DNA from: the human T2T-CHM13v2.0 reference genome, Homo sapiens | Strand: one strand, 5' to 3' | Length of the DNA: 64,000 bases | Assembly: GCF_009914755.1 (NCBI RefSeq) | Contig: NC_060948.1 | Part shown: positions 1 to 64,000 of the stretch, piece by piece | Layout: each line of letters starts with the position of its first letter | How positions within the stretch are numbered: the first letter of the stretch is position 1 | The notes under the pieces: generated by a model | Database searches by the model: none | What the model was told of the DNA's origin: nothing | The model's input: only the letters and a program-made list of their open reading frames with translations | Position numbers and translations under genes: made by a program

Positions 1-1422
1 TGTCTTTTTCAGCTTCTGAAAGGCAGATCCTTATTGAATACTTCCTGCAAGTCTAGGTTCGTGGAAGTTTCTGAGTGAATTTGGGAAAGGGTAAAGGGAG
101 TTGAAATCAAAACAGTAAGAGATGTATTCAAATTTTTTTGCTAATTCCCCTAACTCCCTTTGCTATGGCTCTAGGCTCACCAAAAGAATACTGTCGGTTA
201 TGGGTCTTTCTAGGTAGATCTTACTTTCAAAAAGAGACTGCTCTCACCAAAGTAATATATTGCCTATTTCTCTTTCAGTTATGTTTTTTTTTCATAAATA
301 AGTTCCTGGCCTTTTCATTACAGGTAGCTTTCCATGCTGTATCTTTTACATAAAGTCCATAGATATTCATGGATTATAAAAGTCTAGTGATGCCTGAGAC
401 CTTAGAGACCGTATAACCTATTGTATCTCAACAGGGATCAATGGACTAGATATATTAGAACGATCCCTGGAAATTTTCATTCTATAGGACTGGGATGAGG
501 ATAAAAAACTGTGCTTTTTATACAAATAAAAACTTCCCAGGTGATTCTGCACAGTAAGACTTGGAAAACCCTCCTATTTTATAATTCCTTACTTTTGCTG
601 ATGAATTAACAGGCCTAGGAAAGAGAAGAAATCTTTTCTTTACACATAATTTCTTGCTTAGGGTCTCGATCATACCACAGTTGACTTTTGAGCAGTTATT
701 TACAACTCCAGCACTATGTACTAAAAAAGATTGAAGCGGTTCAGTTTGGAAGATCTACATTAGGGAAACAACACCTAGAGTAAATCCTGGAGCAGATTGT
801 GAAGTCAGTCCCAAATGTCATTTGGGCACAAGTGTTTTTTGCTTCTATTGCTGAAATGCACATAACTTATGCCATGGGACATATTCAAAGAGGCAGAAAG
901 CTACAATTAGAAGGTGGCAATAACACACATTGCCATCAATGAATTTAGAGAAAAAATAATTGAACTTGTCATTAAAGTCAAAGCTGGATGCATTTTGGAA
1001 GGGTAATCAATTTCTGAAGGGCCCCAGTGCAAACTATTCACATCGTTGGAGGTTGTTCTCAGCTACATGCTACAATTAGGCAAGTAGGTTGTACTTTAAT
1101 ACTAATGGGTAGTTCTTGTTCTGTGATATAAACCCATTTTCGAGACTTCTATGCCTATATCAATTGTATATGCCAATACCTCCTCAGATGTGTATCTGTA
1201 CATTATTTTTCTTAATGATATTGAACACTTTCATATGTGAGGCAAAACCATAAAGCATTTTATTGTCAGATAAGGGAGTAAGACAACTTGTATAGGTTTG
1301 AATTAAAAGATAAGTTTACTTAGTAGTATTGGTTCAGAGGCAAGAATTATCACATTCAATTTGTGGAAGATAATGAGAAAGATTGATGGCATACGAGGTG
1401 GGCCTTGGAGAATGGGGTGGGT

Positions 1423-1520
1423 GGAGACAGATGAGAGAGATGAGGGGAGAGGGAAGGAGGGAGGGAGAGAGAGAGAGAGGGAGAGAGAAAAGCAAGAAAG
1501 GAGAGAGAAAGAATGAACAA
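1423..1520. repeat. Purine-rich (GA/GGA) low-complexity tract
   Basis: gagagagatgaggggagagggaaggagggagggagagagagagag... seen directly. Confidence 0.85.
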
Positions 1521-4500
1521 AAGCATTCATTCCAGGCTTCCAGGCTCAGAGAATTGTATGAATAACGCTACAGGTGAATGAGAGTACAAAATAGATCAGG
1601 CTAACCCAGAGACTTATCCTTAGCAGACATTATTTGAAAGGACAGTTCACCCTCTAAGTTTCCTTAAGAAGTTTTCACTGGAAAGCTCCTGTCTTCCGCT
1701 TTCATAGTTTGGTGGTAAACAGAGAGGTGTAGTTGAACATCACCTGTAGACCAAATAGGGTGTTAACAGAAAACTAGAACTCTGACAATGATGCTATAAT
1801 TATGCGGAAGGAGGGTCAGTAGTGTTAAGGAAAAGGGAGTAAAGGATTTAGAAACCGAAGGGTAAATTTTCAGCCTCTTCCTTGCTACAAATTAAGCATA
1901 TCACCTTGGGTTTTTACTCAATGTCTTTTGCACCTTGCTTTCTTTCTTTATAAAAATAGGATGAAAACGCCTCTTCTTTCTAGGTCTGTGGATTGCTGTG
2001 AGGATCAAATAAGATAAATGCAAATTTTGGTGTTATTATTAGAAGTAATAATGGTAAAATGGAGTATTTCATATCATTTAAAGATTTTTTATATATGCTA
2101 AGATATTTTTTCATACTTTTTCAAAATATCAATTCTGTAGTGCCATAAATAATTGTATTAAATGAATCGCTGGTACAAAGATCACATTCTGGTTCATAAG
2201 TCCTGTCTGGATGACTTAGAAATATTTAACTGTTAATATGAATATGGAAATCCAGCAGACTGAATCATTAAGGAGGAAAAAGGACCCGTTTTATGCATCA
2301 GACAGATTTCAGTAGCTTATATTGTCTACCTACAGGAGCTGGACACAATGATTCTTGCATATTTTGGATTCAAATGCATTTTTATTATTATTTTACCCCT
2401 GAAGCTAGGTTTGGAAAGACAACATTTGTTACTTAAGACAACTTAGAAAAAAAAAAAAACTATTTCTAAGTTATCACATTGAAAGGGTTGTTATGAGACC
2501 ATCACATTATTTTATTTGCCAAATATGAATATGTTTCCTCAGTAATGTACTTTTGATTGTTATTGTTTTTAGAGAAATAAGATACTGTTCTCAATAAAAT
2601 AAAGAACATGCTCAAATAACGAACTAATAAAGGGATAAAAATAGTCAATTAACATTGAGACGCTTGTTCACTGTCACTAGTAATCAAATAAATACAATGC
2701 AAATAAATCATTGAGTTATTATTTCAAACTATCGAATTTGCAAACATTTAAAAGAAAAAGAGCTGGCAAATTCATAACCTCCTTTAAAAAGGGAATACTT
2801 AAATGAATTATAGTAGAGTGATTCAAGTACATTATAAAGAATAGATGGCAGTGAGGAAATAATCATAATAAATACATAAAAATCTGATGTATAATTGGTG
2901 ATCTGTAAGAAAATGTGGGGAAAAGGTAGTAGCATTTACTTCTGAATGGTTGTACAATTTTTAGAGTTTTAAAAACTCCATTTCTGAATTTTCTGCAATA
3001 ATTATTACTGTTATTATCAGTAAAAATGAGAAAACAAAAATATGTGTGTGTGCACTCATACATGAATGCACACCTACTTCTTCTAGAGTTGTTTGGTTCT
3101 TAGTTACAGTAAAACTATAATCTACCACAAAATGACAGCAGCATGCTTTACTGAGCTGCAGTTGTGCATATGGCCTGTTTATTCTTTTTTTTTTTTTTTT
3201 TGGTCAACCTGTACTTCTTGTTTGGCTTTCTGTATTATAGATATTTGATATTATAAATATAAATATTATAGATGTTTGCAAGTTACATGTTTCTAATTGC
3301 CCAGCTACAAATATCAGTGGTGGTATATGCACTATCTACTACACTCATTCGGGACATAAATTTATATAACAGAAAGGCTACTGTTTTTGTAATTTAAATA
3401 CACAGGGCTATTTTATTCTATGGGAGCAAGCAGAATTTAATTTAAACTGGCGTTTTTTCTGTAGACCTGGGAGTAGAATTTTTTTTTTTTTTTGAGATGG
3501 AGTCTTGCTCTTAATTTTACCCAGGGATGCACTATTTTATTATTTTATAGTGAATAATATCTGACAAGCATGCATTATATTGCTACCTGCTGAGTCATGA
3601 ATACATGAATACTACCAAGTAAATAGCTCAAATTTATAAATTTTAAAGCAATTTTTATTTTTGAATTGATCTTGTGTTTTTGATAGAATATACCTAAAAG
3701 GCTTAAAGTGCATGTAACTGAGCAATTTTCTTTTATGTAATGATGCAAAGTATATGAATAGTAAGTAATCTGACTCAGCAAAGAGACAAGAGTTCATACC
3801 CAAGAGATTCGTGCTTTGAGGTTTGGAAATAGCTCTTGTTATGTATTTTTGATCTTGGGTGGGCTATTAGCTATAAGTCTTGGTGTCTTCATCCATAAAA
3901 TGGTATTAATAGCACCTGCCTTTTCTGCTTTTCAGGTGTAGAGACTTGAAAAGTAAATAATAATACGTGGAAGTTCTCTACCGCCTTCTGTGCCCAGCTT
4001 GACCACATATTCAGGTTTTTGATAATTAGCACAATTAAAGTGAACCAAGGGGGAACAAGTTGCTGATTTAATTTGGGGTTACATTGCCTTCACCCTGTGT
4101 CATAGGCTTACTTAGTCCAAGCATTCCTTAAGTATGCGTGTCTATTTAAGAGATTAGCTGAGGGTGGCTGATATTCAATCTCAATTTATCTCAGCTTTGG
4201 GAAAACCATCCCTGCGTGTACCCTATCTGTGCTTGTGAGTCCACAGTGGGATTTTGTATAAAGAACAGCATGTTTATATTTACAAGATTGAAACTGTAGG
4301 TGAAGTTCATAAACATCTGAAATAATTCTTTTTTCCTGAAATATTTCCTGCTCTTCTGGCATTCTTCTTTGTAATATTCAGTTTCACATATACTTTCCTA
4401 GTTACATTGCAAACTCCATGGGGTCAAAGTGTGTGCTAGTTTTGCATACTACTGAGTCTGTTGTGTCCATTACAGTGCTTGACACATAGCAGATGCTCAA

Positions 4501-4905
4501 TAATTAAAACAGCAATTATACACACACACATATATAAATATATATATATTTATATAAAATATATAAAAACAATGGACTGACAGACTCATTAAGTCCCACC
4601 ACCCACCTCCTATTTCCTAGCATAGTGTCAGGTACTTATTAGGTGAACAACAGATAGTGACTGTATCTTATTTATATTATTTAGGATGGGCCTCTAGGAG
4701 TTCAGTAACTTATTGTTTTAGAGTAAATCAAAATATTAATCCTTACATGACACTTAAATGCATGAATACAGTATTGTGCTTAAGTAGGATACTGTCCTCA
4801 ATAATTTAAAAATACATGCACCCATTTTTTTTCCATGCATTGAAAATGACTAGTCCAGAGATGAATATGAAGGCAGTGATAAAAGTCTGGGAGCAATATC
4901 GTCTA

Positions 4906-4965
4906 ACTTAGGGCTTGAGGCTCATTTGGATTCCCACTTAGGGCTTGAGGCTCATTTGGATTCCC
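4906..4965. repeat. Perfect 2x30-bp tandem duplication
   Basis: acttagggcttgaggctcatttggattccc at 4906-4935 and 4936-4965. Confidence 0.95.
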
Positions 4966-5829
4966 TAATTATGCTGATCTAGATCTTCAGGCTTGTAGTT
5001 CTCCCTGAGGGTCTTGGTTATTTTTCCTAATAGACTCACCAGTCTCGTTAATCAAACAAGTCCTCAACACTAAATATAAATCTCATCATAAAATCAAAGT
5101 TGCATTTATCCTAGTAAAAGTCTAAAGCTACTTCTACTAATTAGTAAGTTTGGGGAATAATTTGCCTAGACACCAGCAATGTGCTGGGCCTACATTTGGG
5201 CTACAGTGTATTTACTTACCATAATTAGTGATTTTTTAAAAAAGGTAATTTTACCACTTGGAGTAAAAGAACATCAAAAATAAATGCTATAATTCAGTGA
5301 AGTTTGTAAAAAAAAAAAGGGTCTATGTCTATATAACCATCCATACATATGTATGGTATTCATGACACCTTCTAAATTAGTGCAGCAATACATTATATTT
5401 TATCTCTGATTTAACTGTTCTTATAAAACAGCAAGATTATAAAAATTCCCACTTAACCAACATTAAAAGCAGCATTAAAATCTACAGTACTTAAAGAACA
5501 TATTATCAATAACTTCCATGATATGTGCTTACAAATTTTTTCCAAATATTAGATGATTGATACTTCATTTTCTAATAGCTTTCAGACCTGACAATCTGGA
5601 TGGTAAACTGTAATTCAATATCTCCAAACTTACATTTGGCCAGATTATCATCTTGTGTATGTGTGTGTATGAAGGGGTGTGTGTATGAAGGGGTGTGTGT
5701 GTGTGTGTTTGTAGCAGAGAGAAAGATAGAGAAATAAAAAATAAATAAATAAAACAAACCTGGTAAAAGAAAAATTATGCTTTGGAAGATACGGCTTATT
5801 TCCCTCTTGGTATAGTCTCTTCATAATAT

Positions 5830-6640
5830 TATTTTTTTTAATTTTTTTTTGTGGGGACATAGTAAGTGTGTATATTTATGGGGTACATGCGATGTTTTGA
5901 TGCAGGCATACAATCTGGAATAAGCCAATCATGAAGAATGGGGTATCCATTCCTTCAACACCCATCACTTGAACTACAAACAATACAATTACACTCTGTA
6001 ATTATTTTAAAATGTATAATTAAGTTATTATTGATTACAGTCATCTTGGTGTGCTATCAAATTGTAGGTCACAATCATTGTTTCTATGTTTTTTTAAAAC
6101 CATTAACTATCCCCATCTCCCTACCAGGCCCCCATTACCCTTCCCAGCTTCTGGTAACCATCCTTCTACTTTTTATGTCCATGAGTTCAATTATTTTTAT
6201 TTCTTGTCCCACAAATAAGTGAGAACGTGCAATGTTTGTCTTTCTGTGCCTGGCTTATTTCACTTAACATAATGATCTCCGTTCCACCATGCTGTTGGAA
6301 ATCACTGGATCTCATTCTTTTTGTACGGCTGAATAATACTCCATTGTGTATGTGTACCACATTTTCTTTTGTTTTTATTTTATTATACTTTAAGTTTTAG
6401 GGTACATGTGCACATTGTGCACATTAGTTACATATGTATACATGTGCCATGCTGGTGCGCTGCACCCACTAACTCGTCATCTAGCATTAGGTATATCTCC
6501 CAATGCTATCCCTCCCCCATTTTCTTTATCGCTTTATCTGCTGATGGACATTTAGGTTGCTTCCAAATCTTTTATTTTTTCCAAAAATCTGAAATTTGAG
6601 CTACCATATGATCCAGCAATCTCACTGCTGGCTATATACC
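5830..6640 (-). mobile_element. Old L1 3' fragment (L1M/L1PB-like), interrupted by a younger L1; a short + strand piece at ~6595-6640 suggests a 5' inversion
   Basis: Typical L1 3' motifs: tttgtctttctgtgcctggcttatttcacttaacataatg, gctgaataatactccattgtgtatgtgtaccacattttc, gatggacatttaggttgcttccaaatc; gagctaccatatgatccagcaatc in the opposite orientation. Confidence 0.75.
6370..6517 (-). mobile_element. Young 5'-truncated L1PA (L1PA2-like) 3' end nested in the older L1
   Basis: ttattatactttaagttttagggtacatgtgcac...ggtatatctcccaatgctatccctcccc; TSD cattttcttt at 6360-6369 and 6518-6527; GAG, not ACA, at the L1HS-Ta diagnostic site. Confidence 0.85.
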
Positions 6641-7055
6641 AATATCAGAGTAAGCCACAAAAGTCATGTCCTCTACATCATTAATATAATTTAGAGGTGG
6701 ACAATAAAAAAGAAAATTAATGGAGAAATAAAAGCAGAAATTTATAAAACATGTATAAACAAATGAGTCCATATTACTCAACTTTATATGGGTAAAAATG
6801 GAAGTAAAGTCACAATATCAGGCATTGAAATTATTCTGTATTCTGTTACTTGGTGTAAGGTGATTTGCCACAATCCAAGAGTCTATGAAGTAAGTTTGTA
6901 TGAGATAGGATGGAAGGAAAGGAGAATTTGAACTATCTCAGGGATATTTTTTAATGATTGAAAGCTATGCTATAAAATCTCTTAGGAAAAACATGCTATC
7001 AATTGCCTGATGGAGTAATGCATATCTCATATCCTTCTCATCTCTATTCCTTCAG

Positions 7056-7192
7056 ATCACAGTAGCTTTGGCAGCAATATCGAGATGTTGTCAGTTAAGC
7101 TTCTAGATCCCTCCATCTGCCACCATCAACATAGTCACATGACTAGAAATAATAATTTATGTATCTAGAATCAGCCACAAGTAGACTGCTGA
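7056..7192 (+). pseudogene. Candidate degenerate trypsin-like exon upstream of the giant repeat exon
   Basis: Acceptor ccttcag| and donor |gtactt; phase 1 to 0, 137 bp; translates DHSSFGSNIEMLSVKLLDPSICHHQHSHMTRNNNLCI*NQPQVDC*; size, phase and Cys pattern resemble the exon at 20178-20309, size and phase also 16173-16306. Confidence 0.55.
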
Positions 7193-7374
7193 GTACTTAC
7201 TACATAAAGGCAAAGCTAGCATTTTTGGGTTGGGGGGGCAGGTGTAGAAACACGTTAACAGTTCTGTAAATACACATAAAGATATGCATTTTCCTTAATC
7301 ACAAATAAATAAACCAGAAGAATTTTCAGTGATTTAAAAAAATTAAGAAATAGGGAACTTATTTAAAAAGCCTT

Positions 7375-7640
7375 TGAAGCCACAGTGGCTCTTGCCTGTT
7401 ATCTCAGTATTTTGGGAAACTGAGACAGGGCCTCACTTGAGGCCAGGAATTCCAGAGGAGGCTGGCAAATAGAGTGAGATGCTGTCTCTAGAAAAAATAA
7501 ATAAAATTTAAAAATTAGCTGCTTGTTTTGCAGTGTGCCTACAGCCCTAGCTACTTGGGAGGCTGAGGTGAAAGAATTGTTTGAACCAGGGAGTTTGATG
7601 TTGCTGTAACTTATGATCTTGTCACTTCACCCCAGCCTGT
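7375..7640 (+). mobile_element. Old Alu (AluJ-like) lacking its 3' end and A-tail
   Basis: Diverged dimeric Alu ending at ...ccccagcctg and running directly into repeat-exon sequence. Confidence 0.8.
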
Positions 7641-7644
7641 CCAG

Positions 7645-10600
7645 AGGATTATCTAATCATACTGTGGACTATTGCCAAATCTGCAGCAGTGAAACTCTGG
7701 ACACATTCTGTGTCTGGTAAAGTCACACTTTGGAACCAAGAAGAATTTCCAGCCTTACTTCCCTTGACAGAGCCTATCGCTAAGACAGTCACAACATAGA
7801 TCCAGGATAGAATTCCAACAATAAATCCCTGAGCAAAAACTATAGCTGAAACTGCCATACCATGGATCCTCGATGAAATGCCACCAACAAATCCCTGGAA
7901 AAAATACAGCCTGAATATTTAGCAGTAAATACCTGGCACTATCTGAATTTAACCCAGTCTCATTGTGGATCTTGGCTTATTTGTCAGTAGGAAACTACTC
8001 TACACAGTTCCATACTGAAACAATAACACTGTGAACCCACGTTGAGTCTCCAGCAATACTTTCCTGGAAACAGTTGGGAACTGATATAATCACATTAGGG
8101 ACCCATGCTGAATCACTAGTGATGAATTCATGGATATATTCTTCTATATGTGATACGGTCACAACACCTATCCAGGCTGAATCAGTTATTAAATCACTGG
8201 ACATACTCTGAAACTGATATACTCACAACATGGATTCTGGCTGAAACTCTAGGATTAAGTCCCTGGGCACGTGATATGTTCCTACCATGGACCCAGGCTG
8301 AAAGTCCAGCAGTATCTTGGATTCAACCATGGATTCTGGGTAGAATGCCAGCAATGAATCCCTGGAGAGAGGCTACAGCTGACATTGTCCTACCCTGGAA
8401 CCAGGCTGAATTTATGTAGAAGGAAATGCCTGGACACCGTCTGAAACTTATACAATCACAAAGAGGATCCTGAGTGATTCTCCAGCACTAAATTCATGGA
8501 CATGGGCAATAGCTGATGCAGACCAGCTGTGGACCAAACCTGAATTTCCAGCAGTAAATCCCTGGACAAAGTCTGTAGTTGATAGTACTATACCATGGAT
8601 ACAGGATGAGTCTCCAGCAATAAATCCATGGACACAGTACGTATCTTATATGATCAAACCATGAGCCCAAAATGACTCTTCAGCAGTAAATCTCTGTACA
8701 CTACCTGAATCTGATACCATTATCCTGTGGACACAAGCTGAGTCTCCAACAGTAAATCCGTTCACAGAGGCTGGAACTTCCACAGTCACACCATGGGCCC
8801 AGGCTGTATCTCCAGCAGTAATTCCACGGACACAGCCTATACTTTCCACAGTCGTACCTTGGACCCAGGTTGAATGTCCATCAGTAAATACCTGGAGAAC
8901 GTCCATAGCTGATGCCATCACACTGTGGATAGGGGCTGAATTAACCGCAGGATATCAATGGATACTGCCTTGGGCTGCTACTGTCACACTGTGGTCACAG
9001 TCTGAATCTCCAGCAGGAAATCTTTGGACACAGTCTGTGTATGACACAGACACACCATGGCCTCAGGCTGAATCTCCAGCAGTAGTTTGCTGGACAGAAC
9101 ATGTAGCTGATACACACCGTGGACTCAGTTTGAATTTTTAACAGTAAAGCCTTGGATCCAATCTGTATCTGATACGCTCATACCATGGACCCAGGCTGAG
9201 TCTTCAGCACTAAAGCATTTGACACAGGCAATAGCTTATACAATCAAGCTGTGGAACCAAGTCAAATCACCTGCCATAAATCTCTGGAAACAATATGAAA
9301 CGAATATGTTCACATGGTGTACTGAGGTTGAATCTCCAAAAGTAAAGGAGGGGACACATCCTATACCTGCTACAGTTATACCACTGAACCAAGCTGAATC
9401 TGTAGGAGTAAATCCCTCCACAAAGCTTGAAACAGAAATACTCATACTGTGGACCCAGGCTCATTCTAAAATCAACAATCTCTGTACATATACTCTACTT
9501 GATAGAGTGAAACCATTGGCTAAGGATGTTTGTGTAGCAGTAAACCCATGGAGACAGTCTAAAACTGAAATAGTCACATCATGGGCCCAGGATCTGTTGC
9601 CAGCAATAAATCCCTTAACAGTGGCTGTACCTGGTATAGTCACACTGCAGTACATGGCTGTATCTCTAGTAATAATTCCCAGGAGAGAGGCTCTAGCTGA
9701 TACAGTCATAATATGGACACAGACAAAATCACCAGCAATCAGTTTCTGGTTGTAACCTCTGCCTGGCACAGTCAAACTATGGACCCAAGCAAAATATACA
9801 CCCGTTATCACTTGGAACCAGGCTGAATTTCCAGCTAGAAATCCCATGATACAATCTTAGCCTCCAATTGTAAAGATCTGAACAGAGTCTGAATCTCTAG
9901 CCCCAAGTCCTCTGTTATAGGTGGAGACTGATACAGTCATACCATGGACCCAGACTGAATCTTTGGCAGTAAATCCCTGGACAAAGCCTGTTGCTGATAC
10001 ACTCACACTGTGTACACAGCCTGTAACTCCATCATTAATCGTTTTTTCACAAACTTTTCATGATACACTGAAAGCATGGGCTCAAACTGAATGCTTACCA
10101 GTAAATACCTGGACAGAGGCTGTAGCTTCCAAAATTATACCCTGGACCCAGGCTGAATTTCCAGCAGTAAATCCTTAGACAGAGCCTTTTGCTCATACGG
10201 TAACAATTTTGGCACAGGCTGTATCTTCAACAGTAAAGATCTGGCCACAGCCTTCATTTAATACAACCAACTTATGTATTTAATACAACCAATCTGAATC
10301 TGCAGCATTAATTACATGGATACAGCCTGCATCTGATACATACATAGGATTGATCCAATCTGAATCTTCACCAGTGAATTCCTGGAGACTGCCTATATCT
10401 AATATATTATCATTGTGGACCAAGCCTGTATCTCTAGCAGTCAATCTGTGAATAGAGGCAATAGCTTCCATAGTCATACCTTGGACCAAAGCTTTACTTT
10501 TAGAAACAAAACCCTGGACACATCCTGTATCTGATATACTTATGCTGTGGACCCAGGTTGAATCTTCTGCAGCGATTACCTCCACACAGGCAGTATCTGA

Positions 10601-10970
10601 CACAATTATACTGTGGCTGCATGCTGCAGGCCTCCAGTAGGAATTACCTGGATACAGACTGATCTGATCTTCTTATATCTTCTTATATCATGAAACAATG
10701 ATGAATCTCAACAGAAAATTCAGGGGCATGGGCTGTAGTTTCCACCGTGTTACCATGCAACCAGTTATCCCTTCAGCAGGAAAAACCTGGACATCTACCT
10801 GTGTCAGAATCAATCACCCCGCAGACCCAGTCTGAGTCTCCAGTAATGAACACATGGACAGAGGCTGCAGCTTCCACACTCTCAAAGTGGACTCATGATG
10901 ATTTTCCAGATGCAAATGCTTATACACAGAGCGAAATGGGCACATACTGGACAATGGGTAAAACTGAAGC
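7645..10970 (+). repeat. Degenerate 33-bp tandem array with 66-bp higher-order period (PWTQAESPAVN / PWTQPVADTVI)
   Basis: Recurrent ccatggacccaggctgaatctccagcagtaaat alternating with ccctggacacagcctgtagctgatacagtcata-like units, e.g. 8790-8895 and 9940-10010. Confidence 0.9.
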
Positions 10971-10975
10971 TAAGA

Positions 10976-13560
<2,585 letters not shown>

Positions 13561-14629
13561 ACCCAGAACCCTATAAAGCTGTTATAATTGATCATTTTCT
13601 CCTCCTGAAATTGAGCCGAACAGAGAAACACTATTAACGAGTCATTTTGGCTGCTTGTCCAAACGTGTACCCTTTTTGCCAGTAAAAACTGTTTATTCCC
13701 CAGATCGGTATTTTATAGCTTTGTCAACTGAGATAACTGCCACACAAAGCCAATATAAAATCAATTCTATCCAACCAAGCCAGTTTACAAGCATTTGGCT
13801 TCCTGGAAGAGTTGTTTACCAGCTCTATGGCAGGAAATTAAAAATTATCAAGACAAAAGAAAGCCCTCATGTCCCAAGTACCTCTCTTATCTCTCTTTAT
13901 GCTTTTTCTTTATTCATTCTTGTTCTCTTCCATCTGTATGTACACTGACCCCTTCTTGTTCAGTCTTTTCTTCTTGTACTTTCCTTTCATTCTGTATTTT
14001 CCCATCTTGCTCAGGTATTTCTCCTCTGGTCTCCTCTCCTATTCTGCTATCCATAGGCTCTTTTGCTAATCCTCCTCAGAATATATTTCCCTCAGCATTT
14101 ACTAAAGAGTCAATTCTTTCTCATTCTTTTTCATCCTTGCATACTGCTCCAGCCGCATTTTTAACAAAACAACCTCTCCTGATGCCTGGATCTCAGTCTG
14201 GACCCAAGCCTGAACAACAACCTCTTAGGTATTCAGAACTCAGTGTTTCCCTGGGTGAGTGTCAACTAGCTGTGATTTGGAAAGAAAGTTTCCAGGCTTT
14301 CTGGCTCTTCAGGACAGCTGTTATTTCCCATGAAACCACAGGCAGCTTTAGTCGAGTCAGATATTTGAGTTAATGTACTTGGTATGAAGACTCCTGTTGA
14401 ACCCTAAAACCAGAGTTTGTAGCAACAGAGGTTATGTTCTCAGACCGTTGCAAAACCAAAATTTAGGTTATTGTGTGAATCAGCAGAGATGTGTAAATAT
14501 TGAGAGAATATTTTTTTTTTTTTTTTGCCAAACAGGATGTTTGAGCTATGTGTTATGAACACAATTCTATTCAGACAGCAGTATTTTAAAGATAGCCTTA
14601 CTCCTTAGAAAGGTTTTATTATTTTCACT

Positions 14630-14820
14630 TGAGGTATATACATATATACACACACTATTGGATAATAGTATAACATCTTGGATACTAGTATCAGATATAA
14701 ATAATAATATACTACATATATAAACTATATATACATATATTTATATATAGCATCTATATAGTATATATGTGTATATATATAGTATATATGTAATAGTGTG
14801 TGTGTATATATATATACGCT
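14630..14820. repeat. (TA)n-rich low-complexity tract
   Basis: tatatatacatatatttatatatagcatctatatagtatatatgtgtatatatat. Confidence 0.8.
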
Positions 14821-15021
14821 TTATTGTTAGAAGGGGAAGTATGAAGATAACCTCTGTACTATATCTAAAATTGTGGGATGAATAATGTATATTTCTATGT
14901 ATTTTCTCAGAATTGAAGATAATGAATTTCCAAGCATTTTTCTAAAAGTCTAAATTTAGATGTTAGAAAAGGAAGGGTAGTAACACTAATCACTCTATAC
15001 CATGTGTGGGTTCCTCTGCAG

Positions 15022-15190
15022 AGTGTGGATTATGCCCTGGCATTATCCCTGTCTGTCCCAACTGCTGGGAGGCAGAAATTGGTGAATTCTGTTGGGTGAT
15101 TTCTGCACAAATGTTTTTCTCCCATTTTTGTGCTGGCTCCATACTACATGAACAGTGGATCATTAGCACAGCTAGATGTGTCAATTTTAT
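15022..15190 (+). pseudogene. PRSSLY: PRSSLY-like protease domain A, exon 1 of 4
   Basis: ctgcag|...|gtaagt; ECGLCPG...EAEIGEFCWVISAQMFFSHFCAGSILHEQWIISTARCVNF matches the trypsin CG / FPW / CGGSI..WVLTAAHC pattern. Confidence 0.8.
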
Positions 15191-15299
15191 GTAAGTCTGA
15201 GCAATTCATTTCAAGATTATGATATCATTATAAAGCAAGTAAAACATTGAGACTGTTACTGAATATGTTTCTTTTCTATTTATTTATTTATTTTTGTTT

Positions 15300-15342
15300 G
15301 TGTGTGTGAGACAGAGATAGGGAAAGAGAGAGAGATAGAGAC

Positions 15343-15389
<47 letters not shown>

Positions 15390-15610
15390 GAGAGAGAGAG
15401 ACTCTCCCTCTATTGTCCAGGCTAAAATGCAGTGGTGTGACTCACATTAGCCTCAAACTCCCAATATTAAGGGATGCTCCCACCTCAGCCATCTGAGTAC
15501 CTGGGACCGCAGGCACACGCTACTGCATCTGGATAATTTTGTTGTTGTTGTTCTTGCTGTTGGTAAGGAAAAATTCTCATCATGTTGACCAATTGGTCTC
15601 AAATGATCCT
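15300..15610 (-). mobile_element. Old Alu with an adjacent (GA)n microsatellite (15300-15400)
   Basis: actctccctctattgtccaggctaaaatgcagtgg...cacctcagccatctgagtacctgggacc; (GA)n run. Confidence 0.75.
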
Positions 15611-15744
15611 TGAAAATAGTTTCTAAAGTACTATTTGCAACTGAGTGCTTACCTGGACTTCATGTGATTCACGTGAACTCCAGGGTTTTTTCACACTGAA
15701 ATGTGGAAATAATAAGATTTTTTCCTTGATTTTTTTTTCCCCCA

Positions 15745-16004
15745 AAAAAATGCAGAAGCCCTGGCTGTGGTCCGAGTGGGGCTTATTGACCTCCAGGATC
15801 CTGCCCAAGCTGAGATTGTAACCTTTGAGCATGCCATGCCCTATTTAGGTCCCAAGGGACCTCTAGGACCTGGGTTGATCTTCCTGAAGCAACCACTACA
15901 TTTTCAACCCAGGTTCCTTCCTATACGCCTGGAGCAATGTCTGGAACAAGAGAAAATATACAACTATATGACTGTTGGCTATGTAGTTGGTCCCTTATGA
16001 GGGG
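15745..16004 (+). pseudogene. PRSSLY: PRSSLY-like protease domain A, exon 2 of 4 (acceptor damaged, frameshifted)
   Basis: VRVGLIDL...GLIFLKQPLHFQPRFLPIRLEQ, then in a shifted frame QLYDCWLCSWSLMRG|gtgact; no in-frame AG after the pyrimidine tract. Confidence 0.7.
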
Positions 16005-16172
16005 GTGACTAAAGAAGAAGACACTGGAATGAAAGAGAAGCATGTTTAGGAAGAGAATAGTATCCTCTCATGAATAATAAAAGATTTGTCTTTCCCTTCA
16101 CCATACTTCTCCCTCTAATGTGGGCTAAAATTTGAAGACAAACACAAACACCTCTTCTCTGTTTTCTATCAG

Positions 16173-16306
16173 AAAGTCCTGGAATTGTGCAAAAACGGCA
16201 CCTGAGCATCCTACAAGTCAGCACTTGTGCCCAATTTTGGCTCAAGCTGAATGAACTCACTTTCTGGGTGGAGGCCAAGAAAGCCATGTGGATGGCTGAC
16301 TATCAG
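16173..16306 (+). pseudogene. PRSSLY: PRSSLY-like protease domain A, exon 3 of 4
   Basis: ttctatcag|...CAG|gtgaca; SPGIVQKRHLSILQVSTCAQFWLKLNELTFWVEAKKAMWMADYQ. Confidence 0.7.
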
Positions 16307-16423
16307 GTGACAAATTCATGGGGTATAAATATCAGGGAGAAAGAGGAATATCTTGAAAACCAAAAGTTACTTCTGGCCCTCCTTTAAAATATTGTTTGAT
16401 ATCTTGCCTCTTGTTTCTTGCAA

Positions 16424-16721
16424 GGTGACTTGGGAGCACCTTTCGTATGCCATCTACAGCAAGAGGACACTTGGGTGCAAGTGGGAATCTTGAGTCACTT
16501 TGAGGACCATTGCACAAAGCCCTAGGTCTTCAGCCAAGTGCACCCTTTCCTTTTCTGACTCCAGGGAGTGACACAGTCTAGCTATGCTCCCTGGTACAAG
16601 CAAGGGCCCATGACTACCTCTGCTTCTATGTCCCATTCAGTCTCTACCTCTACAAATGCTTCAGCTTTTACCTCCACCCCTGCTTCTCTTTGGCCACACT
16701 TCTCTCTGCCACAGCCTCAGA
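16424..16721 (+). pseudogene. PRSSLY: PRSSLY-like protease domain A, exon 4 of 4, plus S/T-rich linker
   Basis: GDLGAPFVCHLQQEDTWVQVGILSHFEDHCTKP*VFSQVHPFLF*LQGVT matches GDSGGPLVC..W.QVGI.S; stops at 16523 and 16556; acceptor reads AA; donor |gtaagg. Confidence 0.8.
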
Positions 16722-18165
16722 GTAAGGCTCAAAAACTTGGTAGAGGTAATAAAGGAAGAAGAGAATGGAATTAGAAAAGAAGAGAGGGAAGCAGAGAGGA
16801 AAGAAAGCTCTTCCTGTAAAATATATGAGTTTTTTATCTACCAAATCACAGAAATTATTTTTATCGTGGTTTACAAAGGTATTTCACACTTGATCTATGA
16901 TTCAATTTCCATTGTATCCCTGTATGATATAGATTACTGTATAATATAGGTCATGAAACATGATTACTATAGTTATGTTAATTGCTTACTCTTATACTAG
17001 ATAAGTAGAATGGATTGTTCAAGTTCTTATGGCAAAAGATGAATAGGACTAACATTAAGACACACTCTCCTAACACAAAGTCATTTCTACCACACAGTAT
17101 CTTACATGTGTAATAGAATTATTTTGAATTGAATATATTTTAAGTTAAAGACATTATGATGTTTGGAAACAGCATAGCAGTTGGTAAGTAATGTGTTTTA
17201 GGTGCTGGTGTACTAGACTGTATTACATTGTGATTATCAGTTTCCTCCTTCCCTTGGCTATCAGAAAACCTATCACAATATTAGCAATGGCTATTTCACA
17301 TTACTGTACTTCCACTTATTTCCTTAGAAACTGAGGGATCTCTTTTGGTGTCATGTACTAAATGTGCACTTAACCACAGCTATATTATAGCTAACACCTA
17401 TTGTCATAGCTACAGTGAATAACACATTAAAACACAAAGGAGGCCACAATTATTTGCTCACATTCTGCAAAGTCTGATTCAAAGACAACTACACTTAAGA
17501 TCATAGTTATGCTTCTAATTTCATCTATATTTCCTCACCTCTTCTAGAGAGAGCCTATCTTCATCGTTTTTATATCTGTAATATGTGCATTAACTGGCAT
17601 TGCTTCAACTCAGTTTTCTGAGAAACTCTCAAATGTTTTTTAAAATATGAGCTATTTCCTTAACCCCAAACTTGAATGTTCTATTTAAACTGTCATTCTG
17701 ATATCACACTAAGATTGTAAGTTCAGGAAGATAAGCTCCCTCCAATTTAGAGACAGGAGCCTTATCTCCAAATTTTTCCTTGTTTATCTAATATCTCCAA
17801 ATCAAATAATTTTTTGTTGCCCATCTACTTTGATAACTTTTAAGTAGCTAAAATCATAGCTATGTAAAGGTTGCAATGGGGAGAAAGCTGGAATGACTCC
17901 CAGTACTTTGACTGAAGAAATTTAAGTTAGGACATAAAGAAACTGTGAACTTAGAAAAATAGTAAAAGGAAAACTTTTTTTTTTTTTCAGAAAAATGTAA
18001 AAACAAAAACAAAGGAAAAACAGAAAAGAGGTAGAAGTTTGTGTTTGCTAGTCATATTTAACAATGCTGACCTGGTTAGCAGAAATAGGAGGGATCTAAA
18101 TTTTTTTTTAAATGGTCTACATGTGGCAATTCTATTCAAATTAATTGTGTGAATTTTCCCCTTGG

Positions 18166-18301
18166 CTTTGGCAGATCAGATTTATCTGCGATATGCCATG
18201 CCTTGGAAGGCTGTCATCATCATCTGTGGGAGTCAGATCTGCAGTGGTTCCATAGTTGGCAGCTCTTGGATTCTCACAGCTGCCCACTGTGTCAGGAACA
18301 T
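18166..18301 (+). pseudogene. PRSSLY: PRSSLY-like protease domain B, exon 1 of 4
   Basis: YAMPWKAVIIICGSQICSGSIVGSSWILTAAHCVRN|gtaagt with an intact LTAAHC (His codon 18285-18287); the acceptor reads GG. Not shown in the supplied ORF track. Confidence 0.85.
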
Positions 18302-18665
18302 GTAAGTTTGTGCCTGCCTCTTCCCATGTCCTATAATTCATTATCCCATAATTACATTGCTGGAAGTTTATCTGTCCAAATTCACTTCTATAATGCATGA
18401 CCATCTCACTTATACAATAACTTTTTTGTTTTAGGCTAAAAAGAAATTGCCTCACTGTGTTTGGCTTATTAGTACCTCTGTTAGTTATCTCCTCTGCAAC
18501 CCCATTGTCTGTGGACTCTTTATTCATAGATTTCTGATTTCAATGAAGATGAGCTAGGAACCTTGTGTATCATGACAAAAGCGATATTCCGGAAAGCCTG
18601 ATGTAGGTTTAAGGTTCAGGTTTTCTAATGATTGTACTGTAATAAATCTTTGCCTATGCACTCAG

Positions 18666-18913
18666 GGATCCTGAAGACACTGCTGTGATACTGGGCCTGA
18701 GGCACCCTGAGGCACCACTGAGAGTTGTGAAGGTGTCTACCATTCTACTGCATGACAGATTCTGGTTGGTGACTGAGGCAGCAAGAAATATTCTGGAATT
18801 GCTACTCCTCCACGATGTCCAGACTCCCATTTGGCTCTTATCACTCTTGGGCTATCTGAGGAACCTGAATAGTTCAGAATGCTGGCTCTCTAGGCCACAT
18901 ATTGTTACACCAG
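18666..18913 (+). pseudogene. PRSSLY: PRSSLY-like protease domain B, exon 2 of 4
   Basis: ctcag|...G|gtcagt with compatible phases; DPEDTAVILGLRHPEAPLRVVKVSTILLHDRF...NSSECWLS. Confidence 0.8.
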
Positions 18914-19379
18914 GTCAGTGGTTATTTTTCTTATTAGCGTAGTTGTTCTAAAAAAATGAGGTTCATATTTTTAATATTATGATTCAAGGCATAAGTGTAA
19001 TCACATTTGTATACATTATTAATTATAAGATATTTAATCCACATCAGAGACCCACTAGGAGATTTGTTTTTGTTTTATAAGATGATGGTTCTGATGATGA
19101 CTTCACAGGATTTTAGATCTAACAAAAATTATATGAGGAACTTTCTCTGTACAGTCCAGATTTGTAAAGCAAGGTAGAGATGACTTCCTTCCCAACTCTT
19201 TTCTCACTTCGGTACAAAGGAAAAAGAAGGGTTTTGTATTGTTTTGTTTCATTTTTACTTCTTTATGAAAATGTAGCTTAACTTGACTTGGAATTTTGAA
19301 TTTCAAAGGTAAAAATTGACTTGTTAATTTTGCAGAGTAGAATTTAAAATGTTATTAAAAAGTGACAAGTCTGTCTTCA

Positions 19380-19672
19380 TTGACTCACCCCGGTAATTCC
19401 AGCAATGTGGGAGCTTAAACTAAGAGGACACTTTGAGTCCAGGAATTTGATACCAGCTTCAGCAATATAGCAGGACTTCATCACTAAACACGTAAACAAA
19501 AACAAAGCCTGGTTGATGTTGCACACAGGTAGTCCCAGCTATGTGGGAGGCTGAGGCAGGACGATGGCTTGAGCCCAGAGGTCGAGGCTGCAGTAAGTGA
19601 AGATTGTGCCAATGCACTCCAGCCTGGGTGACCAAAGAAGAACTTGTCTCAAACAAACAAACAAACAAAAAA
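19380..19672 (+). mobile_element. Old Alu (AluJ-like)
   Basis: Diverged Alu dimer with aaac tail. Confidence 0.75.
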
Positions 19673-19673
19673 A

Positions 19674-20067
<394 letters not shown>

Positions 20068-20177
20068 TTAAAGTAATGACGAGACAGAAGTGATGAGACA
20101 AATCGTAGTCTTATCTTAATACTTAGGGTTTAAATTTAACATATATTCTTAAGGATATAGTCCATTTGTCTTTCTAG

Positions 20178-20309
20178 GAGGGACCAATGACAATCCAGAA
20201 ATGTTAGGCACAAGTGATGAAAGCTTCCAGCTGTGCCCACCTGTACCCTGACATAGGCAGTTCCATTGTTTGCTTCATTACTCAGGACAAAAACTCTGAT
20301 GAAATTGTG
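20178..20309 (+). pseudogene. PRSSLY: PRSSLY-like protease domain B, exon 3 of 4 (one frameshift)
   Basis: tttctag|...GTG|gtacat; GTNDNPEMLG / QVMKASSCAHLYPDIGSSIVCFITQDKNSDEIV. Confidence 0.7.
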
Positions 20310-20848
20310 GTACATCATCAATTTTTTTCTTACTACATGATAGAAACTATAACTTTGTTCCTATACAAAGGGGTGTATACTGCATATGCCTAAATGATAA
20401 ATATAAGTGAATTATTGATCAGTAGGAAACCATTTTAAAATTCTTTAATTACAGAACAAAGTCTCTAAAAAAAATCTGTTTTTAATCTCTGAGTTTTCTT
20501 ACATACGATTTCAATCTCTAGCCATACTGTATAGCTATTATGCTGCTGTACACACAAATCAGACATTCTATATTATTCTCTTATTCTAATAATAGTATCT
20601 TTACACCTCAGAGTTTAAAACGAGTCTCACCTTTTTCTATTTCCCCAATTAAAATAACTTTTTAACATTTAATCTTCAGTGATTTTTTGTAGTAATATTT
20701 TTGAAGGTATTTCATCAGGATGATTTATTATGCACTTATCTGATGTCTCCTTTTCTTCTGAATACATGTTTTAATATCTACTTATTAAATCTATGATTAA
20801 TAATTTGGAATAGGGATTTAAATCCAAATTCTATGTTGGAATTTACAG

Positions 20849-21240
20849 GAGTCAGTGAGCCTACGAAAAGCATTTATGTGCAGACCAGTATCTGACAATG
20901 GCAGTTGGAGACAAATAGGCTTCACCAGTCTCAAAGCCCTAGCTACTACAGTGAGTCCACATTTGTCCTGGATATTATCTACTTCAGCAAAAGAAGGTCA
21001 CTCAATAAACCAGGCCCTTGTGCCTTGGGTAGAAACTCCGAACTCCTCTAGTCTCCTTAAACAACCAACCACACTGCCACTTTCCTCAATAATAATTACG
21101 GCAGCCCAGGGACTTTGGTAGCCTAGTGACTATAACTACTGATGCCACAGTCTGGTCACAGTATGATAAAACGCCAGAGCATCAACAAGGAAAATTTTGA
21201 CTTAGCCTTCCAAAATCTATCTAAATATACCTTCAATAAA
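20849..21240 (+). pseudogene. PRSSLY: PRSSLY-like terminal exon (stop 21119-21121, AATAAA 21235-21240)
   Basis: ttacag| in phase 0; ESVSLRKAFMCRPVSDNGSWRQIGFTS...VSPHLSWI matches the C-terminal trypsin C...W.Q.G..S...WI pattern. Confidence 0.75.
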
Positions 21241-21734
21241 TATGGCTTTTCTTCGTAATAACTGCTTTCTACTACTTCCTGAACTAATGCATGGCCTTGG
21301 ATTGTTTTCATTCTTGAAAATGATTCAAAAGTTCATATTTAACATGAACGTGAATGCAGGATTTTATTTATCAGCAAAAAAAATTTTCAAAATGATGCGA
21401 AATACAAATGTGGAATTGTATTTGTGAATATTAGTCTTTCAAATTATATTTTTATCCCAACTAACTCACACAATGTTTTGTAACTATCTGCATATTCTCC
21501 TCAGGTGGGGGAAAAACAGTATCAGAGTTCTTGAAGAATTTATGAAAAAGAAAATGACAATACTATACAAGGTTTAACCTATTCACAATACTGTATTTAG
21601 TGAATGAAAACATTACTTTTAAAATCCTACTTAAGTATTGAGTAAATAAATAAAGCATATTATTTCAATAACTCTAAAATACGTGTTCACGAAGACAATA
21701 CAACAAGGGTTAAAATACATAAACAAACAAATGA

Positions 21735-22050
21735 GGCCGGGCATCATGGCTTGCACCTGTAAGCCCAGCATTTTAAGAGGCCAAGGCGGGCAGATCACTT
21801 GAGGTCAGGAGTTTGAGACCAGCATGGCAAATATGGTGAAACCTCATGTCAACTAAAAATACAAAAATCAGCTGGACATGGTGGCATGCGCCTGTAATCA
21901 CACCTCCTTGGGAAGGCTGAGGCAGCGGAATCGCTTGAAGCTGGGAGACTAAAGTTGAGGTGAGCTGAGATCATGACACTTCCCTCCTGCCTGGGTTACA
22001 GAGCCAGACTCTGTCTCAACACACACACACACACATACACACACACACAA
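21735..22050 (+). mobile_element. AluS with (CA)n tail
   Basis: ggccgggcatcatggcttgcacctgtaagcccagc...gaggtcaggagtttgagaccagc; acacacac tail. Confidence 0.9.
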
Positions 22051-22599
22051 ATCTAAAAAAATGGAAAAAAAAATCTGTACTAGAAAAAGAGCTCACAGGC
22101 AAACTCACATATCTAACAGGAAAAAAATGTCCTTTAAACAAAGGTGGCACAAGAGGCAAATTTAAAAAAAACAAATGTATCAGCTTGCATATAAAGTACA
22201 AATAATATACTGAAGAGAACCACAAGGGGAAAAAAATCAAAATTTATAAGTATGTACTCTAAAAGAAGCTGAAAGTCACTTAAAAATTTTCTGGATTCTA
22301 TGTCTCTATATTGCAAAAATGATCATAAAATTTGCAGGAGCAGAACAATCAAAATCTATCTTAAAACTCAGTAAGCACTTCAAGTCTCACATAAGAATTG
22401 TAACAGAAAATGGATGTGTCTGCAGTATTTCCACACAAATCTGAACAAACACTATTTCTTCATACTCTTTGTTTCACTATTCTAAGAAAATAACCTCCAT
22501 ATTAATATTAGGTGATGCGACAAAGCAGGTCTTCATCATGATAAGCAACACTGGGTGTCCACACCAGTACCCAAGTGGGTCTTAATTCCCGGCCAGTTT

Positions 22600-24810
22600 C
22601 CCTCCCTGGGCACATACCAGAGGAGTCAGCCATTTTGCAGTCTCTTCACATTTCCTCCTCTGAGCCCAATGTGGTCCTCCAGATTCTCTGTGTAGTGGCC
22701 TCTTTTGTCTGGGTAGCAGGGAAGTGTGAGTGAAGACGGCAGAAAGGAGAAATCACGTCAGGGGAGCCTGGGTTCATCGTAACCGAAAATGATGGGCCTG
22801 GGAGAGCCATTCTGGGAGGACGCAGACCTAGACAGGCCTTGGGGGGACATCTGCATGGAGGGTGAGAGGGCCCTGGTTGAGCCCAAACTGAGCCCCAAGT
22901 GTTAGTCAGCCTCAGGGTGGGGAAGGGAGCCAACTAGAGATGTTGAGCAAGTTATCCCTTAAGACTTGCTTCTCACCCACTGACCTTAGACACTTATGCC
23001 TCTCAGGTGACTTAAGGTGCCCTAATCCTGAAATGTGAGTGTTACAGTTCCCTGAAGTCCGTTTCTCCTTCAGCCCATGGATGGCCTGGGATTGCTCACT
23101 GCAGTCTCTTCCCTGAAGCTTGGGTTCTCCTAACCTGACCTCCTCTCTGTTCCCTCTCTAATGGCCTCCCTCCCTCGGGAAGTACTGAAGGGGATTGAGC
23201 CACAGGCCCTGGCTGATGATCTGGGGGACTGAAGAAGGGGGTACAGGACAGGTCAGGTCATGGCTCAAAGCCAGTTCCCCAGAGGCCAAGGAATGACCAG
23301 CAAGGTTTTTCCCATGATGCCCCACCGTGGCACCCATCTCAGCAATCCTGCCGGGACCTGGGTAGCCAGGGGCAACCAACCAGCTGAAGAAGGTCAGATG
23401 TAGGTGTACTGCCTGCAGCTGGAGGCTTGACCTTCATGATCCCACAACCACTGGACTGCAGTGGAATGAGACACCCTGTTTCTTGGAGGGATAGGAATCA
23501 GGAAGGTTCATGCCAGACATACCCTCCCACACACAACCTCCCCTACCTTGCTGGGAGGCACTCCTTACCAAGGATGCCAACGCAGTACTCCTGAATGATC
23601 ACTTCATTGTGGAAGTAAAGGCTGTTACAAAAGGAAACCTTCATCCTGATGCCAGTACCTGGGGTGGCTGAGTTCCTCCATCTACCTGGTCAAGAAGGAG
23701 AAACAGGATGGACTCAAAGGACCATTTCATGTAGCTGGACTGAAGTGGCCTGCTAGCTGGAGTGAAGCATGTGTTTCCCCTTCTCAGCTGTCCTGCTTAG
23801 ACACCCCTGGGCCCCAGGGGGACCGCAACCTCACCCAGGCACTGGACCACTCCCACAGATTCAGGCTCAGCAGCCTAACCTGCAAATCCATCATGTAGCT
23901 CAGCAGGACTTCATCATTTGTGACCCTGGTCCATATCTGGGCCCAAGTCTTGAGCACCATGTGTTTCTGGGGTAAGCCTGCTGGACACAGGCACAGGGAA
24001 TAGGGGTAGTTCCATGGCTGGCATGGGCATAGAGACTCCCCTTCCTCCAGGGACTTTCCCAGGGAAATGTGCCCTTCGACTTTCTGCAGTGCATAAAGGG
24101 TCCTTTGCGCTCCTATTCTCTCTTGTGAGTGCTGTGCTTTGCTTCCTGTCCCTACTCTACGTGCTCTCAGGGCAACTGCAAGCAAGCTGCCCTCCTATCT
24201 GCAGAAGTCTGGCCTCTGCTCCCTTCATTGTTCCTCATCCCCTGACTCCTGGATGACCTCCAGTGCCTACCAGCTGGCTCCCCGCAACCCTGCTCCTGGG
24301 ACCTAGGCGCCCACCCCCTGCTGCCAGCCATCCCGAATTAGCAGCTGCGAAGACATGGCTCTGGCCCGGAAACCGGGGATGCCCTGTGGCTTGAGGCATT
24401 TACAAAGCCCAGCTGCAAATGATGGACCTCCAGCGAGTCCGTTGCGGGCCGGGGCATACTGGGGCCAGGGCCCGGCTCTGCCCAGTGGTCCTCCTGCTGC
24501 TGCTCCACGTCGGCCTCTTCCTTGGCCACCACTTCCACTTCTGTCGTGATGTCATTTACCAGGAGCACGCCTCTTCCCCCCAGGCCGCCCTCTCCCGCAG
24601 AGCCTCCAGACTTAACACGGTGCCCTCCTAGGGCTCCCACAGACCAAGGTCTGAGCCGCCCACCCCACGCCCCTGGCACCCCTAGACTCTGGGGGCCGCT
24701 CCTCGAGAGGCCCGGGGGCCTCGCCTAGCTGAGAATCACGGTCTCACACCTACGTGGACCCAGGATTCCTGGGGAGTCCCGCAGGGCCCACAGTCCGCCG
24801 CAGTCACCAT
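22600..24810 (-). pseudogene. TSPY: TSPY-like multi-exon pseudogene, copy 1 (possibly TSPY22P)
   Basis: Minus-strand exon peptides: EGTVLSLEAL, VLLVNDITTEVEVVAKEE, QGIPGFRARA, VTNDEVLLSYMMDLQ, FHNEVIIQEYCVGIL, LTFFSW...GPGRIAE, IISQGLWLNPLQYFPR. These are TSPY/NAP-SET motifs with frameshifts and deletions. Confidence 0.85.
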
Positions 24811-25439
24811 GAGGTCCAGATTCCCTGCATGGTTAGCTGCATACAGGAGCCATAGGCAGAGGCCCTGGACTTCCAGAGCCCCGCTAGCAGGCACCGCGGC
24901 CGGTGGGTGCTGCACTCACAGCAGCCTCTGCGCCACCAAGGCAGTGAACACAGGTCATTGGATGGGCGACCACGGCAGCTTGTCTCTGGTGTGCCCAGGG
25001 CATAGGACAAGAGATCCTTTGGAATACCCCTGGGAGTGCAACATCCTAGGGAGGATGCATGGAACTTGGAGTCTGTATTTCCCTAGATCTGAAAGAGTCC
25101 TTGCGGGGTTTTGAATTCCGGTGCTGACGAATTCCACCCCAGGAAGGTGCCAGATGACTTTCCTCCCAGATGCCCCCTCGGCCCCACTCCCCGAAAACCA
25201 CCGCCGCTGCCCTTGCCCCAGCAGGCAGGACTAGACCCTCTCTCTTGCCTCTGGATCTCCAATATTCAGTACCATCAGCCTAGCCTGCCTAATGAAGTGA
25301 GATGTTTCATGTGTTCCCTGTGAGTCAATGGCTTGCGGCACTCAGGATGCCAGTTAGGGTATAGGTCTTCCATGTCACAATTCCAAAGGGCTCACAGTCT
25401 GCGTGTGCCTGAACCCACCACCACCTTGCACAAGCATCT

Positions 25440-25600
25440 TCTCAGAGGAGGACTACCGCGGGAGGATGGAGCTGCAGGCCACCCAGGGGAGGGGCTCCTC
25501 AGGAGACGCCTACCGCTCTTGCAATAATTGGCAGATGCCCACTGCCTTCCCAATGATTGGCTGGAGGTAGGCGTGATTTCCGGGCATGGCTTCCCACTCA
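25440..25600 (+). promoter_or_regulatory. Putative RBMY promoter: GC-rich with CCAAT/ATTGG boxes
   Basis: aataattggc (~25525) and ccaatgattggc (~25550) just upstream of the presumed non-coding exon 1; CpG-enriched relative to flanks. Confidence 0.5.
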
Positions 25601-26459
25601 GGCCAGCTGCAGCGGTCTTTCCTGCAGTTGGCCCTGTGGTGTCCCGAAGCCGGATGCATACGACCTGAGTGACGGGAGACCCTGAGGCTGTTTGTCCTCC
25701 TGAAAAGCACCTGTATTTTCTGTTTCTCTGGACAGGTTGGTCTCTCGGCAAGACTAGAAAGCAAAGGTTTGGGATTTTGTCTATAAAAGCGAATGGGCTT
25801 TCTATATGTGGGCTTGAATTAAGGGAGGAGACAGTGGGGAGAGAACTCCTTAGTGCTCTAAAGAAACTCATTTTTGTTAAACTCTTTGATTTTTCTTGAA
25901 GATTCTACCTTTAACTGTCGGACATATCTGACATGTGGGCAAGTTCTGGGAGATGGTGCTAAGGCGCCATTGTTTTCATGGGCACTTTTTATTAAAGCAG
26001 TTTTTCTCTGTGAATGTCGTCATAATTCAAAATACAGGCAACATACTTAACCACTGCGATTAAAAACCCGTACTTTAGTCAGCACATGTCACATATGTGA
26101 TTTGCTTGGCGGGAATTATCAAATTTTGACGTATTTTAGTGTATGTAGAAGTCTGGGGCCATAAATAACCTCGGTTTAAATTTGCCTCTGTAAAGCCTGT
26201 AATTGTCTCCTTCCTTGTATGACAGTATTTGAAACATGTTTCATGTATCTGTGGCACCTAAGTAATTTAAACCGAATAAGTGGGTGTAATGGAGTTAAAT
26301 GGAGTTGGATAGACTTAAACGAAAACAAAATAAATCTGCTTGTTATTCTACTATCTTCACACACTGACTTACTTTTGTAATCCTAGCATTTTGGGAAGTG
26401 CAGGTAGGAGGATGGCTTGAGGTCAGGAGTTGGAGACCAGCCTGAATAACATAATGGGC

Positions 26460-26850
26460 TCCTTTACTCTATTGCCATTTTCGCACCAGGGACCGGTTGG
26501 TGGAAGACAATGTTTCCTCAGACAAGTGTTGCCCAGCGGAAGAAGGCAGTGAGATGGACACGTTTAGGGGTACGGGCTGGCGGCAGGGCCCCGAGGGGCA
26601 CGTGGTGGGGCGGGGCTTCTGGTGGAAGAGGTGTGAGAGGGGGCAGGTGGGGCAGTGGGGCTGTCACCGGGACAGGGTGGGGCAGGAGGGGTGGGAGGCG
26701 GCTAGGGAGGTTTCCGGATGAAACTGTGCCACCTCAGGTCATCCTCAGGCGTTACATTCTCCACAGACAGGTATTACAGGTTATCCTCAGGCATTACATT
26801 CAGGCCACAGACAGGTATGGCGTGAAGGCCAGTGTTTGGGGATCCTTGAT
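26460..26850 (+). mobile_element. MER1-type (hAT-Charlie) DNA transposon fossil with a G-rich interior
   Basis: ttttcgcaccagggaccggttggtggaagacaatgtttcc and ggatgaaactgtgccacctcaggtcatc...ggcgttacattctc resemble the recalled MER1 consensus. Confidence 0.65.
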
Positions 26851-26954
26851 CTATTATATATTTCAAATCACTAAAAGATGCTAAAATACTTAAAATGATC
26901 TCCCCCTAGAACATTTTAATTAGCTTGATTTAATCTTTCATACAAATATCACGC

Positions 26955-27235
26955 TGGGTGTGGCGGTTCACACTTGAAATCCCATCACTTTGGTAGTCCC
27001 AGGCCAGTGGACTGCTTGAGCCCAGGAGTTGGAGACCAGTTTGGGCAATATAAGGAAAACCATGTCTATTTAAAAACAAACAAACAAACAAAAAAAACAC
27101 ACACACACAAAAATTGCCCAGCCAGCTACTTGGGAAGCTGAAGCGTGGGAGGATCAGTTGAGTCTGGGTGGAGGAGGCTGTAGTGAGCAGTGCACTTTAG
27201 CAACAGGAGATATACATCTCAAGAAAAAAAAATAC
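26955..27235 (+). mobile_element. Old Alu (AluJ-like)
   Basis: gctgggtgtggcggttcacacttgaaatcccatcactttgg...gcttgagcccaggagttggagacc. Confidence 0.8.
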
Positions 27236-27557
27236 ACAAAACATCACACCATACCTCATAAATATATAGTTTTCAAATAAAATTATTTAACTGGGAGCAT
27301 CCTTCATATTGCAACTTAGGAAAATTACAGTAGCTTTTCTTATCTAATTTTTATAAATTAGATTTTGTCACCTACATAATAAAATGCAGCATTTGTCCAT
27401 GAAGTCAGTGCCCCTTTTGCTCTGTATGTTATGAATTTTACATATTTAAACTAAGAAATACTAAAAAGATGTTAGCCTCTGGAAGGGACTTTTACTTGAA
27501 TTTCCAACACAGTATGTAATAAAATTTTATCTTTTTAGTTTGTCTATTTTTATCTAA

Positions 27558-37022
<9,465 letters not shown>

Positions 37023-38129
37023 GTCGGGAGAGTTACTCAAGGAGCTGTGGTGATTTTTATTCCCGTGATTGTGGGCACGTTGACAGAAAAGACCAAAGCA
37101 ATCTACCTTCTCTGGATAGGGTACACCCTGCTCCTTGTGAAACATGTGGTAGCTCAAGATATTTGTCATCTACAGGAGATGGTGGGGAAGGTGGATCTGA
37201 CAAAAGAGGCTGAAGCAGATATGAAAGCAAGTATTCAAATAATAGTTATTGCATACTAAACCTTGTTTGCAAATCGAAAATTGACCTGTTATTTCTGCAT
37301 TGTTACCTGCGTCTTACTAAAAGAAACATGTATGTTTTGTGGAGAGAGGTAGATACTAACTTCCTCCATGAATTTTTTGAGGTATTCAAAGGAATTTTAT
37401 TTCCAATAAATAAAGGGAATTTTATTTCCAAGTAATTTCATACTAGCTAATGCTATTTGAAAACTATCTGTTTAGATGTAATATCTACATTAAAATTTTC
37501 AGAATAAAATTTTACATGTAATGCAAAATGCCTAATGTTTTTGCTCAGCTGCACATGCTTAAAAGCAAATTCAATAAGAGAGTAAATTGCATTGTTTGTT
37601 GAACATTTTCCTTTATTTCTTTGAACATAAATAGATACAAAATTAGGCATATGTTATGTCTCCCTTGCAAGCTGCACAAGTTTTCTAAATAGGCTGTTTC
37701 TCTTTAAAAACTTACAAGCTTACAATGTTTGAGTAGTCTTCAGAAAGACTACAAGACTCTCTGCCTCACCATATGTTTATCCTTTAGAGGAATAGTACAG
37801 GTCAAAGGAAATAATTAGATGTGGTTGATATTAAAATTTAAGACATCCAGAACATTCTACTTGAAGCATTCTGTGACTGAAGAGGGATAATGCTAATGAA
37901 AACTTTTTTTTACCTAAATGAAAAGTGAACCAGCTAAGTTTCTCAAGTGCATAGCATAATGAAATTAAATTTTCCTAGTTTAAATGGTGGAAAGTAAGTG
38001 TTTGGTCTTGGGAGGTAGTCATGTTATTTTTTTCTTAAAAGTTTTGACAATGGTTGTTGTAAGTCATGGTGTAGTAATAAGTTGTTACAAATAGGAATAA
38101 TCTAGAGTGGTTGGAATTTTATCAGTTTT

Positions 38130-38428
38130 TTGTTTGTTTGTTTGTTTGTTTGTTTTGAGATGGGATGTAGCTTTGTCACCCAAGCAGGGGTGCAGTGGCT
38201 CCATCTTGGCTTACTACAACCTCCACCTTCTGGGTCCAATCTATTGTCCTGCCTCAGCATCTTGAGTAACTGGTATTAGATAAGTGTGCACTACAGCTGG
38301 CTAATTTTTTGTATTTTTAGTATAGACAGCGTTCCACCACACTTGCCAGCCTGTTCTTAAAATCCTGATCCACCCTCCTCAGACTGCCAAAGTTCTAGGA
38401 TTACAGGCATGAGCCACCACTCTCAGCC
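38130..38428 (-). mobile_element. Alu (diverged)
   Basis: (tttg)n tail; ggctaattttttgtatttttagta...ttacaggcatgagccacc. Confidence 0.85.
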
Positions 38429-38914
38429 TATCAGACTTAATTGGTTATATGAATGGAAGCACTTTCAACCTCATACTTTTGGGAAGTGAAGTGTATAAAA
38501 CAAAACAGCAGCATAACATTTCAGACAGGGGATTGCTTAAAGGTTTAATAAATCATCAAATGGTAAAAATAAAAAGATTTGGACTTAAATAACTAAACCA
38601 ATTAATTTTTCTGATTATACATTGTACAACCTAAAGAAATGAAATACATGAAGTTCCAGAAGTTTTACAATCCATAATTCTTACAATTAACAGACTAATC
38701 TGCAATGAGGAAATATTTTCTTGATAAAATTTTGACAACATCTTCAATTTCTATAGGTAAGGGTGCAAATAATTTTAAAGGGAGAAGTTACCAACTTGGA
38801 TTTTCAAGTGAGTTATTTGTGTTATGAAGTTGTGTTTTCATTCACCTACAATGTAGGATTGTGAGGATGAAGTGAAAAAATAAAACTCCCTAGTCTTATG
38901 TATCTTACTGCCCA

Positions 38915-39235
38915 TGTGTGACGGCTCAGGTTTTGAATTCCAGCACTTTGAGGCAAAGGCTTGCTGATCACTTTAGGTCGGGAGTTCCAGACCAGCCTGG
39001 CCAATACCATGAAACCCCATCTCTAGCAAAAATATGAAAATTTGCTGGGCATGGTGGTGCACACCTGTAGTATGTTACAGTTAATTGGGGGGCTCAGGCA
39101 GGAGAATTATTTGAACCTGGGAGCCTGAGGCTGCAGTGAGCCAATATTGCACCATGTACTCTAGCCTGGGTGACAGAGCGAGACTCCAAATCAAAAATAA
39201 TTATATAAATCTACAAATATGTAAATAATAAATAA
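38915..39235 (+). mobile_element. Alu (diverged AluS)
   Basis: cagcactttgagg...ggagttccagaccagcctggccaa...gcctgggtgacagagcgagactcc. Confidence 0.85.
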
Positions 39236-39269
39236 GGTATCCTTCATTTCAAGCATTTATTCTTTGTTT

Positions 39270-39575
39270 TTTCTTTTTTAGACACAGGGTCTCCCTCTGT
39301 TGTCCAGCCTGGACTGCAGTGGCACCGTCAAGGCTCACTGCAGCCTCGAACTCCTTGGGTTCAAATGCACAAGCCTTCCATTTCAGCCTCCCAAGTAGCT
39401 GGAATTACAGACACACACCAACCACCGTGCCCAGCTTTTGTGTTTGTGTGTGTGTGGTAGGGACAATGCTTTGGATATATTGTTCAGGCTGGTCTCAAAC
39501 TCCCAGACCGAAATAATCCTCCTTCCCTGGCTTCCCAAAGTGTTGTGATTATAGCCGTGAGCCACTGAGTCTGGC
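39270..39575 (-). mobile_element. Alu (AluJ-like), tail-to-tail with the previous Alu
   Basis: gacacagggtctccctctgttgtccagcctggactgcagtggc...cactgcagcctcgaactcc. Confidence 0.85.
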
Positions 39576-39654
39576 ATATCTTTTCTCATTATGAGCGACA
39601 TTCCACCTCACTGAGTCTGGCGTATCTTTTCTTGGTATCAGCGACATTCCACCT
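39563..39654. repeat. 2x46-bp imperfect tandem duplication
   Basis: cactgagtctggc(a/g)tatcttttct...agcgacattccacct twice. Confidence 0.85.
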
Positions 39655-40422
39655 TCGCTCTATTAATTATTTTGAGATGTACAATAAATCATTATTAAGT
39701 GTAGTCATCCTGTGCCACTGAACACTAGATATTATTCCTTCTAAGCAAGTATAATTTAACCCACCCCCATCCCCTCTTTGATCCCTCGCTTACCAGTTCA
39801 CATTACTTGTATCAAAATATCACATGTATGCCAAAAATACCTACAACTTTTACGTACAAATTTTTTAAATAAGTAAAAATTAATAAAAAAGGGTATCTCC
39901 AACAAAGTGATAAAATAGGAGGCTCTAATTTGTTCCTCCATCCACAAATGCAACAAATAAAGAGCCACACCCACATCAATTCCCTATGAGATAAACTTAC
40001 AAACAAGTTGGGATACTCTTGCATGTAGGGTTATGAAAATACTTACTTAAAAAAAGGTAAGAAAAACTGAATCATGATCTTTTTCTAGCGTTTATCTCTG
40101 ACACATTGCCCTAGAATCAATAGGGAACTGTTATTTCACAGCTTCTCTCAGAGAACTGAAGTATTAATCCACATATGTAAAGCCCCAGCTGTTAACAGCT
40201 GCTTCTCAATGAAATGATTCCTCACTTGCCTATCTCTGGATTCTAACACAGACTGGCATTCATAACTCTCCTAGGACCTCCAAGATAAAAGAGGGATTTA
40301 AATAGACATTCAAGCACTTCTGAAACTGTTTCCTCCTGGCTTACTGGATGTCAAGCAGTCAAGAAAGCTCAGCTCCCACTTTGTACCTCAAAGAACTTCT
40401 ATTGTACATCTAACGTCTTGAC

Positions 40423-40690
40423 TTTTTTTTTTCTTTTGAGATGGAGTCTTGCTCTATTGCCCAGGCTGGAGTGCAATGGCACGATCTCGCCTCACTGCAA
40501 CCTCTGCCTCCCAAGTAGCTGGGATTACAGGTGGCTGCCACCATGCCAGGCTAACTTTTGTATTTCTTAGTAGAGACAAGTTTTTGCCATGTTGGTCAGG
40601 CTGGTCTCAAACTCCTGACCTCAGGTGATCCACCCACCTTGGCCTCCCAAAATGCTGGGATTACAGGCGTGACCCACCACATCCAGCCAT
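40423..40690 (-). mobile_element. AluS with a small internal deletion
   Basis: gagatggagtcttgctctattgcccaggctggagtgc...cctctgcctcccaagtagctggg; the segment between the two gcctcc motifs is missing. Confidence 0.88.
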
Positions 40691-41024
40691 GTCTTGACTT
40701 TTATAGCTTCTGCCCAGGTATCTTGCTTCTAACCCTCCTGACTTTTGTATCTGTCAGGGTCCTCTGAGAGCAGGCACGTAGGCATTTCTCATCAGTCTTC
40801 ATCATCACTCACTCTAGCAATATACTGAGCTTCTAAATTTTCCTTCCAAGAAGTCAAACTACCCAACTATTGCCCTGACTTCTCAGGGTGATGACTAAGA
40901 TTTTGAATACCATCTTGCCAATCTCGGGAAGCTAATGAATCCCAGCTTTTTGTAATCTCGAGATTCTAAAGAGGAAAAAGGATTGTTTTGTGAAAACTCA
41001 GCATGATTTTTAAACTTCCCTATT

Positions 41025-41458
41025 CATATAGTTTGAACATTTGTCCCTCCAAGCCTCAGGTTGAAATGTGGTCCTCCACACTGTAAATGGCACCTAGTGT
41101 GAGCTGTTTGTTTGTGTCATGGGGATGGATGCCTCATAAATGGCTTGGTGCCCTCGCCATGGTTAATAAGTGAGTTTTCCGCTCTATTAGTTCCCACAAT
41201 GCAGCTTACATCCAAATAGGTTGTTGAGAAGTGCCTGATTACCTTCTCCCCTTCTCTCTCTTGCTCTCTCCACATGTGACATGGCTTATTTCCTTTTACC
41301 TTCTGTCATGAGTGGAAGCCTCCTGAGGTTCTCGTCAGATGCAGATGCTGGCACCACAGATCTTTTACAGCCTGCAGAACCAGGAGCCAATGAAAGATCT
41401 TTTCTTTATAAATTTTCCAGTCTCATATTCTTTTATAGGAACACAAAGAGACTAAGAC
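41025..41458 (+). mobile_element. MaLR solo LTR (MST-like)
   Basis: tagtttgaacatttgtccctccaagcctcaggttgaaatgtg...gcagatgctggcacc...cagcctgcagaacc...tttctttataaattttccagtctc...gactaagac. Confidence 0.8.
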
Positions 41459-41679
41459 GTGTATCTCTGGCTGGTAACTTGCCTATATCAGTAAGCAGTG
41501 GAGATCAGCATTCACTATTTCTTGTGTTCCATACGGGACAAAGAGGTGGTTTTCAGAGGTCCCATGAGCTCTTCCTTATACCCAACCCTTGGATTGCTCT
41601 ACCTTTCAGCTTCTCCATGGAAGCACCCAACCTTTTAAACTCCTCCCTTAGGAACAGTATTTTGTTGTTGTTTTCATTT

Positions 41680-41995
41680 TTATTTATTTGTTTGTTTATT
41701 GAGATTGAGTCTCACTGTGTCACCTAGGTCGGAGTGTAGTGACATGATCTCAGCTCACTTCAACCTCCACCTCCTGGGTTCAAGAGATACTCCTGCCTCA
41801 ACCTTCTGAGTAGTAGCTGGGACAACAGGCACATGGCACCAGGCCTGGCTAATTTTTGTTTTGTTTTGTATGTTTAGTAGAGAGGGGATTTCACCTTGTT
41901 AGCCAGGATGGTCTTGACCTCCTGACCTCATGATATGCCTGCTTCGGCCTCCCAAAATGCTGGGGTTACAGGTCTGCGCTACTGTGCTCAGCCTG
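41680..41995 (-). mobile_element. AluS
   Basis: gagattgagtctcactgtgtcacctagg...ggatggtcttgacctcctgacctcatg. Confidence 0.88.
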
Positions 41996-43799
41996 GACCA
42001 GACTTTTAACTTGCCTGTTTCTAGGGTCTGATGCGACAGAACAGGCATTCTGTGACTCTACTAATTCCCACCCTCTCTGCAAAAAACCTCAACTCACAAC
42101 TATCCTTAGATACGGACACCTGAGTGAATGATTCTATAGCTTGGGATTGGATCTCTGACACATTTTTTTGACTGTAGAACTGAGAATAGCCACACAGATA
42201 GGATAAAAGAACAGTTTTAATTTGATGCTTTTTCTCCTCCCCAAGCCAGCACAATGTTGCATACAAAAAATTCCCCTGAACTCAAGTTTCTTCACAGAGG
42301 AGAGCGTTGAAGATGTACATTCTGTCCTTTCTTTTCCATTTTGCAATTCGTCACATGAAGTTCTCTCTAGTCTTACCCTGTGGGAAACAGTGGGGGTATC
42401 GGACAATGGCGGTCAATTAGAAACAAAGTACATGGATGGGGCTCACAGTGACCATAACAGTAATCTTACTCATGGCTTTGCATTCCAGCCAGCAGAGTTG
42501 CACCATCAGAAAAACTAGGCAACAGCATCATTCTGCAGCAACCAAACATGGTTAATGGGTCTGCCAGGCTCAAATCACTGGCCAACTGCCAAATCCCACC
42601 CTGGTTTTCTCTGCAAAACTTCCAAGGCTGTGACAAAGAGGCAGCTTGGTGATTATCCACGGAAGGGTCATGTGACCCCACCCATTCCCAGCTGCCATAC
42701 TTTTGACCATCCTAGCCCTGTGTGCTCCACCCATCCCCAGGCTGAAAAGCAGAGGCAATTTAGTGGTTAAGGATGAAGTTTCTGGCCCTACCTGGACCCA
42801 GTGGGCAAGTAGCTTATATGATAAGTCTTGGTACCCCTGGAAGGAAGTTCACTTCTGATGTATCTAGTGGAAATCACCGGGGTGTTAGAATCCCTAGAGC
42901 ACATGACTTTATTGAGAAACAGAATTCCAGTCTCGGCTCCAGCCCCTCCCACTGCTGTTGGGAAGCAACTACCCTGCTGGGGAAAGGGCCTGTCTGAGCT
43001 AATGAATGTAGGCTGTCCAGGCTCTGTCCAGCAGAAAATGGATCTAGACTCTCCAGCCTCTGTCCCCTATAGGGATGACCCACTCTCAGCTCTGGCCTTT
43101 CCACTTTAGTCAGGGAACTCTATAATCCTTGAGAAACTTTCTGGGCAATATGCAACTTTCTTAGGAGAGACCAGGCTCTAAATGATCTGTTCAACAGCGG
43201 GTGTCAAGGGACCTGATTGTCAGCCCCAGGCCCTTCTGCGGCAGGCAGAAAATTAGCTCAACCGTGCAGAGACCTTCCAGTAACCATCACAGCCAAAATT
43301 ACAGGCATTCCATTCTGTGTTCTGCAACAGAATCTAAGTGGACACAGTCTCAGCTTCAGCTTGTCCAATTTCAATTTCTGAAATGGAATCATTAGTAATA
43401 AATAACCTACAAGCCAAAAAAAAAAAAAAAAAAGCCCAGGAACCGATAGATTCCGGATGAATTCTACCAGATCTACAAAGAACTGCATCATATTCCATTG
43501 TGTGGGTGATCCCAGTTTGTTCAACTGGTTGTGTATGTATGCTTACACACACACACACAGGCACACACCTGTGTTTCATGTTCCCTCAAAAAGCTGCAGT
43601 GGAAATGCCAGGCCAGCCTCTGGTATCATCCGAAGGATCAGTGGGGAAGGACCCACGCCTTTGCTTGCATTACATTGTTGCCAGCAACCCTGTCCACAAT
43701 GGCATCTTTTCAGTGGTTTCTTACAGCTCTTTAGAGAATCTGCAATTATGTTTATTTGTATGGTTTACAATATATTCGTTAACCTTTATCTCTAAACTT

Positions 43800-43950
43800 G
43801 AGGCTGGGTACAATGGCTCAAGTCTGTAATATCAGTACTTTGAGAAGCTGATGTTGGAGGATGCTTTGAGCCCAAAAGTCTGAGACTACAGTGATGTATG
43901 ATTCAGCCCGGTGACAGAGCAAGACCCTGCCTCTAAGTAAATAAATAAGA
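43800..43950 (+). mobile_element. Partial Alu/FLAM
   Basis: ggctgggtacaatggctcaagtctgtaat...gtgacagagcaagaccctgcctct plus an A-rich tail. Confidence 0.7.
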
Positions 43951-44564
43951 AAAATACAACTGATAGTAATATTTTTGTTTTACAGTTTGGAAACACAAAT
44001 TTCCTTGATCAAATAAATGAATATTTGATAGTCACTAACACAGGACATTTGCTTGTGTATGGGAACCAACGCAGGAAAGCAGTAGGATTAGATGCTCTTT
44101 CCCCGTAATCCCTGAACATGTATATACTGTGATGATGATAAGGGGTGAATTTGGATCAGGAAGTCTTTCTGCCAGAGCCATCAAAACTGTGGAAATAAAA
44201 CCCTCCACAAATCAGGAAACAAAACAGTTTTTACTGATAATAGTAACTATAAAATCTTTTGCAGATTTGGTTTCATTTTTAATTTAGTGTAGATTAGGCA
44301 GCGTAACACAGACTACCCTGCCCCTAATAGTATGCGATTTGATGACAAATGTCAATTAGACTTGGTTGTTGAAAACTACAAGAATCTTAGTTAACAGCGT
44401 AGTTACATGAATAATTTTGACAATATAAACCAGCTTATTTTAAACTTTCAGTTAGTCCACTAGACACCAAAATATTATTTTAAACATAGTTCAGAATTGA
44501 TGTGGATAATGGGCAAAATGGCAAGCTTCTATTTTTATTCATTTCCTTTGGTTTTATGCCTTTC

Positions 44565-44725
44565 ATTCTCTCCTTTCTCCCCTTCCTTCCTTCCTTCCTT
44601 CCTTTTTTCCTTCCTCCCTCTCTCCCTTCCTTCCTCCATCCCTCTGTCTCTGTTTCTTCCTCCCTCCCTCCCTCCCTCCCTTCCTTCCTTCCTTCTTATT
44701 TTTCTGTATCTCTGTTTCTCTCTTT
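44565..44725. repeat. (CCTT/CCCT)n pyrimidine tract
   Basis: ccttccttccttccttcctt...cctccctccctcccttcc. Confidence 0.9.
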
Positions 44726-44727
44726 GA

Positions 44728-45385
<658 letters not shown>

Positions 45386-48300
45386 ATATCTGTTTTAAAG
45401 CTCAGTTGATTAGCAATATTATCTTCCTGGAATGCTTTATGTTTACAAAACAACTATAGCATTATTATTTAGCCCCTTCGGATAAAATATGGTAGTACTC
45501 AAAACATACATACAGTCAGTGATCAAAAGATCAGTGTAGGCCAGGACCTAAAATGAAAGACGAGTTGCTGCAGTTGACTAGCATTAAAGCAGACCAGAGT
45601 TGACCCATACCCAGCCAGGAGATGTGAACAGAGGCTTTCAAAAAACTCCATCAGATACATGTTAGATTATTCTCCAGCCATAGCAAGGGGACATTAAAGA
45701 TCTGTTTGTGTTTAGAAGAGTCTCGATGGTTTGGCTTTTCCAGGGTATTAGCATTCGTGGCATTGGCCTTTAAAGCTCTCCGTAATTACTCAAATCAGTA
45801 GACAACTCAGTTTTTCTAGGAGTCTAAAGTGCTTTTCAAAATTATGTAAAACTTAATGGCTTAAAACAATAATTATAATTTACTAACTTCAGTCTCTGCA
45901 GTCTTCCACAGTCTCTCAGCCAAATGATTGTGGTTCAGGGGCACTCAGGAGGATGCAATCTAATGATGGCTCAGGACGGTGACATTGTCAGGTGTCTTCT
46001 CATCTCCCTGGTGCCATGGCTAGCATAACTCAAATAGTGGGGCTGGACTGCTGAGATTCTCGGGCATCTCATTCTATTTCTATGAGTCTCTCCATGGGAT
46101 GTCCCTTCTGCATAGTGTTATCAGGGTGTTAGACTTCGTGATATACTCGTCAGGGGCTCCTGAGGAGTTTGGCCCCATGAGAGCAGGAGACTTAGGCAGA
46201 GCTGTGATACCTTTTCTAACCTAGGCCAGAAGTGGCCCAGTATCCAGAAAATGCTTGCACTGTTTTCTATTCATTAGAAGCAAGTGCTGTGTTCAGTCCC
46301 ATCAGGAATATTTTCAAATGGGTTTGCAGAGAATTTCAGTGTTTTCGACCAGTACAATGGCGATGCCTAATAATTACTTATTTTTATAAGTGCTGGATGG
46401 GTTTTACCAAGCATAATAGCAGATACAGACTTTTAAGCTTAAAACCTAGATGTCATAGCTCTGAACATTTGGTTGTATGTTGAAATAATTCTTACGGAAA
46501 AATTGACTTTGAAATGAGAGCTATAAATAAATAAAATAAATGAGATAAACTCATAAATATCTGCATGAAATGCTTATAAAGAGGTCAGCCTTAAAAATGT
46601 CATGAGGTCTAATGTGCCACTATTTTACTATTTCTATGGATATGACTTGGACAGGAGGACAAGGACTCAGGGGTCTGCTGGTCAGTCTCTGCAACTTGAA
46701 ACAGCGGCTGGGGCACCAGGAGTAACACTTCCAGCCAACACCATGTAGTGAGGACAAGGAGTCCATCTGGGTTAAGGAGGGTGTCAGCATAATGTGACCT
46801 GAAGGAGAGGTACACCTTCTACAACCAGGATCAAGTTCTCTGGCATTGAAATCCGCCATGCCCAGCTGTGGCAGAGTGAATTGCTCAGCTGGTGCTGGGT
46901 TTCTAGGTGTGTTCGGGAAGCAGCTCCCTGGGCTGGGAAGGATCCCCTCATTCCCTTGCCATGTGGGAGGGTGAGGTTTGTGGCCTCTGCTCTGTCTGTT
47001 CCAGCTCTTTCCCTTCCCATTATCCTGCTGCTGGGAAAGATGGCAGGACCCTGGAATGGAGAAGGGCCCTGGGTTGTTGACAGTGCCTGTGGGTGGTCAT
47101 GTACTAGGAGGAGAGTCCTCACTGAGCCTCCTGTGAGCTTGGAGGCTGGGAAGGAACACTTATGGGGCACTGGCTGTTCCAGAGTCCAGGGGCCTGTCCC
47201 GGAGAAGCCTGGGGGGAAGTCGTTAAGCCTGTGGTTCTGCAATCTAGGTGGAAGAGCTGTATCTGCCATGGCTGACATCATCAGGGCAAGACACCCACTG
47301 GGTGGAGAGCTGGACTTATGCATTTTTATCCCTGTCCTGAAGGGACCCTGCATGCCTGCCTCTCCGGGGACCAGTCATCCTGGGGACCCCCTCTCTGGGA
47401 CCACTCATGACCATAAGCTTAGGCTCTTGTGTGCCTTGCTTCCTGTCTGCCCAGGTGAGGCAACCTGGAGAGGATATGCGGGGCGAAGCTCATGTGCACA
47501 CGTGCAGCACTGGAACGGGGTGTCACCAGCCAGTTAGGCCGCTGCTCACCAGGCCCTCTCCTGAGCTCCCACCTGGCTAAGTGGTAAGTGTCCCATCTAC
47601 ATGACCCTGCAGCCCAGGGTTTCTCCTCCACCTACCAACCCTCTTGGGGAGAATGCCATCTTCCCTGGAGACTCAGGACCTGCTGGACCCACATGCTGTC
47701 CTCCTCTCTCATGGGCTGGACACTGTCTAGTGCACAGGGATTCCTGGATAGCGAATCCCAAAACCCCACGGGTTCCATTGCTTCTTCCCTGAATGCCTGC
47801 CTTCCCCAACCGAACACACAGGAAGACCCAGCTGCTAGGTTTTATTTCCCGCCAGGTGTCATTTCAGGTCCATGACATCTCCTATAGGTAGCTCGCACCA
47901 GGCACCCATTTCCTCCTACTACCTCTGCCATTTGTGAAAACCATGAGGACTCTTCCTGTCTCCCAAAAGGGCAGGCTTCACAGGTCCTGAAGTTGGACTG
48001 CCAAACCCCGCAGTGCCCTGCTTGCCAGCTCAAGAGCTGAGTTTGAGGCACACATGTGGGCAGGAGTGTGGCCCCCCCCAAATCAAGGTACACAAAGGTA
48101 CACAGGCACAAGTGTGCACATGCGTGCACAGCTCAGACACGGAGGCTAGAACATACCCACCCTCATACTGGTATGATTGAAACTGGGTGACTACACCAAT
48201 ACTAATGTGGACCTTAATGCTCAGCCACATTCCTTCGCTACACACACAGAGAAGGTTCCCTGCCATTTAACTGATCATCTACAATGGTATTTACTTTTAC

Positions 48301-48469
48301 TTTCATACTTTTTTTTAACTTACCAAAGTATGTTGCATTCTTTCCCCCGTCATGAAAGACTTTGATACAAGTAAGGAGGAAGGGCACTTTTTATAATAAA
48401 ATCCTGTATCTGCATCTGTATTATTAAGGCATTTAAAAAACTTTATGTCTATTTTTTAATGTCATAGGA

Positions 48470-51235
48470 AATGTCTCAGGGGCCGGGGAAACATGAGTGA
48501 GGATGGCAGAGGGGAGAAAGCATGTCAGGGGAGACTGGGGTCATTGAACCAAAACATGACACGACTGGGATAGCCATTCTAGAAGGACACAGACCTAGAC
48601 ACGCCTCAAGTGCACCTCTCTGTGGCAGGTAAGAGGGCCCTAGTGGAGGCCAAACTGAGCCCCAGGTGGTAGCAGGCCTCAAGGCGTGGAAGGGAGCCAG
48701 AGAAGGATGATGCGGCAGCTATCCATTGAGATTGCTTCTCACCCATTGACCTTTGCCACTTCTGTGTCTTAGGTGACTTTGGGTGCCCCAGTTCTGAAAT
48801 ATGAGTGTTACAGTTCCCTGATGGGCTTTTCTCCCTCAGCCCAGGGATGGCCTGGGATTTCTCAGTGCAGGCTCCTCCCCGAGCCTTGAGTTCTCCATGT
48901 GTGTCCCAGCTCCAGGACCCACAGGCCTCTGAGCCCCCAGCCCTGGGTTGCTTACCTGGTTTCCTCTCTGTTTCCTCTCTGAGGGCCTAACTCCTTCCGG
49001 TAGTGCTGCAGGGGGATTGAGACAGAGGCCCTGAATGATGATCTGGGGGACTGAGAAAAGGGATCCGTGACTGGTCAGGTCATGGTTCAAAGCCAGTTCC
49101 CCAGATGCCAAGGAAAGACCAGCAAGGTCCTTTCCCATGACACCCCTCAGCGGTGCCCACCTCAGCAATCCTGGCTGACCTTTAGTGGTCACGGTCAGCC
49201 AACCAGCGGAAGAAGCTCAGTTAGGCTGTGTCCTGCCTGAAGCTGGGGTCTTCTGCTGCATGACTCTAGAAACACTGGACTACAGTAGAGACAGATGCCA
49301 TGTATCCTGGAGCAAGAAGATTTGGGTAGGCTCATGCCAGGCCTAGCCTCCCACACTCCACCCGCTCTATCATTCCGGGAGGCACTCCTTACCGAGGATG
49401 CCAACACGATATTCCTTAAAGATCACTTCATTGTGGAAATAAAGACTGTGACAAAAGGAACACTTCATCCTGCCACCAGTACCCTGGATGGCTGAGTTCC
49501 TCCACCTGCTACACCAAGAAGAAGAGGACAGACTCAAAGGATCCATTTCATCTAGTTGGGCTGAGGGCCTGCTGGCTAGGGTGAAGCATGCGTTTTCCCT
49601 TCCCAGCTCTCCCACTGAGACACCCCCAGACCCCAAGAGGACCTCAACCTGACCAGGACCCTCGATCCCTCCCCCAGACCCAGGCACCCTAGCCTGATTT
49701 GCAAATCCATCCTGTAGCTTACTTAGCAGGACTTCCTCATGGTTTCTGAAACCTGCCGACATCTGGGTGTGCGGCACAATCTGCCTCTGGTCAAGGAGCC
49801 TCCAGATGACTGGGTGGGTGTGCCAGGAAACACCCTGCAACTTTGCAAGAGCTGGGAGACTGTTGGGCAGGGCTATCCCCCAGACCTTTGGCCTGGCACT
49901 TTGCATTGGTGATCCTGTCTCTGTCCAGCATGAGGGGCACGGTAACGGATATGGTGGTCTTGTGGGCAAGTGGAGGGAGGCCCAGAAAGACTCTGCCAAC
50001 AAGGAGTGGGGAGCACAAGTTGGCAGGGTTTGGGTGTGGGGTGCTGTGGTGTGAGGCAGTTGTTTCCTCAGAGTTCCTGAGCTGCACATGGCCCTTGTGC
50101 ACTGGGTGCTAGATAGGCTCTGCTGAGGGTGTCAAGGTGTGTGGTACCCTCTTCTGTTCTCCCTGAGGGGTGGGTGTGTCCACTTGAGGGAACCGGTGTG
50201 GGTAGAAAGGACTGCAGGGCTGTACCTGGTGCTCCCCGTGGGGCTCATGTGTGTGCAACGGAGGCATGTGTGCAAAGGAGGATATATATGCTCAGGGCCC
50301 GCAGCTCTTTGGGTGCAACACAGGCAGAGGGAAGAAAGACTGTCTGGGTACCTGGTGCCTGCCTTGCAGAGGACAGCAGCCCCGTGCACCATGAACCCGA
50401 GTCTTGAGTACCTTGTGTTTCTGGTGTGAGGCCTCTGGACACACACACATGGGGAGTGGGTGTGGTTCGATGGCTGGTATGAGCATGCAGACTCCCTTTC
50501 CTCCAAGGACTTTCCCAGGGAAACGTGCCCTTCAACTTTCTGCTGTGAGTGAAGGGTCCTTGACACCCCTATTTTCTCTTGTGAGTGCTGAGCTTGGCTC
50601 CCAGTCCCTATCACATGCTCTCAGGTCACCCTCAAGCAAGCTGCCCTACTATCTGCAGTATCCTTGCCTCAGCTCCCCTCGCTGTCTCCCATCCCCTGCC
50701 TCCTGGCTGACCCTGTGTGCCCCTGGCCTGGCTCCGTTGCTCCCCGCCCCCGGAAGCCCGACTCCCACCTCCTGCTGCCAGTCATCCCGAATGGGCAGTT
50801 ACAAAGATATGGCTCTGGCCTAGAAGCCGGAGATGCCCTGGATGATGGCCCCTGTGCCCTCCAGGCCAGGCAGACACTTCTGACAAAGCTTCTGCCTCAG
50901 CCATGGGCAGGGCATGTGGCCTGGGGCATTCACGGAGCCCAGCTCCCTGTGAAGGACCTCCAGCGACTCTGTGGCCGGCTGGGGCATGCTGGGGCCAGGG
51001 CCAGGCTGTGTTCACTGGTCCTCCACCTGCCGCTCCATGTCGGCTTTCTCCTCAACCACCACCTAGACCACCGCCGTGACGTCGTCCACCACCAGCACCT
51101 TCTCCTCCTACAGGGGCACCTCCACACTCCGTGCCCTGGCTGCCCTCTCCTGCAGAGCCTCCAATTTCAACAGGGTGCCTCCTTTGGAGGTCCCATTGCC
51201 TACAGCCTGCACTGTCACCTTCACGTCTGGATAGG
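48470..51235 (-). pseudogene. TSPY: TSPY-like multi-exon pseudogene, copy 2 (possibly TSPY21P)
   Basis: Colinear homology with copy 1 in exons and introns; peptides KVLVVDDVTAVV, PGPGPSMPQPATESLEV, HTQMSAGFRNHEEVLLS, YFHNEVIFKEYRVGILG, IIIQGLCLNP; multiple stops. Confidence 0.85.
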
Positions 51236-51470
51236 TATATCCTTAAAATATACGTAAAGAAAAATAACTTAAAAGTGTTCCTGTTTCTCCACATCCTCTC
51301 CAACATCTGTTGTTTCCTGACTTTTTAATGGTCGCCATTCTAACTGGCATGAGATGGTATCTCATTGCGGTTGCAGGGCCATGGATGAAGCTGGAAACCA
51401 TCATACTAAGCAAACTATCACAAGGACAGAAAAACAAACACCACATCTTCTTACTCATAAGTGGGAGTTG
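50664..51470 (+). other. PRORY-like antisense ORF on TSPY-like exon 1, with a potential L1-derived terminal exon (51377-51470)
   Basis: 197-aa ORF containing KLLPQPWAGHVAWGIHG and HLLLLQGHLHTPCPGCPLLQSLQF; downstream ttgcag| then [17 protein letters not shown]...ISGS*. Similar but not identical to my recollection of PRORY. Confidence 0.45.
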
Positions 51471-51700
51471 AACAATGAGAACACATGGACACAGGTGGGG
51501 GAATATCACACATCTGCCCAGTTGGGGGGTGGGGGACTAGGGGAAGGATAGCATTAGGATAAATACCTAATGTCAATGACGAGTTGATCAGTGCAGCAAA
51601 CCAACATGGCGCATGTATCCCTATGTAACAAACCTGCACGTTCTGCACATGTACCCTAGAACTTAAAGTATAATTTTAAAAAATGAAAAAAAACTGAAAA
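51271..51700 (+). mobile_element. 5'-inverted (twin-primed) L1PA insertion
   Basis: 51271-51370 is antisense L1 ORF2 sequence (ttcctgtttctccacatcctctccaacatctgttgtttcctgac); 51371-51690 is the sense L1 3' end finishing tgtaccctagaacttaaagtataat plus an A-rich tail. Confidence 0.85.
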
Positions 51701-54280
51701 GGAAAAATGGCTCTCCAAACCCAAATACTAAACAGAAAATTAGTATCAAGTGGCCTAGAATGTAATTTACATGAAAATGTCACAAACATTCAGCAGATAG
51801 TTTCTAAATGCTACAATAAGCCTGACAGTCTGCAAGAAGCTCAGAAAAACATGGTCCTTGCTCTTCTCAGAGTGCAGTTGTTACAGGCACAGATAAATGA
51901 GGAATAATAAGTATGATAACTGCTGTAATAGGCAAATACAGGAACTATAACTGGAAATAAAGACAATGATTTTGATAAACAAAACTTTAATAAACAATGA
52001 AATATTTAAAAAAAAAGACTCATGATTTTAATAAACGTTGCCTCCTTCTTCCCTCCAGAAGAAAACTCATGCCTCTGCTTTATTGGCTGACATGTTCCTA
52101 AGGAGATGTAACAGGTCTGATTTGTATTAGTAAATCACATTTGCCTCATTTATGAAACATGTGTTTAAAAATCCTCTTAAAGGTCAAATGAGACTATTTG
52201 CTGTTGCTGGATAAATTGTCAAGTGCTACCCAAATATTATTTTCTCATGGTGATTTATACCGTGTGTATATTACATAGTTAGCGTAGCATTCTCATAAAG
52301 GAAACCTTGAAACACATCTGCTGCTCGGTTTTTATTTTTCAACTGTTTCAGTCATTATTATTTATCACATGCTTTCTAGGGGCTTTTGAATTTTAAAGAG
52401 ATATGTATACACCAAAAAGAGAAGGACAATGAAATTGTGAGACTACAGTCATAATGATTTCATTGATTAATTCAATTGTTTACAGGGCTAGATTAGATTA
52501 TATTTCTCCCAAAAGATTCTCGGAGAAATTCTAAGATGACGCACCCACTGTTTGAAATGGCCAAAAAGTTGTTGCTTAAGTTAGAGTTAACTCTTTTTAA
52601 AGCCTGAAGATAAAGTAATAGTTTCGTGAATTACAACAGGGAAAATAGGATTTTTAGTGCTACTTGCTCTCATCAGAAATAATCGTTAACTTTTAAATTG
52701 TTCTTTATGTCACATTAAATTTTTCATTTCCATCTCATGTTTTGGATGTGGTATGTATTTTTAAATGCATTTTCACCCTTATTGTGCTTCTGTGAGAAAC
52801 TGCAGATTTAAGTTCATATCATAATTATCTTTTAGTTTTATTTGTTTGTTCCTAAAGGTTCACAGAAATAAAGAATTCCATTTATGCTTGTATCTTTCAG
52901 CAACCTCATTTCAGATAACGGTGCACATTATTGCAGGTATCACATGTACAGGTCCAAAGGGAGAAAAAGAAGAAAGTAAGCTTTTAAGTCTAAATATTTG
53001 TAACACTAGATCAGAAACTCAGTATTCATAGTGAAATCAAAAAATGATCACAGTCAATTCCATCTCATACCTAGACTGAAATAAGAACCTTCAAAAGCAA
53101 AGAAAGTTAAGAGCTTTGGGCTTGTCAAAATTTTCCTATACAGATAAAATTATTGGTGACTTTCTCTCACTAGAAAACATAAACAAAAATTCATCCTTCA
53201 TATATGTGTAAATAAAATATTTTTATTTCTATCAGTTATAACATGCAAGCAAGTAATACAGTGAAAGTACAATAATAAAACGATATAAGGAAATTTCTCT
53301 GTGTCAACAAATTCCATCGAGGCCATTAATTTTACAAAACCCATAGAGAATACTTCATGAAACTACATTATACTCTACTCTTTAGTATTTTACTTACATT
53401 TTAAATAATCAACAAATTAAATAAAATTCTTAATCATTATTTATTACCAATAACATTATTCTACTCAAGTAATCCTTTTGAGATTAAATATTTTAAATAA
53501 AACATTAAAAACAAATTGTATTGACTGATATCAGCTTTTGATGAAATAATACTTCTGTATTTGTAGTCATGTGAAGTATAACTTTCTCCTCACAATGGAT
53601 CTTTTATAACACCAGTGGTATTGCTTTCTCTGATACAAAGCCTTTTTGATCTCACAGCTTTACTGTATCTACATATTACATTCCTCCAGATAGTAGGCTT
53701 CAAACAGATGGAAAAAATTATATTTGTGACAAAATTCTAGGAAAGGGAATGGTAAAACGGGACAATAATTTCTAAATTTCTAACTGTTCATCCATGGATT
53801 TGGATATATTAAGATATAGACAAATATTTGCACACTGCAAGTTTGCACATGTGTTTATAAATTTAAATGAGGTATCCATAATGTATGGGTTGTGTAATCT
53901 TTTAATTAATCCTCAATTTTACATGTGGGAAATTTGAAAAGGGTTTATCCTTATCAAATACTCAATTCGAAGTACTATACTGAATGTATAGTACTTTGAT
54001 GTAAAGCCAACAAAATCTCTGTCAACGTTCATTTCAATTAATCCATTGATGTTAACTGCTGATAGCTTCATTCTCCTTGATCCCTGTTGGCAGCCTGAAA
54101 GCTAATTCTCACTCTAATTCAGCACTCAGGGTGCCACCCACAAGTGACTAACACCTTGCTGTGGATTGTGACCTCTGACTCTACCACTTTTGTCCTATAA
54201 CAGTCCTACCTTTGCATATTTAATGAACTTTGTACATGGTTAAAAAATAAAACTGTAGTGAAATGTCAGGCCATGCTGTG

Positions 54281-54340
54281 AGATGTTCCATTGCTTCTGT
54301 ATCTCTAATTAGATGTTCCATTGCTTCTGTATCTCTAATT
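54281..54340. repeat. Perfect 2x30-bp tandem duplication
   Basis: agatgttccattgcttctgtatctctaatt twice. Confidence 0.95.
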
Positions 54341-55214
54341 GACCTTTCATGTTATAGAGGACAAGAAAAACAATTCAATACATTACTTAGTAACCAATCC
54401 AATGCACCCTTTCTTATTAATATGCCAAACCCATCCCTTCAAGGCACTGACATCTAAACACAGCTAGATGTATCAAAATCTCTTCTCATTAATAACCATT
54501 ATGTTAATCACTGTTGCCCAGATCTGGACTCTGACTGTGAAATCCTAGGGTGGAAATTGCTATAATGGCTCAAACTGCGGGAATGACTATGTTTCGGCAT
54601 AATTACTGCTGTCATCTTACTGAAAAATATCACATTAGATGGCAGCTTCTAGTTACATAAATCCTGTTGATTAATGTCCAGCATTTATGATATTGCACAA
54701 GTAAAGATCTTTGATAACTTAAATGATTAGCTGAGCAATAATTAAAATAACTCACAGCAATTTAAATATTCATTTACTTACTAGAAGTGCCATACATCAT
54801 TAACTCCTGATGAAAACAAAGTGGGGAAATTGCAAGTGCTGAACTGGTTACTGAAGTATGTATTTCGGGGTATTTTATAAAACTATCCATGCCATGTATG
54901 ATGCCTCACCTGCAAGGATAAAGCTTTAACATATATGAAAAATAAGTGTCTTTGGTTCTTAATATCTTCCTACATTTGTCTTCATAACTTCAACACAAAA
55001 ACACTCATATACTCGACTTTTGGCTGGGCTGACTACCAGTTATTAGGATTTAAGTAAATAGAATAAAGATTTCAAAATTCGATGACCAAATATGAGAAAT
55101 CACACTCTCCCCGTAACATACAATTATTCTCAAGTGCCACTGCTAATGCAAAATTGAAAGAAGAAATTAAGTCTAATATATTGCAATATTCTAAAATCTA
55201 AAATTTTTTCTTTG

Positions 55215-55510
55215 AGGTCTGGTGGTTCATGCCTGGAATTGCAGCTCTTTGGGATGCTGAGAAGGGAGGATTGCTTCAAGCGCAGGGTTCAAGACCAGCC
55301 CAGGCAACATAGCAAGTCCTATCTCTACAAATGTAACTAATTAAATACTTAATTAAATTGGGCATGCTGGCACACATCTATCTTCTATTTACTCAGCAGT
55401 TCAAGGTCGTAGTGAGCTGTGATTGCACACTGCACTTCAGCCTGGGCCATGAGGTAAGACTTTGTCTCTACAAAATAATTCAATATAACAAAACAAAATA
55501 AAATAAAAAC
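55215..55510 (+). mobile_element. Old Alu (AluJ-like)
   Basis: ggtggttcatgcctggaattgcagctctttggg...gttcaagaccagcccaggcaacatagc. Confidence 0.75.
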
Positions 55511-56680
55511 ACTTTATTTGTTTTTTGGAAGTTTGCTTAATTGCTCCAAAGCATAGACATTGTTTAAAAAGTTAAGCAGTTCATGGGGAATCGGCAGTGA
55601 ACATTGTTTATATTGTTTTCCAAAAATTAGGATAAATGTTAGAATATTATATATAAATATCTCATAACCTTTTGTACAATAAATATTGACAAATGTCAAG
55701 CCATCGTGTTTATAGACTTTTCCTTCAAAATATTCATAGTTTAATTGGAGGATGAAGAGAAGAGCAATAATTGCAATGTACTCTGACAAGTGTTACAATA
55801 GATACAATTTAGTAACTTAGCTGGAGAGGAAGGAAGTGCTTAACTGGGTTTACAGGGGTTGGGGGAACTTTCTCAGGTCAGGAACAACTGATGCATCTGT
55901 AAGGATACAAATTTGCAAGACGAATGTTTGGGAGAAAAACACTGTAGAAAAAAAGAAACATTATTTCTATCAATGATAGACATACTAACAGTGCATATGA
56001 TGCCATCTGCCCAATTCTTAGACTATACTAGCTCAATAAATATTTCTTGAATGAATCCATGAATGGAAGATACTGGGAAAAGAATGCTGGAAGGGATTTT
56101 CAAAATCCAGTGAAACAAAGGTGAATACTCTGGACTTTACAATTTTGCCTGCCGTTCTTTAAGTTCTTGTTATGTTTACTACCTCATAAGCTCTGTTTTA
56201 CTTTTTGTTGTTTTCACAAATATCACGCATGATATCGTTCCTGAGACTAATTCTCTCTTGATCCCTTGATACTATATTTGTCTCTGATACTCCTTTGTGT
56301 GAGGTCCTGGGTTTTTATGCCCACAGCTACGTCACTCACCTCTCCCTGGCACTATTCTGTAATAGAGAGGCCTGGCCCCTGGGAGGCAGGGTTCCTAGGC
56401 TCTCATAAAAATTACTTCCTGTTTCAGCTCAGTCAAGGGATGACACTGCAGAGATTAGAGAACAAAAAGATGAGAGAAGCCAGTTTGTGTCGCCTTCCTT
56501 CTCAGCAGGGTATGTTTCCACAGTGATTCCATGCCTGCAGGACATGCTCTCTGTGTTTCCATTTTCCATGTAGTGACCCGAATCCTAGACTGGCTCTTCT
56601 AATGCCGTTTTCTCCAATTGTCTTTTTGAAGGATTTGGGTACTATTGTACTATTTTGGAGTTTAAAATTTAAAAAAATAT

Positions 56681-57460
56681 TGATATGGACAGGGGGGCAG
56701 GGAAGTGCCTGATAGAGGAGGGTGTGGTTCTTGGCTAGGGATTCACCCTCAGGCTTGTGCTCATTGACCTAGGTGAGGCCATGCACTTCTGTTTTCTTGC
56801 CCAAATTGGTGAGGACATGCGCTTCTGTTTTTTTGCCCAAGTGTTGCATTTTCCAAGAGCACCCTGGCCTGCCATACCCCCATCCTGTGCTATCAGAAAC
56901 CCCGAGACCCTAGCGGGCAGAGACACAGTAGCTGACGTCGAGAAGAACCATCAGCAGAAGAAGACACAAGCAATTGGACCTGGAGAAGACACCGGAGGAA
57001 GGAGAGCGCAAGGACAGAGGCGGCAGGCCATCCACCGCAGAAGAACACAGAGTTGCGTGGGGCTGTGGAAGGAGAGCGCTCACCTGCCCCATTTCAAGGG
57101 AAAACCACCTTCCCGCTCCGTCTCCCTTCTGGCTCCCCATCCATCTGCTGACAGCTTCCACTCAATGAAACCTGCACTTACTCTCCAAGCCCACGTGTGA
57201 GCCAATTCTTCAGCTACACCAAGGCAGGAAACCCCAGGATCCAGAAAGCCTTCTGTCTTTGCAGAAAGGCAGAGTGTCTAATTGAGCTGACACAAGCCGT
57301 CTACAGATTGATAAACTAAAGTAACACCGTGTAACACATGCCCGCTGGGGATTTAGGAGCTGTAAACATTCACCCCTAGATGCTGCCTGGGGTCAGAGCC
57401 CCACAGCCTGTCCTCATTGCTAGCTCTGCAGCGGGGGATAAGGGACGTTTTCCCGTTGCA
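56681..57460 (+). mobile_element. ERV1-class solo LTR (MER4-group like; subfamily uncertain)
   Basis: TG...CA termini (tgatatggacagggggg ... ttttcccgttgca); GC-rich ~780 bp in AT-rich flanks; gacctaggtgagg and accctggcctgccatacccccatcctgtgc motifs; flanks atat/ctat. Confidence 0.8.
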
Positions 57461-60014
57461 CTATGAGTCTGTTTCCAATGCAGTGTGCTTTCTGCAATAC
57501 TGCAGTGTTACCTCATTGCATATATTTGACAAAATAAGTTACAAACTATAATGTGAGAAGAAAATAAATGGTGGAGAATAAGGAAGAAAAATGAAACATT
57601 GTGTCAGTAAGGAATGTTTTTTACTTCATGTAACAGAAAAAGTAAACATGAATTAAATAAACAGGAATTTCCGGTTTTCACATGTTAACCAGCCACAGTT
57701 AGGCATTTGGCGCCTTTGATCAGTTGCATTGCTGCATGGAAGTAGCGTAGCTGCATGGTAGTAGCACTGACTTTTTTTTTTTTTTTGCTATTTTCTCCAA
57801 GGTGAAACCTAGCTCAAATCCAACACCATGTTGGGTCCAGTTGTTGCTAGCCAGCTTTGCCCACACTCTGGTTTTTCAGTCTTATCAGCTTCTAGTGTAT
57901 GCAGCTACTTTAACAGTGTGTTTTTGCTAGTCATGTGAAACTGCTGCCTGAGATTTTCTATTCTCCTGCAATCATCTAGTATTTTTCCTGGCTCAAATTA
58001 TGTGACTTGCTCATTTTTCTCCTCAGGACACTGCAGGATGTTCTTTACCTGGTTTTTTAAAAGAGCATTGGTAAACCAGTTTCATTTCCCTCAAATACTT
58101 CTGAGAATTCCTGAGAAACTTATACATGTCTCACTGGACTGCACCACTGCCCACTCAGCTGCCTGTTATTGACTTCTTTCTTTAGATAAGATCCCCCAGA
58201 CAGCAACTGCATGGGCCCTCCCACCCCCACTCCCACTAAAGACCAACATCCAATGTTTAAAACATTTTAAGTCTTAGATATAGCATAAAGGGATTATGGA
58301 ATACAAAACAACACATCAGACACATATATTAAGAAAACTTCAGCCAGTATCAGTCTTTGACAACAAAGGTAACCATTTTAACTACACGGTATAAATATAT
58401 TTACACATAAAGTGTATGCATAGGGAAATGTTTCTCACATTGTATATACTTTCTCCAGTGATGTCTTAGGCACTCATTTAAAATAGGTCACTGATTGAAT
58501 TACAACTGTAACCTATAATGAAAATAGCAGAGTAGAAAGGTGTAGAAAGGCTTTTTTTTTTTTTTAAACAGCTCATATGTACACATTGTTTGGTCTTCCA
58601 GTTGTGCTGTTTCTTTTGTATGAGTGTGTATATGTTTATGTAATTTTAGATAGTTACAGAGAATAGATTTAGTCGAAGTAATTAGAAATTAAGCAGACTT
58701 CTTTGTAATAAAAAAGGAAATGATTAACTTTAATTGAATTTTAGTGCAACAGTAAAACTGGATAAGAATTTATTCTTACTCAGGGAAAAGATGTACTGTG
58801 TTTTGCAGACTGAAAGAGTTCTTTCCTGAGTAAGCCAGTGTTGGCCTTTATTGCAGAAATAGATTGTTTTTGGTAGACCCCTACAGCCAGCTACCTGCAG
58901 AGAAAGAAATTCTACTAGAGAGGATTCTAAATTGAGTATTAAATACTCTTTCTTTAGGTGAAGCATTCACATACAATATTCTTTTACATTCAGCATAATT
59001 ATAAAAGTTAATTTTAGAACACTTTCCAAAAAAATAAAGCAATTATAAAAATTAGGGAGATAATTGTATATTCCTCCTTTAAAAAGTTTTAGCCTATTCA
59101 AATCTAACAAGTCCACTCTGAAATACCTGTAAATAAGATACGAAATGAATAAGAAAATACAGCAGAATGTACCAGATGTTTTCTATGTGTTGGATATACA
59201 TACATCTGTTAGTTTTTAATGGCAGACAGAGTGCAGTCTACATAATTTTATTCATAGGAGATGCCTATGCATCATATATTCACAGATAACTATTATTTCT
59301 CTGAAGATTGAAATAGAAAGCTAGGAAAACACAACACAGCACATACACTGGATTATATTTAAGCAAATGTGAATTGTATAGTTACATGATCTCTTCCAGG
59401 GGCTTCTTATCACTCTCTCACTGGGTAGTCTAAGGATTGATTAAAGTTCCTAGGCTCTTTCAAGCTAAGAAACACTATGTAAGTGCTATGCATTATCATG
59501 GTAACACGAGAGTGAGGCATAAGTGATTTGCAACATCATAGGCTCTTTGAAATGTGCGTCTAGTCTGATTGAAAGTTTTCTCTAACAGTGTTTTATGTAT
59601 TGGAAAGTGCTTATCATATTTGAAGATGAAATGTGCTCTACTGAAATCATGCAAATCTGCAAAATCAATCTTTGTTCTATATATTAGTATAATGATGTTT
59701 CTCAAAATAGAAGAAAACTTGGGATATGATTTCAAAGGTAATTTATAATAAGGTAGAATTTTGACATCAATTATAACTTGTCTATTATCATTTGATTGAC
59801 TCAGCTGTTGCTCTCTTAATTAGTGCAACTGAAGTCTAGTTAATTTGCATAAAGGTAGCTATCCCATCTTACAGACTTTTAAAGACAGTCAGGAGACTAT
59901 TCACTGTTTCTATAAAGCTTACATAGATTTTATCAACATGTTTCAGTCATGTATGACTGACTGCAATAAGCATCAGTTCTAAAATGTAATTTATACATTA
60001 ATAATTCCTTTAAT

Positions 60015-60810
60015 ATTTTTATTTTTATTTTTATTATGGATTCAGAGAGTACATGCACAGGCTTATTACAGAGGTATATTACATGATGCTGACATTTAGT
60101 CTTCTATCGATCCCGTCACCCAGATAGTGAACATAGTACCCAACAGGAAGGTTTTCAGCCCCTGCCCCTCTCCCTCTGTCCCTCCTTTGGAATCTCCAGT
60201 GTCTATAGTTCTCATCTTTATTTCTGTGCACCCAACCAAGTTTTAGCTCCTATTTATGAGAATATTCAATATTTGATTTTCTGTTTCTTCATTAATTTGC
60301 TTAGGTTAAGGCCTCCAGCTGCATCCACGCTGCTGCAAAGGACATGATTTTGTTCTTTTAATGGCTGTGTACTATTCCAGGGCTCATATGTACCACATTG
60401 TCATTGTCCCATCCTCCACGGATGTGCTCCTAGGTTTATTCTATGTCTTCGCTATGGTGGTGAATATGAGAATTCTTGTGTCTTTTTTGGTAGCTTTAAT
60501 AATTTATTTTCATTTGAGCATATACATAGTAATAAGATTGCTGGGTGAAAGAGTAGTTCTATTGTGAGTTCTTTTAGAAATCCACAAACTGCTTTCCACA
60601 GTGGCTGAACATTCTCTCCACCAGTGTATAAGTATTCCTTTTCCTCTACAGCCTTGCCCACATATGTTTTTTTTTGGGGGGGGCTTTTTAATAATAATAC
60701 TCATTCTGACTGGTATGAGATGGTATCTTGTTGTGATTTTGATTTCCCTTCTCTGATGATCAGTGATGTTGAGCACTTTTCTTATGTTTCTTATCCACTT
60801 GTATATCTTA
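60015..60810 (-). mobile_element. L1 (older L1PA/PB) 3' fragment
   Basis: cccagatagtgaacatagtacccaacagg...gcctccagctgcatcc...tgctttccacagtggctgaac...ctgactggtatgagatggtatc. Confidence 0.85.
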
Positions 60811-62361
60811 AGAAGATATTTTAAATAAACATACAATTATTTCCTCTACTCATAGGTCAAATTCTGCCTATGTCCTTCTCTCTTTTTCTACTACATGATT
60901 TTACATGGATAATGAGTCAAAAAATGTGATGTGCTAGTAATACATTTTATTTCATACTTATAAATGTAAAATGTTTTTCTTTGAAAGATACCACATTCTC
61001 CAATTTTTAATTTTTTTAATTCCTTTAAAGCGGCAATGGGGACAGGGAAATTTTAAAGCAATTACTTCACAAGGTGATTCCAATTTATACAGAATATTGT
61101 TCATTGTAAAATTATTTTGTTTTTGAGTAAAATTAAAATATGTATACAAATACAAAATAACATAATAAATACTAATTTTACCCCACTTAAAAATAAAAGC
61201 TATTAATATTTTCCTTGTTCTATGTATATTACCTCTGGTTGTAATTGGAATACACCCCATCAGGTTCATTTGCTTTTCTCCATTTCCAGAGGTGCCATTA
61301 TCATCAACCTGTTATTACCTTCATATTTTTATAAATTTATTAAAATATTTATTTCTAAATAATACTATTTTGTGAATTTTTAATGTTTCTGTGAATATAT
61401 AAGGTGTGTATTATTTCACATTTTTTGTTAACATTCTTACTGAGAGCTGCCATTATTGATGGCATAGTTCTCAGTCTACAGAATTTCATCATGTTCCATG
61501 ATGTGTTTGTCCAAATGCTACAAAGAGAAACCTTCCCTATGCATCTAGGTACACATGTGTGAGAGTGTCTAATGAATATACTAGAAGAATGGCTGGACTG
61601 CAGTGTGCATACAGTTTTAATTTTGAGGGGATGAAATATATTCTCATTAGGTCCCAGGGCTACCACTTTATTACTATTGTTTATCCAAGCTAATTGGCTT
61701 AGCATATGTCTTAGATTTTTCATTTTTAATGAAGTATTATTATAAGTTACATTGATTAGATCCAGCATGTGTTTGTTAAATGTTCATTTTGTTTAACAAT
61801 TATAGCTATTGTCAGGGCTCCATCATTAGGTGAGGAAAATAAAATATTAACAGAATGATGACTTCGGTAGGGGGATAAGTCTGAAAATCAACTTTATTTT
61901 CCTAACACGGTTTATACAATACATAGATAATGCTTCTTTTTCAGGGACAGCATGCAGCAGAGTGCTTGATAATAAATCAATATGCACTGAGTCAGTATTG
62001 GCTAGGAATGGCTAGTTCCTTCCAATCTTCCCGGGTGATGGAAGAAGTATTTGACATAGTTTTTTGTTTGTTTGTTTGTTTTTTCTATATGGTTCATTTA
62101 CATGACACTGCCAGATCATCATATGGTGGGTTTGGGGAAAATGAAGGAAATAATAGGCTAGATATATGTAAATTATGTGCTAGAAATAGAAGCTTAGCAC
62201 AGAGAGAGTAGTTAATTGGTCTGGCCACAGTGGTTTTGTCATCTCTCATATGCCTACAACTATTTATTTATGGGCTATTTGCTTATGACGATTTAAAAAA
62301 AAATCTGTTTCAGCAGCAATGACTAAAAAATGCAAGTAGATATTTAATTAAAAACAACTCT

Positions 62362-62844
<483 letters not shown>

Positions 62845-64000
62845 TCAAAAGGTAATACTTAGTTACATTAAGAAAACTATGCCTGAAGATGACATTTTCA
62901 CAGATTTAATATGTGAATTTGGAAAAATTGAACATATAATTCTGAGATGATTGGCTTTTTATTGACATCAAATTACTGTTTTTTAAAAACAATCGTGTAC
63001 ATTTTTAATTCTAATTTTTCTGCACTTAAGAAATATGCATCAGTAATTGTTAGTATATTAGCTCCATTAGCTACAGAAGAAATTCCAAAATAATTGAATA
63101 ATGCCATCTAGATGTTTCAAACAGAAAATTGGATTAAAAAATGGTTTGATTTTTAATCAATCATTGGAACCAAAATAAAGCTGTTGAAATATTATTGTGT
63201 CAGGAAAAAAAACATTGAACAATATGATACTTTTTTTAAAAAAGTTCACTTGAAAAGCTAAACATTGTGGATAACTTTTATTGGTGACAAGAAAAAGCAA
63301 CTTTGGAAAAGTTTTTGCAAGTAACTTTATTTAAAAATCAATATAAAATTAAAACAAATGCATTTTCCTAAAAAAACTACAGGTAATTATTAAGAAACAG
63401 ATTAATACATATAAATATGTTCTAGAATAATTATTCTTCCTCTTATTTGTAATACTTCAATAATAAATACAAAGAAGTTATTTTTCTATTTTGCCTCAAG
63501 ATATGTAATTGTGAATTTAAATTTCTGAAGGGATTTCATTTTCAGAAGTAATTGGAAGGTAACGATTTCATAGCTCCATTGATACAGTAAAAAAAAAAAA
63601 TGCCTGTAAGGAAATAACATAATAAATATTAAATAATTTTGCATATGTTGGTAACCTTTTATTCTAAAAAAAGTTTCCATTGGAACAATAAATATTTTAG
63701 TCACCCTAATTTTACTAAATATCATTAGATAATCCTGTGATTGATGGAACCAAATTATCATTCCATACATCCTTGACTACACTTGATATTATTATTTTAA
63801 TAGTTGCCAAACAAATGAACAAAAGTTGGAACGTAATGTGGTTTTGATTTATATCCCCAGATTACTAATGAGCTCAAACATCTAGCCATTTTTCATTGGT
63901 CATATGACTTTCTTCTTTTCTAAAATGTATCTATTTACCTGTCCTGCTTTCTTCTACTGGGCTAGATTGTTTATAGATTTTCTTGTGTAGTTATTTTGAT

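What the first reader, a model, noticed from the sequence alone, without database searches (positions are those of the whole stretch)
7056..7192. Extra trypsin-like exon upstream of the giant exon: a possible third, N-terminal protease-like domain
The exon has canonical AG/GT ends and phase 1 to 0. Its 137-bp length compares with 134 and 132 bp for the equivalent downstream exons. The peptide (LSVKLLDPSIC...MTRNNNLCI...DC) mirrors the trypsin LQxxxVxLxxxxxC...ITxNMLCA...DSC segment, and both stops are one base from TGG. If real, the giant exon is not the first exon and the protein was protease-repeat-protease-protease.
Basis: partly seen in the sequence, partly recalled or inferred. Interest (0 to 1): 0.7.

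Follow-up and report, generated by a model that had tools for sequence, protein, structure and literature searches.

The report
Overlooked third protease-like domain of PRSSLY
This stretch of the human Y chromosome is a broken leftover exon of the dead sperm gene PRSSLY; it matches a third, front-end trypsin-like domain that intact animal versions of the gene still carry and that the main paper's text did not describe, and that domain is predicted to be enzymatically inactive.

Summary
Confirmed. Window 7056-7192 is a 137-bp AG/GT, phase 1-to-0 exon. It matches residues 138-181 of woodrat PRSSLY (24/44 identical, 42 bits); both stops are Trp there. It is exon 4 of an N-terminal trypsin-like domain (D1). 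Pfam finds three trypsin stretches in 8 of 9 long orthologues, and woodrat D1 folds as a chymotrypsin-type domain. Ferret and sea-lion cDNA text shows the exon spliced between exon 3 and the giant exon (by eye). In this copy the exon is an orphan: exons 1-3 are gone bar ~27 bp, and a ~9.5-kb deletion removed the D1 C-terminus. A Yp copy keeps all five D1 exons. No D1 keeps His57 or Ser195 (0/15), nor does D2 (0/22); D3 lacks Ser195 in 20/22. Intact PRSSLY is therefore likely a secreted, tail-anchored triple pseudo-protease with a repeat spacer. The main paper names one domain and files D1 sequence under 'upstream ORF'. The human exon is a dead relic; the value is a corrected architecture of a known gene.

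The parts
6602..6640 (+). Dispersed-repeat segment (L1-like, name recalled) abutting the exon-3 remnant; 6623-6640 matches both the repeat and exon 3, an 18-bp overlap at the left breakpoint
   Evidence: 79-82% matches in 8 fetched loci; homology to the Yp copy starts at 6623
6623..6649 (+). 3' end of D1 exon 3, with intact GT donor at 6650 (phase 1)
   Evidence: aligns to the end of the 284-bp exon 3 of the Yp copy
7056..7192 (+). D1 exon 4 (137 bp, phase 1 to 0). Keeps the three invariant Cys; two TGG codons became stops (7166-7168, 7190-7192)
7639..7651 (+). Right breakpoint, inside an Alu-like element (name recalled): ~9.5 kb lost relative to the Yp copy, including the first ~2.5 kb of the giant exon with the D1 C-terminus
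7651..14341 (+). Remainder of the giant exon (exon 5): Ser/Thr/Pro-rich repeats with Trp at 11-residue spacing in orthologues, many stops and insertions here; end approximate
   Evidence: end read from sequence
14153..14341 (+). Possible internal acceptor (AG at 14151-14152) where three database models join the signal-peptide exon, skipping D1 and the repeats
   Evidence: gene models only
15022..16721 (+). Domain 2 exons (15022-15190, 15756-16004, 16173-16306, 16425-16721), with frameshift and stops
18175..21115 (+). Domain 3 exons (~18175-18301, ~18667-18913, 20178-20309, 20849-~21115) and hydrophobic tail
   Evidence: the first two exon ends are approximate

Best explanation
The exon is the orphaned fourth exon of an N-terminal trypsin-like domain in a dead, amplified copy of PRSSLY, a gene whose intact form carries three trypsin-like domains that are predicted to be catalytically inactive and likely act as a tail-anchored binding or chaperone scaffold in spermatids. 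Shown: orthology of the exon; three Pfam trypsin stretches; five-exon D1 layout with phases 1,2,1,0 in the Yp copy; missing His57/Ser195; loss of exons 1-3 and 5 in this copy; two nonsense changes. Inferred: secretion (hydrophobic N-terminus) and membrane or GPI anchoring (hydrophobic C-terminus); the repeat region as an extended spacer holding D1 away from D2-D3; non-catalytic action like the inactive PRSS37 (about 60% for this mode of action); neutral decay of the human exon; left deletion by microhomology with a repeat and right deletion ending in an Alu.
For: Exon = woodrat PRSSLY 138-181 at 42 bits; among 194 proteins the next three hits are also D1 (14-15 bits) and the best non-D1 hit is 9.6. 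Pfam Trypsin has 3 stretches in 8 of 9 long orthologues; the ninth starts inside the repeats. D1 forms its own clade (15 sequences, FastTree 0.954). Woodrat D1 is 35-41% identical to marsupial/monotreme D1, similar to D3 (39-45%) and below D2 (55-61%). AF2 model pTM 0.74, pLDDT 72; the listed Foldseek hits are chymotrypsin-type proteases, best E 2.7e-12, probability 1.0. Yp copy exons: 50 (frameshifted), 163, 284, 137 bp, then exon 5. Ferret and sea-lion cDNA text shows exon 3-4-5 splicing; mouse-lemur text shows exon 4-5 (by eye). Triad: D1 His57 0/15, Ser195 0/15, Asp102 13/15; D2 0/22 for all three; D3 His57 13/22, Ser195 2/22. Window versus Yp exon: 120/137 identical; 11 missense, 2 nonsense, 3 synonymous codons plus 1 change in the split codon; surrounding alignment 84%. 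Hydropathy peaks at both ends of most full-length orthologues.
Against: Only one eutherian D1 protein (a partial woodrat genomic prediction) was available to tools; other eutherian support is cDNA text read by eye and cut at ~400 nt. Triad columns were set from one control protease (P0176), plus plasma kallikrein for D2. One marsupial D3 (P0015) has His, Asp and Ser in the three columns, though not the GDSGG motif. Signal and anchor were judged by hydropathy only. The five AF2 models ranged from pLDDT 72 to 37. Many published cDNAs (mouse, bull, pig, dog, sheep, goat) begin inside the giant exon, so D1 may be lost or optional in some lineages. A coding-region deletion in mouse had no phenotype (PMC7617377, passages).
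Confidence: 0.93

Rival explanations
1. Chance open frame between AG and GT that happens to look trypsin-like.
For: No Pfam hit for the exon alone; no hit in the word-based homologue search.
Against: 24/44 identity to woodrat PRSSLY at the collinear position; 59.7 bits versus at most 23.1 in controls; same exon with both Trp codons in the Yp copy.
Confidence: 0.005
2. A recent duplicate of the D2 or D3 fourth exon moved upstream in the human lineage.
For: Similar length and phase to 16173-16306 and 20178-20309.
Against: The D2 profile gives no hit and the D3 profile 1.5 bits, against 14.9 for D1. D1 is a separate clade across mammals and lizards, only 19-21% identical to D2/D3.
Confidence: 0.01
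3. D1 belongs to a separate upstream gene, or is optional, with the main product being a short signal-D2-D3 isoform made from an acceptor near the end of the giant exon.
For: Seal, dog and pocket-gopher models join the signal exon to the acceptor equivalent to window 14153. Many cDNAs lack D1.
Against: The D1 C-terminus is encoded by the 5' end of the giant exon itself. Single proteins hold all three domains in woodrat, marsupials, monotremes and lizards. So D1 is not a separate gene; a short isoform alongside the long one stays possible.
Confidence: 0.04
4. The human exon is still functional, for example in a read-through product or a lncRNA.
For: Both splice sites are intact; four copies are 100% identical over 451 bp; low-level transcription of human PRSSLY pseudogenes is reported (PMC9178871, main text).
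Against: Two stops; exons 1-3 and 5 are lost; substitutions against the Yp copy look neutral. The identity of the four copies is expected from recent segmental duplication (3.2 kb of flank is also 99.97-100% identical).
Confidence: 0.02

Closest known systems
PRSSLY (Hughes et al. 2022, PMC9178871)
   Same: Same gene: downstream exons are 72-78% identical to PRSSLY-like proteins over the full 64-aa query; giant repeat exon; human Y copies already called pseudogenes.
   Different: [quoted passage not shown] Supplement 5 lists D1-coding sequence of lemur, ferret, sea lion, fox, deer and wallaby under 'Upstream ORF'. The human model starts inside the giant exon and matches the Yp copy by eye. 'catalytic', 'triad', 'N-terminal' and 'signal peptide' occur 0 times in the main text. 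Figures were not visible, so Fig. 2 may shade D1.
S1A trypsin/kallikrein five-exon gene layout
   Same: His, Asp and Ser positions fall in coding exons 2, 3 and 5 (PMC3707919, passages). D1 has five exons with phases 1,2,1,0; that the canonical fourth exon is 137 bp is recalled.
   Different: His57 and Ser195 are replaced, and exon 5 runs on into several kb of repeats.
PRSS37 (inactive testis protease needed for ADAM3 processing; PMC10349139, passages) and PRSS55
   Same: Testis trypsin-fold proteins; PRSS37 works without catalysis. A PRSS37 cluster ranks third among Atlas look-alikes of platypus D1 (0.94; lead only).
   Different: Single-domain and essential for mouse fertility, whereas PRSSLY has three domains plus a spacer and mild or no knockout phenotype.
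Polyserases / ovochymases (multi-S1-domain proteins; recalled)
   Same: Several S1 domains in one chain.
   Different: They retain active domains and have no multi-kb Trp-periodic spacer (recalled, not tested).

Membership tests
PRSSLY | Best match and collinearity with PRSSLY orthologues | tested here: met
PRSSLY | Giant repeat exon upstream of conserved trypsin-like exons | tested here: met
PRSSLY | Intact reading frame (functional gene) | tested here: not met
   stops, frameshifts and deletions in this copy: pseudogene
Peptidase S1A / trypsin fold (D1) | PF00089 match of the domain | tested here: met
   third stretch in 8 of 9 orthologues; P0083 best stretch 39-236, protein score 83.5 bits; the exon alone has no hit
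Peptidase S1A / trypsin fold (D1) | Two-barrel chymotrypsin fold | tested here: met
   AF2 model and Foldseek, TM-score ~0.65, E 2.7e-12; predicted, not solved
Peptidase S1A / trypsin fold (D1) | Conserved cysteines | tested here: met
   8 invariant Cys in 16 aligned sequences, 3 of them in this exon; pairing inferred
Active serine protease | His57-Asp102-Ser195 triad | tested here: not met
   D1 His57 0/15, Ser195 0/15; D2 0/22; D3 complete in at most 1/22
Active serine protease | Measured proteolytic activity | not testable with these tools
   needs an assay
Membrane/GPI-anchored testis PRSS proteins | Signal peptide and C-terminal hydrophobic anchor | tested here: inconclusive
   hydropathy peaks only; no predictor run

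The most novel reading that the evidence does not exclude
PRSSLY is an ancient triple pseudo-protease (signal, dead D1, Trp-periodic spacer, dead D2, dead D3, anchor) whose N-terminal domain and lack of catalysis have not been described in print. Annotated mouse, bull and pig models are 5'-truncated, so published mouse alleles left D1 untouched and the gene's real phenotype is untested.
Probability: 0.35. Interest if true: 0.6.

Novelty: new member of a known kind. Interest (0 to 1): 0.38.

Why it matters
It corrects the architecture of the one ancestral gene reported as kept on the eutherian Y and lost from the X: three trypsin-like domains, not one, and probably none active, so the search should be for binding partners, not substrates. 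The 'upstream ORF' reported as nearly neutral includes, in several species, a domain conserved about as well as D3. Gene models that start inside the giant exon lack a signal peptide and are likely incomplete, which bears on how mouse alleles are read. For humans the exon itself is a dead relic.

Tried and rejected
Pfam on the exon alone: no hit, and no hit for the true equivalent exon or the Yp exons 2 and 4. Word-based homologue search with the exon: nothing. Search for D1 exons 1-3 and 5 in the window and 20 kb upstream: only the 27-bp exon-3 end. Six other Y copies were fetched: five have exon 5 but no exons 1-4 in the upstream stretch, one (7.35 Mb) showed no D1 exon. Rows P0002_D1 and P0007_D1 are mislabelled D2 hits and were dropped before the D1 counts (17 rows to 15). 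PDB sequence search at E 1e-20 matched only D2. Pfam on the TSPY-like exon gave no hit, so the TSPY name is recalled. A look-alike in another frame of the exon-2 cDNA text was judged coincidence once the true orthologue was found. Holmlund 2022 (PMC9476217) could not be read and earlier scan notes were not available, so prior mention there is open.

Full report
Observation. Window 7056-7192 is flanked by a pyrimidine tract plus AG and by GT, is 137 bp long and has phase 1 to 0. The equivalent downstream exons measure 134 and 132 bp. The downstream gene is a PRSSLY pseudogene: 8 of 11 hits cover a 64-aa piece of domain 2 fully at 72-78% identity, and follow-up hits are named PRSSLY.

Orthology. 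The exon alone has no Pfam hit, nor has the true equivalent exon of domain 2, and a word-based search found nothing. Fetching orthologues through the C-terminal domains settled it. The exon matches residues 138-181 of woodrat PRSSLY (P0014) at 24/44 identity and 42 bits, with Trp opposite the internal stop and Trp as the next residue after the last Cys. Among 194 proteins held, the next three hits are the same segment in two marsupials and platypus; the best other hit is 9.6 bits. Controls on reversed and unrelated window sequence reach at most 23.1 bits against 59.7. A profile of 14 D1 sequences (5 marsupial, 2 monotreme, 2 lizard, 5 unnamed) ranks this exon first in the window, narrowly ahead of a paralogous D2 exon; D2 and D3 profiles give none and 1.5 bits.

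The domain. Pfam Trypsin has three stretches in 8 of 9 long orthologues; the ninth begins inside the repeats. D1 forms its own clade (support 0.954) and is 19-21% identical to D2 and D3. Woodrat D1 is 35-41% identical to marsupial and monotreme D1, against 55-61% for D2 and 39-45% for D3. Woodrat D1 folded on 16 sequences gives pTM 0.74 and mean pLDDT 72 (other models down to 37); its listed Foldseek hits are chymotrypsin-type proteases such as factor XI, plasma kallikrein and prostasin. Three of the eight invariant cysteines lie in this exon and survive in the human copy.

Catalysis. With columns set by one intact control protease: D1 has His57 in 0 of 15, Asp102 in 13 of 15, Ser195 in 0 of 15. 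D2 has none of the three in 22 of 22. D3 has His57 in 13 of 22 and Ser195 in 2 of 22; only P0015 has all three, without the GDSGG motif (D2 cross-checked on plasma kallikrein). Two mislabelled rows were dropped before the D1 count. Hydrophobic peaks lie at both ends of most full-length orthologues. I infer a secreted, tail-anchored triple pseudo-protease whose Ser/Thr/Pro-rich spacer (Trp spacing mostly 11 or multiples) separates D1 from D2-D3, and which acts by binding, as the inactive PRSS37 does for ADAM3 (PMC10349139, passages). That step is inference.

History of this copy. The exon occurs five times in the genome, all on this contig: four copies identical over 451 bp at 22.79 (-), 23.46, 25.30 and 26.91 Mb, and an 84% copy at 10.25 Mb. 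Spacing and orientation fit the AZFc b1-b4 amplicons (recalled). The 10.25-Mb copy keeps exon 1 (frameshifted), exon 2 (163 bp), exon 3 (284 bp, stop, donor lost), exon 4 (137 bp, open, TGG at both positions, donor lost) and exon 5, the start of the giant exon, with phases 1,2,1,0. The window copy aligns to it only over 6623-7639. On the left a dispersed repeat overlaps the exon-3 end by 18 bp; on the right about 9.5 kb are missing, including about 2.5 kb of the giant exon with the D1 C-terminus. The 17 differences between the two exon copies (11 missense, 2 nonsense, 3 synonymous, 1 in the split codon) look neutral.

What is in print. PMC9178871: I read main-text parts 1-4 of 5, supplement 1 part 1 of 2, supplement 2 (legends), supplement 5 parts 1-2 of 3 and supplement 9 (each sequence cut at about 400 nt); no figures. 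It knows the human loci as pseudogenes and says PRSSLY has 'only one identifiable domain'; its domain set is D2-sized (about 648 nt). D1-coding sequence of lemur, ferret, sea lion, fox, deer and wallaby is filed under 'Upstream ORF'. Read by eye, ferret and sea-lion cDNAs contain this exon between exons 3 and 5 (ferret: 137 nt, about 29 of 45 residues shared), and the lemur sequence has it joined to exon 5. The human model begins inside the giant exon. So the sequence is deposited, and Pfam detects the domain, but I found no description in print: searches PRSSLY (23 papers, 20 listed), DYNG+protease (3), PRSSLY+trypsin (5, 4 listed), PRSSLY+pseudogene (5, 4 listed); word counts; passages of PMC12940834 and PMC13184221. 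Holmlund 2022 was not held, and Fig. 2 may shade these exons. The mouse cDNA starts in the repeats; if its exon 1 is the giant exon, targeted exons 6 and 8 are D3 (inferred). A deletion of the 'entire coding region' gave no phenotype, including sex ratio (PMC7617377, passages), which counts against a large role unless D1 exons were spared.

Verdict. The observation and interpretation hold. This is a relic exon of a known pseudogene that exposes a real but under-described third domain; interest is moderate.

Noticed in passing
G000:C24:8958687-9851464; L023-L024; window 19870-25409: The last PRSSLY exon matches 45 places at ~20.3-kb spacing, with no stop inside the match. The one unit examined holds the last two PRSSLY exons, an inverted TSPY-like remnant and a TSPY-like exon 1 (names recalled), and is 70-83% identical to window 19870-25409. 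So each unit of the TSPY array appears to carry the 3' end of PRSSLY; overlap with FAM197Y was not tested, and one search was seen as a listing only.
   Followed up: partly
G000:C24, 5.9-26.9 Mb: At least 16 further loci (this one included) hold PRSSLY pieces, all on this contig. The gene is heavily amplified as pseudogenes on the human Y, next to TSPY-like and RBMY sequence.
   Followed up: partly
window 14151-14153: Strong internal acceptor near the end of the giant exon, used in seal, dog and pocket-gopher models to give a short signal-D2-D3 protein.
   Followed up: partly
L006:8020-8124: The Yp copy has an inverted partial duplicate of D1 exon 2 between exons 2 and 3, and a further exon-2 start fragment near L006:7329.
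   Followed up: no
window ~24338-24728 (-) and ~50592-51257: Two TSPY-like remnants (name recalled) flank the RBMY2DP region; neither PRSSLY nor these remnants has a row in the supplied annotation.
   Followed up: no
window ~12655-13118 and ~10970-11299: An LTR-like and an Alu-like insertion (names recalled) interrupt the giant exon; the first is absent from the Yp copy, whose alignment resumes in register.
   Followed up: no
window 14342-14343: The giant exon appears to end at a GC rather than GT donor (read).
   Followed up: no
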